The notes under the pieces: generated by a model
The model's database searches: none
Seen by the model: only the letters and a program-made list of their open reading frames with translations
What the model was told of the DNA's origin: nothing
Source: a bacterium
GTDB taxonomy: Bacteria > UBA8248
Direction of reading: 5' to 3'
DNA: 64,000 nucleotides
Assembly (NCBI GenBank): GCA_965219955.1
Contig: OZ244799.1
Coordinates: 2,496,001-2,560,000, forward strand
Shown here: positions 1 through 64,000 of the stretch, piece by piece
Position numbering within the stretch: the first letter of the stretch is position 1
How the letters are laid out: each line of letters opens with the position of its first letter
Position numbers and translations under genes: made by a program

Positions 1-380
1 TCAAGCCGATGGATATCGTCCTCATCCGAACCGATCACACCACGAAGTATCTCTACACCCCCGATTTCGAACAAACCCACCCCGGCATGAGCGTCGACGC
101 CACGGAATGGCTCGTCGATCAGGGGATCAAGGTGATGGGGATAGATGCATGGGGCTTTGACATACCCGTCTCCAGGATGACCGAACTCAGACGCCAGGGA
201 AACACGAAAGATTTCTTCGGCAGTCATTTCCTGGGCCGCAAAAAAGAGTACATCCACGCGGAAAAACTTATGAATCTCGATAAGCTCCCCGAGTTCGGGT
301 TCACCGTCTCGATGCTCCCCATCAAGATAGAGCGCGCAAGCGGCGCCTGGTGTCGGGCGGTGGCCATCATCGACGATTAG
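1..380 (+). CDS. Cyclase/kynurenine formamidase family protein (probably 5'-truncated by the window edge)
   Basis: DIVLIRT, HPG, GIDAWGFD, H...EKLMNLDKLP and LPIKIERASGAWCRAVA match the C-terminal half of the cyclase family. Confidence 0.8.
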   Translation, partial: KPMDIVLIRTDHTTKYLYTPDFEQTHPGMSVDATEWLVDQGIKVMGIDAWGFDIPVSRMTELRRQGNTKDFFGSHFLGRKKEYIHAEKLMNLDKLPEFGFTVSMLPIKIERASGAWCRAVAIIDD

Positions 381-492
381 CCCGAATTTCTCCGGGGAGG
401 CCGAGACCGGCGCGTGGAGTGACTTCTCGGAAAAATATGATAATATCTCCCGCATACTTGGGAGTGTGGCAATAACCTAGAGGAGTGGTTCG

Positions 493-690
493 ATGGCTTT
501 ACACGGGAGCGCGGTGAATCAACAAGTCATATCGGGTGGCCTCATCCAGCGCATGGCGGCCGTCAAGCCGGCCATCCTGGCGATCGTTCTCGGCATATTC
601 ATTCTCTACGGCGTGGGCTTCGCCCAACCGCAACTCGTTCATGACGCCGCTCACGACACCCGGCATGCATTCGCCTTCCCCTGCCACTAA
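493..690 (+). CDS. cbtB: Cobalt transporter subunit CbtB-domain protein
   Basis: One TM helix followed by HDAAHDTRHAFAFPCH; AGAGGAG SD upstream. Confidence 0.9.
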   Translation: MALHGSAVNQQVISGGLIQRMAAVKPAILAIVLGIFILYGVGFAQPQLVHDAAHDTRHAFAFPCH

Positions 691-721
691 CAAGCCGGAG
701 TAACGTTTCACCATACGATAG

Positions 722-753
722 GCGGCGCCTCGTCCCGAGGCGCCGTTTTTTCT
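722..753 (+). terminator. Intrinsic terminator after cbtB
   Basis: CGGCGCCTCG-TCC-CGAGGCGCCG stem followed by TTTTTTCTTT. Confidence 0.8.
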
Positions 754-765
754 TTGAGGAACCGG

Positions 766-1116
766 ATGCCCGAGGATAAAACAGAACTTAAGCCTTGGGG
801 GTATTTCACCGTATTGGCCGATGAGGTGGACCATAAGGTCAAACGGGTCGTCGTTCATCCGGGCCATCGCCTCAGCCTGCAGCGCCACATGCGCAGATCG
901 GAGCACTGGCACGCCATATCCGGACAAGCCGTCGTCATTCGCGAAGAAGAAGAAATCGCGTTTTCCGCCGGCGAGAGCATCGATATCCCACAAGGTACAT
1001 GGCACAGGATTCAAAACGAAGAAGACTCGCCCTTCATTTTCATCGAGGTGCAAACCGGCGCCTACTTCGGCGAGGACGACGTCGAACGACGAGAAGATGA
1101 TTACGGAAGAGTCTGA
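766..1116 (+). CDS. Cupin, standalone mannose-6-phosphate isomerase type II C-terminal domain
   Basis: KPWG, LSLQRHMRRSEHW, HRIQN, IEVQTGAYFGEDDVERREDDYGR; GAGGA SD before ATG766. Confidence 0.9.
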   Translation: MPEDKTELKPWGYFTVLADEVDHKVKRVVVHPGHRLSLQRHMRRSEHWHAISGQAVVIREEEEIAFSAGESIDIPQGTWHRIQNEEDSPFIFIEVQTGAYFGEDDVERREDDYGRV

Positions 1117-1147
1117 TGAGGCATCATTTGGATAACCCGGGTAAATA

Positions 1148-1176
1148 AACACCCCCACCGCTTGAGGGGGTGTTTC
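1148..1176. terminator. Hairpin between convergent genes
   Basis: AAACACCCCC...GGGGGTGTTT. Confidence 0.6.
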
Positions 1177-1206
1177 TGAATCACATGGGGATGCAACCGT
1201 TTCAAC

Positions 1207-2406
1207 CTAGCCTTTACGAAGCTGCTCCAACGCTACGGCCAGACGCTCCACGCCGCGCTCGCACTCTTCCGTCGAGCACGAATAGGCGATTCTGATGTAT
1301 CCCTCGCCGCCGAAAACAGCGCCGTTCACCGTCGCGATGGCGTGCTCGTTCAGAAGGTAGTCCGCCACCTCGCCCGAGGTTTCCCCAAAAACCTTCACGT
1401 TCGGGAAAGCATAGAATGCGCCCGTAGGCTCCGCCAGCGTGACGCCCTCTATGGCGCGCAGCCCTTCTGATATCACGCGCCGCCGCTTGTCGAATTCACT
1501 CGTCATCGCCTCCATGGGCGCCTGATCCTCGAGCACGCCGCGCGCCGCGCCATGCTGAATGAACGTGTTGACGCACACGGTGGTGTATTGGCGGATCTTG
1601 AGCAGGTGGCGGGTAATCTCGGGGCTCGCCACCGTCCAGCCCAGGCGCCAGCCGTCCATGCTGTAGAATTTCGAAAACCCGTTGATAATTACCGTACGCT
1701 CCGCCATGCCGGGCTGTGAGAAAATACTCGGGGCGCATGGCGCATCGCCGTAATATATGCGCGCATATATCTCGTCACTCATCACCATGAAATTGCGCTG
1801 CACCGCCAGTTCGGCGATTTTTTTGAGTTCACTCTCGGGGATCGTACAACCCGTGGGGTTGCCGGGCGAAGTGAGACAAACGAGTTTCGTCTTGGGCGTC
1901 AGAACCGCCTCGATGTCCTCGGCGCGCAACGCGAAGTCGTTCTCTTCTTTCGTCATCACCTCGACGGGCACGCCACCCGCCAACGCCGTGCAGGACTTAT
2001 AGTGATGCCAGTTCGGCTGCGCGATGATCACCTCGTCGCCCGGATCGACCAGCGCCAGCATGGAAACCATGATGCCCTCGTTCGCTCCCGCCATGACGAT
2101 CACCTGCGTATCGGGGTTCACCTCCACGCCGGTGTCGATTTCCGTTCTGTATGCAATACCCTTTCTCAGGGCGGGAACCCCCGTGCTGGGAGCGTAGTGT
2201 ACGTCACCACGCGCGAGGGACTCGGCGGCCCCTTGCTTGATGTGCCCGGGCGTATCGAAATCGGTGCGGCCGATCTGCCAGTGGATGACGTCACGCCCCT
2301 CGTTTTCGAGTTTCGCCACGGCGTCGAAGACCTTGCGAATGCCCGAGAAGGGAATCTCTTCCAAACGATCCGCGCCCACGGCCTGGGCGTCAAAAGCAAT
2401 ACTCAT
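1207..2406 (-). CDS. PLP-dependent aminotransferase class I/II (aspartate aminotransferase-like)
   Basis: SPGNPTG, SDEIY, GFSKFYSMDGWRLG, GAFYAF, YIRIAY. Confidence 0.92.
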   Translation of the reverse strand: MSIAFDAQAVGADRLEEIPFSGIRKVFDAVAKLENEGRDVIHWQIGRTDFDTPGHIKQGAAESLARGDVHYAPSTGVPALRKGIAYRTEIDTGVEVNPDTQVIVMAGANEGIMVSMLALVDPGDEVIIAQPNWHHYKSCTALAGGVPVEVMTKEENDFALRAEDIEAVLTPKTKLVCLTSPGNPTGCTIPESELKKIAELAVQRNFMVMSDEIYARIYYGDAPCAPSIFSQPGMAERTVIINGFSKFYSMDGWRLGWTVASPEITRHLLKIRQYTTVCVNTFIQHGAARGVLEDQAPMEAMTSEFDKRRRVISEGLRAIEGVTLAEPTGAFYAFPNVKVFGETSGEVADYLLNEHAIATVNGAVFGGEGYIRIAYSCSTEECERGVERLAVALEQLRKG

Positions 2407-2607
2407 CTATCATCTCCTAGCAAATGAAAATGACCATAAGAACAATAATTTCAAATCACCGAACACGCGATTCAAGCCGCTCGTTATAGCTTTTGAGGCG
2501 CCGAGGCGCAAGAGAGTTGCCCGCCCCGGATTTCTCTCAGTTACAACCAGACGTTATCCTGTTTTTCGGCGAAGGAAAGTGTAAATGACTATCCGACTGC
2601 CGGACGA

Positions 2608-3396
2608 CTAGAGCAAATCTCCCTGGAGGACGGTTACGGCCTTACCACTCAGGACGATGCGGTCTCCCAGAATTCTCATACGCACCACCCCGCCTCGCGC
2701 CGATGCCTGATAGGCCGTAAGTTCTTCTTTTCTAAGGTGTTTCGCCCAGAACGGCCCCAGGCAACAGTGGGCGGAACCCGTCACAGGGTCTTCGTTCACG
2801 CCGAGCCCGGGTGCGAAGAATCGAGACACGAAATCGTATCGGGGGTCATCGGATCGCGCCGTGACGATGCAGCCGCGCATGGAAACCGTCTGGAGAAGCT
2901 GGAAATCCGGCGCCAGGGCCCTGATCGCCTCCTCGGAGTCGGCTTCCACGAAATAATCAAACTCGTTTTTCCCTACATAGCGGGGCATAAGACCAAGACC
3001 CTCCACCAGGGCGTCAGGAGGCGCTGCGGGAGACTCTCGGCTGATGGGGAAATTCATCTCTATCCATTCATCTTTGTGTTCACAGGTCAAAACCCCGCTT
3101 TTCGTGTGGAAGATGACCGTCTCATCGGAACCCAGATGCCCCTTCTCCCAAAGAACATGGGCGCTCGCAAGCGTGGCGTGGCCGCAAAGGTCCACCTCGC
3201 TCGCGGGCGTGAACCATCGCAGGCCGTAGCCGTCTTCCTGTTTCACCACGAAAGCGGTTTCAGAGAGGTTCATCTCCGCCGCCACGCGCTGCATCCACCC
3301 CTCATCCACTTGCGTCGGCAGGATGCAGACGGCGGCCGGATTGCCCGAAAAAGGCGTATCTGTAAACGCATCCACCTGTACGATGGGAAATGACAT
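2608..3396 (-). CDS. PhzF family isomerase/epimerase
   Basis: QVDAFT..GNPAAV, NLSETAF, EVDLCGHATLA, EDPVTGSAH; start re-called at MSFPIV. Confidence 0.92.
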   Translation of the reverse strand: MSFPIVQVDAFTDTPFSGNPAAVCILPTQVDEGWMQRVAAEMNLSETAFVVKQEDGYGLRWFTPASEVDLCGHATLASAHVLWEKGHLGSDETVIFHTKSGVLTCEHKDEWIEMNFPISRESPAAPPDALVEGLGLMPRYVGKNEFDYFVEADSEEAIRALAPDFQLLQTVSMRGCIVTARSDDPRYDFVSRFFAPGLGVNEDPVTGSAHCCLGPFWAKHLRKEELTAYQASARGGVVRMRILGDRIVLSGKAVTVLQGDLL

Positions 3397-3419
3397 AAGG
3401 CCTTCTCGTGGAAAAACAG

Positions 3420-3890
3420 TCAGATACGTTTGATGACGTCGCCTGCGCGAATCGAGCCTTCGCTCAACACTTGCGCGTTCAGCCCCGAGCGGTTGATGAG
3501 CGCATCGTGCAGGCCATCTATCCCCAGCAGATTCTCGAAATACCTGCAAGGCTCGTTCAGGCGAACGCCGCGCATCTTCACATCCCCCACCTGAAACTCC
3601 GCCCCCACCAGGTGATTGAGCGGTACGCCTCGCGTCAGGATGTTTCGCCTGCTCTGACCCGCGTCGAGATGGATATTGTGATCACGCGCAAGCGCCTCGA
3701 TCGCCTCGATTTCGATGAGCGTGACCTCGCGATCGGGCCCCTGTTTCTTGGAATACGTGCCCACGCCCTCGGCGTAGCGATCCCCCGCAAGTCCTGATCC
3801 TGCAACTACTTGCGCCTGGGCGACCTCCATCATGGGTTCACCGCCCACCGAAGCGATATGTACCGAGACCACCTCGCCCTCGAAAGTCAT
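3420..3890 (-). CDS. MOSC domain protein
   Basis: GLAGDRY, REVTLI, RRNILTRG, EPC, G-L-x-A-x-V..G.IRAGD; ATG3890 overlaps the upstream stop (ATGA). Confidence 0.88.
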   Translation of the reverse strand: MTFEGEVVSVHIASVGGEPMMEVAQAQVVAGSGLAGDRYAEGVGTYSKKQGPDREVTLIEIEAIEALARDHNIHLDAGQSRRNILTRGVPLNHLVGAEFQVGDVKMRGVRLNEPCRYFENLLGIDGLHDALINRSGLNAQVLSEGSIRAGDVIKRI

Positions 3891-4129
3891 GCTTTCACAT
3901 GCTCCCCGATGAGATTGACGGCTTCTTCTTCCGTGGGAAAGTTGCCTGAATCGAGTTTCGACCACAAAAGTTCGCCGTCGAGCACCAGTTCGAAAGAGCC
4001 GACGCGAAAATTTCCGTCTTCGTTTCCGGCGATTTCCATATCCGGGAAATGTTTTTTCAATTCCTGAGCCAACTGCTCATATCGTGGCCCGTAGTTTCAC
4101 TTTTCGCAGTATTCAACGTGAAGTTTCAT
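3887..4129 (-). CDS. SelW/SelT/SelH (Rdx family) selenoprotein with CxxU motif, in-frame UGA at 4099-4097
   Basis: Manual translation MKLHVEYCEK(U)NYGPRYEQLAQEL...GSFELVLDGELLWSKL..GNFP; AGAGGGG SD; hairpin TGAGC-AGTTG-GCTCA 3' of the UGA. Confidence 0.9.
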
Positions 4130-4336
4130 TCATCCCCTCTCCAGTTGAGAACAAAAGTTGGCGGGCACCCGCATCATAGAAGAATTCCGCCGTGAGGAGA
4201 AGGCGCGCGAGAAGTAAAATCGAGAAATCAGGTACCGCACAACCGCAAAGCTCAGAAACCCTTACGCGGCTTGACTATTTCGCCGACACAAGAGAAAAAG
4301 TCCCCCGATTTCCGAAGAAAACTTCAAGGAGGCGAA

Positions 4337-5740
4337 ATGGCTGGTATCACACGTGTGGGAGCATATATACCCTTTCATCGGCTGGGCGGAGACACCGTGC
4401 GGGCCGTATGGGGCAGCGGCAGCCCGAGGGCTTCACGCCCGCTGGCCGGTTTCGACGAAGACTCCATCACCATGGGAGTGGAGGCGCTCATCAACGCCGC
4501 AGGCTGGGGCGATTCCCAAGTCGATTCGCTGTATTTCGCTTCCACGTCTCACCCATATGCCGAGAAATCAAACGCTTCCGTCCTCGCGGCGGCGGCCGAT
4601 CTGCCCGAAAAACTCTTCACCTTGGATGCGGGCGGCTCCGTGCGCGCGGGCACGTCCGCCCTCAAGGCCGCGTGTGACGCCATAGAAGCAGGCTCCTCCA
4701 AATCGGCGGCCGTTGTGGCGGCGGAGAAAAGGCCATCCCTGCCGGGAAGCCCCGATGAATTAAGCCTTTGCGACGGCGCGGCGGCGGTGTTGCTCGGCAA
4801 GGGAGACGACGTCGCCGCAGAGATCGAGGCGATTTACTCATGGTCCGAGGATTTCATCGACAGGTGGCGGCTGCCGGGGGAGGGGGCCGTCTCAGCCGGT
4901 GACGCCAAATTCATCCAGGACTACGGCTACGTTCGCCAGAGCGTCGCCACGGTCGAGGGATTGCTCAGCCAGACGGGCGCCACGAGGGAAGACATCGCGC
5001 GGGTGCTCGTCTACGCCCCCGACGCCCGCACCCACGCCGCCATCGCCCGAAAACTGGGCTTTCCAGACTCTGCTTATCCCGAAAACCCCCTCATCGCGCG
5101 GCTGGGGGACGCCGGGGCGGCGGCGCCCCTGCTCGCTCTCGTCGATGCGCTCCAGAACGCGGAACCGGGCGAGCACGTCATCGTCGCGGGCCATGGCAGC
5201 GGGGGCGAGGCCATCCTGCTCCGGGCGACGGACAAGGTCCATTCCTTGAGATCACAGCGGGGAGTCGGCTGGTCCGTCGAGCGCGCGCGGCCCATCCCGA
5301 ATTACGGCCAATGGTTGAAATTCAACGGCTTGTCTCCCGAAGAGGAAATCAAGCCCTTCACCTCGCCCAGCATCCTCTGGAAGGAAAACAGGGCGACCAT
5401 GCGCCTGATGGCCGGCGTTTGCCGCGTCTGCGGGGAGCTTCAGTATCCCCGCCAGCAGGTCTGCAACGCCTGCGGCGCGCGGGATGAGTGGGATGAGCGC
5501 AAACTGGGCCGCCGGGGCAAAATCTTCACCTTCATCCACGATTACCTGCCCCCCTCGCCCGAGGGCTTCATCACGATGGCGACGGTGGAACTCGATGGCG
5601 GCGGCCGGTTTTACGGCCAGATGACGAACCAGGTGAAGGACGACGTCCACATCGGAATGGAGTGCGAACTCACATTCAGGCTTCTCCATCAGGGCGATGG
5701 GTATTATAATTACTTCTGGAAACTACGCCCCGCCGAATAG
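4337..5740 (+). CDS. HMG-CoA synthase-like domain fused to a C-terminal DUF35 Zn-ribbon/OB-fold
   Basis: GAYIPFHRL, DEDSITMGVEA, DGAAAVLL; CRVC...CNAC plus OB fold YFWK; AAGGAGG SD before ATG4337. Confidence 0.85.
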   Translation: MAGITRVGAYIPFHRLGGDTVRAVWGSGSPRASRPLAGFDEDSITMGVEALINAAGWGDSQVDSLYFASTSHPYAEKSNASVLAAAADLPEKLFTLDAGGSVRAGTSALKAACDAIEAGSSKSAAVVAAEKRPSLPGSPDELSLCDGAAAVLLGKGDDVAAEIEAIYSWSEDFIDRWRLPGEGAVSAGDAKFIQDYGYVRQSVATVEGLLSQTGATREDIARVLVYAPDARTHAAIARKLGFPDSAYPENPLIARLGDAGAAAPLLALVDALQNAEPGEHVIVAGHGSGGEAILLRATDKVHSLRSQRGVGWSVERARPIPNYGQWLKFNGLSPEEEIKPFTSPSILWKENRATMRLMAGVCRVCGELQYPRQQVCNACGARDEWDERKLGRRGKIFTFIHDYLPPSPEGFITMATVELDGGGRFYGQMTNQVKDDVHIGMECELTFRLLHQGDGYYNYFWKLRPAE

Positions 5741-5788
5741 GGATTTTATATTTCCCCGGGGAAAACCTCTTTTTTCAAGGAGTTGGCC

Positions 5789-6985
5789 ATGAGCGGAAAC
5801 ATCGCCGGAAAAGTCGCCATCATCGGCGCGGGCATCACGAAATTCGGGGAACTCTTCGAGCAGAGCTACAACGACCTCGTGGTGGAGGCCGCCTTCGAGG
5901 CCTACGAGGACGCGGGCGTGAGCGGCGAGGATATCGAGGCCGCTTGGCTGGGCACGTATCTGCCGCTCGGCTGGGGCTTCGACGGCACGGGCGGACCCTC
6001 GCTCGCCGAGGCGCTCAACCTCTACCCGAAGCCCGTCTCGCGGGTCGCGAACTACTGCACGACGGGCATGGAGGCCGTCCGCATGGCGGCGATGGCCGTC
6101 GCTTCGGGCATGCACGACGTCGTCCTCGCCGTCGGCGCCGAGAAGATGCGCGAGGTCCCGCCCCGGGGCAGCCTGGTCGCGCAACACGTTGAAAAACTTC
6201 ACCCTATGTACTCGAAGGGCCGCACGGCCCCGGGCAGTTTCGCCGTTCTGGCGAGGCGGTATTTCGAGGAGTTCGGCGCGGACAAGGAAGACCTCGCCGA
6301 GGTGGCGGTCAAGAACCACTACCACGGGAGCCTGAACAAGCGCGCGCACTTCCGGAAGGAGATCACCAAGGAGCAGGTCCTGAAGGCCCCGCCCGTCACG
6401 GAGCCCTTGGGGCTTTATGATTGCTGCCCCACGACGGACGGCGCCGCCGCGGTCGTTCTCTGCCGGGCGGAGCTGGCCGAGGCGCGCTTCGACAAGAAAG
6501 ACTACGTCCTGATCGACGGCATGGGGCTCTCGTGTGCGACGGGCTACATCACCACGGCGTTCAACCCCAGGTTCAGCTTCATCGGCTTCGAGGCCACGCA
6601 GGAGGCCGCGCGCCAGGCCTATGAGCAGTCCGGCGTGACGAACCCGCTCGAGGAGATAGACGTCGCGGAAGTGCATGATTGTTTTACGATTACGGAGATC
6701 CTGAACTACGAGGACTTAGGTTTCGTCGAGAAGGGCGAGGGCCCCGAATTCGTGAAGAGCGGTGCGAGCAAACTCGGCGGCGAACTGCCCGTGAACACCT
6801 CGGGCGGCCTCAAAAGCTGCGGCCATCCCATCGGCGCGACGGGCGCGCGCGTGGTCGCCGACCTGACGCACCAGCTCCTTGGGCGCTGCGGCGACCGCCA
6901 GGTGAAGGGCGCGAAACGGGCGCTCGGCCACACCCTGGGCGGGCCGGGCGCGGTCTCGAGCGTCTTCGTCCTGAGCAAGAACTAG
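5789..6985 (+). CDS. SCP-x-type thiolase (acetyl-CoA acetyltransferase family)
   Basis: NYCTTG, KNH, DCCPTTDGAAA, EVHDCF, VNTSGGLKSCGHPIGATG. Confidence 0.9.
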   Translation: MSGNIAGKVAIIGAGITKFGELFEQSYNDLVVEAAFEAYEDAGVSGEDIEAAWLGTYLPLGWGFDGTGGPSLAEALNLYPKPVSRVANYCTTGMEAVRMAAMAVASGMHDVVLAVGAEKMREVPPRGSLVAQHVEKLHPMYSKGRTAPGSFAVLARRYFEEFGADKEDLAEVAVKNHYHGSLNKRAHFRKEITKEQVLKAPPVTEPLGLYDCCPTTDGAAAVVLCRAELAEARFDKKDYVLIDGMGLSCATGYITTAFNPRFSFIGFEATQEAARQAYEQSGVTNPLEEIDVAEVHDCFTITEILNYEDLGFVEKGEGPEFVKSGASKLGGELPVNTSGGLKSCGHPIGATGARVVADLTHQLLGRCGDRQVKGAKRALGHTLGGPGAVSSVFVLSKN

Positions 6986-7157
6986 CCAGTCGCATCATGC
7001 CCCCGGGCGGGCGCCCGGGGGATTTTCATCTCGGTAATTCCCCGCAAATCCGCGCATTTGCCGTTATTGCGCGAGTTCCGCTTCATGGCAGAATTCCCCT
7101 GCGTCGCGACCCGGATGCGTCTCTTCCCAGGAAAATAATTCCCGGAAATACCCCTTC

Positions 7158-7441
7158 AATTTATCGAAAAACCCCGTGAATTTATCTGATTTTATCGTAT
7201 TTTACGGAAATTCCATTTTCTCGAACGAAGCACCCGGCTTCGCCATCATACCGGAATCCTCCGAATCCGCGCGGACGGCAAATGCGGGCAAATGCGCCTT
7301 CCGCGACCAGCCGGAGCGGCAGTCCGATCCCCGCGATCTGCACCCTTCCGCCGCCTGAAAACCGCAGGCCGAAGGGCGGCCTCTCCAGCATACCGCATCG
7401 GCGCGAAATGCGGGCGACGGCAAATGCGGGGAAATGCGTGT
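7158..7441. repeat. Degenerate dispersed intergenic element, inverted copy at 56542-56779
   Basis: 7158-7186 matches rc of 56751-56779 (28/29); 7416-7441 matches rc of 56542-56567 (25/26). Confidence 0.7.
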
Positions 7442-7526
7442 GTGAAGGTGGTGGTGCGGCGAACGGTATCCGCCCGGCCCGCCTGCGGAATGTCTCACCG
7501 CAGACGGGCGCAAAGCGGTTTCTACC

Positions 7527-8633
7527 CTACTTGAACACCTTGAGCCACTCGCCGCGCACTGCCTTGAAGCTGCGCTGGGCGGCGACCCAGTCCTTGAGAC
7601 CGATCAGCTTCACCTTGCTGAGATCCATCAGGAAAGGACGCACGTTCTCGGGCGGCGTGTAGTTCTCCCGGAAGGAATAGATGGCTTCGTTGCCGACGTA
7701 GATGTCGGTGCCTTCCTTGCTCATCAGGAACTCGAGCAGGAGCTTGCCCGCGTTGGGGTGCGGCGAGCCCTTGATCACGCCCGCCTGGTTGCCGAGCATG
7801 ACCTGGCCTTCCTTGAAGTGGCTGGACTTGATGATCTTGGCGAGAGACGGCTTTTTGAGGACGTTCTGGTAGATGCGTCCCGTGAGGTTGAACATGTCCA
7901 CCGGACTCTCGCAGTTGATCACCGCCTGGATGCGCGGCTCGGTGCGGAACATGACGACGGGCTTGGTGGCCTTCATCCGTTTCCAGAAATCGCTCATGTC
8001 CACGCCCGCCTCGGTCAGGCCGATGACGGTGTTGGTGGTCGTGAAGCTCTTGGTGATGTCGGTCACGATGGTCTTGCCCGTGAGCGAGGGGTGGACCACG
8101 TCGAACAGCGAGGTGACCTTGAAGTCCTTCATGCCCGGACACGAACTGTTCCACACGGGCTGGAAGCTGTAGGCGAGCGGCGTCACGATGTAGGGGTAGT
8201 TGTGGTACTGGCCGGCCCCCTCCACGACCTTGACGAGGTCTTTCCAGTTGCCGCTGTCGAGCTTCAGGAACGCGCCGCGCTTCACCGCCGCGTGGAAGAA
8301 CCCGGGCGCGCTCACCAGGTGGATGTCCACGGTGAACTTGCCCGCCTTGATCTCCTGGCGCACCTGCGCGACCGTCGAGCCGGTTCCCTTGCGCACGTTA
8401 CGGAACTTGAAGCCGTCCCCCAGGCCGTAGCGCTTGATGAAGGCGGGGCCCATCTTTTTGGAAGTCCGGTCGCTGAACAGCGGGTTGAGGATGACGACGC
8501 CGCCCTCTTTTTTCGCCGCCCGGATGAGCTTCTTCTCCTGCTCGGTGATCATGGCGGCTTGCGTGAGCGAAGCGCCCGCGACGCATATCGCCGCCAGGAG
8601 CGCGATGCCGAAGACAAAAAGTTTCTTTCTCAT
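7527..8633 (-). CDS. ABC transporter extracellular solute-binding protein (Fe3+/polyamine-like family)
   Basis: Signal peptide; AAKKEGGV and SPHPNAGKLLLEFLMSKEG motifs; no permease adjacent. Confidence 0.8.
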   Translation of the reverse strand: MRKKLFVFGIALLAAICVAGASLTQAAMITEQEKKLIRAAKKEGGVVILNPLFSDRTSKKMGPAFIKRYGLGDGFKFRNVRKGTGSTVAQVRQEIKAGKFTVDIHLVSAPGFFHAAVKRGAFLKLDSGNWKDLVKVVEGAGQYHNYPYIVTPLAYSFQPVWNSSCPGMKDFKVTSLFDVVHPSLTGKTIVTDITKSFTTTNTVIGLTEAGVDMSDFWKRMKATKPVVMFRTEPRIQAVINCESPVDMFNLTGRIYQNVLKKPSLAKIIKSSHFKEGQVMLGNQAGVIKGSPHPNAGKLLLEFLMSKEGTDIYVGNEAIYSFRENYTPPENVRPFLMDLSKVKLIGLKDWVAAQRSFKAVRGEWLKVFK

Positions 8634-8665
8634 GTGCTTCCTCCTGTCTGGTGGTTGTTGGTCCA

Positions 8666-10108
8666 TCAATCGGTCGGTGTGGGAGAGCCGAAATAGCCGC
8701 CCCCGCTCAGGACGGCCTCTCTCCCGCCGTATCGCGCCACCAGGGCCGCCTGATCGGCCCTGGCTTTTCTGTCTGCGGCCTCGGGGTCGACGACCCCCCG
8801 AAGCGCTGTTTCGAATTCTTCGATAAGGGAATTGTAGCCGGGTTCCCGCGCGAGGTCGAACGTTTCTTCAGGGTTGCTTTCGAGGTCGAAAAGCTCGGGC
8901 GCGAAGTCCACGTAGTGGATGTACTTGTACCGACCTCGACGCAGCATATATCCCCCGGTGGGCGCGCCCGCCGCGTGGTATTCGCTGAAGACGGCGCGCT
9001 CGGGATCATCCGCAGAGTCCGCCAGGCCAAACCACGATTCGCCGGGCAGTTCGCGCTTTTCTTCTTCGGTGGGCTCCTCGCCAACGGCGGCCAGGATGGT
9101 GGGATAGGCGTCGGCGAGCGAGACGGCCGTCCGGCGTACCTTTCCCCGGGGGACGTCCGGCCCCGCCAGCACGAGCGGTACGGCGGCCGATTCCTCATAG
9201 AGCGTGCTCTTGCCCCAGATGCCGCGCTTGCCCAGGCTCTCGCCGTGGTCGCTGGCGTAGACGACGCGGGTTCGCCCGGAGAGCCCCGCCGCCTCGATAG
9301 CGCCCAGCACCGCGCCTACGTTCGCGTCCATGAACGAGCACATCCCGAAATAAGACGCGACGGCCACGCGGCGTTTCTCCTCGTCCATGTAGTCGTCATA
9401 CGGCCAGGCCTTTCGTATCGCGCGCACCCAGGGGTGGTGCGTCGGGTCGTTGGCGGATTTGGGCGGAGGCAGCGGCATCTCCTCCACCGGGTACATCGCA
9501 TAGAACTCGGGCGGCGCCACGAGCGGGTAATGCGGCGCGAGAAAGGAGACGAACAGCACCCAGGGCGACTCGCCATCTTGCCCGCCCGCCTCTTCTATCC
9601 ACTTACAGGCCCGCTCGGCGATCTGCCTGTCGTAGCGAAGGACACTCGAATCGCCCGGCCCCAGCTGCTCGGCGAGTCCCCTGGTGGCGGTCTTGGGCGG
9701 CATCTCGGCGCGAAGCGCGCCCGCGAGGTCGCCACGTCCGTCCTTGACGTGCATGGGGAGGATTTGCGCGTCCAGCCCGGTGGGGTCGGTCGTGTTCCGG
9801 TAGTGCAGCTTCCCGATCGAGACCACCCGGTGGCCGGTGGCCTGCAAACGGTGCCCCCAGCCTGGGATACGGCCGTCATAAGGATGCGCGTTGTCCCAGT
9901 AGCCGGTCTCGTGCGCGTAGCGGCCCGTGGCGAAGCTCGCCCGCGCGGGCACGCAGATGGGGCAGTTCGTGTAGGCGGCGGTGAAGCGCGTCCCTGACGC
10001 CGCGAGGGCGTCGATGTGCGGGGTCTTCACGATCTCGTGTCCGTAGCAGCCGAGGGTCCGCGCGTTGTGCTCGTCGGACATGATGAAGACGAAATTATGC
10101 GGTTCCAT
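8666..10108 (-). CDS. Sulfatase (choline-sulfatase-like)
   Basis: IMSDEH, TPHID, CPICVPARASFATGRY (CxPxR FGly motif), GKLH, SDHGE. Confidence 0.92.
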   Translation of the reverse strand: MEPHNFVFIMSDEHNARTLGCYGHEIVKTPHIDALAASGTRFTAAYTNCPICVPARASFATGRYAHETGYWDNAHPYDGRIPGWGHRLQATGHRVVSIGKLHYRNTTDPTGLDAQILPMHVKDGRGDLAGALRAEMPPKTATRGLAEQLGPGDSSVLRYDRQIAERACKWIEEAGGQDGESPWVLFVSFLAPHYPLVAPPEFYAMYPVEEMPLPPPKSANDPTHHPWVRAIRKAWPYDDYMDEEKRRVAVASYFGMCSFMDANVGAVLGAIEAAGLSGRTRVVYASDHGESLGKRGIWGKSTLYEESAAVPLVLAGPDVPRGKVRRTAVSLADAYPTILAAVGEEPTEEEKRELPGESWFGLADSADDPERAVFSEYHAAGAPTGGYMLRRGRYKYIHYVDFAPELFDLESNPEETFDLAREPGYNSLIEEFETALRGVVDPEAADRKARADQAALVARYGGREAVLSGGGYFGSPTPTD

Positions 10109-10309
10109 TCATGAGTCCCGAAAATGACGCCAATGTCATGATGAATGCTCCGTTGCATGTTACCACAGGGCGGGGATTTCCAACGTGGGACGGTACAGGT
10201 TACAGGGGCAATCCCGCCGATAAGTGGCTCCGAAGAAAACAACCAGCGGAATTGCTCCAGCTATTCTGCGCAAATCAAACGAGGGGGATGCTTCCAAGTG
10301 AAAACGTTT

Positions 10310-10397
10310 GACGGCGACACCTTCAAGGTCGAGGCCAGGCCCTGGCCGGGCATTCTCGCGCAGGCCAGCGTGCGCGTGCGGGGCGTCGACGCGCCCG
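10310..10397 (+). pseudogene. 88-bp internal fragment of the thermonuclease gene (copy of 13658-13745)
   Basis: 85/88 identical; encodes DGDTFKVEARPWPGI.AQASVRVRGVD. Confidence 0.85.
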
Positions 10398-10515
10398 GGA
10401 TTCTCCGCGCTCCTGGGGCTTCACGCGCATCGTGGCGAACGGTCGGACAACCTGATATGATTCCTTCAGTCTAATCTTGCGGCCAATCCCGAGAGACAAC
10501 GAGGAGACTGGAACC

Positions 10516-11514
10516 ATGAAGCTACATCTGCGCAAGATCGTCCTGGCTCTAGCCGTAGCGTTACTCGGGATTTCAGGCGGCGCGCACGCAGCCGACGTCA
10601 CGATCGGTTATCAGCTCCTTTACGGGCCGTGGAAGGCGAAGATGAAGGAGATCAAGGCGAAGGGCCTCGGCGGCAAGAGCATCGAATTCGTGAAATTCAC
10701 CTCCGGAACCGAAGTGATCAACGCGATGGCGTCGGGTTCGGTGGACATCTCGCTCAGCGGTTCGTCGCCGACGGCGGCGGGCTACAGCCGTGGCGTCGAC
10801 CTCCATGTCGTATACGTCTACGACAACATCAACGACGCCGAAGCGCTGGTGGTGGACAAATCGATCACGGCGCCCCAGGATCTCAAGGGCAAGACGATCG
10901 CGGTGCCCTTCGTTTCCACCACCCACTTCCACATGATGTTCGCCCTGGAGCAGTTCAACATTTCTCCCCGGTCGCTCAAGGTCATCGACATGTCGCCGCC
11001 GGATATGCTCGCGGCCTGGGAGCGCGGCGACATCAACGGCGGTTTCGTCTGGGATCCGGCTCTCGGGCGAATGAAGCAAAAGGGTCGTGTCTTGATCACC
11101 TCCGGCGATCTCAGCAACTGGGGCAAGGCGACCTTCGACGCAATGGTCGCGCACAAGAACTTCACCAGGAAAAATCCCGAATTCGCCTGCCAGTGGGTGA
11201 AGATGGTGGCGTCGGCCGATGCGGACTACCGCGCCAACCCGGGCAAATACGGGCCGGGCACGGCGAACGCGAAGGCCATCGCCGCTTCGGTCTCCGGCGA
11301 TGAGGTCCGGGTCGGAGGCGTGCTCGCTCTCTACGGCTATCCTTCGCTGAAGGAGCAGATTTCGGCGACCTGGCTCGGAGGCGGCGTGCAGAAAGCGCTC
11401 AGAGCGACTTCGGAGTTCCTCAAGTCACAGGGCAAGCTCGACAGAGTGCCCAAGAGCTTCGCGGGTTCGGCGACGGCGAAATTCGCCAAAATGGCGCTGG
11501 AAGGCGGCTGCTAG
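10516..11514 (+). CDS. tauA: Taurine ABC transporter substrate-binding protein
   Basis: Signal peptide; F.SG.EVINAMASGSVDI, EALVV, DLKGKTIAVPFVSTTHF, AAWERGDI.GGFVWDP. Confidence 0.85.
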   Translation: MKLHLRKIVLALAVALLGISGGAHAADVTIGYQLLYGPWKAKMKEIKAKGLGGKSIEFVKFTSGTEVINAMASGSVDISLSGSSPTAAGYSRGVDLHVVYVYDNINDAEALVVDKSITAPQDLKGKTIAVPFVSTTHFHMMFALEQFNISPRSLKVIDMSPPDMLAAWERGDINGGFVWDPALGRMKQKGRVLITSGDLSNWGKATFDAMVAHKNFTRKNPEFACQWVKMVASADADYRANPGKYGPGTANAKAIAASVSGDEVRVGGVLALYGYPSLKEQISATWLGGGVQKALRATSEFLKSQGKLDRVPKSFAGSATAKFAKMALEGGC

Positions 11515-11619
11515 ACGCCGCGGGACGGCTGCAATCAGTCTCGGGATGGCGCGCGAAGTCGATATGACGAGCCAGCCTGTGCGCGAATCCCGCGGCCAAT
11601 CACGCAACGGAGCAGGCCA

Positions 11620-12420
11620 ATGACTCCGGTCGTCAGCCTCGATCACGTCGGCATGACCTTCCCCGCCCTGCAGGGGCTGGGCAGCGTCCAGGCGCTCGAA
11701 GACGTGAACTTCGAGTTCCGCGAGAACGAGTTCGTGGTAGCACTCGGCGCTTCGGGCTGCGGCAAGACGACGCTGCTCAACGTCATCGCCGGCTTTCTGC
11801 CGCCCACTTCCGGCGAAATCCTGCACAAGGGCGACCCGGTGAGCGGGCCGGGCCGGGACAGGGGCGTCGTATTTCAGAAACACGCCCTGCTGCCGTGGCT
11901 CAACGTCATCCAGAACACCGAGTTCGGGCTCAAACTCCAGGGCGTGGCGAGCGCCGAGCGAAGGGCGAAAGCGCGGGAGAATCTGGCCCTGGTGGGTCTG
12001 TCGGACTTCGAGAACTACCCCATCTACCAGCTGTCCGGAGGCATGCAGCAGCGGGTGGGTCTGGCCCGCGCCCTGACCTGCGATCCGGATATGCTGCTCA
12101 TGGACGAACCGCTGGGCGCACTCGACGCCTTCACGCGGGAAAACATGCAGGAATTGATCCTCGACGTCTGGCGCAAGACCCGGAAGGTCGTCTTTTTCAT
12201 CACGCACAGCGTCGAGGAAGCGCTGTTCATGGCCACCCGGCTGATAGTGATGTCGCCTCGTCCGGGCCGCATCACGCACGAATACGAACTGGATTTCTAC
12301 AAACAGTATTTCGAAACGGATGATGCGCGCCAGGTCAAATCGTCGCCGGATTTCATCAGGATGCGCGAAGAGGTACTTTCCATCATTTACGGTGAAGAGG
12401 TCAGCGAGTCGCCGTTATGA
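11620..12420 (+). CDS. tauB: Taurine/sulfonate ABC transporter ATP-binding protein
   Basis: [42 protein letters not shown]. Confidence 0.88.
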
Positions 12421-13310
12421 AGACCGGAATTTTCTGGCGCCGTAAAACGGAGACCGTAGACCAGTACGGCGTGCCGGGACGCGGCAACAGCACGGCGATC
12501 AGCGTCGCAACCATCGTGCTGATCCTGGGCGGCTGGTGGGTCGCGACCCGGCTCGAACTGATCCGGCCGCTGTTCCTGCCCTCGCCCGAGATGGTCATCT
12601 CGAAATTCAACAAGATCGCGTGCACGAATTACTATTTCGAACAGTTGCTGGTTGCGGTCGGCGCCCGCGACGAGGCCACGGCCGTTTGCCACGGCTTCAG
12701 CGAACACGCCCTGCACGAGCACATTCTCTGGAGCCTCTACCGCGTTTTCGGCTCCTTCCTCCTTGCTGTAGTCACAGCGGTGCCCATCGGCATCTCCATG
12801 GGGATGAGCCGATACGCGCGCGGCGTATTCGACCCGCCGGTCGAGTTCTACCGTCCCATCCCGCCGCTCGCCTATCTGCCGCTGACCATCATCTGGTTCG
12901 GCATCGGGGAGTCCGGCAAGTTCTTCCTGATCTATCTGGCGTGCTTTGCGCCCATCGCCATCAACGCGCGCGCCGGCGTGCGCTCGGTGTCGGTCGAGCA
13001 GATACACGCGGCGTATTCGATGGGCGCGACGAGCCGGCAGGTGATCAGTCAGGTCGTGATCAAGGCGGCGCTGCCGGAGATCCTCACGGGAATGCGGGTC
13101 GCGATCGCCTTCGGCTGGACGACGCTGGTCGCCGCCGAGATGGTTGCGGCCAAGGCGGGGATAGGCGTCATGGTGCTGAACGCCGCCCGCTTCCTGGCGA
13201 CCGATATCGTGTTCCTGGGTATTTTGGTGATCGGAGCGGTCGCATTTGTTTTCGACCTTCTCATGCGGCGCATCGAAGTGGCGCTCGTCCCGTGGAAAGG
13301 CAAGGCCTGA
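12417..13310 (+). CDS. tauC: Taurine/sulfonate ABC transporter permease
   Basis: [38 protein letters not shown]; ATGA coupling to tauB. Confidence 0.88.
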
Positions 13311-13543
13311 CGGCGTTCCCGAATCGCAGGCGGCGGCCTTCGCCGCTGGGTGAACAGCAAGAAAAATTGGCCTGCCGGGGGTCGTGACGACGCTGCGGAA
13401 GGGATTGGCCGCCCCTGCGGAGAACCACCCTCCTCTCGAAAACCCCGTTCGCAAATCTTCTTTTCTCCTGTACTCTTTTTGAACGACCCGTCTGCTACGA
13501 AGAGAACCCGAAGCACCACACGAGGAACACGAGGAGACCCGAG

Positions 13544-13984
13544 ATGCGCTTAAAGACCCGACTCATCACCTGCGGAATCATCACCCTGGCCCTTGCGTTC
13601 GCGGCCAATGCGGCGGCTTTCGATCAGCGCGTGCCGGCGCGCGTGACGAGAGTCATCGACGGCGACACCTTCAAGGTCGAGGCCAGGCCCTGGCCGGGCA
13701 TCGTCGCGCAGGCCAGCGTGCGCGTGCGGGGCGTCGACACGCCCGAGACCGGCCGACGGGCGAGGTGCGGCGACTACGAACGCCGGCGGGGCCGCGCTGC
13801 GCGCGAGTTCGTGCGGGGCGTCATCGGCGAGCGCGTCTGGCTCATCAACGTCAGCTACGGCAAGTACGCCCGCCGCGTCATCGCAAGCGTGTGGCTCGCG
13901 GACGGGCGCGACCTCGCCACGCTGCTCCTCGCCACCGGCCACGCCCTGCCCTACCGGGGCGGACGCCGCCCGAGCTGGTGTTGA
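13544..13984 (+). CDS. Secreted thermonuclease (SNase family)
   Basis: Signal peptide; VTRVIDGDT, VRVRGVDTPE, GKYARR, G.DLA..LL..G.A. Confidence 0.88.
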   Translation: MRLKTRLITCGIITLALAFAANAAAFDQRVPARVTRVIDGDTFKVEARPWPGIVAQASVRVRGVDTPETGRRARCGDYERRRGRAAREFVRGVIGERVWLINVSYGKYARRVIASVWLADGRDLATLLLATGHALPYRGGRRPSWC

Positions 13985-14172
13985 GGGGGTGGCAACGGAA
14001 CTGATGAACCCGTAGGGGCGGCTCGCGAGCCGCCATTTTGAAAACAGCGGACTTATCCTGACGTGAGCGGGTGGGAAATTATTCGTTGAGGGGCTTTCCG
14101 CGCCAGACCAGTTGCTCGCCCGTTTCGGCATCATAAGTAGGCAGTGTCTCAGTTTGAAACTTTAGGAAGCAT

Positions 14173-14210
14173 AAAAGGGGGCCCTCACATCGGAAGGCCC
14201 CCCTTGATTT
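14173..14210 (-). terminator. Terminator for the AT-rich minus-strand genes
   Basis: AAGGGGGCC...GGCCCCCTT preceded by an A-run on the + strand. Confidence 0.6.
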
Positions 14211-14346
14211 ATTTGCTCTTTTTCATCGAAGAACCTATAGAAGCCGTGCCAGATTGCATTTTTTGATAAGGATACACAAGCTTAGGAGGAGGGGTTTTAA
14301 TATCTCTTTTCCTGTGATTGATGATTTGTTCATTCTTATCCGACAT
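14209..14346 (-). CDS. Small basic hypothetical peptide (45 aa)
   Basis: MSDKNEQII...KKSK overlaps the end of the upstream gene and ends at the terminator; GGAG upstream. Confidence 0.4.
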   Translation of the reverse strand: MSDKNEQIINHRKRDIKTPPPKLVYPYQKMQSGTASIGSSMKKSK

Positions 14347-15175
14347 GATCCGTCTCCATAGGATTGAGAGATGCTGGATAGTAATGTTTCCTTTTGATCC
14401 ACTTGAATCCCTCATGCTTCGTCACTGTCGCAATATCTGTTTCTCCTCCAACAATATTTGCTGAGGGCAGAAATGAAAAATACTTCTTTGTTAAGTCTAC
14501 AAGAAAATCGGCTAGATTTATAGCGTCTTGTACCGGCATTGCCGCATGTATTAGAGGAGCCCTCGAAGCCAGATCAATGTCATTAATTATTTCCTCTATT
14601 TTAGTCGGGGGAAGATTTTGTTTTGATAGAGCTCCATACAATATTTCCACATTGGAACCAAATATTAGGCGATTTATCGCATCTTTTTGCCCACCCCAAA
14701 TTACATCGGTTTGATCTTGAGACAAAATTATTAGCGGATCTTTTACGTCTCCATCCAGAATAGAAAGTTCCCATATTTCTCCCTGAGCATCGTTTGAACC
14801 ATAGCCGCCAATCCAGAAAATAAAATTGGAATTTACCGGGGTAGGGTCTAATTCTTCATATTTTGACTTGAAGAATTTGTGTGATTTTTCAGCGACTTCC
14901 TCGATGCTATAATTATATATATCGAGTCCATAAGCACCATCTGTTGTTAGCAGCAACCTTAAATCTTTAGCTAAATTACTGATTGATGCAGGACCAAAAT
15001 TTCCCATCCCAGAGGTCATCGCAACGATAGGAAGTTTTTTGTGTAGATTGAAAACCTTAATGCCATGCTCCCATATATTTGCAATCGTTCCAGGTTGTTC
15101 GCTTAACATAGTCGAAGCGCTATCTGCCGCGAATACAATACAGTTAAAGACTTTAACACCAACACATACAGTCAT
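14336..15175 (-). CDS. Proteasome beta-subunit-like Ntn hydrolase, AT-rich
   Basis: N-terminus M-T-V-C-V-G-V..IVFAADS (Thr1 nucleophile pattern as in Anbu/proteasome beta); C-terminal VGGETDIATVTK; AAGGAG SD. Confidence 0.65.
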   Translation of the reverse strand: MTVCVGVKVFNCIVFAADSASTMLSEQPGTIANIWEHGIKVFNLHKKLPIVAMTSGMGNFGPASISNLAKDLRLLLTTDGAYGLDIYNYSIEEVAEKSHKFFKSKYEELDPTPVNSNFIFWIGGYGSNDAQGEIWELSILDGDVKDPLIILSQDQTDVIWGGQKDAINRLIFGSNVEILYGALSKQNLPPTKIEEIINDIDLASRAPLIHAAMPVQDAINLADFLVDLTKKYFSFLPSANIVGGETDIATVTKHEGFKWIKRKHYYPASLNPMETDHVG

Positions 15176-15444
15176 ATTCGGACTCCTTTAAAATTTATGC
15201 GGCTTACTTCCGCTTTCGATACGTTTTCGTCCAAATCGGTTTCAGTTAGCACGCATACGGCGACCCACAGCGCAATCGGCGCTGCGAGGAACAAACCGAG
15301 ATTGCGAATCGTCGTTGAGGGTGATTCAAAGCCATGTTGTATATTGCGCAACCAATCCCAAAGCCACCAGATCATACTAATTGCAAGGAACGCTACAATT
15401 AGACCCGTCGTATACCACCCTGCATTTCTTCGAACATGAGTCAT
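15172..15444 (-). pseudogene. Truncated membrane protein (two TM helices, resembles N-terminus of pentapeptide-repeat proteins)
   Basis: WDWLR...ESPSTTIRNLGLFLAAPIALW then an unrelated-looking tail; the family call is from recollection only. Confidence 0.4.
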
Positions 15445-15488
15445 GAAAGCATGATTCCTTGCCAACCCTTACAAAGAGATTTTCTTAT

Positions 15489-15986
15489 TCACATAGATGG
15501 ACGCAACTGGCTAATGGGAATCCACTCTTCATCCCCAGGTTGCCTGACTTGCCAGTATATCCAGCCGTTAAGCTGGGGACGCTTCCCATCCTTTGTGCGA
15601 GCGACGCCGCCGGCGGCCTTGGAAGGGCTCCCGAAGCGTTCGCCTTCCACCATCCATCTGCCATTATCGATGACGCCGGTATAGAAGCGTCCCCGGTATT
15701 CCATCCGTAACTCCGTTCCGTGAGGCAAGGTGACGCCCTTACCCCACCACGACTGTTCTGAATCATCAGTCGATAACGAGCGTCCACTCATGAATTCCAG
15801 GCTTTCACCAGACAAGATTTGTCCGTCGTCTACATGAGCAAGGTGCTGCGATGTTGGTGGATCATCGTCTATAATATCTAAAAGCCTACGCAAAACAGCG
15901 TTGGGCGAATCATCGAAGCTCCGCCTCGCCTCCTCAATTTTCTTATGGACATCAAAATCAATCTCTATCCGACGCAGTTTTTGCAT
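15489..15986 (-). CDS. Putative DNA-binding protein: SeqA-N-like region plus RAMA/DUF2924-like domain
   Basis: IEIDFDVHKKIE...SPNAVLRRLL; GVTLPHGTELR, F.SPSKAA, LNGWIYW; AGGAGG SD. Confidence 0.65.
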   Translation of the reverse strand: MQKLRRIEIDFDVHKKIEEARRSFDDSPNAVLRRLLDIIDDDPPTSQHLAHVDDGQILSGESLEFMSGRSLSTDDSEQSWWGKGVTLPHGTELRMEYRGRFYTGVIDNGRWMVEGERFGSPSKAAGGVARTKDGKRPQLNGWIYWQVRQPGDEEWIPISQLRPSM

Positions 15987-16191
15987 TATGGGTCCTCCTT
16001 TTAGATGAAACGAAATTCAAGATTGGTTGAATTTTATGGTGGAAAATAGTGGCTGTCAACAGAATAGCAGATTAGTAGTATAGTATATTTCGAGATTGCG
16101 AACCAATCCGCAAATTGTGGGACGAACCTATAAAAAGTCCGCCTCTATGGATGATCTTCTTATCTCTTGAATTTCGTTGGAGGTTACGGCC

Positions 16192-16295
16192 TCACCCCAC
16201 CACCTCCCGACACGCCGCTTCGATGTGCGCTTGTCCGATCTGGAGGGCGTCGTAGACCTCGTGGGGGAAGCCGCTCTGGCCGAACTGGCCGGCGC
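16192..16295 (-). pseudogene. Diverged copy of the last 104 bp of the aceE-like gene, including a stop codon
   Basis: Ungapped alignment to 18806-18909; several synonymous changes; EVVG-TGA vs EVLG-TAG. Confidence 0.85.
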
Positions 16296-16365
16296 GCCGC
16301 CCACGATTCAATTTTGTCGAAACAAAGCCCTTGACAAAATCCGTTTAATTTTCCACCATGCTCTT

Positions 16366-16525
16366 GCCAAACAAATCCCAAGGCCCTGAAGTCGGGCCGC
16401 CTGCTGAATACAAGACCGCTTCCTTGCGGAAATAGGCAGGAACCCCTTCACAATTGGGATTTGTTTGGCGACCGACCCGGCCTCGCTGGGAGGTCGGCGA
16501 AATCCCTATACCTGAAAGGGGGAAA
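16366..16525 (+). promoter_or_regulatory. Candidate structured 5' leader RNA
   Basis: About 16-bp perfect stem GCCAAACAAATCCCAA/TTGGGATTTGTTTGGC enclosing internal hairpins; TTGACA at 16331. Confidence 0.45.
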
Positions 16526-16528
16526 GTT

Positions 16529-16945
16529 ATGAGAATCATCGTTGTCCTATCACTCGTCGCTGCATTCTGTTTCACGATGCTTTCACCGGCTCAAGCCGAC
16601 GAATCCATGCGAGGCGCAAGGCTGTCCAAATGCATCGAGGCAGGAATAGGCGGGCGTATGCCGAAGGATGTCGCCAAGGATCCCGCCGCCTTCATCAAAA
16701 AGGAAATGAAGGCGAAGAGTGGTTTGGGAATGGCTTGTGGGTGGATCCTTCGCGCCGAAGGCGCGCTTCTCAAGTTCATGTCGGACCGCGACAAATGGGC
16801 CGGCCTGTGCGCCGGCCTTCGGGACGGCCTTTCAGGCGCGCATCCAGGCCTCGTCAACGAAAAGTTCTTTACTGCGATTGGATGCGCTCCTTCCCCGCTT
16901 TCGGGCGGCATGATAGGCGTTCACGGGCGATCATACCCGAACTAG
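16529..16945 (+). CDS. Secreted hypothetical protein with four mature-region cysteines
   Basis: Signal peptide ending AQA; AAAGGGGG SD; terminator downstream. Confidence 0.7.
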   Translation: MRIIVVLSLVAAFCFTMLSPAQADESMRGARLSKCIEAGIGGRMPKDVAKDPAAFIKKEMKAKSGLGMACGWILRAEGALLKFMSDRDKWAGLCAGLRDGLSGAHPGLVNEKFFTAIGCAPSPLSGGMIGVHGRSYPN

Positions 16946-17022
16946 AATACGCCGCGAGGCATCTTTCGCGCCCCTTTTGGTGAGGGTCGCGAATATGGGC
17001 GGAGCGGAGGTGTCCGCGGCCT

Positions 17023-17050
17023 AAAGCCCCTCTCTTTAGAGGGGCTTTTC
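17023..17050. terminator. Bidirectional terminator hairpin
   Basis: AAAGCCCCTCT-CTTT-AGAGGGGCTTTT. Confidence 0.7.
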
Positions 17051-17165
17051 GCTTTTCGAGGTAACTGAAATGACGTCTCTATTGCTTGGCGTCACGATGC
17101 TCCCGTTTCCTGCTGCTTGTTCGACCAATACGCTCAAAATCAATTCGCAAGGTGATGTGGAAGAA

Positions 17166-17244
17166 GCGACCTCGCCACGCTGCTCCTCGCCACCGGCCAC
17201 GCCCTGCCCTACCGTGGCGGACGCCGCCCGAGCTGGTGTTGAGG
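17166..17244 (+). pseudogene. 79-bp copy of the thermonuclease 3' end (13908-13986)
   Basis: 78/79 identical, includes the TGA stop. Confidence 0.9.
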
Positions 17245-17261
17245 AATCAAACGCGAGTGAA

Positions 17262-17533
17262 GAGGGGTTGTTGAAAAAGCCCGAGGAGAGAGGAATCACT
17301 CCCCCCTTGAGGGGGAGTCAACGAGGCAAGGGCGAAGCCCGCAGGCGAGTTGGTGGGGGGACATGCCACAGAAAAACTCCCCCCACCGATTCAGCCTTCG
17401 CATAAACCGCTCGGCTTCATCGTCTGGCTTTCCCCTCGGGAAGCCAGACCCTCAAGGGGGGAGTGGTTTCTTCTCTCTCGTCAGTTGCCTAAATTCCCAA
17501 AATCGCTCCACGGGGCTTTTTCAACAACCCCTC
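17262..17533. mobile_element. MITE with 21-bp terminal inverted repeats
   Basis: GAGGGGTTGTTGAAAAAGCCC ... GGGCTTTTTCAACAACCCCTC; palindromic non-coding interior. Confidence 0.75.
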
Positions 17534-17570
17534 ATCAATCGCGTTCGCCCTTCGATACGCGGCTTCGCCG

Positions 17571-18740
17571 CTACTCCAGCGCGCAGCCTTTGCGCTCCCG
17601 GCGCAGGCAGCCGAGGTTGCGGTGGAACACCGCCGCCTGCGCCCGCGCGAAGCCGGCCGGGCCCGCGCTGTTCTCCCGGCTGTTCCGGTACCGCGCCCAG
17701 TCGCCCTCGTTCCCCTCGCGCCAGTAGCCGCCCAGGATCTGCGCGGGCAGGGGCTTGAGTTCGGGCAGGGTGTTGTAGCGGGCCCCGGGCGGGCCGTCGC
17801 GGCCGGGCAACAGGCGGCGCTCGCCGAGGAAGCCGTGGAACGAGTAGAAGGCGTCGGAGCCGGGGAGGAAGGCGAGCTCGTAGTCGACGGTGCGGTCCGG
17901 GTCGGTGATGTCGTCCGCCGACATCATCGGCCGCGTGCCGAAACCCATCATGAAGGCCCTGGCGTCATGGTCCAGAAACCGCACCGCCCGGCGCGCCTTC
18001 CGTCCCGCAACGTGGGGGTAGAGCTCGTTCGAGCGGATGGCCACGTCGACCTCGAAGCGTCCGTCGGACCCGGGCTCCACCGACTCGCCGACCAGGTAGG
18101 TGCGCAGGTAGTTGTGCTGCTGCAGGGTCAAGGCGACGGGACGCCCATCCGCGGCCAGGACCACGAACGCGGCGGTGTAGTGGTCGAGCTGGTGCCAGTC
18201 GTCGAGGTCCGCCACCAGCCGGAGCGGGACCGCCGCGGCCAGGGGCAGCCCCGCCGGCAGGCCGCTCACCCGGAATACCAGATGGTAGGTGAGGACGGTG
18301 AATTCCCCGGCCGGCCGGTCCGCCTCCTCCGGCGCCCACAGGCCGGTGCGCTCCACCGTGGCGTAGACGAGGGGCCGGGGCTCGACTTCGCCCGGCACGT
18401 GCGTGAACTCGGCGCGGGCGTCGTCGCGGTAGCGGTTCAGGTCGCCGGCGGTGGGGCCGTCGATGCGAACGCCGTCGCCCGTTACCAGGTAGCCGTGGGC
18501 GATGTAGTCGCGGTAGAAGTCGATGGGGCCTTCGTGGCCGGCGGGCAGGTGGAAGCGCGGCGCGTGGCGGCGGGCCAGGGCCCGGTCGGCCGGACCGGCG
18601 GCGTCGGCTGGAGGGTTGGCCGCGAAATACGCGGCGAACCCGGGGCGCTGCGAGAAGTTGCCGTCCGCGGCGGCAGGGCCGGCCCATGCGCAGATCAGCA
18701 CGAGCCCCGCGAGACAGCCGATTATCTGCACGTAACGCAT
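17571..18740 (-). CDS. Secreted hypothetical protein
   Basis: Signal peptide MRYVQII...PAAA; strong GC3 codon bias; no family recognised. Confidence 0.75.
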   Translation of the reverse strand: MRYVQIIGCLAGLVLICAWAGPAAADGNFSQRPGFAAYFAANPPADAAGPADRALARRHAPRFHLPAGHEGPIDFYRDYIAHGYLVTGDGVRIDGPTAGDLNRYRDDARAEFTHVPGEVEPRPLVYATVERTGLWAPEEADRPAGEFTVLTYHLVFRVSGLPAGLPLAAAVPLRLVADLDDWHQLDHYTAAFVVLAADGRPVALTLQQHNYLRTYLVGESVEPGSDGRFEVDVAIRSNELYPHVAGRKARRAVRFLDHDARAFMMGFGTRPMMSADDITDPDRTVDYELAFLPGSDAFYSFHGFLGERRLLPGRDGPPGARYNTLPELKPLPAQILGGYWREGNEGDWARYRNSRENSAGPAGFARAQAAVFHRNLGCLRRERKGCALE

Positions 18741-18805
18741 CACATCACCGCGGAATGCCTGTGAACCCTGGTTTTCGGCCCTCTTGTGCGCGTTTCCAAT
18801 CCCCC

Positions 18806-21178
18806 CTACCCCAAAACCTCCCGACACGCCGCTTCGATGTGCGCTTGTCCGATTTGTAAGGCGTCGTAGACCTCGTGCGGGAGGCCGCTCTGGCCGAACT
18901 GGTCGGTGCCCAGGCATCTCTGGTCGGCGCCCAGCGCGCCGCCTAAGAATGAGAGCGCGAGCGAGTGGCCATCCAGCACGGAGACGATCGGGTTGTCGCG
19001 GTGGTCATCGCCCACCATCATCTCGAGGCGCGAGGGGCGGCCCGCTTTTTTCGCCTTCTTGTGCTCCGCGTAAATCCTGTCCGCGCTCGTGAGGACGAAG
19101 ACGTTCGCGTATACCCCCTCCGCCGCAAGCGTATGGGCGGCGGCGAGGGCCTCTGGCGTCATCACCCCGCTCACGAAGAGGTTCACCGCGTTCACACCCG
19201 CGCGGTAGCCGGGCGCTTCTTTCGCCGAGTGCAGCAGGTAGCCGCCGCCCAGGACGTTATTCCTCAATACCTCGCGCTTCAGTGGGTCCCCGAGCCACTC
19301 GGCAGGCAGGAGGTTCTGATCCACCTGCTTCGTGCTCAGGCGCAGGTAGAACGCCGGGCAATCGCCCTCCCCGAGAACGCGGCCGATAGCCGAGAGGAGC
19401 AGCCACTCGACCTCGACGGCGAAGGTCGGCTCATAAGCCTCCAGCCCCGGCATCTCCAGGGAGATGGCGGGCGTCAGGATGCTCTGGTGCGCGCCGCCCT
19501 CAGGCGAGAGGCTCGTGCCGCTCGGCGTCGCCACCACGATGAAGCGCCCGCCGTTATAGACCGCGTAGCGGAGCGCGTCCAGACAGCGGCTGATGAAGGT
19601 GTCGTACACCGTGCCGATGGGGCAGACGCGCACCCCGCAAAGCTCCTTCGATACGCCGAACGCGGCGAGCAGGAGCATGAGGTTGTTCTCGGAAATCCCC
19701 AGTTCGATGTGCCGGCCCGCAGGCGATTCCTCCCATTTGAGGAGCCGCTGCACCTGCTGGAGCGCGAAGAAATCCGCCTTGCCCTCGGGGTGATAGACGC
19801 CGCGCCGGTTGATCCAGCCGCCCAGGTTCGTGCTCACCGCCACGTCGGGCGATGTGGTGACGATGTGCCGCGCGAGCGCGTCCTCCCGCGCCAGGTTCGT
19901 CATGATGGCGCCGAACGCCTCCTGCGTGGAAGTCCTGGAGGCGAAGTTCGCCCCCACCTCCTCGGGTACGGGCTCGGGGGTTATCTCTTCTCTTGCGAGA
20001 GTGGCCCGCGCGTCGTAGCGCGCCACCGCTCGCTCGACCGCGCGGGCCTCGCTGCTATCCGCCGAGAGGGGCGCCAGTTCCTCGCCCTCGCCCAGGCCCG
20101 CGGAATCGCGCAGTTCGGCGATTTGCGCATCCGTCAGCAGTTGGGAGTGGTTCATCGGGTCGCCCGCGATGGGAAGCCCCCAGCCCTTGATGGTGTAGGC
20201 GAGGATCATCACGGGCTTGTCGCGAACGCCGTCCGCCTCCTCCAGCGCCTCCAGGATGCACTCGATGTCGTGGCCGCCCAGGTCAGACAGGAGCGCGGGC
20301 AGTTCCTCGTCCGGGTAGCGATCCAGAAGGCCCGCCAGACCCTCGTATTCGCCCGCCTCACCGCGCGTTAAGCCCTCTCTTATCTCGCGCCCGCTTCTGC
20401 CGATCAACATCTGGTATTCGCCGTTCGACATGTCGTCGATGCGCCGCCTCAGCGACTCGCCGTTTCTGAGCGCGAACGCGGCCTGGAGGCGCTTTCCGTA
20501 CTTGAGCTCCACCACGTGCCAGCCGTGCAGGCGGAACTGGTCGCGAATCTGCTGCGCCTTGCCGTCAGGCACGACGCGGTCCAGGCTCTGTCGGTTCAGG
20601 TCCACCACCCAGATGACGTTGCCCAGGTGCGCCACGTATTCCTCGGCCAGCGCCTCCCAGATGTTCCCCTCGTCGAGCTCCGCGTCCCCCACCAGGGAGA
20701 TGAAGCGCTGCGGCGGGCCCGCGCCGAAGTGATCGTCGATGTAGGACTGCATGAGCGCGGCGAACGAGGCGGCGACCGAGGGCAGCCCGAGCGAGCCGGT
20801 GGAGAAATCGACGGGGTATTCATCCTTGGAACGGCTGGGATACGCCTGCAGGCCGCCGAAGGCGCGGAGATCCCGCAGGCGCTCCATCGGCAAATCGCCC
20901 CGGAGCGCGTGGGCCGCGTGCAGCACGGGCGAGGCGTGGGGCTTTATCGCCAGCCTGTCGCCCGTCTTGAGCCAGCGGAAGAACATGGCCGTCATCAGGC
21001 TCACGACGGATGAGGAACTCGCCTGGTGTCCGCCTATCTTGATGTTCTCCGAACCCGCGCGCAGGTTGTTCGCGTAGTGGACGCTGTAGGTGGAGAGCCA
21101 CAGGAGGCGCTTCTCGATAAGCCGCAGAATATCGGCCTCGTCCTGCTCGATGGCGTTCGTCTCTGGCGGAGGGTTCAC
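18806..21178 (-). CDS. aceE: Pyruvate dehydrogenase E1 (AceE-like), TPP-dependent
   Basis: GGHQASS, GLQAYPS, FSTGSLGLP, GDAELDEG..WVVDLNRQSLD, EGGAHQS, FGQSG. Confidence 0.8.
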   Translation of the reverse strand: MNPPPETNAIEQDEADILRLIEKRLLWLSTYSVHYANNLRAGSENIKIGGHQASSSSVVSLMTAMFFRWLKTGDRLAIKPHASPVLHAAHALRGDLPMERLRDLRAFGGLQAYPSRSKDEYPVDFSTGSLGLPSVAASFAALMQSYIDDHFGAGPPQRFISLVGDAELDEGNIWEALAEEYVAHLGNVIWVVDLNRQSLDRVVPDGKAQQIRDQFRLHGWHVVELKYGKRLQAAFALRNGESLRRRIDDMSNGEYQMLIGRSGREIREGLTRGEAGEYEGLAGLLDRYPDEELPALLSDLGGHDIECILEALEEADGVRDKPVMILAYTIKGWGLPIAGDPMNHSQLLTDAQIAELRDSAGLGEGEELAPLSADSSEARAVERAVARYDARATLAREEITPEPVPEEVGANFASRTSTQEAFGAIMTNLAREDALARHIVTTSPDVAVSTNLGGWINRRGVYHPEGKADFFALQQVQRLLKWEESPAGRHIELGISENNLMLLLAAFGVSKELCGVRVCPIGTVYDTFISRCLDALRYAVYNGGRFIVVATPSGTSLSPEGGAHQSILTPAISLEMPGLEAYEPTFAVEVEWLLLSAIGRVLGEGDCPAFYLRLSTKQVDQNLLPAEWLGDPLKREVLRNNVLGGGYLLHSAKEAPGYRAGVNAVNLFVSGVMTPEALAAAHTLAAEGVYANVFVLTSADRIYAEHKKAKKAGRPSRLEMMVGDDHRDNPIVSVLDGHSLALSFLGGALGADQRCLGTDQFGQSGLPHEVYDALQIGQAHIEAACREVLG

Positions 21179-21213
21179 GCCCGTCCCTCCCTCGGGAGTG
21201 CGGGGTGTCGGAA

Positions 21214-21921
21214 CTACTCGCGCACCCCGGTGTGAAGCTCGGCGATGCCGCCCGTCATCGGGCGATGGCTCACCTCGCGAAAGCCCGCATCGCGCATCAT
21301 CGCCGAGAGCCTATCGGCTTCGGGAAATTCATAAACCGTGTTTGGGAGGTAATTATACGCGCTTCGGTGCGCGGAGACGAGCCGCCCCACCACCGGGAGC
21401 AGCACCCGGAAGTAAAAGGCGTACAAGAGCCCGAAGAGGCCCTTAGGGTGGCCGAATTCCAGCACCACGAGCCTGCCGCCCTCTTTCAAGACGCGCCCCA
21501 TCTCGGCCAGGCCCGCCTCGCGATCCTCGAAATTGCGCAGGCCGAACGCGATGATCACCCCGTCGAACGCGGTATCCGGAAAAGGGAGACTCAAGCCGTC
21601 TCCCTGTATCAGCGAAAGCGGAGCGCCCTGCTTCTCCGCCTTCGTCTTTCCGCGCGCGAGCATGGGATACGCGAAATCAACGCCGACGATGCGCGCGCTG
21701 CTATCGGCTTGGGCGTGCGCTTCCAGAGCCACGTCCGCCGTGCCCGTCGCCAGGTCGAGGAAGCGGGCTTTTCCTTTGAAATCGCCAAGAAGGCTCGCCA
21801 CGGCGCGCTTGCGCCAGAGGCGGTCCACGCCGAAACTTAAGGTTCGGTTTAAGAGGTCGTAGGTGGGCGCGATGTCCGAGAACATCGCCTGTACATCTTT
21901 TTTCTCGACCCGGGTCGGCAC
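21214..21921 (-). CDS. ubiE: Demethylmenaquinone methyltransferase UbiE/MenG
   Basis: MFSDIAPTYDLLN, LDLATGTAD, AFGLRN, RVLKEGG; start re-called at GTG21921. Confidence 0.9.
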   Translation of the reverse strand: MPTRVEKKDVQAMFSDIAPTYDLLNRTLSFGVDRLWRKRAVASLLGDFKGKARFLDLATGTADVALEAHAQADSSARIVGVDFAYPMLARGKTKAEKQGAPLSLIQGDGLSLPFPDTAFDGVIIAFGLRNFEDREAGLAEMGRVLKEGGRLVVLEFGHPKGLFGLLYAFYFRVLLPVVGRLVSAHRSAYNYLPNTVYEFPEADRLSAMMRDAGFREVSHRPMTGGIAELHTGVRE

Positions 21922-21929
21922 GCGCGCGC

Positions 21930-22790
21930 TCAGCCCGCGCCGATGAGCACGTCGGCGACCGCGCCCGTTGCGATGACCACGGACACCCAGGCGTTCAAGT
22001 TGAAGAAGGATATATCCACGCGGCTCAGGTCGTCCGGCCGCACGATCCAGTGCTCCCAGAAGAGGAGACACCCCGCCGCCGCGAGCGCCAGCCAGTAAAG
22101 CGCGCCCAGGCCGAACGCATAGCCCGCGGCGAAGAAACAGGCCATCGTCCCCAGGTGGGCTACGCCTGAGACGATGAGCGCGCCCTTGACTCCTAAAAGA
22201 CGCGGCAGGGAGTGGATGTCCTCCTCGCCGTCGAAATCCACGTCCAGACAGGCGTATATCAGGTCGAAGCCACCCACCCATAGGGTGACGCCCAAGAACA
22301 GCAATACGGGCACGAAGCCGAGGTCGCCGCGCACGGCCACCCAGGCGCCCGCGGGCGCGCAGCCCAGGACGAAGCCCAGGAACAGGTGCGTCCAGGAGGT
22401 GAAGCGCTTGGAATAGCTGTAGAGGACGATGCACGCCGCCACGGCGAAGGAAAGCGCGAACGCGAGCGGATTCAGCATCCAGGCCGAGAGGAGAAAGAGC
22501 GCCAGGAAGCCCGCCAGCATCGCGAGGATGGATTTGGAATGCAGCAGCGCCTGGAACTCGGCGCGGTCTTTCGTCCTCGGGTTCCTGGGGTCGATGTCCC
22601 TGTCGGCGAAGCGGTTGAGCGACATGGCGAAGTTCCGCGCGCCCACCGCCGCCATGACCATCCAGAACAGGACCCAGGCGGAAGGAACCCCGCCGGCCGC
22701 CATCACGCCGCCCATGAGAACGAAGGGGAGGCCGAAGACGGTGTGCTCGAACTTCACCATGCGCAGGAACTGTTTGAAGCTCGCGCTCAT
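21930..22790 (-). CDS. ubiA: UbiA-family prenyltransferase (futalosine-pathway MqnP type)
   Basis: KFEHTVFGLPF, NRFADRDID..NPRT, YSYSKRFT, GFDLIYACLD. Confidence 0.88.
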   Translation of the reverse strand: MSASFKQFLRMVKFEHTVFGLPFVLMGGVMAAGGVPSAWVLFWMVMAAVGARNFAMSLNRFADRDIDPRNPRTKDRAEFQALLHSKSILAMLAGFLALFLLSAWMLNPLAFALSFAVAACIVLYSYSKRFTSWTHLFLGFVLGCAPAGAWVAVRGDLGFVPVLLFLGVTLWVGGFDLIYACLDVDFDGEEDIHSLPRLLGVKGALIVSGVAHLGTMACFFAAGYAFGLGALYWLALAAAGCLLFWEHWIVRPDDLSRVDISFFNLNAWVSVVIATGAVADVLIGAG

Positions 22791-22797
22791 CGACGCC

Positions 22798-24261
22798 TCA
22801 GCCGCCAAGGCCGTACTCCTCCCAGCGCCTCGTGACGCGCTCCTTGATCTCGTCGGTCATCACGATCTCGGGCGGCCATTCGCGCTCGAAACCCTCGGAC
22901 GCCCACTTGCGGGTGCCGTCCACGCCCACCTTGCTGCCCACGTGCAGGCGCGGGGCGGCGTGTTCGAGCGCGTCCACGGGGCCGTCGACGAACACCATGT
23001 CGCGCCTCGGGTCGATGCTGCCGAGCACCTTCCAGGAGACCTCGCTGATGTCGTGCACGTTCACGTCCTCATCCACGATGACGATGACCTTCGCCAGCGC
23101 CATCTGGCCCATCCCCCACAGGGCGTACATGACCTTCCGCGCGTGGTAGGGATAGGACTTGCGGATGGAGACGATCACCATGTTGTGGAACACGCCCTCG
23201 GCGGGCATGTGCACGTCCACGATCTCGGGGAGCTGCATTTTCATGAGCGGCAGGAAGATGCGCCCCGTCGCCCCGCCTAACCAGTAGTCCTCCATCGGGG
23301 GCCTGCCCACGATGGTGGTGGGGTAGATGGCCTCACGCTTCCTCGTGATGGCCGTGACGTGAAAGACGGGGTAATCGTCCGCCAGGGAATACCAGCCCGT
23401 GTGATCGCCGAAGGGCCCCTCCTCCCTCAACTCGCCCGGGTTCAGGTAGCCCTCCACCACGATGTCCGAATCCGCGGGCACCTCCACGTCCACCGTCTTG
23501 CACTTGACGAGCTCGGCGCTCTTCCGTCTTAAAAAACCGGCGAGGTTCAACTCGTCTATCGCGGGCGGGAGCGGCGCGCTCGCCGCGTAGACGTAGACGG
23601 GGTCGCCGCCCAGGGCGATGGCCATCTCCATGCGCGCGCCCATCTTGGTGCTGTCCTGAAAGTTCTGCGCCCCGTCGTGGTGTAAGTGCATGTGCATGCC
23701 GGCTGTCTTCTCGTCGAAGAACTGCACGCGGTAGAGGCCCACGTTCCTGCGGCCCGTCCGGGGGTTTCGCGAGTAGATGTGCCCGAAGGTGATGTAGCGT
23801 CCCGCGTCCTCGGGCCAGCACTTGATGGCGGGAATCGAGAAGAGGTTCGGGTTTTCGGTCTCGACGATCTCCTGGCACGGCGCCGAGCTCACCGACTTGG
23901 GCGAGAAAGACGCGAGCCGCGCGAGCTTGGGCAGCATCTTCACCTTCTCGATGATGCCCTCGGGCGGCTTGATCTCCAGAAGCTCGGCCACCTCGTCCGC
24001 CACCGCGTCCATGCTGTCGACGCCGAGGGCCAGCTTCATCCGAAGGTCCGAGGCGTAGGCGTTGATGAGGACGGGTATGTCGTATTCCTCGCCGCCTGGG
24101 GCGACAGGCTTTTCGAACAACAGGGCGGGGCCGCCGCTCTTCACCGAGCGGTCGGCGATCTCGGTGATTTCGAGCTCGATATCCACCGGGACCCTGACGC
24201 GGCGCAACTCACCCGCGCGCTCCAGGGAATCGACGAATTCTTTAAGGGAGGCGTACGCCAT
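22798..24261 (-). CDS. ubiD: UbiD-family decarboxylase (menaquinone MqnL type)
   Basis: GGPALLFE, RNVGLYR, EGPFGDHTG, GRPPMED, GPVDALEH, IDP.RD. Confidence 0.92.
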   Translation of the reverse strand: MAYASLKEFVDSLERAGELRRVRVPVDIELEITEIADRSVKSGGPALLFEKPVAPGGEEYDIPVLINAYASDLRMKLALGVDSMDAVADEVAELLEIKPPEGIIEKVKMLPKLARLASFSPKSVSSAPCQEIVETENPNLFSIPAIKCWPEDAGRYITFGHIYSRNPRTGRRNVGLYRVQFFDEKTAGMHMHLHHDGAQNFQDSTKMGARMEMAIALGGDPVYVYAASAPLPPAIDELNLAGFLRRKSAELVKCKTVDVEVPADSDIVVEGYLNPGELREEGPFGDHTGWYSLADDYPVFHVTAITRKREAIYPTTIVGRPPMEDYWLGGATGRIFLPLMKMQLPEIVDVHMPAEGVFHNMVIVSIRKSYPYHARKVMYALWGMGQMALAKVIVIVDEDVNVHDISEVSWKVLGSIDPRRDMVFVDGPVDALEHAAPRLHVGSKVGVDGTRKWASEGFEREWPPEIVMTDEIKERVTRRWEEYGLGG

Positions 24262-24276
24262 GATTTTCGGGGAAAA

Positions 24277-24561
24277 CTATTCGATGACCTTGGGAACGCG
24301 GAAATGGCCCTTTGCGAAATCGGGCGCCATCTTTTCCATGTTCTCGATGGGGGAGTCGGTGACCGCATCCTCGCGGAACACGTTCACGATGTCGAGGACG
24401 TGCGAGGTGGGCGCCACGCCTTCGGTGTCCACCTCGTTCAGCTTGGCGATGTGCTCCAGAATCGCGCCGAGCTGCCCAGTGAATTTCTCGATCTCATCCT
24501 CGCTGAGGTTCAGCCGCGCCAGCCTGGAAACGTGAACCACGTCTTCGCGTGAAATGGACAT
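24277..24561 (-). CDS. gatC: Asp/Glu-tRNA amidotransferase subunit C
   Basis: ISREDVVHVSRLARL...LNEVDTEGVAPT...NVFRED...FRVPKVIE. Confidence 0.93.
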   Translation of the reverse strand: MSISREDVVHVSRLARLNLSEDEIEKFTGQLGAILEHIAKLNEVDTEGVAPTSHVLDIVNVFREDAVTDSPIENMEKMAPDFAKGHFRVPKVIE

Positions 24562-24580
24562 CTCTTCCCCCTTTGCGCCC

Positions 24581-26890
24581 TTATACCGCCCGGTTCTCGC
24601 CCGCGTCAACGCCCTCATCCGCAGGCGAGAGCGGCGCGTACTTCAGGACCAGCTTCCTGGGGCCCGCGTTCTCGAACTCCACGCTCACCGTCGTGCGGTC
24701 TCCGGTTCCCTCGCGCTTGCGGATGACGCCCAGGCCGAATTTCTTGTGCCTGACGCGCGCGCCGGGCGCAAACGGGCCGAGCGCAGCGGCGGGTACGGCG
24801 GGCGGGCTCTTCTCTTTCCGGGGAGGAGTCGCTTTCGCCTCCGCCAGAATGTCGGCGTAGCGCGAGTCCCCGGAATCGCGCGGCGCCTTGAAACCGCGCG
24901 GGGCGCGCCTTTGCGCCTGCGTATGATCACCCACGCGCTTTATGAATTCAGGCCCCAATCCTTCCATGAAGCGGCTCGGGCGCGCCGCCCAGCTTTCCTT
25001 CGCCCCGTCGGGCCGCCGCTCCTTCGCCCAGGAGAGGCTTAAAAACTCCTTCGCCCGCGTGACGCCCACGTAGAGAAGCCTCCTCTCCTCATCCATCGCG
25101 GCGGGCTCGTCCCGTGAACGGCTGTGCGGGATCAACCCCTCCTGCACGCCGGCGATGCCAACGGCGGCGAACTCCAGGCCCTTGGCCGCATGAAGCGTCA
25201 TCAGGGAGAGCGCCCCGCTCTCACCGGACATCTCATCCGCCTCGCCCATGAGCGCCAACTCCTCCAGGAACAGGCTCTTGGCCTCGTCCGATTCGGGCGA
25301 GAGGCCCTCCTCTTCGGCGATCCGCTCCTCGAACGCGCGGGCGGCGGCGACGAACTCTTGAGCACCCTCCAGCGCCCTGGCGGCGGCGCGGCGGCGCTCA
25401 GGCGACGTGCTCCTTTGCACTGCGCTCTCCAGCCAGGCGCGGTAGCGCGTCCGCTCGAGAATCTCTTCGATCAGGCGCGCGGGTCCCGCCTGCAGCGAAG
25501 CGAGGGACTCCAGCGTCTTCAGCAAGTCCGCAAGCATTTGCGCGGCGTTTCCCCGGAGGCGGCCCCGGGTCAGGGCGTCTTTCGCAGATGCGGTCGTGAC
25601 GCCCTGCGCGTCTTCGCCCGCTATCGCCTTCAAGCGCTCCGGCCCCAGCCCCCGGGGCGGGCGGTTGACGACCCGCGAGAAGGCCTGCCCGTCCCCGGGC
25701 CGGATGAGCAGCCTCAAGTAGGCCGCCAGATCCTGGACTTCGGCGCGGTCGAAAAACCGCTGGCCCTTCACCACCTGGTAGGGAATCCCCCGCCTGCGGG
25801 CCGCCTCCTCCAGGGGGCGGGACTGCGTGTTGATACGGTAGAAGACGGCGACATCTTTCCAGGGTATCGCATCGCCCGCTCCCGCTTCGATTAAGCGCGT
25901 GATGACGGCTTCGGCCTCTTCTTCGGGGTTCGCCGCCGCCAGATAGCAGACGGCCTCTCCCGCCGCCTTGCGCGTGAACAGGCGCTTCTCGTGCCGCGCG
26001 CAGGCCCCGCCCATGATGCGCGAGGCGAGGCCTAAAATCGCGCCGCTCGATCGGTAGTTCTCCTCCAGGCGGAACACCCTGGCGCCTGCGAACCTGCGCT
26101 CGAAATCGAGAATGTTCTCCACCCGCGCGCCGCGCCAGCCGTAGATGCCCTGATCGTCATCCCCGACGGCGAACACGCGCCCGTGAGCGCGCGAGAGCAG
26201 GGCCACGAGTCCGTCCTGCACCGGGTTGGTGTCCTGGTATTCATCGACGAGTATTTCCTCGAAACGCTCCTGGTATTTCTGGAGAACATCTGGATGCCGC
26301 TTGAACATGCTCAGGGGGCGCGCCAGCAGGTCGTCGAAATCCACCGCGCCCGCCTCGCGCAGGGCGCGCTCATACGCCGGCGCTATTTTCCGGGCCGCCG
26401 CGTCGATGCTGAAGGGGGCCGGATCGGCATCCCCCGTCTCGCCGAGCGAGGTCTTCCGGCGGCCTATCTGCTCCAGAACCGCCCGGGGCGCGTAGCGCTC
26501 CTCGCTGATATTCGCCGCCGCCAGACACCGTTTTACGAGTGTCATGCACTCACTGCGCGAGAAGATAGAGAAATTGGACGATAAGCCCGCCGCCTCGGCT
26601 TCTGCTCTTAAGATTCTGGCGCAAACGGCGTGAAAGGTGCCCACCCAGATGCCCCGCGCGCCATCTTCCAGCGAGGCGAACAAGCGCTCTTTCATCTCGC
26701 CCGCCGCCTTGTTCGTGAACGTGATGGCGAGAATCCGGCCTGGGGCAAGACCCTCGTCGAGCAGGCGCAGGATGCGGTGGACGATCACCCGCGTCTTGCC
26801 CGAACCCGCGCCCGCCAGCACCAGGTTCGCGCCCGGCGGCGCGAGCACCGCCTCTTTCTGCTGGGGGTTCAAGTCTTTCAGATAGTCCAC
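24581..26890 (-). CDS. pcrA: UvrD/PcrA ATP-dependent DNA helicase
   Basis: LNPQQ, AGAGSGKT, TFTNKAA, VDEYQD, LEENYRS, TLHAAKGLEF, EERRLLYVGVTRA, C-terminal Tudor-like domain. Confidence 0.9.
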   Translation of the reverse strand: MDYLKDLNPQQKEAVLAPPGANLVLAGAGSGKTRVIVHRILRLLDEGLAPGRILAITFTNKAAGEMKERLFASLEDGARGIWVGTFHAVCARILRAEAEAAGLSSNFSIFSRSECMTLVKRCLAAANISEERYAPRAVLEQIGRRKTSLGETGDADPAPFSIDAAARKIAPAYERALREAGAVDFDDLLARPLSMFKRHPDVLQKYQERFEEILVDEYQDTNPVQDGLVALLSRAHGRVFAVGDDDQGIYGWRGARVENILDFERRFAGARVFRLEENYRSSGAILGLASRIMGGACARHEKRLFTRKAAGEAVCYLAAANPEEEAEAVITRLIEAGAGDAIPWKDVAVFYRINTQSRPLEEAARRRGIPYQVVKGQRFFDRAEVQDLAAYLRLLIRPGDGQAFSRVVNRPPRGLGPERLKAIAGEDAQGVTTASAKDALTRGRLRGNAAQMLADLLKTLESLASLQAGPARLIEEILERTRYRAWLESAVQRSTSPERRRAAARALEGAQEFVAAARAFEERIAEEEGLSPESDEAKSLFLEELALMGEADEMSGESGALSLMTLHAAKGLEFAAVGIAGVQEGLIPHSRSRDEPAAMDEERRLLYVGVTRAKEFLSLSWAKERRPDGAKESWAARPSRFMEGLGPEFIKRVGDHTQAQRRAPRGFKAPRDSGDSRYADILAEAKATPPRKEKSPPAVPAAALGPFAPGARVRHKKFGLGVIRKREGTGDRTTVSVEFENAGPRKLVLKYAPLSPADEGVDAGENRAV

Positions 26891-26906
26891 GGGAATTTAT
26901 TCCGGA

Positions 26907-27683
26907 TCAGAACCGGCGGCGGCCCACGCTCGATTTGGGAGCGCGGATGAGCGTCCGCTCGGGGTAGACTCCCTTGGAGACGGTCGCGTTGGGCGCGACC
27001 CAGGAGCCGGGGCCGAGCATCACGCCCGGAGACGTCACGACGTTGCACCCGATCTCTGCGTCATCGCCGACCACGGCGCCGAATTTCGTGAGGCCTGTGT
27101 CGATGCGCTCTCCCTCGGCGCGCAGGACGATGTTCTTCACCGCGTCCGCTTTTTTTTCTTCTTCCGTCCTGAGTTCCAGGTTCGCCAGCTTCGCGCCCGC
27201 CCCCAGGTTGGCATCCGCCCCGAGGATGCTGTCTCCCACGTAGGCGAAATGCCCCGCCTGCGCGCCGTTCAAAAAGACGCTGTTCTTGACTTCGGTCGCA
27301 TGGCCCACGACGGCATCCGGCCCGATCAGGCAGCCGCCCCGCAGATACGCCCCGTGCCGCACTTCCGCGCCCGCGCAAAGCACCGTCGGCCCCTTGATGA
27401 CGCATCCAGGCTCCACCCGCGCGCCCGCCTCGATGAGCAGGCCGACGGAGGCGATCTTGAGATTTTCTTCCAGTGCGAGCAGGCCCTCGCTCACGACTAG
27501 GCCCTCCTCCACCCGAAGCGCTGCGGCCTCGGCCAAAGGCGCATCCGCCTCGTCCACCAGTCTCCGGGTGAAATCATCCAGCAGGCCGACGGCCTCCCAG
27601 ACGTGGGCCGCGCCTTCGAACAAAGCGGCGTGGGGAAACTCGCCGATCCCTCGGAAATAGGTTTGAGTCGCAGTCGCGCTCAT
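26907..27683 (-). CDS. Left-handed beta-helix acyltransferase (GlmU C-terminal-like, standalone)
   Basis: VRHGAYLRG, VGHATEVKNS, HFAYVGDSILG, KFGAVVGD..IGCN. Confidence 0.8.
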   Translation of the reverse strand: MSATATQTYFRGIGEFPHAALFEGAAHVWEAVGLLDDFTRRLVDEADAPLAEAAALRVEEGLVVSEGLLALEENLKIASVGLLIEAGARVEPGCVIKGPTVLCAGAEVRHGAYLRGGCLIGPDAVVGHATEVKNSVFLNGAQAGHFAYVGDSILGADANLGAGAKLANLELRTEEEKKADAVKNIVLRAEGERIDTGLTKFGAVVGDDAEIGCNVVTSPGVMLGPGSWVAPNATVSKGVYPERTLIRAPKSSVGRRRF

Positions 27684-29611
27684 TTTTTCTGCTCCAGACA
27701 CCACGCACCGAGGGGCGTGATGCGTAAAGTTCCCGCTTCTTCCCGCGCCAGACCGCCGCGCAGGATATCTTTTCTGACGCCGGCCGCGCTGACGGGCGCG
27801 CCGAAGCGGGCTTCCGGGTCCGAGTCCAAATGCGCATCGACGGCCCGGTCGTCCATCTCACGATCGTTCAAGGCTTCGAGCAAGCTCGCCTCCGCCCGCG
27901 CTCCGGGGGCATCATGGTCCTTCATGCGCCCTAGAATCTCGCGCAGCACCTCATCCCCAACGGCGCTGAGTTTTTTTTCCCACTTCATGGGGCCTCTCAG
28001 AACCACGCCCGTCCGGCTCTCGGTGCCTGAGTTCCTCACGTAGATTGCGCCCAGCGGCCCGCCCGCCTCATCCTCCAGGGCGAGGTACATGACGCCCGCG
28101 TCGTCCTCCAGCGGCGCAAAGCGCGGGGTGGCCACGCCCGAGAAAACGCTCTCGGCGCACTCCACCAGTTTCGCAGCCATGGCCTCCCACGCCTCCGTAC
28201 CCGGCGCGAAGCGGCTCCGCTCCACGTGGTAGGCATAATAAGACCTCTTGAACCCGCGGGGAAACGGCGCAGCGATAGCCGCATAGGCTTCTTCGGGGTT
28301 CGCCTCCTCGAAAAGGCTCCGCACCGCGGCGCAGGTGTTGAGAAAACTTTTCAAGCCGTCTCCCACCGCGATTCTGCGCCCCTCGCCCACCGCGTTCAAG
28401 AGCAGGCCTGGTGCTACCGTGTGGCCCGACTCCTCGCCCCCCAGGGCGAAGCGGTCCCCGAACCTGCGCGCCTCGTTCAATATCCACTTGTCCCCAACGG
28501 GGGTGAATACGACCTGAAGCCCCACCTCGGCCAGGGCCGCCGCCGCGCCCGAATCGCTCTCTATCGTGAGGGCGGCCACGCCATCTTCGGGCAGTTCGTC
28601 CTCGCGCTTCAAGAAACGGGCCTGCAGGACGAGCGCGTCGTCGCCGTCCAGGACGTGAATCGCATCCCGGAACGGATTGTAGACGAGGGCGTAGCCCCTG
28701 TCGCCGTCGGCGTCCAGGACGCAGGCCGCCGCCAGGCCGTCGCCCTTTTTCAGTTCTTCGCGCCGCGCGCGGCCCGCTTTGAAGAGAGAGCGCGCGCCCG
28801 CGTGGCTGTCGATGAAACCGGCGTCCGCGCCCTCGACGATGCGCCTGCCCTCGAGCGCGACCACGCCGCCGTTCTCGTTCACGCGGCCACCGCCCAGGGC
28901 GTTCACCTCGCGCACGCTCAGGGGGGTCAACTCCTCCAGCACCTGAGCGGCCAGCCCGCTCCACGCCCCCGCCGCCGGGTCCACGACCAGGCTCCACCGG
29001 GCGAGGTCGCCCTCGCGCAGCCAGCAGTTGGGAAGCCGGGTGGCGTAATCCACGTAAAACGCGCGCGCCTCGGCGGCCGCTTCCACGCCGCGGCCGCTCT
29101 CGGGCGTCTGCTCCACCGCGCTCCACTCGCTCGCCCGGACGCGGGCGCTCAGCGCCGCATCCTCATCCGGCAGGGGCTTGGCCGAGTCGGGGGCCAACAG
29201 GATTTTCACGCCGTTTTGCTCCGCGGGGTTGTGAGAGGCGGTGAGGACCACCGCGCCCGCTCCGCCCACGCCCGCCAGATAGGCCGCCGCCGCAGGCGTC
29301 GGCATCACGCCTAGCGAGAGCACATGCGCGCCCGCGCGCAGGAGGCCGTTCACGCACGCGGCGGTGAATTCCCCCGCAACGTCCCTCGGGTCCCAGGCCA
29401 GCACCACCGCGGTCGGGGAGATGAGTTGCTCGGAAGCCCGCTCCAGCAGCCAGGCGCCAGCCTCGAAGACGTAGTGCTCGACGAAGCGGGGCGTCAGGAT
29501 TCCATGCTCCAGGAAGGCTGCGCGCGGGTCCACCCCCGCCGCCTGTGGGTGATCCTCATCGGCGGCGAGGCCGCGAACCCCGTCCGTTCCCTGAAACTTC
29601 GCGTTCGGCAT
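27680..29611 (-). CDS. glmM: Phosphoglucosamine mutase-like alpha-D-phosphohexomutase (long form)
   Basis: GTDGVRG, TASHNP, DADGDR, VGDK, GGEESGH, RNSGTE; start re-called at MPNAKF. Confidence 0.75.
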   Translation of the reverse strand: MPNAKFQGTDGVRGLAADEDHPQAAGVDPRAAFLEHGILTPRFVEHYVFEAGAWLLERASEQLISPTAVVLAWDPRDVAGEFTAACVNGLLRAGAHVLSLGVMPTPAAAAYLAGVGGAGAVVLTASHNPAEQNGVKILLAPDSAKPLPDEDAALSARVRASEWSAVEQTPESGRGVEAAAEARAFYVDYATRLPNCWLREGDLARWSLVVDPAAGAWSGLAAQVLEELTPLSVREVNALGGGRVNENGGVVALEGRRIVEGADAGFIDSHAGARSLFKAGRARREELKKGDGLAAACVLDADGDRGYALVYNPFRDAIHVLDGDDALVLQARFLKREDELPEDGVAALTIESDSGAAAALAEVGLQVVFTPVGDKWILNEARRFGDRFALGGEESGHTVAPGLLLNAVGEGRRIAVGDGLKSFLNTCAAVRSLFEEANPEEAYAAIAAPFPRGFKRSYYAYHVERSRFAPGTEAWEAMAAKLVECAESVFSGVATPRFAPLEDDAGVMYLALEDEAGGPLGAIYVRNSGTESRTGVVLRGPMKWEKKLSAVGDEVLREILGRMKDHDAPGARAEASLLEALNDREMDDRAVDAHLDSDPEARFGAPVSAAGVRKDILRGGLAREEAGTLRITPLGAWCLEQKK

Positions 29612-29625
29612 TTCGGGGAGCGCCC

Positions 29626-31449
29626 TCAGGCGACGGTGACGGACTTCGCCAGGGCGCGCGGCCTGTCTACGTCGCGCTTGAGCGCCACCGCGAGGAAATA
29701 GGCCAGCAACTGACCCGAGACCATGTGCAGGAAGGGCGCGAGCAGGGGCGATACCCTGGGCAGCACGATCTCCTCGCTGAAGAGCCCTTCCACCACCTCG
29801 TCTCCCTCGAAGCGGTAGCCCAGGACGAAGCCGCCGCGCGCGCGGACTTCTTCCGCGCTGCTCCTCGTGAGCGCGTGCAGTTCGGCCTCTTCGGGCGTGG
29901 GCATGAGGACGATGGTGTGCATGTTCTCGTCGATCAGGGAGATGGTGCCGTGCTTCAGGAACCCCGCGCTCATCCCCTCCGCGTGGAGGTAGGTGACTTC
30001 CTTCATCTTGAGCGCGCATTCGAGCGCCGCCGGGTAATAGACGCCCCGGCCCAGGTAGAGCCAGTTCTTCATGTGCTGGTGCGAGTGCGCGGCCGTGTGG
30101 AAATAACCCGAGCGCTCGTTGAGCGTCTCGAGCACGAGGTCGGACAAGGTGGCGACCTCCTCCCTCAGCGCCGCGACTTCCGCCTCGCTCAGACGCCCCG
30201 CGAGCAGGCCCAGCTCCATCGAGGCGAGCAGCAAGACGACCGCCTGGCTCAGGGCCGTCTTGGTGCTGATGACGCATTTTTCGGGGCCCGCGCCCTGCAG
30301 AATCGGCACGTCCACCGAGCGGACCAGGGTGGAGCCCATCATGTTCACGATGCCCGCCGTCCTGGCGCCATTCGTTTTCGCGTGGCGCAGGGCGCTCAGG
30401 GTGTCGTAGGTCTCCCCCGACTGGCTGATGGCGCAAAAGCCGTCCCCGGGTCCAATCTCCGCGACGTGGGAGAACTCGTCGGTGCTGACGACGGGCAGAT
30501 ACCTCCCCCCCAGGCGGCTGAAGAAATACTGCCCCATCGACGCGATGTAGTAGGTCGTTCCGACGCCGCCCAGGAAGCATTGCCGCGATTCGTGGATCAT
30601 CCCGGCCAGCGCCTGGACGTCTTCCCTCGGAATCTGGAGGGCGGCCTGGACGGTGGTGGGCTGATCGTAAATCTCCTTGAGCATGAAATGGGGGTAGCCG
30701 CCCCGGCGGGCCTTCTCCGCGTCCCACTCGATCTCGGTGACTTCCTTGTCGACGCGCTCCCGGGTGAGCAGGCTCTTGACGGCGTAGCTCTCCGGCGTGA
30801 TGAGCGCGTATTCGCCGTCTTCCATGATGATCGCCCGGCGGGTGTACTCGAAGAACGCGCTGAAATCCGACCCCACGTAGTTCGCGTCGTCCCCCAGGCC
30901 GATGATGAGGGGCGATTCGCGCTTGACGCAGAAAATCCGGCCTGGCGCGTCGACCGAGATGACCGCCATGGCGAAGGTGCCCTCGAGCTCGTCGATCGCC
31001 TCGACGAAGCCCTCCTCCACGTCCTGTCCGTTTCGCGCGATTTTCTGCGCCACCAGGTGCGCGATGACTTCGGAATCCGTCTCGGATCGGAAAGCCGCGC
31101 CCTCGCGCGCGAGCCTCTCCTTGAGCTCCTTGTAGTTCGAGATGATGCCGTTGTGGACCACGGCCAGGCGGCTCTCGTTGTCCGCGTGGGGGTGCGCGTT
31201 CGCCTGCGTCACCCCGCCGTGCGTCGCCCAGCGCGTATGCGCGATGCCCACCAGCCCCTTCATGTCCGTGAAGCGCTCGAGGGAATTCACCGCCTCCACG
31301 GTGCCCACGTTCTTCCGGATGTCTATCGCGCCGTTTCTCTGGACGGCCATGCCGCAGGAGTCGTACCCCCGGTATTCGAGAGCCGCGATGGAGCGCAGGA
31401 GTTTTTGCGAGACGTTAGCGCTCGCCGCCATGCCCGCGATGCCGCACAT
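29626..31449 (-). CDS. glmS: Glutamine-fructose-6-phosphate transaminase
   Basis: MCGIAG start, LEYRGYDS, HTRWATHG, SQSGET, DRPRALAKSVTV. Confidence 0.95.
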   Translation of the reverse strand: MCGIAGMAASANVSQKLLRSIAALEYRGYDSCGMAVQRNGAIDIRKNVGTVEAVNSLERFTDMKGLVGIAHTRWATHGGVTQANAHPHADNESRLAVVHNGIISNYKELKERLAREGAAFRSETDSEVIAHLVAQKIARNGQDVEEGFVEAIDELEGTFAMAVISVDAPGRIFCVKRESPLIIGLGDDANYVGSDFSAFFEYTRRAIIMEDGEYALITPESYAVKSLLTRERVDKEVTEIEWDAEKARRGGYPHFMLKEIYDQPTTVQAALQIPREDVQALAGMIHESRQCFLGGVGTTYYIASMGQYFFSRLGGRYLPVVSTDEFSHVAEIGPGDGFCAISQSGETYDTLSALRHAKTNGARTAGIVNMMGSTLVRSVDVPILQGAGPEKCVISTKTALSQAVVLLLASMELGLLAGRLSEAEVAALREEVATLSDLVLETLNERSGYFHTAAHSHQHMKNWLYLGRGVYYPAALECALKMKEVTYLHAEGMSAGFLKHGTISLIDENMHTIVLMPTPEEAELHALTRSSAEEVRARGGFVLGYRFEGDEVVEGLFSEEIVLPRVSPLLAPFLHMVSGQLLAYFLAVALKRDVDRPRALAKSVTVA

Positions 31450-31450
31450 G

Positions 31451-32656
31451 CTAGTTCTCTCCCCGCGGATAGGTGTAATGATGCGGGATGACTTCGCCGG
31501 GCGGTACGACGGTTCCCGAAGCCAGCGTATTAGAAGCGCCGACCAGCGCCCCGTCGCCCAGGAAGGAGCCCACCTTGTCGAGGCCGGAATCAACCTCACC
31601 CTCCGGCATGCGCACCACGATTTCGGACTGGTCGAGATTCTGAATCAGCGTGAGCGATCCTGAGCCCACCACGGCGTCCTCGCCGACGACGCTGTCGCCC
31701 ACGAAGGAGAGGCGCCCCACCCGGACGCCGTTGAAGAGGATGCAGTTCTTGAGTTCCACGCCGAAGCCGATGGTCGCGTTCGCGCCGATGGCCGTGTAGG
31801 GCCGCACCAGGACCCCGTTGCCCAGAAACGTGTTCTCCCCGATGAAGCACGGCCCGAAGATGGAAGCGCCCGATTCGATCACCACGTTCTTCTCGATCAC
31901 CACGGGCCCCCGGAACTGCACCGCGCCCCGCAGCCGCACGCTGCCGTCCACGCGGGCCTCGTTCCAGGTATCCATGACCATCCGGTTGCCCTTGAGCAGA
32001 TCCCAGGGATGCTGGGCGTCCAGCCAGGGTTCCTCCCAGATCGAGGAGCGCAGGCCCTCGCCCGCGCACAATTCGTTGAGCGCCTCGTCCATCTCGAGGT
32101 TCTCCAGCAAATCGAAGAGCCGGTAGGGCATGACGAACACGCCGGCCAGCACGTAATTGCCCACCTCGCGCTCCACGGGCTTCTCCACGAGGCGCTCTAT
32201 CTGCATGTCCTTGCCCAGATAGACCGTGCCGTAGTTCTGGGCATGGGGCGTGTGGCAAATCGCCGCCACGGGCTGGTGAAAGGTGCCGAACGCCTGAACG
32301 ACCTGCCGGTACATGTTCTCCGACGCCAGCACGTCCGCATACACCAGCAGAAACGACTCATCCTCCTGAAAGTGCCCTTTCGCGAGGCTGATGGCGTCGC
32401 GGATTCCCGTGGGTTCTTCCTGGCGGATGTACTGAATCGTCATCCCGTAGCGCGAACCCTGGCCGAATTCGTTGATGATCCTGTCGGCGCGGTGACCGAC
32501 GACGACGACGAGGTCGCTCACGCCGGCGGCGCGTATTTTCTTGAGCGCCGAATGCAGGAGCATCTCGCCCGCCATCGGCAGCATCGCCTTGGGCCGGGTA
32601 TTCGTAAACGGATACAAACCGGCCCCGCGGCCGGCCGCCAGAATCAGTGCTCTCAC
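31451..32656 (-). CDS. Bifunctional sugar-1-phosphate nucleotidyltransferase/acetyltransferase (archaeal GlmU-like)
   Basis: LILAAGRG...TRPKAMLP, VEKP, PWDLL, C-terminal LbH with LSFVGDS. Confidence 0.82.
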   Translation of the reverse strand: MRALILAAGRGAGLYPFTNTRPKAMLPMAGEMLLHSALKKIRAAGVSDLVVVVGHRADRIINEFGQGSRYGMTIQYIRQEEPTGIRDAISLAKGHFQEDESFLLVYADVLASENMYRQVVQAFGTFHQPVAAICHTPHAQNYGTVYLGKDMQIERLVEKPVEREVGNYVLAGVFVMPYRLFDLLENLEMDEALNELCAGEGLRSSIWEEPWLDAQHPWDLLKGNRMVMDTWNEARVDGSVRLRGAVQFRGPVVIEKNVVIESGASIFGPCFIGENTFLGNGVLVRPYTAIGANATIGFGVELKNCILFNGVRVGRLSFVGDSVVGEDAVVGSGSLTLIQNLDQSEIVVRMPEGEVDSGLDKVGSFLGDGALVGASNTLASGTVVPPGEVIPHHYTYPRGEN

Positions 32657-32745
32657 GAGATACCCTTCTGCAATAGGCCCAAAACAGCCCCCGAACGGGC
32701 TTTTCTCCCGTTTTTTCTATCTTGCGCGGCAAATTATAGCAAATC

Positions 32746-33424
32746 GGGGTTGTTGAAAAACCCCCATTTCGTGATTCGGCGAACGAAACCGACCGGGGAG
32801 AGGGCCCGCAGGGACAGGCCGCGACCTCGGACAGGCGCAGGAGCCTGTCCGCTACAAAAGCAACCCCCTTGTCAGGGCTGTTGAAAAAGTCCGTTAAAGG
32901 AAGATTGGCGATTGTAGGGACAACCCTCCGTGGTTGTCCTGCCCTTCGTGGTTGTCCTTCGTCAGGACAGGCACGGAGGCCTGTCCCTACGGTGAACAAT
33001 TCGATGATCGGGATTCCCTCCCTCCTCGCGGAGAACTTTTTCAACGGCCCCTCGATGCGGGAAAACCGCCGTCATTCCGGCAATCAATGCCGACCGAGGA
33101 GGGAGGGATTGCCCGGAATCCATTTTGACTTTTCACCGGGCAGGGCGGCCACGACCTTGTTGTCGCGCGGCGTCGAGATGCAGAACTCAGAAAATTCGCC
33201 TTTCGTTTTTGTCTTCGATTCCGCTCCCCTCCGCCCGGGATTAAATACGTCCAAACGAGGAGGCAAAAAGGCAAAGGCGAAAATGGATTCCGGCTTTCGC
33301 CGGAATGACGGCGCACTCACTGCCCTCGCACGCCATACTTCCCTCATCCCGAGTAGGCGCGCTTGCGCGCCGTATCGAGGGACGCGCCCCTTCGATACGC
33401 GGCTCCGCCGCTACTCAGGGTGAG
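32746..33424. repeat. Cluster of REP/MITE elements
   Basis: GGGGTTGTTGAAAAA/TTTTTCAACGGCCCC ends; GTAGGGACA..TGTCCCTAC REP pair; GTCATTCCGGC...GCCGGAATGAC; CCTTCGATACGCGGCT.CGCCGCTACTC (also near 17548). Confidence 0.75.
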
Positions 33425-33548
33425 GAAGGTGGGGCTTCGGCGCTGTTCGGGATGAAGTCGATACGGCGGCCAAAGCAGGACGAAGAAAACACACCCACTC
33501 CCGAAAAATGGCTCTTCAACAGCACCGAATCGGGCGGTCATGCGCGCC

Positions 33549-34310
33549 TCAGCCCGCGCGCTTGCGCTTCTCGTAAATCTTCTGCGCCCGTCGCAAGTCC
33601 TCCGGCGTGTTCACGCCCAGCGCCTCTTCGGGCGACGCCAGATCAAGGCCCTGGACAACGCGGCCCTCGGCGCGCGCGATGGGGAAAACGTCGGGCAGGT
33701 AGTACTCCCCCTGGTTGTTCCCGGCCCTGATCCTCGGCAGGGCGGCGCGCAGGAAAGCGGTCTCGAAGGCATAGGCGCCCGTGTTGATCTCGGTAATTGT
33801 CTTCTGTAAATCCGTCGCGTCCGCCTCCTCCACCACGCCGATGAGTTCCGCCTCCTCGCGCAGGGCGCGGCCATACCCGTGCGGCTCCCCCGCGACGGCC
33901 GTGAGCATGGTGGCCGCCGCATGCGCCTCCTCATGCAGGCGCGCCAAGCGCTTCAGAGTAGCCGTTCGTATCAGGGGCGCATCGCCGCACAGGAGATACA
34001 GATGCTTCGCCCCGGCGGGCAGGGCGGACAAGCCCACCTCGGCGGCATGGCCGGTGCCGAGTTGCTCTTCCTGAAGGGCGAAGACGACATCCCCGTCATC
34101 GCCCGAAAACGCCCGTTGAACGTCCCGGGCCCGGTGGCCCACGACGATGACGATGGGCCGGGCGCCTGATTCTCGCGCGGTGGTCACGACGTGGCGGATC
34201 ATGGGCTCCCCGCCGACCGGATGGAGCACTTTCGCCAGAGCGGTTCCCATGCGCCTGCCCTGGCCGGCCGCAAGGATGACGGCGGCGAACCCATCGCCTC
34301 GATGCGCCAA
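33549..34310 (-). CDS. GlmU N-terminal uridylyltransferase domain only
   Basis: ILAAGQGRRM..KVLH, QLGTGHA, GDAPL, YGR, EINTG, NNQGEYYLPD, GVN; stops before an LbH domain. Confidence 0.85.
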   Translation of the reverse strand: MAHRGDGFAAVILAAGQGRRMGTALAKVLHPVGGEPMIRHVVTTARESGARPIVIVVGHRARDVQRAFSGDDGDVVFALQEEQLGTGHAAEVGLSALPAGAKHLYLLCGDAPLIRTATLKRLARLHEEAHAAATMLTAVAGEPHGYGRALREEAELIGVVEEADATDLQKTITEINTGAYAFETAFLRAALPRIRAGNNQGEYYLPDVFPIARAEGRVVQGLDLASPEEALGVNTPEDLRRAQKIYEKRKRAG

Positions 34311-34315
34311 AAAAC

Positions 34316-35704
34316 TTATCTCCGGCGGGAGGGGGAAGGCTTGGTGAGGCCGAATTCCAGGAGTTTTCGTCTCAGCGTGTTGCGGTTCATGCCCAGCAGG
34401 CGCGACGCCTGCACCTGGTTCCCGCCCGCTTCGCGGAGCACCAGTTCGAGCAGGGGTTTCTCGACGCTGCGGATGGTGTGATCGTAGAAGTCGCTGCTCT
34501 CCCCGTCACCCAGGGCGGTGACCACCGAGGAGAGCCTGTCGCGGAAAAAGCCCTCGATGTCACCGCCTCCCTTGCCCCGGGGCGTGGGGCTCAAGTCATT
34601 GAGCGAAATCGAGTTGCCCTCGCTCACGAGGAATGCGCGGCATACGGCCATCTCAAGTTCGGACTCGTTTCCCCACCACTTCTGCCCGGAGAACCAGTCC
34701 ATCGCCGCCGGCGTGATCCGCCTCCTCGGCTGCCCGATGCGGCTCGAGAATTCATCCAGAATCCCCTGGGCCACGAGCGAAATGTCCTTTTTTCGATCGC
34801 GCAGCGGGGGAATCTTGATGAAGCGGGTCGTCTCTTTGCGGTAAAGACGCTTGAGAATCGTGTCCTGTATCAGCCTTTCGGGGTCATGCGTGCAGCCGAA
34901 TATCACGCGGAACTCCCGGGAGAGGCTTTTTCCCCTCAACACTTTTGCCAACGCCTTCTGGAGATCCCGGCTGATGAGCTGGGCGTCTTCGATGAAGAGC
35001 GTCCCCCCTTTTTCGACGATGTCCCCCTCTTCGCCGCGCCTCTCTTCCATGCGCCTGATGGCCTTCTCCAGCGTCGAGGCGCGCCGCATCTTCGGCCCCC
35101 AGTGCAGGAACGGGTGCCTCCCGCCGGGATACTGGGAATGCAGCGCGCGGGCGACGAGCCTGAAATTCAGCCCCTTCTCCCCTTCGAGGAGAATCGTGCG
35201 GTATTTCTGCCCCGCAAGCTGGATCGAACGTCTAAGCCTCTCGGCCGCCGCGCTCGTTCCCTCGAACCGCCATCCCCCGGACTCTTCCCTCGCCTCGGTG
35301 CGAAGCCACCTGAGCTCCCTGCGAAGATAGCCCTCCTCGCTCAAGGTGCGTGAAAACTGGAACACTTCCTCGGGATGCACCTCGTCGACGAAAACGGCGC
35401 GCGCGCCCGAGCGGATGCTCGAGGGCGTGAATCCCTTGTCCTCGGGACGCAGCACCGCGGCGAAGGGCTTTCCCGTCTCCGCGATTCTCTGCATCGGAGC
35501 CGCTTCGGCGGTTTCAGCCGCCCCGTAAAGAATGAAGTCGCACCAGTTCATGCGCGAGCGCGCTTTGTTCGGGGTTTCGAAGTAAAGCGTCTCCATGCCG
35601 ATATTCCGCAAGCCGCCGAGCAAACCCTCTCTTCCGGGAGTCAGATGACCCACGAAGAGCGCCTTGGCGCGAGTCGCGTCCTTGTCGATCAAATTCACCG
35701 TCAC
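34316..35704 (-). CDS. NtrC/Fis-like regulator with degenerate AAA+ domain
   Basis: IPPLRDRKKDI, W.GN..EL, C-terminal GNQVQASRLLGMNRNTLRRKL HTH; Walker A and GAFTGA missing. Confidence 0.8.
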   Translation of the reverse strand: MTVNLIDKDATRAKALFVGHLTPGREGLLGGLRNIGMETLYFETPNKARSRMNWCDFILYGAAETAEAAPMQRIAETGKPFAAVLRPEDKGFTPSSIRSGARAVFVDEVHPEEVFQFSRTLSEEGYLRRELRWLRTEAREESGGWRFEGTSAAAERLRRSIQLAGQKYRTILLEGEKGLNFRLVARALHSQYPGGRHPFLHWGPKMRRASTLEKAIRRMEERRGEEGDIVEKGGTLFIEDAQLISRDLQKALAKVLRGKSLSREFRVIFGCTHDPERLIQDTILKRLYRKETTRFIKIPPLRDRKKDISLVAQGILDEFSSRIGQPRRRITPAAMDWFSGQKWWGNESELEMAVCRAFLVSEGNSISLNDLSPTPRGKGGGDIEGFFRDRLSSVVTALGDGESSDFYDHTIRSVEKPLLELVLREAGGNQVQASRLLGMNRNTLRRKLLEFGLTKPSPSRRR

Positions 35705-35710
35705 ATGCCC

Positions 35711-36016
35711 TCAAAACAGCCGAAACACAGGCCCGGTATCCGAAAGGCCGGAAAAAACCACCTTGTCGCCGATCGACGGCTCACTCTCATCATCATCCGC
35801 CAGGCGGGCGAGAATTCGCCCCCCCTCTTCCAGTTCCACCAACGCGAGCAAATAAGGCGTCGGCATCCCCCGGGCTCCCATGTGAACCGATGAAAAGCTG
35901 TAGACGATGCCCCGCCCGGAGGCCGGCCTCTCCTCCAGTTCGCCGCCGCAATGCCCGCATCGCTGCGAGTTTTCCAGGTAAATCCGCCCGCATCCGGCGC
36001 AAACGAAGGTCTCCAT
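35711..36016 (-). CDS. DUF35 Zn-ribbon/OB-fold protein
   Basis: CAGCG...CGHCG, SGRGIVYSFS, PYLLALVELEEG. Confidence 0.88.
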   Translation of the reverse strand: METFVCAGCGRIYLENSQRCGHCGGELEERPASGRGIVYSFSSVHMGARGMPTPYLLALVELEEGGRILARLADDDESEPSIGDKVVFSGLSDTGPVFRLF

Positions 36017-36041
36017 GCGTGAGCATCCACCCTTCCCCGCC

Positions 36042-37202
36042 TCAGGCGGTCGCACCCAGAATGTGCACGGCGCACGTGGCCCCGGAACCTCCGAGATTGT
36101 GGGCCAGCCCCACCCCGGCGCCCGGAACCTGGCGCGCGCCCGCTTCTCCGCGCAACTGGAGCGTGAGTTCATGAATCTGCGCCACGCCCGTCGCCCCCAC
36201 CGGGTGGCCTTTCGATTTCAGGCCGCCGCTGGTGTTGACCGGCATCGCGCCGCCGAGCTTCGTCATCCCCTCGAGCGCGCCGCGGCCTCCCTCGCCTTTG
36301 GCGAAAAACCCCAAATCCTCGAGCGCGATGATCTCCGCCATCGTGAAACAATCGTGAATCTCGGCCAGGTCGACGTCCTCGCGGCTCAGCCCCGCCCGGG
36401 AGAAGGCCTCCTCCCCCGCTTTCTGCGTGGCGTAAAACGAGGTGATGTCGCGCTTGTCGGAAAGCGCGGGTGAATCCGAAGCCTGCGCCGATGCCAGAAC
36501 CTCGACCGGTTTCTCGTGATGCACCAAAGCCGTTTCTGACGGGCACAGCACGACGGCCGCCGCCCCGTCGCTGATCAGCGAGCAATCGAAAAGCCCGAGC
36601 GGCTCGGCTACGGGCCTGGCGTCCAGCACCTGGGGGAGCGTCACCTCTTTTTGCATGTGCGCGTTCGGGTTGAGCCTGCCGTGGGCGTGGTTTTTCACCG
36701 CCACGTGGGCGATCTCCTCGCGCGTCGTCCCGTGCTCGTGCATGTGGCGCCGGGCGATGAGGCCGAAAAGGGCGGGAAACGTGGAGCCGACGCTCGCCTC
36801 CACCGCCACGTCCCCGGCGGCGGCGAGGATGGAGGCCGTCTCGTCCGTCTCGGCGGAGGTCATCTTCTCCACCCCCGCGATGAGGGCGAAATCCACCTGG
36901 CCCGAAGCCACGGCCAGCACCCCCTGGCGCAGGGCCAGCCCCCCCGAGGCGCAAGCGCCCTCGAGGCGGGTGCAGGGTATCGCGCCCAGCCCCGCCGCGT
37001 GGGCGACCATGGGCGCCACGTGGTTCTGCCCGGTGAAGGCATGGCCGGCGAAATTCCCCAGGAAGAACGCTTCGATTCGCCCGGGCGCGAGGCCGGCGTC
37101 CTCGAGCGCGTCCTTGCAGGCGATAGCGCCCAGGGCGACCAGGCTCTCCGACCGCACCCCAAAGGGCGTGATGCCCACTCCGATGATCGATACGCCGCGC
37201 AC
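36042..37202 (-). CDS. Thiolase-domain protein (SCP-x type)
   Basis: EGACASG, KNH, DCSLISDGAAA, EIHDCF, GHPVGATG, HNLGG. Confidence 0.9.
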   Translation of the reverse strand: MRGVSIIGVGITPFGVRSESLVALGAIACKDALEDAGLAPGRIEAFFLGNFAGHAFTGQNHVAPMVAHAAGLGAIPCTRLEGACASGGLALRQGVLAVASGQVDFALIAGVEKMTSAETDETASILAAAGDVAVEASVGSTFPALFGLIARRHMHEHGTTREEIAHVAVKNHAHGRLNPNAHMQKEVTLPQVLDARPVAEPLGLFDCSLISDGAAAVVLCPSETALVHHEKPVEVLASAQASDSPALSDKRDITSFYATQKAGEEAFSRAGLSREDVDLAEIHDCFTMAEIIALEDLGFFAKGEGGRGALEGMTKLGGAMPVNTSGGLKSKGHPVGATGVAQIHELTLQLRGEAGARQVPGAGVGLAHNLGGSGATCAVHILGATA

Positions 37203-37222
37203 TTTTCACCCCCTCGCTGTAT

Positions 37223-38551
37223 TCACACGTGCGATTCGCGCAAGTCCACGAACCTTTTCGCCTTGAACGTCGTCCGCTCGAAAGAGCCCGCGGGCAAAAC
37301 CTCCACCTCGGGCGTCACCAGGAGCTCCGCCCCGAGCCTGTCGCGCAATTTATCGCCCAGGCCCGAGTTCGCCTCCCCCTCGGCGGCCTCGGCCACGACG
37401 ACGCAGCGGTCCCGCCCCGTCGATTCATCCGGGTGCAGTTCCACGCGGAACTCGTTGCTGAGGCCTGCGAAACTGCGCACCACTTCTTCCACCTGGATGG
37501 GGTAGAACTTCGCCCCCTTGTAGATGACGAGATCGTCATGGCGTCCGAGAATGCCCCCCGGCGAGCGCAGGTGCGTCCTGCCGCAAGGGCTGGGGGAGCT
37601 GTCGACGCGCGCGAAATCATTCGTCCAGTAGCGCAGCATGGGCGTGGCCTCGCGCGTGAGATGCGTGATGACGAGAATGCCCACCTCGCCTTCGGGCGTG
37701 GGCTTTTTCGTCTCGGGGTCGACCACCTCGATGACGTGGTGATCCTCCGCCCAGATGAGGCCGGACTTCGCCACCGACTCGCTCGCGAAGGTCGGCCCGA
37801 TCTCGCCCAGCCCGTAATAATCATAGGCGTCGACGCCGAGGGCGGCTTCGATACGAGCGCGCGTGGAGGGGTTCTGCGCGCCCGCCTCCCCGCCGAAAGA
37901 ACCGATTTTAAGTGGAATCTCACCGGGGTCCACGCCGCTCTCGGTGAGTTTCTCGCCGATGTACAAGCCATAGCTGGGCGTGCTCAGGAGCACCGTGGAG
38001 CCGATGGTGGTGAGATAGAGTATCTGCCGCTCCGTCATGGCGGCGCCGATGGGGATCACGAAACAGCCGATCTTCTGGGTGGCGTAGTGCACGCTCATCC
38101 CGGCGACCCACAGGCCGTAGCTGAAGGCGTTCTGGACGATGTCGCCCGGCCGCACGCCGAAGCTCCACATCGTGCGCGCCGTGAAGTCCGCGATGTTCTC
38201 GACGTCCTGCTTGCTCCAGATCGTGCTCACGGGCACGCCGGTCGTCCCCGTGGAGGGATGGAGCTCTCCCCACGCCTCGGGCGGAGCGACGGTGTATCGT
38301 CCGAAGGGAGGATGCGCCTGCTGCTCGTCCCTGAGCTCCTGCTTGGTGACGAAGGGAATGTTCCGCAGGTCGTCGAGCGTGCGGATCGAATCGGGCCCCA
38401 CGCCAGCGGCGTCCAGGCGTTCACGGTAGAATTCGGATTCCTGATGGCAGCGGCGGACCTGCCGCTTGAGGCGTTCGAGTTGCAGGGAGGCGAGTTCATC
38501 GCGCGCCATGCGTTCGATGCGCTGATCCCAAAAATCGCCGTTTCCCACCAT
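37223..38551 (-). CDS. Phenylacetate-CoA ligase family protein
   Basis: PFVTKQELR, STGTTG, YGLGEIG, EDH, LTREATPMLRY, GRHDD. Confidence 0.85.
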   Translation of the reverse strand: MVGNGDFWDQRIERMARDELASLQLERLKRQVRRCHQESEFYRERLDAAGVGPDSIRTLDDLRNIPFVTKQELRDEQQAHPPFGRYTVAPPEAWGELHPSTGTTGVPVSTIWSKQDVENIADFTARTMWSFGVRPGDIVQNAFSYGLWVAGMSVHYATQKIGCFVIPIGAAMTERQILYLTTIGSTVLLSTPSYGLYIGEKLTESGVDPGEIPLKIGSFGGEAGAQNPSTRARIEAALGVDAYDYYGLGEIGPTFASESVAKSGLIWAEDHHVIEVVDPETKKPTPEGEVGILVITHLTREATPMLRYWTNDFARVDSSPSPCGRTHLRSPGGILGRHDDLVIYKGAKFYPIQVEEVVRSFAGLSNEFRVELHPDESTGRDRCVVVAEAAEGEANSGLGDKLRDRLGAELLVTPEVEVLPAGSFERTTFKAKRFVDLRESHV

Positions 38552-38738
38552 GGCCGCGGAACCTTCTAGTAGAGGGAAAAGCGAACAAACCCGTCCCGCA
38601 CCCCACAATCAATATTCAATTCGCTGTCGAAAATCCCGGAAAGAGACACCAGAAAAAATAGCACACCGAAGAGTGGCGTGCAAGAAAGTGTTTTTTCAAA
38701 AGAACTTCACCGCCGTCCCGCCGGGGGGTGCTGAGAGA

Positions 38739-40661
38739 TCAAAGGGTGATCGTGGTTCCCGCCGCCTGCGGGTCGTCGAGCGCGCCGGTGAGCGCCTCCA
38801 TCACGCGGGCCGAGGGGGCGCGGCCCTCGAGATTCAGCATGAACCCGTCCATCAGCTCCCGCCTCATCCAACTCGCGAACACCGCCGCCTCGTCCAGAGC
38901 TTCCGGAGCAGCCCTTGCGCCCTCGAAGCTCTCGTCCAGGAATATCTCGTTTATCTTTTCTTCCAGGGCGCGAAGGGGCGGCGCGCCTCTCTCGAAGGAT
39001 ATTTCATGAGCGAGGAGTCCCTCCCTGATGAAATAACAATACCTCTCCTCGCGCGTCTGCCCGGGCTCGACGATGATGAGTCTTCTCCTCTCGACGGACG
39101 GCCCCGACAGGCCGTACGTCCTCACCAGATGATGCAGACGGGCGATATGGCGCCTCAGCCTGCCCGGCGACGGGCCCTCCTCTCCCCAGGCCTTCTTGAG
39201 AAGGGCAAATACGCTCTCATCCTCTTTCCGGAGACGGCCCTCCAGGATATCCCTCAACATCCCGAAGAGTTCCGCATTTTCCGCATCCGGCAAGCGGGGC
39301 GGTCTCTTGCCGCCCGGGGACCCGCCGCGCTTCCTGGCGCCGCGATTCTCCTCCGGTGCTTCACGGGGGAGCGGAAAAGCGGCGCAAATGGCGTCCAGCA
39401 AATCGGCAAGCTGCGCTTTTTTCCGGAACGGGCCATAGTAGCGGGCGCCGTCGCGAGCGAGGCGGGAGACGAAGGATACTCCCGGCCGGGCGTCATCGGC
39501 GGAGAGCCTCAAAAAACCCCCGCCCGCCACGGCGAGGTTCCCGTTCATGAGGCTCGCTTTTCGCATCGCCCGGAAAGCCTCGACGTTCATGGCCAGTTCG
39601 CTCCGCAGGCTCGTCGCCTCCACACGGCGCACGCCCTTGAGCCTGAGGGCGAATCGACCGGCGGAGCGGTTCTTGGGATAGAACATGTCCCGCACCGCCC
39701 GGTGTATGTCGTTGGCCTTGCCCGCGAACACGAGTTTCTCGTCCTTGTCATACAGGCGGTAAACGCCGCGGTCTCGGGGCAGAGATTCGATTATCGACGG
39801 GTCGAGCCGGATTCCCTCCGCCATCGGCGGCGAAACGCCCTCGTCCGGTTGTTGAAACGCGAGCAGGGATTCGAGGCTCTCCAATCCCAGCAGCCGGCCC
39901 ATCTGCATAAAGCGGATCAATATCTGCGCCGTCGCCTCGGCGTCGCTCAAGGCGCGATGCCTTCCCGCCTCCGTATCGGGAAGACCCAGCGACGCGCTCA
40001 ACTCTCCCAGATTGAAGCGTTTTTGACGCGGCAGGAGCCGGTTCGCCAATTCAAACGTGCAAAGAACCGGAGGCGAAAAATCACGCTCCAGGAACTCTTG
40101 CGCGTAATACTGCAGGAAATGGAGGTCGAAATTCGCGCAATGGGCGACGAACACGCACCCGTCGATGAAGTCCAGAAACCCGGGCAGCACCTCCATCAGC
40201 CCCGGCTTGTCCGCCACCATGGCGTCGGTGATGCCCGTCAGGCGAACGACGTTCCAGGGGATCTCCCGGCCCGGGTTGACCAGAACATCGAGAGAGTCCA
40301 CCACTTCCCCGGCGCGAACCTTGACCGCGGCCAATTCCGTAATCCGGTGCTGGGGGGGACGCCCGCCGGTGGTCTCGATGTCGACGACGGCGAAGGTGGT
40401 CTCGGGAAGATACGGCCGGGAGAGCAGACGGGCGGCCTCTTCCGCGCTCATGAAGCCGTTCCCTCCGTTCGCGGCGCTATTTTCAAGCAGGGGACCGAGG
40501 ATAACGAGCGCCGCTGAATCATCTATCTCTTTAAGGTTCAAAGCTTTGCGGAGATATTCAAACGTGGGCGACTCTTGAATCGCCACACTTTCCTCCCGCA
40601 TCGTTTCCTGAGCCATGGGCCTGCGCTTATGTGAAGACATGGGTTGTGAGTCGATGGACAT
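38739..40661 (-). CDS. DEDDh exonuclease (DnaQ-like) fused to a UvrC/GIY-YIG-like domain; start uncertain
   Basis: VDIETTG, VAHCANFD, HRALSDA; GVYRL....VFAGKA, YYGPF. Confidence 0.82.
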   Translation of the reverse strand: MSIDSQPMSSHKRRPMAQETMREESVAIQESPTFEYLRKALNLKEIDDSAALVILGPLLENSAANGGNGFMSAEEAARLLSRPYLPETTFAVVDIETTGGRPPQHRITELAAVKVRAGEVVDSLDVLVNPGREIPWNVVRLTGITDAMVADKPGLMEVLPGFLDFIDGCVFVAHCANFDLHFLQYYAQEFLERDFSPPVLCTFELANRLLPRQKRFNLGELSASLGLPDTEAGRHRALSDAEATAQILIRFMQMGRLLGLESLESLLAFQQPDEGVSPPMAEGIRLDPSIIESLPRDRGVYRLYDKDEKLVFAGKANDIHRAVRDMFYPKNRSAGRFALRLKGVRRVEATSLRSELAMNVEAFRAMRKASLMNGNLAVAGGGFLRLSADDARPGVSFVSRLARDGARYYGPFRKKAQLADLLDAICAAFPLPREAPEENRGARKRGGSPGGKRPPRLPDAENAELFGMLRDILEGRLRKEDESVFALLKKAWGEEGPSPGRLRRHIARLHHLVRTYGLSGPSVERRRLIIVEPGQTREERYCYFIREGLLAHEISFERGAPPLRALEEKINEIFLDESFEGARAAPEALDEAAVFASWMRRELMDGFMLNLEGRAPSARVMEALTGALDDPQAAGTTITL

Positions 40662-40779
40662 CCTCTGAATGTAGCAGAAAGCGCATGAGGATCATAGTCT
40701 GTTACCCATACGCTCGTTCACCAGGCGCGCTTGTTTTGGTATAACCCAAGAACGTGGCCTTTTCCTGAGGAGAGCAGAC

Positions 40780-41238
40780 TTGTTCGGCAGCATCGGAATG
40801 ACGGAGTTGATCGTGATCATGGTGGTCGCCCTGGTCGTCATCGGACCCAAGCGCCTGCCGGACTTGGCCCGTACGCTCGGCAAGGCCCTGGGCGACTTCA
40901 AGCGCGCCACGTCCGATTTCCAGAACAGCTTCAGCATGGAAGACGACTACGATCTCGACGTGCTCGATGAGGAAACGAAGGAAAAGGACAAAAAAGCAGA
41001 CGGAGAGGATTCAAGCGAAGAAGACGCCGACGACGAAGACCACGCCGGGGAAGGCGAGGCGGCGGAGCAGACCGCCGAACAGGATCAGACCGAAACGGAC
41101 GAACCTGCGCCAGAGGCGGGCGAGGCCGCACCTGAGGTGGAGGGCGAGGCCGCGCCTGAGGTGGAGGCCGCCGCCACGGAGAGCGAAGCGGCCGAGGATG
41201 AGACCGGAACCTCACGAGAGGACGACAAGCAGACGTGA
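40780..41238 (+). CDS. tatB: Twin-arginine translocase TatB/TatA subunit with acidic tail
   Basis: FGSIG.TEL..I.VVALVVIGPKRLP; directly upstream of tatC. Confidence 0.85.
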   Translation: MFGSIGMTELIVIMVVALVVIGPKRLPDLARTLGKALGDFKRATSDFQNSFSMEDDYDLDVLDEETKEKDKKADGEDSSEEDADDEDHAGEGEAAEQTAEQDQTETDEPAPEAGEAAPEVEGEAAPEVEAAATESEAAEDETGTSREDDKQT

Positions 41239-42002
41239 GCGGCGAAAGTTCCATGCCCCTCACCGGGCACCTGACAGAGTTGCGCAACAGAATCCTCTAC
41301 ATCCTCGGCACGATTCTCGTCGTGTTCGTGGGCGCCTATTATTTTTCGGGCGAACTGCTGACCTTCATGCAGCGACCCATCGCCGATCAGAAACTCGTTT
41401 TCCTCTCGCCGACGGAAGCCTTTTTCGCGCACATCAAGGTCTCGTTTTTCTGTTCGGTCTTCATCAGCCTTCCCATCATCCTGTTTCAGATCTGGCGCTT
41501 CTGCGCCCCCGGGCTGCTGGACCGGGAGAAACGCTACGTCGTGCCCTTCGTGTTCTTCTCGACGCTGAGCTTCATCGTAGGCGCCCTTTTCTGCTACTTC
41601 CTGATTCTGCCTTACGGCCTCGCATTTCTGCTGAGCTTCGCCACCGAGTCCCTGACGCCCCAGATCTCGATAGGCTTTTACATCTCCTTCGCCTTCAAGC
41701 TCATCTTCACGTTCGGCCTGGTGTTCGAGGTGCCGATCGTCACCATTCTGCTCGTGCAAATCGGCGTCATCACGCCTGAGTTCCTCTCGAAAAACCGCGG
41801 GTACGTCATCGTCGGCGCATTCGTCATGTCCGCTCTGCTCACGCCGCCCGACGTGGTGACGCAGGTGTTCCTCGCAGGCCCCGTCATCGTGCTGTTCGAG
41901 ATCAGCATCATCGTCTCGAAAATCATCATGAAGCGAAAGAAAAAACGCCGGGAGGCGTGGGAAAAGGAATGGGAAGACGACGAGGACGATGATGCGGACT
42001 AG
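41235..42002 (+). CDS. tatC: Twin-arginine translocase TatC
   Basis: MPLTGHLTELR, SPTEAFF, QIWRFCAPGL, FEVP, LTPPD. Confidence 0.95.
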   Translation: MSGESSMPLTGHLTELRNRILYILGTILVVFVGAYYFSGELLTFMQRPIADQKLVFLSPTEAFFAHIKVSFFCSVFISLPIILFQIWRFCAPGLLDREKRYVVPFVFFSTLSFIVGALFCYFLILPYGLAFLLSFATESLTPQISIGFYISFAFKLIFTFGLVFEVPIVTILLVQIGVITPEFLSKNRGYVIVGAFVMSALLTPPDVVTQVFLAGPVIVLFEISIIVSKIIMKRKKKRREAWEKEWEDDEDDDAD

Positions 42003-42039
42003 GCTCTTTCGAATACCCCACCTTTAGGGGCTGATAAAG

Positions 42040-42348
42040 CCCCTCTTGTCAGGGGACAAAGGCAACCCCCCCTACCCCCCCTTGTCAGGGGGGTATAAAA
42101 AGGCGATTCGCCCCCGCCGGGCTGAGGGGGTTTTGCTTTTTCTTGCCCCCCTGACAAGGGGGGGTAGGGGGGGTTGCCTTTCAACAAATGAGGGGGCAAT
42201 CGAACCGACCGGGGAGGCACCGCCCCGTAGGGACAGGCCTCCGTGCCTGTCCTGACGAGGGATGACCACGAAGAGCAGGACAGGCACGGAGGCCTGTCCC
42301 TACGGCGAACAATCTCGATGGTCGGACAGGACTTTTTCAACAACCCCC
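42040..42348. repeat. REP/MITE cluster
   Basis: Long palindrome AAGGCAACCCCCCCTACCCCCCTTGTCAGGGG; GTAG REP pair at 42227-42303; about 70 bp nearly identical to 56457-56527 including the TIR end. Confidence 0.75.
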
Positions 42349-42477
42349 TTTAGACGCGAAAGAAAAAGGAGGCCCTCTTGAATTCCCCGGACCCCCGCGC
42401 CGAGTTGTTCCCCGCCAACGGAATCATCCGCGCGAGGCCCGTTGCCCGCGCGCAAGCCGGGTGATCACAGATTCGCC

Positions 42478-42759
42478 ATGAAAGAGGAGACGCGGCGGAT
42501 TCGCCTCATCATCCGGGGCCGTGTTCAGGGCGTATGGTACCGGGGCAGCGCGCAGGAGGTCGCCCGCGAACTCGGTCTCACCGGATGGGCGAGAAACCTG
42601 GGCGACGGAAGCGTGGAACTGGTCGCCGAAGGCGAGGGTCCCGCGCTCGAAGCCCTCAAGGTTTGGTGCCGGGAGGGGCCGCCACTGGCGAGAGTCCATG
42701 AGGTTTTCGAGGAGCAGATGACGCCTTGCGGGGAGCCTGCATCGTTCGAGGTGCGCTAA
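42478..42759 (+). CDS. acyP: Acylphosphatase
   Basis: GRVQGVWYR, LTGWARNLGDGSVE, GPPLARV. Confidence 0.93.
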   Translation: MKEETRRIRLIIRGRVQGVWYRGSAQEVARELGLTGWARNLGDGSVELVAEGEGPALEALKVWCREGPPLARVHEVFEEQMTPCGEPASFEVR

Positions 42760-42762
42760 ACG

Positions 42763-43662
42763 CTAGATGCCCGCAAACCCCGTCCAGAAGATGAGATAGG
42801 AAGAAATGGCGTTCAGATAGTTCGAGATCAGCAGAACGCCCACGAGAAGAAGCATCGCGCTGCTCGCGATTTCGACTCCACGGAAATAGCGCCGGAACGA
42901 TTGATAGAACCGGAAGAAATAACCCACGCCCAGGCCACTCAACAGGAACGGAATACCCAGCCCCGCAGAATAGCTCGCCAGCAGAACGACGCCCTCGCCC
43001 GCCGTTTGCTGCGTGCCTGCGAACAGCAGGATGCTGCCCAGAATCGGGCCGACGCAGGGCGTCCAGCCGGCGGCGAAGGTGATCCCGACCAGCATGCTGC
43101 CGAGCCAGCCGGCGGGCTTGCTTTTCAGCATGAAGCGGTTCTCCGAGGAGAGTACAGGCAGAAAAACGGCCAGGAACACATAAAGGGCTGCGGCCGTGAG
43201 CACGCCACCGAGCGTGGGGTAGCCTTTTTGCAGACCCACCAGCCCCGCCAGGAATACCAGGGCGGCGAAAGCGCCGCTCGCGCCGATCGGTTTTTCGGAG
43301 AAAAACATCTGGAGCCTGAAATCAATGGCCCTGTCGCCGACATAGAGCCCGAACATGGTGATCAGGATGCCGCCGAGCAGCCTGACGTGATCCTGGTACT
43401 GAAAGAGCAGATTTCCCGCATAGGACACGCTGGCGCCCAGGATGACGAAGACGAGAGAAAACCCCGCCACGAAGAACAGGGAATTTATCAGGATGACGCT
43501 TCTTACGCGGGCGGCCTCGCCGCTCTCTCTGATTTCCTCGTAGGACAAGCCCGTCAGATAGGAAAGATAGCTGGGAACCAGCGGCAGGATGCACGGGGAG
43601 GCGAAACTGAGCACCCCCGCCGCGAAAGCCAGGCTCAAGGAGACGTTTTCCGGGGCCATCAT
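42763..43662 (-). CDS. ccdA: Cytochrome c biogenesis protein CcdA
   Basis: AF.AGVLSFASPCILPLVPSY and FAAGWTPCVGPILG motifs. Confidence 0.9.
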   Translation of the reverse strand: MMAPENVSLSLAFAAGVLSFASPCILPLVPSYLSYLTGLSYEEIRESGEAARVRSVILINSLFFVAGFSLVFVILGASVSYAGNLLFQYQDHVRLLGGILITMFGLYVGDRAIDFRLQMFFSEKPIGASGAFAALVFLAGLVGLQKGYPTLGGVLTAAALYVFLAVFLPVLSSENRFMLKSKPAGWLGSMLVGITFAAGWTPCVGPILGSILLFAGTQQTAGEGVVLLASYSAGLGIPFLLSGLGVGYFFRFYQSFRRYFRGVEIASSAMLLLVGVLLISNYLNAISSYLIFWTGFAGI

Positions 43663-43787
43663 TTTCCCCTATCAAAATCCCGGCGGCTACGCGTGCGATT
43701 CGGTCGGTTACTCCGAATCCCGACAAATCATACTAGCACAGGAAAGCAGAACCCGGACCGAAGTTGTCGGGATTCAGACAATCCGGA

Positions 43788-46392
<2,605 letters not shown>

Positions 46393-46396
<4 letters not shown>

Positions 46397-47997
46397 GAAA
46401 AGCCCAACCTGACGAGGCAGGCGTCATAGACGTGGGGAATGGCGCGAACCTCTTCCATGACGGGCTCGGGCACCGGGTCGTCGAGTATCAGGACGGCGAC
46501 GGCCATATCATGCTGCCACACTCTCCCCAACTGCATGCCGGCGATATTGATGTTGTGGTTCCCCAGCAGGGTGCCCATCTTGCCGATCATGCCGGGCCGG
46601 TCTTCATTCCGGAACACGAGGAGATAGCCCCTGAGCGCCACGTCGACCGAATAGTCGTCGATGCGAACGATTCTGGGATCGTTCTTGCGGAGAAAAGTCC
46701 CCGCCACGGAGCGCTCGCCCGAATCGGTCTTCACGCGAAGCTCGATCAGGTCCGTATAGAGGAGATTCTCCGTCTGAGTCGTCGTCCTCACATCGATTCC
46801 GCGCTCTTTCGCGAGCAGGAGGCCGTTCACCATGTTCACGCGGACGCTCGACAGGAACCGGCCCAGCATCCCCTTGATGGCGGCGGCGGCCAGCGCCTTC
46901 ATGGGTATGTCGATCGAGCCGCCATAGACGACCTCGAGCGTCTGCAATCCCCCGCCGGCGAGCTGGGCCAGAAAATCACCGAGTCGATCGGCCAGATCCA
47001 GGTGGGGGCCGATTTGCTCGAGCATCTCGGGGCTCAGGGAGGGCAGGTTCACGGCGTGTCCCACCACGCCTTCGGTCAGATACGCCACGACCTGTTTCGC
47101 CACGCTGACAGCCACGTTCTCCTGCGCCTCTGCGGTCGAAGCGCCGAGGTGCGGCGTGCAGACGACGTCGTCGCGTCCGATGAGCGGATCGTTCGGGTCG
47201 GGAGGCTCCTGTTCGTATACGTCCACCGCCACGCCTCCGACCTTTCCGCTGTCGAGCGCCTCGGCCAGCGCCTCCCCGTTTATCAGCCCCCCCCGCGCGC
47301 AGTTGATGATGCGGACTCCATCGCGCATCATGGCGATTTCCTCAGGCCCGATGAGGTTCCCCGTCTCGGTGTTCTTCGGCACGTGCAGGGTGATGTAGTC
47401 GGACTTGGCCAACAGTTCCTCGAAATCCACCGGACTCACCCCGCGCTGGGAGAGCACCTCGGCGGAGATGTAGGGGTCGTAGGCGAGTACGTTCATGCCC
47501 AGGCTGCGGGCGAACGTCGCCGCCTGCGATCCCACGCGCCCCATCCCCACCACGCCCAGGGTCTTGGAGGAAAGCTCGCTGCCCACGAAGCGGCTGCGCT
47601 CCCATTTCCCGCCCTTGAGGGAGGAGACGGCCGATGGAATCTTGCGCGCCAGCGAGAACATCATGGCGATGGTGTGCTCCGCCGTGGTGATGACGTTGCC
47701 GTCGGGCGCGTTCACCACCAGGATGCCGCGCATGCTGGCGGCTTCCAGGTCCACGTTGTCCACCCCGATGCCTGCGCGCGCGACCACCTTGAGCGTCTCG
47801 CCTGTACCCAGAAGCTCTTCATCGACCCGCGTGCCGCTCCTCACGATGAGCGCGTCCGCGGTTTTTACGGCTTCTAGTATTTCTTCCCGCGAGGCGGAGG
47901 TTCGGTCGAGGACTTCGAAGCCCTGCTGGTCTTTTAGTATCTCGTGCGCCCTCGGCGAGAGCGGCTCAGAAATCAGTACGCGTAACGTCTGGCTCAT
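46393..47997 (-). CDS. serA: D-3-phosphoglycerate dehydrogenase (ASB and ACT domains)
   Basis: RAGIGVDN, GMGRVG, INCARGG, TPHLGAST, DRPGMIG. Confidence 0.95.
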
Positions 47998-49133
47998 TTG
48001 TCGAATACCTCCTGCGCCGCTGCGAGACCGCATCCTCTTTGGAGTGAATAGCCCAGATCGGCGAGGGTCGATTCCAGCGCGCCGACCGCCGCCAGCACGT
48101 CGGAGGAATCCACGTATCCCAAGTGCCCGATCCGGAAAATCCTGCCGCTCAAGGCGTCCTGGCCACCGGCGATGGTCACCCCGTGCGCGTCCTGCATCCT
48201 CAGGGGGATCGCCTTCCCGTCCACTCCCTCGGGCACGCAGACGGCGGTAACGGCCTCGCTCCTCGAGTCGCGGGGGAATATGTCAAGGCCCAGAGCCTCG
48301 ACGGCCGCCCCCGTCGCACGCGCAAGCCTCGCATGCCGCGCGAAGACGTTCTCCAGCCCCTCCTCGCGCATCATGTCGAGCGCGACAGCCAATCCCGCCA
48401 ACAGGGAAATCGCCGGTGTCCAGGCGGTGGTGTTCTTCATCTGGCTTTTCCGTTCGATCTCGAGGTCGAAGTAATATCGCGGCGAGGTCGATTCCGACGC
48501 GGCGCGCCAGGCCCGCTCGCTCAGCCAGACGAAAGCCAGCCCCGGCGGGAGCATGAGCGCCTTCTGGCTCCCCGTGATTACCACGTCGAGGTCCCATTCC
48601 TCGGTCTTGAGCTCGTACACGCCCAGGGCCGTGATGGCGTCCACCACCACGAGCGTATCGGGCGATCGCTCGCGGACGACCCTCGCGACGGCCCGCACGT
48701 CGTGCTTGGCGCCGGTGGAGGTTTCGCTCGCCTGCATCAGCAGGGCCTTGTGCCCTCCCCTTGCAAGGCGCGCTTCCAGGGCGCTCAAGTCGACCGAGCG
48801 GCCCCATTCCACCTCCAGGACGTCCGCCTCGACCCCGTATGCCGCGCAAAGCTCCGTCCAGCGTTCGCCGAACTTGCCGCCCTCGACGACGAGCGCGGTA
48901 TCGCCCGGAGAGAGCAGGTTCGCCACCGCCGCCTCCATGCCGCCCGTACCCGAAGCGGCGAGGGTGATGACGTCTCCGCTCGTCCGGAAGAGCCATTCCA
49001 GATCGCGCCGCGCTCCTTCGAAGTGCGCTTCGAACTCCCGCGTACGGTGGTGGATCAGGGGCCGCGCCATGGCTTCGAGCACCCGGTGGGGAACCGGCGT
49101 GGGACCGGGGGCCATGAGGTGATGCTTGTTCAT
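47994..49133 (-). CDS. Class V aminotransferase (alanine-glyoxylate type; likely phosphoserine aminotransferase role by context)
   Basis: PGPTPVP, HHRT, SGTGGME, ETSTG, DAIT, GSQKALMLPPG, FRIGHLG. Confidence 0.88.
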   Translation of the reverse strand: MNKHHLMAPGPTPVPHRVLEAMARPLIHHRTREFEAHFEGARRDLEWLFRTSGDVITLAASGTGGMEAAVANLLSPGDTALVVEGGKFGERWTELCAAYGVEADVLEVEWGRSVDLSALEARLARGGHKALLMQASETSTGAKHDVRAVARVVRERSPDTLVVVDAITALGVYELKTEEWDLDVVITGSQKALMLPPGLAFVWLSERAWRAASESTSPRYYFDLEIERKSQMKNTTAWTPAISLLAGLAVALDMMREEGLENVFARHARLARATGAAVEALGLDIFPRDSRSEAVTAVCVPEGVDGKAIPLRMQDAHGVTIAGGQDALSGRIFRIGHLGYVDSSDVLAAVGALESTLADLGYSLQRGCGLAAAQEVFDK

Positions 49134-49300
49134 TTTTCGCTCTTTCCCTGAAGTGAGTCGTTGCGGACGAACACGTGCCCATACGCCTCAAAGGATATAC
49201 CACTCCCCGCCGAACCCCTCAAGCGATATCGTCTGAAAAGCGGGCGGAGGTATGCAAATATGCGTCCCCGCACGGAGAGGGCGAACGCCGCCGTGCTTCC

Positions 49301-49330
49301 TTGCGCGCGCGGGGCGCCCCAGTCTATAAT
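49301..49330 (+). promoter_or_regulatory. Sigma70-like promoter
   Basis: TTGCGC-N18-TATAAT upstream of GGAGG SD and ATG49359. Confidence 0.5.
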
Positions 49331-49358
49331 GACTCGCTCTATACCGGAGGAACGGCGG

Positions 49359-49703
49359 ATGCCCGCATTCGACACGCTCAAGGCGACGAAACTGCTCAAG
49401 GCGTCGGGGTTCGAGGAGACCCAGGCGGAAGCCGTCGTGGCCACGGTGAGAGACGCCGTCTCGGACAACGTGGCCACAAAGGCCGACATGGGCGAACTGC
49501 GCGCTGAAATGGGCGCGTTGCGCGCCGAACTCAAGGCCGACATGGGCGAACTGCGCGCCGAATTCAAGGCCGACATGGGCGAACTGCGCGCCGAACTCAA
49601 GGCCGACATCGCCGAGTTGCGCGCGAGCATGTACCGCATGGTGTTGACCACCTCCCTGGCGGTCATCGGGGCGACCGTCTCCCTCGTCAAGCTGCTCCCA
49701 TAA
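49359..49703 (+). CDS. DUF1640/CCDC90-like coiled-coil membrane-anchored protein with 11-aa repeats
   Basis: FDTLK..K.L..SGF...QAEA, ATKAD, repeated KADMGELRAE(L/F), C-terminal TM. Confidence 0.8.
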   Translation: MPAFDTLKATKLLKASGFEETQAEAVVATVRDAVSDNVATKADMGELRAEMGALRAELKADMGELRAEFKADMGELRAELKADIAELRASMYRMVLTTSLAVIGATVSLVKLLP

Positions 49704-50017
49704 ACAAACGGGGCGATACCTCCGTTATTGACGCTCCATACTTGCACATGTAGATTTTTCGTCGTTATCCGCTACGCCCGTAGGCGGGCATGTATTTCAA
49801 GGCCCTTCACGGATCACCCGTGGGGGGCCTTTTCATTCCGGGCATGAGCCCACAGGGACGACCCTTATGGGTCGTCCTGCCCTCCGTGGTTGTCCTTCGT
49901 CTTCATCGGAACGAAGGCCTCCAACAGGACAGGCACGGAGGCCTGTCCCTACGGGCCGGAGGACGGACAACGCGAGGAGGGCCTGTCCCCGCGTTTCGTT
50001 GCATTCTCTCCACGCAC

Positions 50018-50047
50018 AAAAAAACCGGGGGGCCGAAGCCCCCCGGT
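50018..50047 (-). terminator. Terminator of porin copy 1
   Basis: On the minus strand ACCGGGGGGC-TTCG-GCCCCCCGGT followed by a T run. Confidence 0.9.
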
Positions 50048-50088
50048 CGTCGTCGCGTCAGTTGAGGACGCGAGCGTCCTTCATGTTG

Positions 50089-51318
50089 CTAGAAGATGTG
50101 GCGCAGCGTCCAGCCGACCGCCCAGCCGTCGTCGATCTCACCCTCGTCCACGCCTCTGCCGTAGTCGCCGCGCAGAATAACGGCGCCCACACCGCGAAGC
50201 TCGAGGTTCGAGTGGATCTTCCACTTGAAAGCGGCGTTGAGCTCAGTGCCGAATTCCTTCGCGTCCATCGTGTCCGCCGCGAGGGAAGGTTCGGCTGAAT
50301 TGTAGAGGGATACGCCGCCAGCCAGCGTCAGGGTCTTGCTGACCTTGAAGTCGGCCAGTCCCTCGATCACCGTCGCGCCGTTCAAAGCGCCCAGGTGCAC
50401 GCTTCTGATGCCGTTGCCCAGAGTCGTCCAGCGGCGCGAAGTCATGATGTGGCCGCCGAAGAACCAACCGGAACCGCCTTCCTGAGGCGTCCTGAAGCGG
50501 CCGTCTTCGCCTGCCTTCGTGCCGTCGTTGCCGGAGAGCATCGTGAGGTTGCCGCTGAGCTTCAGTTTGCCCAGGCTCGTGGAAGTCCTCACCAGAACGG
50601 CCCAACCCGAGAGCTCATCGCCGCTCGAGAGGTCACCTTCCTGGATGACGATGGAACCGTTCACGTTGAGGATGCCAACCTTGGTCTTGGCGTGGAGGCC
50701 CAAGAAGCTGTAGTCATAGCCGCCTTCCGCCGCGTCTCTCGAATTGGCCGCCCACGGCGTAACCGTGAGAGTCGGATTCACCTTGATGCCCACGCCGACG
50801 TAGTAGTCCGTCTTGTCATTGTTGTCGGGGCCGGTATCTTCGTTCGCCTTGGTCATGAACGCGCTGAGCGAGAGATTCTTGCTGAGCTTGCCGTAGATCG
50901 CAATGCCCGGCTCACGATGACGGCCGCCGCTGTCGTAGATTTCCTTGTCCGGCGAGAAGTAGTCCGTCCGACCCATGCGCATGCGAAGCGCGCTGCCCGG
51001 AACGGCGAAGTCGATCACCCAGCGGTTGACGCCGACCGTCTGCCGGCCGGGACCGATGGCGAAGCCGCCGTTCGCGCTTACGAACTCGGGTTCCCACACG
51101 GCCGTTACGGCGCCGCTTTTCGCCGTGAAGCGCGGGCGAATGAGCGCGTCCAGGTAATTTCTCTTGTCGTCTGCGTCATCGTCGCCGTCCGCATTGACGT
51201 TTTCGCTGGATCCACGCACCCGGAAGAAGCCGCTGAACTTGAGGTCGGCCGCGTACGAGGGCGCTACAAACGTCGCCAGGAGCGCCAGCGCAAATAGTGC
51301 TAACAGAAGTTTCCTCAT
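50089..51318 (-). CDS. Outer-membrane beta-barrel porin, paralog 1
   Basis: Signal peptide ending SYA; amphipathic strands; C-terminal Phe (WTLRHIF); paralog of 54874-56157. Confidence 0.8.
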   Translation of the reverse strand: MRKLLLALFALALLATFVAPSYAADLKFSGFFRVRGSSENVNADGDDDADDKRNYLDALIRPRFTAKSGAVTAVWEPEFVSANGGFAIGPGRQTVGVNRWVIDFAVPGSALRMRMGRTDYFSPDKEIYDSGGRHREPGIAIYGKLSKNLSLSAFMTKANEDTGPDNNDKTDYYVGVGIKVNPTLTVTPWAANSRDAAEGGYDYSFLGLHAKTKVGILNVNGSIVIQEGDLSSGDELSGWAVLVRTSTSLGKLKLSGNLTMLSGNDGTKAGEDGRFRTPQEGGSGWFFGGHIMTSRRWTTLGNGIRSVHLGALNGATVIEGLADFKVSKTLTLAGGVSLYNSAEPSLAADTMDAKEFGTELNAAFKWKIHSNLELRGVGAVILRGDYGRGVDEGEIDDGWAVGWTLRHIF

Positions 51319-51405
51319 GTGTATTTCTCCTCATCGAGGTTTCACAAAAAAATGTTGCCGTCTTCCTTCACATGTTCTATGTCGATGTTCTATGTCTTGG
51401 ATTTG

Positions 51406-51462
51406 TCAATTGTTTCTGCATCCGTGCTTCGTCGTCTGCAACAGGGCTTCTCGCTCTCGCAT
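51406..51462 (-). CDS. Candidate leader peptide MREREALLQTTKHGCRNN
   Basis: GAGGAGAGGGG SD; conserved frame in the paralogous leader 54747-54806. Confidence 0.45.
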   Translation of the reverse strand: MREREALLQTTKHGCRNN

Positions 51463-51580
51463 CACCCCCTCTCCTCAATGCTGCCCCGCACGTCGACAAG
51501 GTCCTATCGAGCGAACCGATATTTGTCGCTTGAATACTTTCCCATTGAAGAAAACCGTCATTTCATTCCCCATTTCCCAA

Positions 51581-51609
51581 AGAATAGAAAAGATGATCCT
51601 CTTTGTCAA
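51581..51609 (-). promoter_or_regulatory. Sigma70 promoter of porin copy 1
   Basis: TTGACA (51609-51604), N17, TATTCT (51586-51581). Confidence 0.7.
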
Positions 51610-51971
51610 CAAACAATCCCAAGGGAAATCCAAAAAAATCATTTCCTCAGAATTCGAATCTTCCCCTATCCTCCGGAGTGGGGCTAAAGGTTTAACAATC
51701 CTGAAATCAAGCCTTTACGAAAAATTTCGTGTCATAAAAAAACGACGTAAAATCTATCGCCCTGCCCAGGCCTTTGCATCCCGAGAAAAAATTTTTCGCT
51801 CACCGGGCGAAAAGGCGTCCAAAATAGGCCTTACGCCCCCTGAAAATCCGACCTGTATCCGTTCATCCGGCCTGCGATTCGGGCCGTCCGAGAAATCTTA
51901 TTCCCTGATCGTAGAAAAAAGAAGTGGCTTTTCCCGGCGGAGAACGGGCCGGAATCCTGCAGCCGACTTTC

Positions 51972-53144
51972 TCAGAATATATCTTCCGCGATACTCCCCG
52001 CAACCCGCTCCGCCGCCTCGTGCGCGGAATTGCGCGCCAGGTGCGCGTAACGCGCCGTGGTCTGCACGTGGGCGTGGCCAAGGAGCTTCGCGATGACGGG
52101 GAGCCCTTCTCCCAGCGCGAGCGCTCTCGAAGCGTAGGAATGGCGAAGGTCGTGGAGCCGCACGTCATCGAGACCCGCCCGCGCGCGGACGGGCCGCCAG
52201 ACGTGATCGAGGCTGCTCAGGCGCGCGCCCGGCTTCCTGCCGGAAATGACCCAGGGATTCCCCTCAACCCGGGGGAGGGCCGCCAGGAGCGCGACCGCCT
52301 GCGGCGGAAGCGGGACGACCCGCGCGCCCGTCTTGGAATCCGGCAGCCTCAGCTCACCCTCGTCCAGCGCCACGTCCTCCCAGCGGAGGGTGAGTATTTC
52401 GGACTTACGGCACCCGGTCAGCATCAGCAGGCGTATGGCGGCCAGGGCGGACGCAGGCGCCCCGCCCCGGTTCTCCATTTCTTCCAGAACGGATCCCAGG
52501 CGCGTAAACTCCTCATCCGTCAGGAACCGCTCCCTCTTGCGTTCGGGGTATTTCACGATCAGGCGGCAGGGGTTGCACCCCTCGGGCGCCAGGCCCCAGC
52601 TCTCGGCCAGCCTGTACATCGCATAGAGGATCCGGACGACCATGTTCGCAACAGCAGGCGTCTCGCAAAGGCCCTGGTGCAGTTCCGCCACCTGCGCCCG
52701 CTCCACCGCCATGATCGGCAGTTCGCCCAAAGCGGGCACGATGTGCTTCCGCACCACCGCCCTGGTCTTCGCGACGGTGCTCGGCTTACAGCGCACCGAG
52801 ACGTATTCGGTGAGATACCGCTCGGCGAGCGCCGCCACCCTGGGCCCGCCCGCGGGCTTCAGCCGCTTCGGGATTGCCTCCTCGCCCGCCTTGATACGGG
52901 CGATGATGAGCGCCGCCCTTTGGCGCGCCTGCTCGGCGCCGATCACGCCGTGGCGGCCCACCGCCACCCGCCTGGGCCCTCCCGGCCCCCGCGCCTGGGC
53001 GACGTAGACTTTTGAGCCGGTGGGATAGACCCTGACGCCGAAGCCTGTGAGATCCCGGTCCCAGAACACCGTATCCTTTTGAACCACAAGCTTCCCGACC
53101 GCCCGGTTCGAGAGCGTTTTCATAACGGGCTTCGCCGTTTTCAC
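51972..53144 (-). CDS. Tyrosine integrase (P4-like, N-terminal arm-binding domain), copy B
   Basis: FWDRDLTGFGVRV; TGCRKSE, DSKTG, HDLRHSYAS, LLGH, TTARY; GTGA overlap with the upstream stop. Confidence 0.92.
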   Translation of the reverse strand: MKTAKPVMKTLSNRAVGKLVVQKDTVFWDRDLTGFGVRVYPTGSKVYVAQARGPGGPRRVAVGRHGVIGAEQARQRAALIIARIKAGEEAIPKRLKPAGGPRVAALAERYLTEYVSVRCKPSTVAKTRAVVRKHIVPALGELPIMAVERAQVAELHQGLCETPAVANMVVRILYAMYRLAESWGLAPEGCNPCRLIVKYPERKRERFLTDEEFTRLGSVLEEMENRGGAPASALAAIRLLMLTGCRKSEILTLRWEDVALDEGELRLPDSKTGARVVPLPPQAVALLAALPRVEGNPWVISGRKPGARLSSLDHVWRPVRARAGLDDVRLHDLRHSYASRALALGEGLPVIAKLLGHAHVQTTARYAHLARNSAHEAAERVAGSIAEDIF

Positions 53145-54319
53145 TCGAGGTTCCCGTTCGTCAGGTGGGCGCCTATGCTCCCCCCCACCCGGGTGGCCGC
53201 CTCCTTCTCGGCCTTGAGCATCAGGTGCGTGTAGCGCGCCGTCGTCGTTACCGTCGCGTGTCCCAGGAGCTTGCCAATCGTGTAGAGGCTCTCGCCGAGC
53301 GCCAGAGCCCTTGACGCATAGGAGTGTCTCAGGTCGTGGAGCCGCAGGTCGGAGAGTCCCGCCCGCTCCCGGACAGGCCGCCAGTAGTAGTGAAGATCCG
53401 TAAGGTTCTTTCCCGGCTTCTGGCCGATGACCACCCATGGGTTGTCCGGTTGCCGGGGCAGCTTGTCGAGAAGCCCCCGCACGGGATTCGTCAGCGGAAC
53501 CATGCGGGGACCCGTCTTGGCGTCCCTGAGCCTGAGATCACCCGCCGTGCGGTCCACGTCGTCCCATTTGAGGCTCAGTATCTCGCTCCTCCGGCACCCG
53601 GTCAGCATGAGCAGCCTGATCGCCGTGATCGCAGGCGGCCAGATGGAGCCCGCCGCCTCGGCGTCTTTGAGCGACCGGCCCAGGCGACGGTATTCCTCGG
53701 ATGTCAGGAACCGCTCGCGCGGGCGCGTCCTGTAGAGCGTTAGTCTTCTGCACGGGTTCCGCCCGGGCGGGACCAGGCCCCACGCCTCGGCCAGGTTGAA
53801 CATCCTCGAGAGGAGATGGATCGACGTGTTGACCCGGCTCGGCGTATGGCGGAGGCGGTGCTGAAACGCGGTGAGTTCCGCCCGTCCGATCCGGGCCAGC
53901 GCCATCCCGCCCAGGACCGGCAGGACGTGTTTGTCCAGTATGGTGCGGTATTCCACGACGGTGCGCGGCTTCAGGTGCCTTTCCACGTAAACGCGCATGA
54001 AGCGCTCGGCAACCGCCGCCAGGGTGGGTTCCTCCACGGGCGGCTCAAGCCCGGGGTATTCGCCCCGCTTGATGCGGTCGATGACGAGGGCGGCCTGCTT
54101 TCTTGCCTCCCCGGTCGACAACGCCCCGTGCCGGCCTAAAGTAACGCGTTTTATCCCCCCGGGCCCGCGGGATTGCACCACGTAGGATTTCCTGCCCGCA
54201 GAGTGGACGCGCACCCCGAAGCCGGCCAGGTCCCGATCCCAGAAGAGGGTGTCCCGGTTCTTGGTTTTGAGCGCATCGACAGCGCGCTTGGTGAGCCTGA
54301 ACTCACTCCTTCTGGGCAT
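53141..54319 (-). CDS. Tyrosine integrase (P4-like, N-terminal arm-binding domain), copy A
   Basis: FWDRDLAGFGVRV; TGCRRSE, DAKTG, HDLRHSYAS, LLGH, TTARY; start MPRRSEF. Confidence 0.92.
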   Translation of the reverse strand: MPRRSEFRLTKRAVDALKTKNRDTLFWDRDLAGFGVRVHSAGRKSYVVQSRGPGGIKRVTLGRHGALSTGEARKQAALVIDRIKRGEYPGLEPPVEEPTLAAVAERFMRVYVERHLKPRTVVEYRTILDKHVLPVLGGMALARIGRAELTAFQHRLRHTPSRVNTSIHLLSRMFNLAEAWGLVPPGRNPCRRLTLYRTRPRERFLTSEEYRRLGRSLKDAEAAGSIWPPAITAIRLLMLTGCRRSEILSLKWDDVDRTAGDLRLRDAKTGPRMVPLTNPVRGLLDKLPRQPDNPWVVIGQKPGKNLTDLHYYWRPVRERAGLSDLRLHDLRHSYASRALALGESLYTIGKLLGHATVTTTARYTHLMLKAEKEAATRVGGSIGAHLTNGNLE

Positions 54320-54346
54320 GGCCCCCCTCGCTGGGCATGGCCCCTT

Positions 54347-54500
54347 CGCTCGACATGTCATCAAAACGCATATCAGCGACATCAGTCGAGAGCGCGTTTA
54401 CGCATGAACAGGCACGCTCTCTCACGCTCGACATGTCATCAAAACGCATATCAGCGGCATCGAATGTGAGCGTATTCAAGCACAAACACGGCAGGCGCGC
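54347..54500. repeat. Tandem 78-bp unit upstream of the integrases (37-bp near-identical core)
   Basis: CGCTCGACATGTCATCAAAACGCATATCAGCG(A/G)CATC at 54347-54383 and 54425-54461; the following segments are also alignable. Confidence 0.85.
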
Positions 54501-54746
54501 AAGAGGCGACGATAAGGAAAATATCGAATTAAAGCAAATAATAACAAATCTTTACATTGCATGAGTACGCTCAGTCGCAACATCCCCGGAGTGATCAGTT
54601 CCTTTCAGTATTACATCTATTCTTTGAGAGATAAAGCACGGAACGGCTGTTTTTTTCAGATGGGGAATTGTCTGCATAAGCGGCAAATACCGGTTCGCAA
54701 GATGGAACCTTGTCGGCGTACGGGGCGGTATGGAGGAGAGGGGGTG

Positions 54747-54806
54747 ATGCGGGAGCGGGAAGTCCTGTCGCAGACGACGAAGTACGGATGCAGCGACACC
54801 GATTAA
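54747..54806 (+). CDS. Candidate leader peptide MREREVLSQTTKYGCSDTD
   Basis: GGAGGAGAGGGG SD; paralog of 51406-51462. Confidence 0.45.
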   Translation: MREREVLSQTTKYGCSDTD

Positions 54807-54873
54807 ACCAGACACAGAACACGAAGGAAGACGGCAACATTTTTTAGTGAAACCTCAATGAGGAGAAATACAC

Positions 54874-56157
54874 ATGAGGAAACTTCTGTTAGCACTATTC
54901 GCGATGGCGCTCGTCGTGGCGTTCACCGCGCCCTCGTACGCGGCCGACCTCAAGTACAGCGGCTTCTTCCGGGTGCGTGGATCCAGCGAAAACGTCGAAG
55001 GTGACGACGGAGACAAGAAAAATTATCTGGACGCGCTCATCCGACCGCGCTTCACCGCGAAGAGCGGCGCCGTCACGGCCACATATGAACTCGACTTCTC
55101 GTCGTCGTATACTGGAAAACTTGACGATGATAACGAATTAGCGACTAATACGCATGCTGGCGCGAACGGCGGATTCGGCACCGCTGGTCGGCACAATGTG
55201 GGTACGAACCGCTGGGTGATCGACTTCGCCGTTCCGGGCAGCGCGCTCCGCGTTCGCATGGGCCGGACGGACTACTTCTCGCCGGACAAGGAAATCTTCG
55301 ACAGCGGCGGTAAGCACCGTTTGCCGGGCATTGCGCTTTACGGCAAGTTGAGCAAGAACATGTCGCTCAGCGCGTTCATGACCAAATCGAAAGAAGACGC
55401 GGGTGGCAGCAACGATGACAAGACGGATTACTACGTCGGCATGGGCATCAAGGTGAACCCGACGCTCACGCTCACGCCGTGGGCGGCCAACACCAGAGAC
55501 GCTGCGGCCGGCGGCTATGACTACAGCTTCCTCGGTTTCCACGCCAAGACCAAGGTGGGCATCCTGAACGTAAACGGTTCTATCGTCATCCAAGAGGGTG
55601 ACCTCTCAGTCAAGGACGGAGTCCAAAAGGAACTCTCGGGTTGGGCCGTACTGCTCAGGACTTCCACCAGCCTGGGCAAACTGAAGCTGAGCGGAAACCT
55701 CACCATGCTCTCCGGCGATGACGGCTCCAAGGCCGGCGAGGACGGCAGCTTCCAGACGCCTCGGGGAGGTAGTTCCGGCTGGTTCGTCGGCGGCCACATC
55801 ATGAGTTCGCGCCGCTGGACGACTCTTGGCAACAGCATCAGAGACAGAGAACTGAAGAAAATGAACGGCGCGGTCGTGATCGAGGGACTGGCCGACTTCA
55901 AGGTCAGCAAAACTCTGACGCTGGCTGGCGGCGTATCCCTTTATAATTCCGCCGAACCTTCCCTCGCGCCGGACACGATGGACGCGAAGGAATTCGGCAC
56001 CGAGCTCAACGCCGCTTTCAAGTGGAAGATCCACTCGAACCTCGAGCTTCGCGGTGTGGGCGCCGTTATTCTGCGCGGCGACTACGGCAGAAAAGTTGAC
56101 GAGGGTGAGATCGACGACGGCTGGGCGGTCGGCTGGACGCTGCGCCACATCTTCTAG
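54874..56157 (+). CDS. Outer-membrane beta-barrel porin, paralog 2
   Basis: Signal peptide; C-terminal RHIF; differs from copy 1 mainly in polar loop-like segments. Confidence 0.8.
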   Translation: MRKLLLALFAMALVVAFTAPSYAADLKYSGFFRVRGSSENVEGDDGDKKNYLDALIRPRFTAKSGAVTATYELDFSSSYTGKLDDDNELATNTHAGANGGFGTAGRHNVGTNRWVIDFAVPGSALRVRMGRTDYFSPDKEIFDSGGKHRLPGIALYGKLSKNMSLSAFMTKSKEDAGGSNDDKTDYYVGMGIKVNPTLTLTPWAANTRDAAAGGYDYSFLGFHAKTKVGILNVNGSIVIQEGDLSVKDGVQKELSGWAVLLRTSTSLGKLKLSGNLTMLSGDDGSKAGEDGSFQTPRGGSSGWFVGGHIMSSRRWTTLGNSIRDRELKKMNGAVVIEGLADFKVSKTLTLAGGVSLYNSAEPSLAPDTMDAKEFGTELNAAFKWKIHSNLELRGVGAVILRGDYGRKVDEGEIDDGWAVGWTLRHIF

Positions 56158-56198
56158 CAGCATGATGGACGCTCGCGTCCTCACCTGACGCGACGACG

Positions 56199-56228
56199 AC
56201 CGGGGGGCTTCGGCCCCCCGGTTTTTTT
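56199..56228 (+). terminator. Terminator of porin copy 2
   Basis: ACCGGGGGGC-TTCG-GCCCCCCGGT-TTTTTT, same as copy 1. Confidence 0.9.
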
Positions 56229-56336
56229 GTGCGTGGATGTATGCGCGGCGTCCTCGCGACTTTTTTCTATTATCGCTCCCCCCTTAGGATCATTCTCTCT
56301 TCGACCGGAAATGAATGTTTGTGCAGGGGGCGCAAT

Positions 56337-56527
56337 GGGGCTGTTGAAAAAGCCTGATGCGGGATCGGCGGCAAGGAGGTTCACGCGGCGCAGACGTGAT
56401 GGTTTTGTAGGGACAGGCCTCCGTGCCTGTCCTGCTCTTCGTGGTTGTCCTTCGTCAGGACAGGCACGGAGGCCTGTCCCTACGGCGAACAATCTCGAAG
56501 GTCGGACAGGACTTTTTCAACAACCCC
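56337..56527. mobile_element. MITE with GGGGCTGTTGAAAAAG / CTTTTTCAACAACCCC ends carrying a GTAG REP doublet
   Basis: TIRs as at 17262-17533; interior GTAGGGACAGGCCTCCGTGCCTGTCCT...AGGACAGGCACGGAGGCCTGTCCCTAC. Confidence 0.75.
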
Positions 56528-56923
56528 GCCCTCTCGAATCGACACGCATTTCCCCGCAATTGCCGTCATTCCCAAATCCGCGGACTGCGCTATCGTGCGC
56601 GCGACGCGGGGAAGGGGTTTTTCCCCGGCGGATTGAGACGCACGGAGAGGAAGCTTTCGCATGGGATGCAGTGATGGAACGGGGAAGAATTACGAAAATG
56701 GATTCGGGAACGGCGCGGAAATAAAAATAATGATATTTTCTGTAAAATTCGATAAATTCAGGGGGTTTTTCGATAAATTCCTGAAATTCACTTCCCGCTT
56801 AACGGTTTGTAATACAAAGGGTTATCATATAAATATGAGCGTCGTGCACTCAGATAAGGCGGTGAAAAAAGTTTTCGGCGCCCCCGCATTTGCCCGCGCC
56901 GGGAGCCGGCGGCGCAAAGAACG

Positions 56924-58840
56924 CTATTCCCTGATCTTGTAGAAGAAAAGCTGGCTCTTCGCGCCGACCAACGGTCTCGAACTCGTCGTCGCCACCACGA
57001 GATCGTCGTAGCCGTCGTTGTCCGCGTCGCCGAAGGTGAAATCCACGATCCCCCGGCCCAGTTTTCTCGAGCGCCAGGTCTCGGTCAAACCGCTGCCGTC
57101 CCAGAGCAGGCTCGCGATCTGCCCGCTCGAAACGCCCAGGCCCGGCGCAATGGAGGCAACGTATTCGTTGCGGATCACCAGAACCTCATCCACCCCGTCC
57201 CTGTCGACGTCTTCAACCAGCACGCGCGAGCGTATGGGGAGATCCGGTGTATGAACCCTGTCACCGGTGTTTTCCGTATTGGCCAGGGAGAAGAATCTAT
57301 GGACGGGCGCGCCGTAGGTTTCAGAGCTCGAGTAGATATCCTGGCCGCTCCTCGAGAACACCCTCAGCCTGTCGTCCTTCCCGACCTCGATGACTTCCTG
57401 CGAGCCGTCCCTGTTGAGGTCCCACAAGCCGAAGCCCAGTATCGTCAAATCCGGCGGAAGCGCATAAGGGGCGGCGGGCGCGAGTTTCCCCCCCGACCAG
57501 CGATAGCTGCGGATGGGGCCGTCGAAAGCGCTCTCGATCCCTTCACTCTGCCCCAGAAGCAGATAGGCTTCCGAGCCAGGAATCTTCTTGCCCTTCTCGG
57601 GCCGCCGCACCCGTATCAGGCGATAAAAAGTCCTGTCGTTCCGGACGAGGGGCGTGAACTTCCCGCCCTTGAACTGCAGGATCATCGAGAACAACTCGTT
57701 CGAGCGATAAGAGGCGAGGTAGAACTCGGGCGCGCCGTCTCCGTTCATGTCGGCGACGTCGAGCCAGCGGAAGTCGTTCGCCGCCCCGCCGTCGAAGCGG
57801 GCGACCTCGCGCATCCGGTTCTCCTCGAAGCGGTTGACGATGACCTCGGTCGGCGTGATGAGAACGACTTCGTTTTTCCCGTCCCCGTCCACGTCCGCCA
57901 CGGACAGCCCCCGGAATACGGCCTTGTCGAACGAGTAGCTTTTCTGGCCGCCTCCTCTGTTTGGTACGCCCTCGCGGGCGAGCACGAAATTCTCGTTCGC
58001 GGGTCCTGCGCGCGTCTCGCCGCCGCCTCGCTTGAGTTCCTGCACCGTGGGCGGGCCCTGTTCGAAGGGCAGTTCATCCGCAATGGCCACGGCCTTGAAG
58101 AGTTCTTCCTTCGTGGTGAGGGACAAAAGGCGGGTGGAGAGAATCTTCTTCCCCCGGATTTCGCGGAGCTCGTTCTCGAGCGCCATGTCGCTCCGCACCT
58201 GGTTTCGCAGGCGAATCGGATTCTCTTTTTCAAGAATTTCATCGGTGGCGACACCCGTCTCGAGGAGCCATACCTGGAGCCTGTCCACGTCGTATACGTC
58301 GAAGCGCCCGCTCCTCAGGAGCTGGCGTCCGAGTTCCCTCGTGAGCGTCTCCATGCTGACGGCTTCTTTCGTCTGATTGACGAAAGGCAGTATCGCCAGG
58401 CGAATTTTCGAGGCGGACATGCGCACCGTGTCCTTGACGCGCGGCGAGAGTTGGCCGCCCGGCGCAAGGCGGACAAGACGCGCGATGGAGAATTTCTCCC
58501 GCACCTCGACGACCTCGATCTCGCCTACCTCCTCTTCCAGCTTGCCGAGAACGACGCCCGTCGTCGGGTGGCGAAACGGCGCGCCCTCGCGGTAGACGCT
58601 CAACTTGACGCCCTTGACCACCTCATCCTTCTCGCCGAGGCTCAAGTAGAGATCCGCCCCTCTGACGGCGACCACCGCGCCGCGCAGATTCGGGAATCTC
58701 TGGTGCAGCTTTTCGCTGATGAGACCGAGGGCCTTGCGGTAGTCGTTCTCCTGGGCGTGGGTCGAGCCGCCGGATGCGCAGAGGACAATCATGAAGGCCA
58801 GCAGGAAGGCCGGCGCCTTCTTAAGGAGGTGAGAGAACAT
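56924..58840 (-). CDS. Secreted FG-GAP/VCBS-repeat protein
   Basis: Signal peptide; DVDGDGKNE, DMNGDGAPE, DLNRDGSQE, DVDRDGVDE, DADNDGYDD repeats. Confidence 0.85.
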   Translation of the reverse strand: MFSHLLKKAPAFLLAFMIVLCASGGSTHAQENDYRKALGLISEKLHQRFPNLRGAVVAVRGADLYLSLGEKDEVVKGVKLSVYREGAPFRHPTTGVVLGKLEEEVGEIEVVEVREKFSIARLVRLAPGGQLSPRVKDTVRMSASKIRLAILPFVNQTKEAVSMETLTRELGRQLLRSGRFDVYDVDRLQVWLLETGVATDEILEKENPIRLRNQVRSDMALENELREIRGKKILSTRLLSLTTKEELFKAVAIADELPFEQGPPTVQELKRGGGETRAGPANENFVLAREGVPNRGGGQKSYSFDKAVFRGLSVADVDGDGKNEVVLITPTEVIVNRFEENRMREVARFDGGAANDFRWLDVADMNGDGAPEFYLASYRSNELFSMILQFKGGKFTPLVRNDRTFYRLIRVRRPEKGKKIPGSEAYLLLGQSEGIESAFDGPIRSYRWSGGKLAPAAPYALPPDLTILGFGLWDLNRDGSQEVIEVGKDDRLRVFSRSGQDIYSSSETYGAPVHRFFSLANTENTGDRVHTPDLPIRSRVLVEDVDRDGVDEVLVIRNEYVASIAPGLGVSSGQIASLLWDGSGLTETWRSRKLGRGIVDFTFGDADNDGYDDLVVATTSSRPLVGAKSQLFFYKIRE

Positions 58841-59062
58841 GAAAAACCCCATATCAGTAACGTGTTTTAGAGACTCCGGTCGAGCCGCCAGCGCTCTGAA
58901 GCAGAGCATGGCCCCGGATAATCAATCAGCCGTTGTATGATATCATGATTTCGAAGACAGAAAGCCCCAAACACCCTCAAATATACCGCGTAAGAAGCAG
59001 AAAGCAAATTTATTCAGGCCGTTCGGAAAGCCGGTCCGTCCAGGCGCAGGCTGCGTTTCGCC

Positions 59063-60958
59063 TCATGGCCGGGTGAGTCCCAGCTCTCTTTTGAGTTTCG
59101 GGTGAAGCGGCGAGCCGAACCTGCCGGCCTCTCTCGCGTGTCTTTGCGCACCGGCGCGGTCGCCTTCCAGGTACAGGGCCAGCGCCATATTGTGGTGGAC
59201 GCCGCCATGGCCCGGCTCTAGCCTGAGCGCCGCCCTGAACTGCGCTATCGCCAGGCGCCTCAAGCCCGCCTTGAGATACAGGGTGCCCAGGTTGAAGCGC
59301 GCCTCCACCAGCGTGGGCTTGAGGCTTATCGCACGCTCGAAATGGGGTCTGGCCAGATCGCCGCGCTCAGCGCCCATATGCAGCGCCCCCAGGGCCAGGT
59401 GCGCCTCGGCGTTCTCATCGTTGAGCCGCAGGGCGCGCTTCAAGGAAGTTTCGGCGCCGGCCGCATCGCCGCTTTGCATCTGCGCTATCCCCAAATCCAC
59501 CCAGGCGTAATCGTAGACGGGATAAATCTCGACGGATTTCCTGAGCGGCGCAACGGCTTCGCGGAACCTGTTCCGGTCGATCAGGGCCTGCCCGTACACC
59601 CTGAGCGCGCGCGCGCTGTTTGGGGACACCTCCGCCGTACGCCGCCAGAAACGAAGCGCATCGCCCCAGTCCTGGTTTCGTTTGAGCGTCAGCGCGCCGA
59701 AGGTCAGGCAGGCGATTACAAGCAGCGACGCGGCGATTCGCCAGTCCCTTTTCGTGAGCAAGACGCCCGCCGTAGGAACGAGGGCGATCAGAAAGCCGGC
59801 CGAGGGAAGATACAGCACCCGCTCCGCCATGATGGTGCCTATGGGGATCAACAGATTGCTCACGGGCAGATACGCGCCGATGAAAACGACCAGTCCGAAA
59901 GCGACCCACGGCATGTCTTTCCTCAGACGCCAGGCGGCGTAGCCCCACGCCAGAAAACCCAGTGCCCCGGCCAGCATCCAAAGTGTGGCTTCCACTCCTT
60001 CCACCGGAATCTGCGCGAAGGAATAATCCATGCTCAACGGCCACGGCCAGACCAGCAGCTTGAAATATCGGCCCAGGACGCCGACCGCGCCCAGGATTCG
60101 CTCGCCGGCCGGCATCAGCGCCAGGACGTTGTCGAGTTTCGACGGGGGATAAGGGCGCGCCAGTACGCCTAAGGCGGCATATCGCATCCACACGTAGACG
60201 ACGAGGACGAGGACGAGCGCGCAGACGGCGATGAGCGTGTGCCTGAGAGGCGGTCGCTCGGTCTCTCCCGATACATAGCGGCCCCAGAGCCACCACAAAA
60301 GGGCGCTGAAAAGCAGGGCGACGCCGATCTCCTTGGACAGCAGCGCAAAGAGGCAAAGCGCGCACGTGAGGCCGACGGGCGCGAGCACCCCTCGACAAGA
60401 GAGGCCTTCTTCGCCCCCCCTCCTGCGGTTCCCCTCCGCAGCGCCCGGTTTCGCCCCGGGGAGCGCGACGCCCATCAGAAGGCCCAATCCCCCGAACACG
60501 CCGGCGGCGGCCATCAGGTCGGCGCGCGCGACGACGGCGTTCACCGCCTCGGTATGAACCGGATGAAGGGCGAACAGCAGGGCGACGGCTCCCGCCGCAC
60601 CGCGCGAGAGCCCGAAACGTATGCACAGCCAGAACAGCGCGAGCGAGGCGAGGGCGTGAAGCAAGGCGTTGATGATTCTGTAGCCGAGCGGATCCAGGCC
60701 GCCCACCGCGTGGTTCAGCGCGAAAGAGGCTATGGTGAGGGGCCGGTAGAGGCGGTCTCTTCTCTCGTTCGTCTCTATCACGGCCCAGTAGTCGTGCTGA
60801 AAGGCTTCCAGCAGGCGGCCGCTCTCGCGGACGAGGGGATTCTCGCCGATGATGGCGATGTCGTCATGCAGAAACGGGTTCGAAAACGTGCCTGCGAAGA
60901 TGAAAAACGCGGCGCCGGCGATGGCGCAGGCCCAACCCCATTTCACGACCGGCTGCAT
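59063..60958 (-). CDS. TMTC-like (DUF1736) membrane glycosyltransferase with C-terminal TPRs
   Basis: FLHDD, YRPLT, LFALHPVHTEAV, LLSKE, PLSMDY, AERVLYLPS, RNQDW, TPR repeats. Confidence 0.85.
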   Translation of the reverse strand: MQPVVKWGWACAIAGAAFFIFAGTFSNPFLHDDIAIIGENPLVRESGRLLEAFQHDYWAVIETNERRDRLYRPLTIASFALNHAVGGLDPLGYRIINALLHALASLALFWLCIRFGLSRGAAGAVALLFALHPVHTEAVNAVVARADLMAAAGVFGGLGLLMGVALPGAKPGAAEGNRRRGGEEGLSCRGVLAPVGLTCALCLFALLSKEIGVALLFSALLWWLWGRYVSGETERPPLRHTLIAVCALVLVLVVYVWMRYAALGVLARPYPPSKLDNVLALMPAGERILGAVGVLGRYFKLLVWPWPLSMDYSFAQIPVEGVEATLWMLAGALGFLAWGYAAWRLRKDMPWVAFGLVVFIGAYLPVSNLLIPIGTIMAERVLYLPSAGFLIALVPTAGVLLTKRDWRIAASLLVIACLTFGALTLKRNQDWGDALRFWRRTAEVSPNSARALRVYGQALIDRNRFREAVAPLRKSVEIYPVYDYAWVDLGIAQMQSGDAAGAETSLKRALRLNDENAEAHLALGALHMGAERGDLARPHFERAISLKPTLVEARFNLGTLYLKAGLRRLAIAQFRAALRLEPGHGGVHHNMALALYLEGDRAGAQRHAREAGRFGSPLHPKLKRELGLTRP

Positions 60959-61256
60959 CGAACCCCCAACACGCAATTCAATCCCTCGTCACGCCCCAAC
61001 CCGGGCAGTACCGATGATTCGCCAAACCCATCGCCTCAACTCGCACATCACTTACCGGAACAACCGGGCTTTCCGCCATGGCGACGGCAACCGCCCGAGA
61101 TAGAACGGTATCCGCATGAAAAGGCTCCCGGTGCCGCGGCTTGGCGCAAGTAATTTCAGAGCCAGCCGAATCATCATGCCGCCATCATGACAACAAAACT
61201 TCCGTCCCGCCACCGAGATTTGTCGATAAAATCACCTTTATGGTTCGGTTTTCCTT

Positions 61257-61285
61257 TTGACTCCCGGTGAAACGACTGCTAACCT
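61257..61285 (+). promoter_or_regulatory. Sigma70 promoter upstream of the TPP riboswitch
   Basis: TTGACT-N17-TAACCT. Confidence 0.55.
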
Positions 61286-61298
61286 TCGTATTTGCAAG

Positions 61299-61373
61299 TT
61301 CGCTGGGGGTGCCTTGCAGGCTGAGAACAAACCCTTCGAACCTGAACCGGTTAGCGCCGGCGTAGGGAAGCGA
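61299..61373 (+). ncRNA. TPP riboswitch
   Basis: GGGGTGC..GCTGAGA..ACCC..GAACCTGA.CCGGTTA.CGCCGGCGTAGGGAAG upstream of thiC. Confidence 0.93.
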
Positions 61374-61415
61374 CAGGTCTTCCACATCCTCCGGTTTCCC
61401 TTCGCCGACATGTGA

Positions 61416-63278
<1,863 letters not shown>

Positions 63279-63305
63279 GCCGAACGATAACCACCACTCT
63301 GCATC

Positions 63306-63344
63306 AAACCCCGCCTGGGCCGACGCCCGGGTGGGGTTTTTGTT
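63306..63344 (+). terminator. Terminator after thiC
   Basis: AAACCCCGCCTGGGC...GCCCGGGTGGGGTTTTT. Confidence 0.8.
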
Positions 63345-63426
63345 GTCATTCGAAAATCACCACAAGACTTTGGCGCCGGATTGATGATAAATTCCTCCTA
63401 TCGAAACCGCGCAGACAGGAGCCGTC

Positions 63427-64000
63427 ATGACGCTGAGGATGGGGGTGTGGGCGCCCGTGTGGGGCACGTTTCTGGGGCGGATCGAAAAACCCGAGACGGT
63501 GAAAGAGGCCTCATTCGCCCACAATGCGCGCTACATTCAGCGCGCGGAAGAATTGGGCTTCGAGACCACCCTGCTGCTCGACAGGAGCCTCAACAGCATC
63601 AAGGGCCTGGGCGCGCCCGTTCTGGAGGCCTGGATCACGGCGGCGGCGCTGGCGCCCATCACGAAGAAAATCGAACTCATCATCGCCGCCAAGAGCGCCT
63701 ACCGCCACCCCTCGCTCGTCGCCCAGATGGGGGCGAACATCGACTGCATCAGCGGGGGGCGCTTCGCCATCAACATCGTCTCGGGCTGGTGGGCGCTGGA
63801 AAACGAGATGGCGGGCATCCCCTTCCCCCCGCACGATGAGCGCTACGATCTCTCCGAAGAAGTGATGCACATCCTCAAATCCTACTGGACGAAGGAGCGC
63901 TTCAGCTTCAAGGGCAGGTATTTCGAAATCACCGACGGCGTCACCGCGCCCAAACCCGTCCGAAAGCCCTGGCCCACGTTCTATTTCGGGGGCGAATCGA
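63427..64000 (+). CDS. LLM-class flavin-dependent monooxygenase (SsuD/SfnG-like), runs off the window
   Basis: Manual translation MTLRMGVWAP...RAEELGFE...LEAWITAAALA..T..IELI...ANIDCISGGRFAINIVSGWW; ACAGGAG SD. Confidence 0.88.
   Translation, partial: MTLRMGVWAPVWGTFLGRIEKPETVKEASFAHNARYIQRAEELGFETTLLLDRSLNSIKGLGAPVLEAWITAAALAPITKKIELIIAAKSAYRHPSLVAQMGANIDCISGGRFAINIVSGWWALENEMAGIPFPPHDERYDLSEEVMHILKSYWTKERFSFKGRYFEITDGVTAPKPVRKPWPTFYFGGES

Follow-up and report, generated by a model that had tools for sequence, protein, structure and literature searches.

A small integrative islet created a pair of opposed porin genes in the genome (4.28 Mb) of a sponge-associated bacterium, and we propose, with a confidence slightly above even, that a homology-driven flip of the segment between the two genes would swap a promoter from one to the other. 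The pair lies in the window, that is, the whole stretch of 64,000 nucleotides that was analysed; its features are collected in Table 1. The arrival of the islet placed a second porin, porB, opposite the resident one, porA, with a single complete promoter whose -35/UP half is within the 3-kb centre. On the proposal, a crossover between the two arms, within the leader or the 5' part of the coding sequences, would flip the centre. The other porin would then receive the -35/UP half, and only one of the surface variants would be expressed strongly at any moment. If the crossover fell instead in the near-identical 3' ends, or in flanking REP-like elements, whole gene bodies would shift. The flip would be driven by homology, of the RecA type, and the integrases would serve the mobility of the islet. 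Some flipping, at a low rate, would be expected inside a population as well, and in the present orientation porB would be silent or weakly transcribed.

Table 1. Features of the porin locus, in positions of the window
Feature	Position	Strand	Basis or remark
porA intrinsic terminator	50023..50048	-	same sequence as porB terminator; arm begins at 50009
porA, 409 aa: outer-membrane beta-barrel porin, resident copy (positional ortholog)	50089..51318	-	ORF, domain search, structure model
porA 5' leader, ~262 nt	51319..51580	-	conserved, 19/19 copies compared
Sole complete sigma-70-type promoter: TTGACA (51609-51604), 17 nt, TATTCT (51586-51581)	51581..51609	-	promoter scan; kept in relatives
Ancestral porin-upstream DNA (UP region; old FG-GAP terminator 51813-51793)	51587..51888	-	contiguous with porA in single-porin relatives
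Displaced, decayed copy of last ~45 nt of FG-GAP gene; left islet junction (attL-like)	51899..51945	+	repeat search
int1, tyrosine integrase	51972..53144	-	likely start GTG 53144 (overlaps int2 stop) or ATG 53123
int2, tyrosine integrase	53141..54319	-	likely start ATG 54319 (MPRRSEF), as in other pairs
int2 promoter and 5' UTR region ('I-type' upstream)	54320..54617	.	abuts porB TATTCT box, gives no -35
porB -10 box (TATTCT 54618-54623) and 5' leader	54618..54873	+	alignment, promoter scan
porB, islet-borne porin paralog, 427 aa	54874..56157	+	ORF, alignment
porB intrinsic terminator	56198..56223	+	arm end at 56237
3' end of intact FG-GAP gene; right islet junction (attR-like), direct repeat of 51899-51945	56925..56970	+	repeat search

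An earlier note on this DNA had described the two divergent porin genes as an inverted repeat of about 1.6 kb, and both ORF calls and alignment confirm it. The repeat consists of seven collinear blocks, I1 to I7 (50009-51588 versus 56237-54616): identity is 95% over the 376 nucleotides of the 3' end, 72% in the innermost 43 nucleotides, and 85-90% in the other parts. A global alignment carries the homology of porA and porB from the terminator up to AGAATA/TATTCT, which upholds the claim that it stops at a common TATTCT box, and the two terminators, GACCGGGGGGCTTCGGCCCCCCGGTT followed by a run of T, are identical, as had also been claimed. The stretch of 42 identical nucleotides put forward as a candidate crossover region does exist (51293-51334), and it is the longest exact match near the start, but longer exact matches, of 90, 62 and 53 nucleotides, are found at the 3' ends. 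Because the leader arms in this genome are only about 75% identical, with gaps, and share no longer exact match near the start, they would make a poor RecA substrate. The whole genome holds just these two copies of the porin; the porB stretch 55108-55900 is uncovered in runs X1 and X2.

The promoter scan recognises one complete promoter of the sigma-70 type, in front of porA, matching the consensus at 10 of 12 positions; over positions 49700-57000 it found no other strong site of this type, and nothing upstream of porB. It had been observed that TTGACA stands 17 nucleotides upstream of the box in porA only, and this holds: porB reads TCAGTT at the -35 position. The motif TTGACA-N17-TATTCT has a single occurrence across the entire genome. 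When the copies in relatives are compared, TTGACA-17/18-TATTCT is kept in 12 of 12 native-type upstream regions and in none of the 7 integrase-side copies, whose upstream regions are poorly conserved just 5' of the box. It is precisely at TATTCTTT that the two kinds of region become homologous again, in each of the 19 copies, and 18 of these have CTATTCTTT at the homology edge. The repeats are gene-length, and the conserved (C)TATTCTTT at their inner edge, present in all 19 copies, is also the -10 box: the inner edge of the arm falls between the -35 and -10 hexamers, and it does so in every genome that bears the pair. These comparisons support the reading of the TTGACA/TATTCT pair of porA as a conserved promoter.

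The proteins encoded by porA and porB are about 80% identical, and they differ mainly in long loops, as the earlier note had seen from the insertion SSSYTGKLDDDNELATNTHAG, which occurs in porB only. The insertions and variable segments fall on long, low-confidence loops of the structure model (81-95, 160-166 and 279-295), while the leader, the signal peptide, the barrel core, the C-terminus and the terminator are common to both genes. The N-terminus reads MRKLLLALFALALLATFVAPSYA/AD (signal peptide) and the C-terminus ends in ...RHIF, with an aromatic end residue. No Pfam porin family gives a match above its curated cut-off (Porin_4 reaches 21.3 bits versus 27, SlpA_C 21.5-23.1 versus 35). The best Foldseek matches of the model, whose pLDDT is 73, are AlgE, OpdK/OprD (OprD/Occ) and the MOMP of C. 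jejuni, with E-values from 1e-13 to 1e-9, probability 1.00 and TM-scores of 0.54-0.64. As modelled, both proteins are 18-strand beta-barrel porins, encoded by genes that face outward. Both genes are under purifying selection, with dN/dS values, computed against G011, of 0.23 for porA and 0.31 for porB.

The origin of the pair can be read from the borders of the central segment. Its junctions, and the corresponding loci of relatives, show a 5-kb integrative islet, made of int1, int2 and porB, that inserted into the 3' end of an FG-GAP gene. The FG-GAP gene is intact (ORF 56924-58909, minus strand), and the remnant of its end at the other junction is also found in G011 and G016. In five relatives, G002, G022, G017, G018 and G008, the porin and the FG-GAP gene have no islet between them: the site is empty. 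The first four are collinear with the window from 50007 up to a point in the range 51660-51888 and resume at 56924, and it is with their lone porin that porA is collinear. The locus thus bears the marks of an integrative islet: the target is directly repeated at its two ends, an integrase lies at one end, and relatives have the site empty. The insertion point is immediately upstream of the promoter of the resident porin, and the porin cassette of the islet retained its -10 box, leader, coding sequence and terminator, without a -35. The islet is also present in L063 and L107, and in G014, where the native locus has a single porin and its site is likewise empty, it is found elsewhere, 21 kb away, with the same architecture. 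The centre had been said to hold only two tyrosine integrases and repeats: the two integrases are there, intact, but so are about 300 bp of ancestral porin-upstream DNA and the FG-GAP remnant.

Each integrase has Arm-DNA-bind_3, SAM-like and catalytic domains, all above curated cut-offs: PF00589, PF13356 and PF14659 score 83, 33.5 and 31 bits for int1, and 74, 42 and 32 bits for int2. Both contain the motifs GCR(K/R)SE, KTG, HDLRH, LGH and ARY(A/T)H, in which we take the catalytic R, K, H-x-x-R, H and Y to reside. This IntSXT/P4-like domain set, together with the catalytic motifs, agrees with their earlier assignment to the P4 type. The two are tandem paralogs, 54% identical; a longer ORF of int1, extending to 53438, is probably unused, and the corresponding MKQPVMKTLS is where the paralog in pair P1 begins. 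The region upstream of int2, which contains a 64-nt element twice (54347-54410 and 54425-54488) and an AT-rich stretch, is conserved in the 6 pairs that were aligned. The genome has seven such tandem pairs, with homology confined to the pair itself, about 2.35 kb, and only the one at the porin locus has long inverted repeats on both sides. These observations weaken the idea that the integrases are present in order to invert DNA, since the pair belongs to an islet that duplicated the FG-GAP 3' end, has empty sites in relatives and sits elsewhere in G014, and since only one pair in seven has such repeats around it; a simpler explanation of the integrases is that they form the integration module of the 5-kb islet. 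Relatives with the porin pair and without the integrases, an arrangement that the earlier note would have counted against a switch, number zero among six fully resolved pairs.

A crossover in the leader or the 5' coding sequence was predicted to move the -35 to the other porin, and the predicted product exists. The sister species G013 and G020 have the same central segment in opposite orientations, with spacers 84-96% identical, and in G020 the full promoter is on the other, divergent porin. The upstream region of the proximal porin of G020 matches that of the distal porin of G013 (86-88%), and its coding body matches the proximal body of G013 (85-97%). Structurally, then, inversion alters which gene joins the promoter: the -35 is in the centre only, and G020 and G013 have the two states. 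In G012, a native-type body with its own 3' flank occupies the distal position. The leaders of the two copies have been homogenised by recombination in two genomes: in G013 they are identical at 266 of 266 nucleotides. For G014, with 21 kb between the copies and 60% identity between the proteins, the figure is 260 of 263.

It is possible, if rather doubtful, that there is no switch: the islet would merely have added a paralog, and the inversions between species would be rare neutral accidents of a 1.6-kb inverted repeat. The porB gene would then be transcribed from the shared -10 box, helped by an upstream region that is non-canonical or needs an activator, or its transcription would begin at another place upstream of int2. 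One orientation is indeed dominant: that of the window occurs in six genomes (G000, G011, G013, G016, G012, and G005, for its proximal half only), the other in G020, and two further records agree with the window: the half-locus L107 and, in run X1, a contig of 4259 nt. This imbalance of six versus one would be expected both if inversion is rare and if a switch is biased. The Logan contigs of four runs break at the shared stretches (51305, 54887) and show no mixture of orientations; of their joints, none of the 15 listed (there are 27 further) changes strand. By its att-like direct repeats, and by the empty sites in relatives, the islet is a usual kind of integrative element, the purifying selection on porB fits a gene expressed in place, and the TATTCTTT box is retained in 7 of 7 integrase-side copies. 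However, a conserved -35-like hexamer is found in none of these seven regions, and the scan sees no promoter-like site before porB; in both lineages of the islet, the arm edge separates the -35 from the -10 precisely; and the full promoter appears to drive the divergent porin in two of the seven islet-bearing genomes, G020 and G012.

A programmed inversion seems unlikely to us. Here one or both integrases would invert at two inverted sites containing CTATTCTTT and overlapping the -10 box, thus splitting the promoter, and the int2-side arm, with its AT-rich stretch and repeated 64-nt element, would be accessory DNA. The islet would be a portable phase-variation module, an improbable outcome: a mobile element would bring a porin cassette trimmed exactly to the -10 box and insert it, inverted, next to the resident porin. 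Any host acquiring it would at once be able to alternate between two surface porins, for instance as a defence against phages whose receptor is the porin. The homology edge does fall at the same base in both islet lineages, whose integrases are 68-76% identical, and in the displaced islet of G014; but a fixed edge is equally expected from a common islet ancestor, because homologous crossovers within the arms never shift it. The exact identity of the G013 leaders begins at the edge, at -255, but the G013/G020 crossover can be placed only between the edge and about 200 nucleotides into the coding sequence. The conserved int2-upstream region stops about 50 nucleotides short of the edge, where the pair module ends in other copies (about 340 nucleotides upstream of int2 in P2 and P3, with 299 at the porin locus). 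Both integrases have the full set of catalytic motifs, and, according to a table in the available part of PMC9881135, a paper on gene-altering inversions whose main text does not contain the word 'porin', genes for integrases and tyrosine recombinases are over-represented next to inversions predicted to be programmed. On the other side, the box TATTCTTTGA agrees with the islet att core TATTCCCTGA at 8 of 10 positions at best, which is estimated to be within chance, this likeness is not kept in other native copies, and the six other tandem pairs have no flanking long inverted repeats.

A homology-driven flip that moves half a promoter between two porins, the reading that we prefer, has parallels. 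By analogy, the nearest known kinds are the sap locus of Campylobacter fetus and the SusC/SusD shufflons of Bacteroides. In sap, a single promoter is carried on an invertible segment between opposed homologous S-layer genes with conserved 5' regions; inversion changes the homologue that is expressed, and nested or larger inversions move whole genes. The earlier note had not recognised the architecture as described, a view that has to be abandoned: one promoter that inverts between opposed genes for homologous surface proteins is the sap design. The porin locus resembles it in the single promoter -35 in the 3-kb centre, in the conserved leader and 5' coding sequence, and in the arrangements of G020 and G012. 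However, sap moves a whole promoter, and the porin locus only its -35/UP half; and instead of S-layer proteins we have beta-barrel porins, with a second copy brought by a mobile islet and integrases in the segment, whereas we know of none in that of sap. The available part of PMC1950947 mentions the sap inversion. The SusC/SusD shufflons of Bacteroides fragilis use the tyrosine recombinase Tsr0667, as reported in the available part of PMC4747536; there too, DNA inversion in which a tyrosine recombinase takes part diversifies outer membrane proteins. In those systems, however, the inverted repeats are short and specific, and a master invertase is dedicated to them, often from a distant locus. 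The porin locus has whole-gene repeats of 1.6 kb, and its recombinases are arm-binding islet integrases, in seven copies.

The inverted repeats of fimS are 9 bp long. In the portion of PMC9993118 available, the gene of a tyrosine recombinase (FimB/FimE) adjoins the promoter-bearing invertible segment, which has 314 bp and turns one operon ON or OFF, whereas the porin segment has 3 kb, lies between gene-length repeats and would swap genes. For mba/UU172 of Ureaplasma parvum, the accessible text of PMC3047005 describes inversion at inverted repeats that switches paralogous surface proteins and makes chimeras; the differences are the short inverted repeats, the wall-less bacterium and the lipoproteins. 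Finally, the islet itself can be set beside the islands of the IntSXT subgroup (P4-like), which is defined by an N-terminal DUF4102 (Arm-DNA-bind_3) domain and whose members, in the part of PMC8138268 available, insert beside or into the end of a conserved gene and duplicate the target end. The porin islet shares the N-terminal domain and the insertion at a target end with duplication; unlike those islands, it has two tandem paralogous integrases, is very small (5 kb), and carries as its only cargo a promoter-truncated copy of the gene that adjoins its target.

The genome, a single 4.28-Mb contig, holds this porin in two copies only: porA, the resident gene, and porB, a paralog carried on a 5-kb islet. 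Both face outward from a centre of about 3 kb that contains two tandem tyrosine integrases, int1 and int2. The inverted repeat, 50009-51588 versus 56237-54616, consists of seven collinear blocks. Identity along it is 95% across the 3' 376 nt, stays at 85-90% over most of both genes and their leaders, and falls to 72% in the final 43 nt. In a global alignment, the homology runs from identical terminators at one end to TATTCT, the -10 region that we call the box, at the other, which confirms the inverted porin repeat with its edge at the box described in the earlier note. The coordinates of the features are collected in the table below.

Features of the porin locus, of the two relatives discussed, and of the other integrase pairs
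Feature	Position	Strand	Remarks
porA	50089-51318	minus	409 aa
porB	54874-56157	plus	427 aa
Porin leaders, about 260 nt	51319-51580; 54624-54873		
Decayed FG-GAP 3' copy	51899-51945		adjoins int1; also in G011, G016
Functional FG-GAP 3' end	56925 onward		
64-nt element	54347-54410; 54425-54488		doubled in int2 5' UTR
REP-like element, 28 nt	49925-49952; 56407-56434; 56456-56483		palindromic
Coiled-coil protein gene	49161-49703	plus	180 aa
33-nt tandem repeats	49449-49624		within coiled-coil gene
Insertion in G014 islet	L039:6357-9732		3.4 kb
Third integrase of G016	L035:12457-12987		at contig end
Other tandem integrase pairs, G000 C1	1849119-1851484; 2561354-2563713; 3691652-3694005; 2629125-2631468; 2734877-2737222; 1869167-1871387		second pair 1.4 kb past window end

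Matches of the two proteins to porin and SlpA-barrel Pfam families all lie below threshold. An AlphaFold model based on 19 homologues gives a large beta-barrel (pLDDT 73), whose closest structural matches are AlgE, the OprD/Occ channels and the C. jejuni MOMP (probability 1.00, TM 0.54-0.64). We call the proteins outer-membrane porins because of this model and its fold matches, and because they have a signal peptide and end in Phe. Insertions and variable segments map to long, low-confidence loops of the model (81-95, 160-166 and 279-295), and its short turns show no variation. The dN/dS values computed against G011, 0.23 for porA and 0.31 for porB, indicate that each gene is under purifying selection, so that porB would be in use at least sometimes, either where it stands or after a flip.

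Just beyond both porin terminators lies the REP-like element, CAGGACAGGCACGGAGGCCTGTCCCTAC, present in 138 exact copies over both strands of the genome (218 for its 20-nt core), and at which contig depth is 10 to 50 times the surrounding level. An Rfam scan of 49000-57500 yields sub-threshold, miRNA-like matches to this palindrome, weak Xoo2 matches at the porin terminators, and no family for the leader. The neighbouring coiled-coil protein has a CCDC90-like Pfam match, and its tandem repeats encode ADMGELRAE(L/F)K units; it is just 78% identical in G011, a genome otherwise near-identical, and was not detected beside the porin in other relatives.

A promoter scan of 49700-57000 finds one strong sigma-70-type site, TTGACA-17-TATTCT before porA (10/12 positions match), and none preceding porB; the genome contains this motif once. 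For comparison across the genus, 19 upstream regions, drawn from 12 genomes, were aligned. Twelve of them, the P-type, have TTGACA, a spacing of 17-18 nt, and TATTCT: they comprise all single-porin genomes and exactly one copy of each pair. The other seven, the I-type, adjoin int2, and consist of unrelated sequence with no conserved -35. Homology between the two types resumes exactly at TATTCTTT, and CTATTCTTT is found in 18 of the 19 regions, with G022 as the exception. The proposal of a single complete promoter, on the porA side only, thus holds both in the scan and in the alignment (12/12 P-type versus 0/7 I-type regions with a conserved -35).

Conservation of the leader throughout the genus is strong, with GAGAGGGGGTGATGCG and GAAGGAAGACGGCAACATTTTTT as examples; it may serve mRNA stability or be an sRNA target. 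A consensus fold of 16 leaders, leaving aside the duplicate copies of G013 and G014 and that of G022, whose box differs, has a covariation term of -0.49 kcal/mol and a double change in 3 of 44 pairs; no leader structure is therefore supported.

The origin of the pair can be read from synteny in 13 of the 23 genomes of the genus. Five of them (G002, G022, G008, G017 and G018) have one porin, and no integrase, between an aminotransferase gene and the FG-GAP gene; six (G000, G011, G013, G016, G020 and G012) have a porin, two integrases and a second porin, and among these the integrase orientation and the end occupied by each porin allele vary. G014 has a single porin at the native locus, with another porin and an integrase pair at a distance of 21 kb, and in G005 the proximal half of the locus is visible until the contig end. 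Relatives with a porin pair and no integrases, which the earlier note held to count against a switch, were found in none of the six resolved pairs.

Collinearity between the single-porin genomes and the window starts at 50007, breaks off between 51660 and 51888, and resumes at 56924: porA is therefore ancestral, as are its leader and promoter and some 300 bp further upstream. The inserted block spans approximately 51946-56923, and the last 45 nt or so of the FG-GAP gene are duplicated as a direct repeat. Read from the sequence, such a repeat with its inserted block is what an integrative islet leaves when it enters a conserved gene at the 3' end. PMC8138268 describes the same target for DUF4102-bearing integrases of the IntSXT subgroup, and the islet resembles their islands in this respect.

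The module formed by int1, int2, the int2-upstream region, the box, the leader and a porin is found at three more places: the other locus of G014, L063, and L107, the one locus returned by a scan of metagenomes with porA. The porin native to G008 and the distal allele of G013 share 88% identity. In the G014 islet, the int2-upstream region is split by an insertion that contains ORFs of 784 and 304 aa and has about 7 nt repeated on either side, probably an insertion sequence. Just past the distal porin of G016 starts a third integrase (65% identity to int2), which may belong to a second islet inserted in tandem.

The islets of G013 and G020 belong to one lineage, their spacers being 84-96% identical, and the centres lie in opposite orientation between the same flanks. 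The proximal porin of G020 has an upstream region that matches that of the distal porin of G013 (86-88%), and a CDS body that matches the proximal body of G013 (85-97%). The crossover must then lie somewhere from the box to roughly 200 nt inside the CDS. Since the centre is inverted, the P-type promoter of G020 stands before its divergent distal porin, 48% identical to porA. The product predicted for a crossover in the arms, a promoter moved to the other porin, thus exists between species. In G012, the centre has the orientation of the window, a divergent allele lies under the promoter, and a native-type body is distal, accompanied by 82 nt of the 3' flank that belongs to it; two inversions, one outer and one inner, would produce this layout, as could other routes. 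In all, six genomes are oriented as the window and one is opposite; one contig of run X1 and the half-locus L107 share the window's orientation.

The leaders of a pair are 266/266 nt identical in G013, with an exact tract from -255 (the box) to +27, and 260/263 nt identical in G014, where 21 kb separate the copies and the proteins are 60% identical; the leaders of G000 are 75% identical to each other.

We somewhat favour an account in which the islet would bring a porin cassette with a truncated promoter beside the resident porin, inversion between the arms would let the cassette gain the resident promoter, and the integrases would serve islet mobility. Inversion has taken place on the evolutionary scale, and within populations we infer it. 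A static pair of paralogs with no switch is a rather less probable reading: porB could then be in use where it stands, and the G020 arrangement would be a rare, neutral accident of the long inverted repeat. The longest exact arm matches in G000 are at the 3' ends (90, 62 and 53 nt), with just 42 nt around the start codon, so that promoter-swapping homologous crossovers should be rarer here than silent ones.

The stretch occurs in 20 sequencing runs, all taken as Logan assembled contigs and labelled sponge, coral or marine metagenome, with 0.88-0.93 of the words present in X16-X19; we compared the contigs of X16, X18, X1 and X2 with the window. They end at shared stretches (51305 and 54887), and none of the 15 joints listed, of 42, changes strand, which in assembled contigs bears neither way on mixed orientation. 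X1 and X2 have contigs of kilobase length that match the window at about 98-99% identity, and cover the locus at that level except for the porB body, 55108-55900, which is without cover at a likeness of at least 90%; their close strains may have a different distal allele, contig gaps alone being no evidence.

Both integrases are intact. The genome has seven int2-int1 tandem pairs, that of the locus included, whose homology is confined to the pair of about 2.35 kb plus the int2 promoter and 5' UTR. Only the locus pair lies between long inverted repeats, so the presence of integrases needs no invertase role: islet integration accounts for it fully. The invertible switch proposed in the earlier note is thus partly supported: the repeat and the promoter stand, inversion is seen between species, and the idea of the integrases as resident invertases is weakened. 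That they catalyse a switch at the -10 box is improbable. The box and the islet's att core match at 8/10 positions (TATTCTTTGA versus TATTCCCTGA), a likeness with a chance probability estimated on the order of 0.1-0.2, not kept in other native copies and rejected as evidence.

Several of the six other pairs have an in-frame stop or a frameshift, and the pairs P2 and P3 have about 2.9 kb of cargo in common downstream of int1. Alphaproteobacterial MAGs of similar sources carry multiple copies of single int1-like integrases (about 60% identity). The core of the 64-nt element (TTTGATGCCGC..GTATGCGTTTTGATTAC) occurs as a single copy before int2 in 5/5 other aligned pairs, downstream of a TTG...-17-T..AAT promoter-like site, and could be where integrase expression is regulated.

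Porins abound on the cell surface and often serve as phage receptors. If the favoured account is true, uncultured sponge-associated bacteria vary their main porin in two ways, by a mobile cassette and by promoter sharing. The 5-kb islet would carry alternative alleles from species to species, as the G013 distal allele and the G008 native porin illustrate, and its cassette would rely on a resident promoter acquired through inversion, so that a single small element would combine horizontal transfer with phase variation. It would also offer a specific example on which surface variation can be tested in symbionts of a lineage not yet growable. Genome scans call for caution, as an integrase that lies between inverted repeats may have no invertase role: here islet integration fully explains its presence.

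Among titles and the first lines of abstracts, we found no description of inversion switching between porin paralogues, sponge symbionts included. In the sap system of C. fetus, one promoter lies on an invertible segment between opposed homologues, and the porin locus has the same layout. A survey of gene-altering inversions (PMC9881135), whose main text does not contain the word 'porin', lists SusC/RagA proteins, with integrase genes enriched as neighbours. The mba/UU172 switch of Ureaplasma (PMC3047005) also resembles the locus. SusC/SusD outer membrane proteins are varied by tyrosine-recombinase inversion, according to PMC4747536, and the likeness extends to the porins: outer membrane proteins, with variation that would be inversion-based here too.

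Follow-up and report, generated by a model that had tools for sequence, protein, structure and literature searches.

P4-like integrases usually occur one per element, with a tRNA or tmRNA as target and a Xis-type directionality factor; the question raised by the window, a stretch of 64,000 nucleotides of bacterial DNA, is what two such genes in immediate succession do at a single locus. The GTG start codon of intB lies over the TGA stop codon of intA in a shared GTGA (Table 1). Alignment of the two proteins gave 53% identity across 377 residues, and R243, K268, H328, R331, H354 and Y363 (intA numbering) were present in IntA and IntB alike. Each protein matched the Pfam models Arm-DNA-bind_3 (PF13356, arm domain; 42.4 and 33.9 bits, cut-off 27), Phage_int_SAM_3 (PF14659, SAM-like core-binding domain; 31.9 and 31.8 bits, cut-off 22.6) and Phage_integrase (PF00589, catalytic domain; 74 and 84 bits, cut-off 27.1) above the curated cut-offs. 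With the full catalytic set and the arm and core domains, both belong to the arm-type (P4-like) tyrosine recombinases, and scores of 61-63 bits against cut-offs of 330-335 for the NCBIfam XerC/XerD models (TIGR02224, TIGR02225) gave no membership there. The IntDes subgroup was also considered and rejected, as the shifted arginine and the His-to-Tyr change described for it (PMC8138268) are absent from IntA and IntB. No tRNA or tmRNA gene was found across the whole 64-kb window, and no excisionase among 11 small ORFs in and beside the insert described below, all of which were without a Pfam hit at E ≤ 0.001. The original prediction had described a same-strand pair of clearly diverged paralogs of roughly 390 residues with a GTGA overlap, the R-K-H-R-H-Y set and the N-terminal arm domain in both, and no tRNA or excisionase nearby, all of which was confirmed.

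Table 1. Position of the features of the integrase-porin locus (numbering of the window).
Feature	Position	Strand	Description
intA	54319..53141	-	First gene of the pair; arm-type tyrosine integrase, 392 aa; ORF
intB	53144..51972	-	Paralogous arm-type tyrosine integrase, 390 aa; ORF
Left flanking direct repeat (attL-like)	51899..51924		FG-GAP pseudo-3' end; shares 12 identical nt with the right copy
Right flanking direct repeat (attR-like)	56925..56950		Genuine 3' end of the FG-GAP coding sequence: last codons and part of the stop codon
FG-GAP / LpoB-like lipoprotein gene	56924..58909	-	Insertion target is its 3' end; Pfam FG-GAP_3, FG-GAP, LpoB
MITE-like dispersed repeat	56540..56897		Inside the insert; ends 27 nt from the right att repeat
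Segment V, candidate invertible	51589..54615		3,027 bp, between the inner ends of the inverted repeat
Left inverted-repeat arm	49925..51588	-	porL 50089..51318 (409 aa), 270-nt leader, -10 box, terminator hairpin
Right inverted-repeat arm	54616..56434	+	porR 54874..56157 (427 aa), leader, -10 box, terminator hairpin 56198-56223
porL promoter, complete (predicted)	51581..51609	-	-35 TTGACA 51609-51604, 17-nt spacer, -10 TATTCT 51586-51581
porR -10 box TCTATTCTTTGAG	54616..54628	+	Without -35 box; end of the integrase module at the -35 place
intA-upstream module end	54320..54615	-	Promoter-like region, conserved leader motif; outer end 54615 is the attL-like junction

A search for tandem homologous pairs, suggested earlier as a check, covered 80 related loci. 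In 76 of these, A is followed by a B gene in the same orientation, and contig ends account for three of the other four; the genome itself contains six colinear copies of the pair. In a tree of 75 A and 75 B sequences the two formed separate clades (support 98 each), as had been proposed for a heteromeric enzyme, and A-A and B-B distances were correlated with r = 0.897, a degree of co-divergence reached by none of 999 permutations. All six catalytic residues were retained in 75/75 A and 75/75 B sequences, and dN/dS within the clade of the window's pair was 0.23-0.38 for A and 0.14-0.38 for B. The two genes overlap by 4 nt in 49 of the 76 pairs and are separated by a gap of at most 27 nt in 26 of the remaining 27; for one of the 76 no start codon was found. 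Judged by the titles of the database records, the pair is kept across several phyla, and no third conserved gene, small genes included, was detected among the neighbours of 86 loci. A tblastn search of the PLSDB plasmids gave no close relatives (best identity 44%). Separate clades together with co-divergence fit the suggestion of a heteromeric two-subunit recombinase, so that intA and intB, as far as comparison of their sequences can tell, would encode two subunits of one conserved recombination module. In the literature on paired or tandem integrases (articles without their supplementary tables) we found no description of such a pair.

As a gene for a TrwC relaxase lies within 8 kb of the pair in about a third of the loci (28/86), the pair is normally the integration module of conjugative elements; a coupling protein was encoded nearby in 8/86. 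Its normal place is the left end of conjugative or mobilisable integrative elements. A sister copy at genome position 3691437-3727200 belongs to an element of ~35.8 kb that interrupts a MITE; the left junction of this element is found 227 nt upstream of A, and a direct repeat with a corresponding empty site was found for this element as well as for the insert of the window. The expectation that P4-like integrases are single and sit at tRNA genes is sound for such integrases in general and fails here: the genes are paired in 76/80 loci, the targets seen for the paired integrases are the 3' end of a protein gene (FG-GAP) and a MITE, and the A-B pair thus departs from the usual habit of a single integrase with tRNA or tmRNA target and Xis. 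These targets also bear on the outcome named by the original prediction as contrary to its reading, namely that the genes are a recent local duplication or that they are unrelated integrases, each acting at an ordinary tRNA att site elsewhere. The single point in its favour is that intA and intB are paralogs, and we consider it hardly credible: the A/B split precedes the diversification of all 75 sampled pairs and therefore contradicts a local duplication, as do the co-divergence and the pairing in 76/80 loci; the pair recurs in records titled as several phyla; and neither a tRNA gene in the window nor a tRNA among the known targets was seen.

Relatives with an empty site define the extent of the insert in the window as 51899-56936 (5.03 kb). 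Homology with the empty loci ends at 51888 and restarts at 56925, and the empty sites in four genomes (G018, G002, G017 and G008) contain a single copy of the flanking repeat; by eye, the similarity of the left copy extends over ~55-60 nt. The insert comprises intA, intB, porR, which is a further porin gene in the opposite orientation to the resident porL, and a MITE-like repeat. Hence the pair is not devoid of a passenger gene, as had been stated, and the notion of a minimal two-gene element without cargo had to be given up, since the insert also ends elsewhere than proposed. The boundary repeat put forward earlier (51668-51680 / 54582-54593) is a 12/13 match (E value of about 7 in a comparison of both ~630-nt upstream regions), and its left copy falls within DNA that the empty sites of the relatives share (homology to 51888). 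Being a chance-level match with one copy in ancestral DNA, it is not a real boundary; the true flanking repeat is 51899-51924 / 56925-56950. Occupancy of the site changes at least three times on a tree of the adjacent SerA-aminotransferase DNA, where occupied G012 is sister to empty G002 and occupied G005 to empty G003 (both 100/99 support). The integrase genes of G000 are ~94% identical in nucleotide sequence to those of G016 or G012, and the neighbouring housekeeping DNA is 88-91% identical. Around a translocated copy in G014 no direct repeats were found, only REP-like hairpins, and an Rfam scan of 49000-57500 gave only sub-threshold miRNA-like hits on a REP hairpin.

BLAST with the MITE-like repeat gave 59 hits across the genome, the window copy among them, and the contig depth of the repeat was very high; its 25-nt terminal motif had 86 genome matches with up to five mismatches. 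The motif CGCATTTCCCCGCATTTGCCGTCAT, considered as an arm site, turned out to be the end of this dispersed repeat, with 86 genome matches, and is not specific for the pair. Lying close to the right att repeat, the MITE-like repeat may have crippled excision. This position is one of several features that would suit a decaying relic, that is, a pair left from a larger conjugative element which has lost its cargo and is inactive at this locus. ORF and Pfam analysis found no relaxase or transfer gene in the 5.03-kb insert, unlike the 28/86 related loci; a tandem duplication is present in the intA leader (54347-54410 / 54425-54488, copies of 64 nt spaced 78 nt apart); and the P6 copy of the pair in the same genome has a frameshifted intA. 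Nevertheless, we regard a relic as quite improbable, because both ORFs of the window are intact with all catalytic residues kept, dN/dS against the orthologues in G016, G012 and G014 is 0.25-0.38, and a three-part architecture is conserved in at least seven genomes.

The integrase pair lies between two divergent porin paralogs of 80% identity; for porR, weak matches below the cut-off were obtained with Porin_4, SlpA_C and the NCBIfam model DESULF_POR1. Together with their leaders and terminators the porin genes form inverted arms of 1.7-1.8 kb which are 72-100% complementary, and both porin ORFs are full length in seven genomes (G000, G011, G016, G012, G013, G014 and G031). A consensus scan together with conservation predicts a complete promoter for porL, the best consensus match in 51250-57000 (10/12), which straddles the inner end of the repeat so that its -35 box would lie inside the segment between the arms and its -10 box inside the arm. 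TTGACA-17-TATTCT or a variant was present upstream of all 13 listed resident or single porins (11 exact), those of G007 and G001 having kept TTGACA with a changed -10 box. All six intA-adjacent porins keep the -10 box, with the end of the integrase module replacing the -35 box. As the junction between module and porR thus lies inside the porin promoter, porR would retain only the -10 box and the leader. This junction was found in 5/86 loci overall, all of the P1 clade; both integrase sub-lineages have it precisely in the spacer that separates the -35 from the -10 box, and a complete promoter follows intB in 5/6 loci of the clade.

On the integrase side of the junction, the intA-upstream region is conserved among the six pairs of the genome. 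It measures 296 nt, or 218 nt once the 78-nt duplication is discounted, and the latter value agrees with the left end of related elements at about -215 to -227. By eye, the junction beside intA occupies the attL position of the family, 39 vs 36 nt from a shared CGACTG motif. An origin of the porR junction by capture through imprecise excision, or by simple insertion into a porin promoter, was rejected, as neither reproduced the observed order and orientation of the parts. A single match of the porR -10/leader 22-mer in metagenome contigs, within a recombinase-like ORF on an unrelated low-GC contig, was attributed to chance. Concerning the porins themselves, intA-adjacent and resident genes belong to one common allele pool. 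Within a given genome the two signal peptides hardly differ, and the tree shows the alleles intermingled. In this genus the porin body varies strongly, both from genome to genome and from population to population.

Besides the two integrase genes, Segment V comprises the intA-upstream region, the left att repeat, 300 bp of ancestral DNA from upstream of the porin and the -35 box. Its arrangement is that of a fimS-type element, with inverted arms ending at 51588 and 54616, a predicted -35 box in the segment and a predicted -10 box in each arm. Since the only -35 box rides on the segment, inversion of the segment would change the porin that is expressed. The orthologous segment was found in both orientations in a sister lineage, with colinear flanks: G013 has the -35 box attached to the aminotransferase-side porin, G031 to the FG-GAP-side one. 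Homologous recombination between the long inverted porin arms could suffice for this flip, the integrases not being required. The lineage of the window has one orientation in all six carrier genomes (G000, G011, G016, G012, G005 and G032), and contigs from three studies bridge the junctions in the same orientation as the window. Among the joints listed in Logan contigs of four runs, which are blind to rare forms, none was at 51899/56936, 51588 or 54616; the other listed joints had sides of under 31 nt and came from paralogs. At the two proposed crossover sites the segment-side DNA is unlike (3/12 positions, by eye).

From the conserved pairing, the clean insert, the split promoter and the two orientations, we give about an even chance to the explanation that a two-subunit integrase has been co-opted into a porin-allele switch. 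These arm-type (P4-like) integrases are an old pair, encoded together, which would make up one recombination module; the window has a member of the sub-lineage that is associated with the major porin locus. The 5.03-kb insert at the FG-GAP 3' end brought in the pair along with the second porin allele porR. IntA and IntB would act as a heterotetramer, one half-site each in the manner of XerC/XerD, and would recombine the attL-like junction 54615/54616 with an inverted attB-like site at 51588/51589 in the spacer of the porL promoter. Segment V would then flip, the -35 box would move from porL to porR, and the porin allele would be switched; excision of the whole insert by the same pair, via the flanking direct repeats, may also occur. 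Counted against the switch are the single orientation in the lineage of the window, the unlike crossover flanks, the MITE-like repeat near the right att repeat and the lack of an excisionase.

Some of these points would be expected if the locus is a plain integrated mini-island, in which the pair inserted an element of 5 kb at the 3' end of the FG-GAP gene. On this view porR would be carried along as a passenger or kept as a silent spare, with gene conversion between it and porL; the inversion in G031 would be an incidental, RecA-dependent event between the long inverted repeats, and the integrases would have no part in porin expression. Such a mini-island is possible, though on the whole we think it rather unlikely. 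It would account for the clean insert with its direct repeat and empty sites in relatives, the patchy occupancy and the uniform orientation in 6/6 genomes; near-identical signal peptides per genome with alleles mixed on the tree are what gene conversion gives, and arms of 1.7-1.8 kb with 72-100% identity are long enough for homologous recombination. It does not lead one to expect a junction placed exactly between -35 and -10 in both integrase sub-lineages or a complete promoter at the intB end in 5/6 loci, and an intact -35-less porin in seven genomes is hard to explain if it is never expressed.

A different assignment of roles had been anticipated in the original prediction, which proposed a pair working in opposite directions like FimB/FimE. 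Its idea of inversion gained support insofar as the integrases and the only -35 box lie between inverted arms, with both orientations in the sister lineage; the anatomy differs from that of fim. As a mechanism, such a division of labour would mean that no mixed complex forms, that A and B each drive one direction, and that one paralog takes the place of the missing excisionase. It gains from the absence of an excisionase-like ORF in the insert and of a small gene conserved across the neighbours of the family, from the full catalytic set in both paralogs, and from the fim arrangement itself, in which two recombinase genes likewise lie beside or inside an invertible promoter segment. We judge it improbable, as translational coupling (49/76 pairs) and strict co-divergence suggest a 1:1 complex and as FimB and FimE are short recombinases that are not known to carry arm domains.

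A close model for the two-subunit module is XerC/XerD, which act on an asymmetric core as one heterotetramer; each of the two proteins carries out one pair of strand exchanges. Like these, IntA and IntB are two paralogous tyrosine recombinases with full active sites, and co-inheritance and co-divergence argue for their pairing. They differ in that IntA and IntB each carry an N-terminal arm domain, which the Xer proteins lack, in the overlap of their genes in one operon, and in residing in mobile elements instead of serving dif. At fimS of E. coli, FimB and FimE are two paralogous tyrosine recombinases beside a short invertible segment that carries the promoter for a surface structure. The locus of the window shares with it the two paralogous recombinases and a short segment with predicted promoter function for a surface protein. 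Here, however, the recombinases are arm-type integrases of ~390 aa whose genes are part of the segment, the moving part of the promoter would be its -35 half alone, the two alternative flanking genes would give allele A vs allele B instead of ON vs OFF, and both orientations are known between two sister-lineage genomes, not within one population. In the sap locus of Campylobacter fetus, two S-layer gene homologues of opposite orientation enclose an invertible segment with a single promoter, and the inverted repeat consists of the conserved 5' ends of these genes; inversion there is RecA-dependent, and the segment is not known to hold a dedicated recombinase. One promoter between two inverted, partly identical surface-protein genes is common to both, whereas the window has a two-integrase operon in the segment and a junction at the att-like position of an integrase family. 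Systems related to fim-type promoter inversion are also described in PMC6083910 and PMC5903667.

Compared with P4-like island and ICE integrases, the pair has the same domains, direct repeats at target 3' ends, clean empty sites and linkage to relaxase and coupling protein, and it differs in the doubling of the integrase (76/80 loci), the non-tRNA targets and the lack of any Xis found. Where ICE surveys refer to elements bearing two or more integrases, they treat them as probable composites (PMC5587801). Several tyrosine recombinases that are encoded in a translationally coupled operon and needed together are described for the SEs (IntA, Tfp, IntB and Srap; PMC10214605). According to the same source, Tn554 (TnpA, TnpB and TnpC), SEs, GInts and RITs have either one large and one ordinary recombinase or three of them, plus TnpC, Tfp, Srap or GinD. 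More than one tyrosine recombinase per translationally coupled operon is thus shared with these, and the present pair differs in consisting of two equal-sized arm-type paralogs (390-392 aa) with no further conserved partner at 86 loci. The bipartite BIM modules were dismissed as a parallel, being described as one recombinase with an unrelated protein (PMC3414803).

The arm-type integrases of phages and ICEs are textbook single-protein homotetramers that work with Xis. If our interpretation holds, diverged, co-evolving and translationally coupled paralogs would be a natural heteromeric arm-type integrase, and the pair could reveal how half-site specificity and the order of strand exchange are split between subunits. 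A wider version, again drawn from sequence comparison, can be put forward only tentatively and is in our view doubtful: IntA/IntB would be an obligate heterotetrameric arm-type integrase of conjugative elements across several phyla, its labour divided in the way of XerCD, one sub-lineage of which has been domesticated as a self-encoded -35 flip-switch between two porin alleles, and the 5-kb island would still be excisable and move spare alleles between species. For the host, the porin locus would represent a route of domestication by which the integrase of a mobile element is turned into a gene switch, with an att junction within a promoter so that one recombination event swaps which surface-protein allele has the complete promoter. 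A mobile and switchable spare porin would then offer the organism a direct escape route from phages or other enemies that recognise porins.

The two integrase genes are real open reading frames: intB begins at a GTG that overlaps the terminating TGA of intA, both products match the Pfam families Arm-DNA-bind_3, Phage_int_SAM_3 and Phage_integrase above the curated cut-offs, the two are 53% identical, and no tRNA or tmRNA gene was detected in the 64-kb window. The original prediction of two overlapping integrases without a tRNA nearby is therefore borne out and, by domain content, IntA and IntB are arm-type (P4-like) integrases. It had missed that the pair is directly flanked by two porin-like genes transcribed away from each other, the resident porL and the inverted porR.

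Features of the integrase-porin locus (window coordinates)
Feature	Position	Strand	Length	Description
intA	54319..53141	minus	392 aa	open reading frame
intB	53144..51972	minus	390 aa	open reading frame
porL	50089..51318	minus		porin-like gene
porR	54874..56157	plus		porin-like gene
Flanking direct repeat	51899-51924 and 56925-56950			outer 12 nt identical between the copies
Insert	51899-56936		~5.03 kb	intB, intA, intA-upstream region, porR with leader and terminator, MITE-like repeat
MITE-like dispersed repeat	56540-56897		~350 bp	terminal inverted repeats of the type CGCATTTCCCCGCATTTGCCGTCAT
Segment V	51589-54615		3,027 bp	sole -35 box, ancestral upstream DNA (300 bp), left att repeat, both integrase genes

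The window's genome (G000; 4.28 Mb, one contig) carries six colinear pairs of the two paralog types, A and B, and a seventh, distant pair (P7); its other A copies are 63-71% identical to intA, the other B copies 67-72% to intB, and A against B ~50-54%. Relatives were scanned with one genome per species (266 relatives; record titles mostly only 'bacterium', the others Nitrospinota, Alpha- and Gammaproteobacteria, Thiotrichales, Acidobacteriota and Gemmatimonadetes), and 76 of the best 80 loci have a B-type gene behind the A-type one in the same orientation; of the other four, three are contig ends, leaving L086 as the sole real exception. Of 76 pairs, 49 have a 4-nt overlap between the end of A and the beginning of B, and the remaining 27 have a gap of at most 27 nt, apart from one in which no start codon was found. 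The 80 loci and the six of the window's genome make 86, 75 of them yielding two complete proteins, with all six catalytic residues retained in 75/75 A and 75/75 B. When these 150 proteins and the distant pair were placed in a FastTree tree, A and B fell on opposite sides of one branch (support 98), and A-A and B-B distances were correlated (r = 0.897, reached by 0 of 999 permutations). The separate clades, a check proposed together with the pair, the co-divergence and the constant gene order mark the pair as an old conserved unit, not a recent local duplication. Among 51 genomes sampled across the phylum, 18 had A-type genes (E <= 1e-130), at 1-11 copies per genome: 16/23 in the window's own genus, 0/19 in other genera of the family, 0/2 in two other families of the order and 2/7 in another family of the class. 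One of the six pairs, P6, is decaying, its intA (genome C1:2734889-2736053, L015) being split by a frameshift near 2735845 and its intB being intact.

A TrwC relaxase homologue was found within 8 kb of the pair in 28/86 loci and a coupling protein in 8/86, and all neighbour families seen in at least nine loci, the relaxase included, lie downstream of B. Beside the intA-upstream end, other integrase copies aside, porins alone recur, limited to the window's sub-lineage. P3, just past the window end, has TrwC, a TrwB-type coupling protein and TraG_N behind it, and P4 has HU, TrwC and SSB. Comparison with the empty P4 site of the closest relative, G011, delimits an element of ~35.8 kb (genome 3691437-3727200) seated in the interior of a MITE-like repeat, with ~12 nt in common between its junctions and the left junction 227 nt upstream of A. 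In G002 and G012, multi-copy relatives likewise start sharply ~215 nt upstream of A and continue at least 7 kb past B. These neighbours and element ends indicate that the A-B family provides conjugative or mobilisable elements with their integration module, the predicted att junction lying just upstream of intA. P3 (genome C1:2561366-2563713; L012:1366-3710) lies 11 kb from the window's pair in opposite orientation, and ~94 kb of extra DNA relative to G014 (2561143-2655086) also holds P5 among IS256, IS110, a serine recombinase and a reverse transcriptase. Insertions of ~1.4-3 kb directly after intB (L066:10237-10352 and 13292-13407; also L013, which is P4) are flanked by a 60-130-bp repeat of the intB 3' end, which seems to be a hot spot for other small elements.

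In four genomes of the same genus (G018, G002, G017 and G008) the order is SerA, aminotransferase, single porin and FG-GAP gene, and their homology to the window ends at 51888 and restarts at 56925, with just 55 bp between in G018. Twelve genomes checked, these four and G003, G014, G004, G006, G007, G015, G001 and G009, are empty at this place, as is G034. The FG-GAP coding sequence has its true end in the right copy of the flanking direct repeat. This repeat is single at all four fully read empty sites (those of the same four genomes), and in G016 and G012 its left copy is followed by DNA that at empty sites comes after the FG-GAP gene. The homology breaks and the junction repeat therefore define the ~5.03-kb insert, and these limits replace the boundary repeat first proposed at 51668-51680 and 54582-54593; the claim of an element without cargo falls as well, as porR and the MITE-like repeat lie inside the same insert. 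On a tree of the adjacent SerA-aminotransferase DNA (19 genomes, IQ-TREE; G010 entered as assumed empty) occupancy is patchy, occupied G012 being sister to empty G002 and occupied G005 to empty G003 (both 100/99), and well-supported branches force at least three changes. The integrase genes of G000 and G016 or G012 are ~94% identical in nucleotides (dS 0.10-0.14) and the neighbouring housekeeping DNA 88-91%, which, with the patchy occupancy, fits an element that moved, or was precisely lost, after the species split. The MITE-like repeat recurs at ~59-86 further places in the genome, its copies often being inverted motif pairs ~220-230 bp apart, and several P2-like elements of G002 and G012 have left flanks that resemble it. 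In G012 (C2:1066842-1072267) the FG-GAP gene is 1.6 Mb away from the integrase-porin block and adjoins another porin and a fragment matching window 54347-55075 (intA-upstream region and porR 5' end), which points to a large rearrangement that broke within the element. In G013 (L032:3202-14417), 12 kb with a HepT/MNT toxin-antitoxin pair, a ResIII helicase fragment and YAcAr and DUF4326 genes separate the intA-side porin from the FG-GAP gene; the latter two genes also occur upstream of P7.

The best sigma-70-like match within 51250-57000 is on the minus strand, with TTGACA at 51609-51604, a 17-nt spacer and TATTCT at 51586-51581. The motif is found upstream of the resident porins of G000, G011, G016, G012, G013 and G014 and of the single porins of five genomes (the four named empty ones and G004), with variants in G007 and G001, and from consensus and conservation we infer that it is the porin promoter. 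Upstream homology of porL and porR extends 270 nt from the start codons to 51588 and 54616, just upstream of the -10 box, and all six intA-side porins of the former six genomes retain -10 box and leader, the end of the integrase module replacing the -35 box. A complete promoter follows intB in 5/6 loci of the window's sub-lineage, the exception being a translocated copy in G014 with an inserted IS66 transposase and a DruA-like gene. The module-porin junction occurs in 5/86 loci, all of this sub-lineage, 278-297 nt before the intA start; in the window the distance is 296 nt, or 218 nt once a 78-nt tandem duplication is left out, which is where members of the family usually have their left end. 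At this distance the junction with porR looks attL-like, and the corresponding position in the intact porL promoter resembles an inverted, unoccupied target.

The two porins are 80% identical and, with leaders and terminators, form inverted-repeat arms of ~1.7-1.8 kb. Both are full-length in G000, G011, G016, G012, G013, G014 and G031, and their signal peptides are nearly identical inside one genome. The intA-side porins form no clade, each being closest to the resident or single porin of another genome (G016 with G006 and G013 with G008, for example; support 100 each). For the middle of porR (55380-55787) there was no matching contig in two other populations (other studies, runs X1 and X2), where the integrases are ~98-99% alike; the porin body varies between populations and the 5' and 3' ends are retained. 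Intact reading frames, mixed tree, shared signal peptides and variable porR middle together indicate, at the sequence level, that the alleles of this highly variable porin are interchangeable. A coiled-coil ORF (49161..49703; weak CCDC90-like match), located between porL and the aminotransferase gene, contains a 33-nt tandem repeat in four copies (49449-49624; first spacing 54 nt), and CCDC-like matches at that place vary in number among relatives. Downstream of both porins lies a perfect 28-nt palindromic REP-like hairpin pair (56407-56483 and 49925-49952) with extreme contig depth in all four runs (up to ~8,000) and sub-threshold miRNA-like Rfam matches.

Segment V is thus flanked by inverted arms that each carry a -10 box, a leader and a porin gene, and its inversion would complete the porR promoter and break that of porL. 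One such event is present in the comparative data: G013 and G031 share a sister lineage of the pair (A 94.6%, B 95.9% identical), their SerA-aminotransferase flanks are 92% identical and their aminotransferase-side porins orthologous (88%), and the segment is inverted relative to the flanks, the TTGACA box being joined to the aminotransferase-side porin in G013 and to the FG-GAP-side porin in G031, whose other porin is joined to the intA-upstream end. The FimB/FimE-like inversion considered at the outset is therefore plausible, but all six carriers of the window's lineage (G000, G011, G016, G012, G005 and G032) have the same orientation, as have junction-spanning contigs from three studies. 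Moreover, homologous recombination between long inverted repeats could alone explain a single evolutionary flip, the segment-side DNA of the two proposed sites is dissimilar, and an excisionase was not found. With these points against it, we give a porin switch about an even chance and a plain integrated island about a third of the weight, the remainder falling to variants. Of the original interpretation, the paired unit stands and inversion stays plausible; its view of cargo and boundaries does not.

IntA and IntB fall outside the XerC and XerD families and outside the IntDes subgroup. Tn554, SEs, GInts and RITs need extra proteins or unequal recombinases, which the A-B pair does not fit; in its putative heteromeric operation the pair would come closest to XerC/XerD, two active paralogs at one site. 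In an ICE survey, elements with at least two integrases appear as probable composites only (PMC5587801). Literature searches on paired or tandem integrases turned up no arm-type integrases described as an obligate pair, though supplementary tables of these papers might list such pairs. The putative switch at this locus also resembles the fim switch and the Campylobacter fetus sap promoter inversion. A small island here brings together an arm-type integrase that is doubled by nature and a possible self-encoded switch that would alternate between two porin alleles by way of a split promoter.
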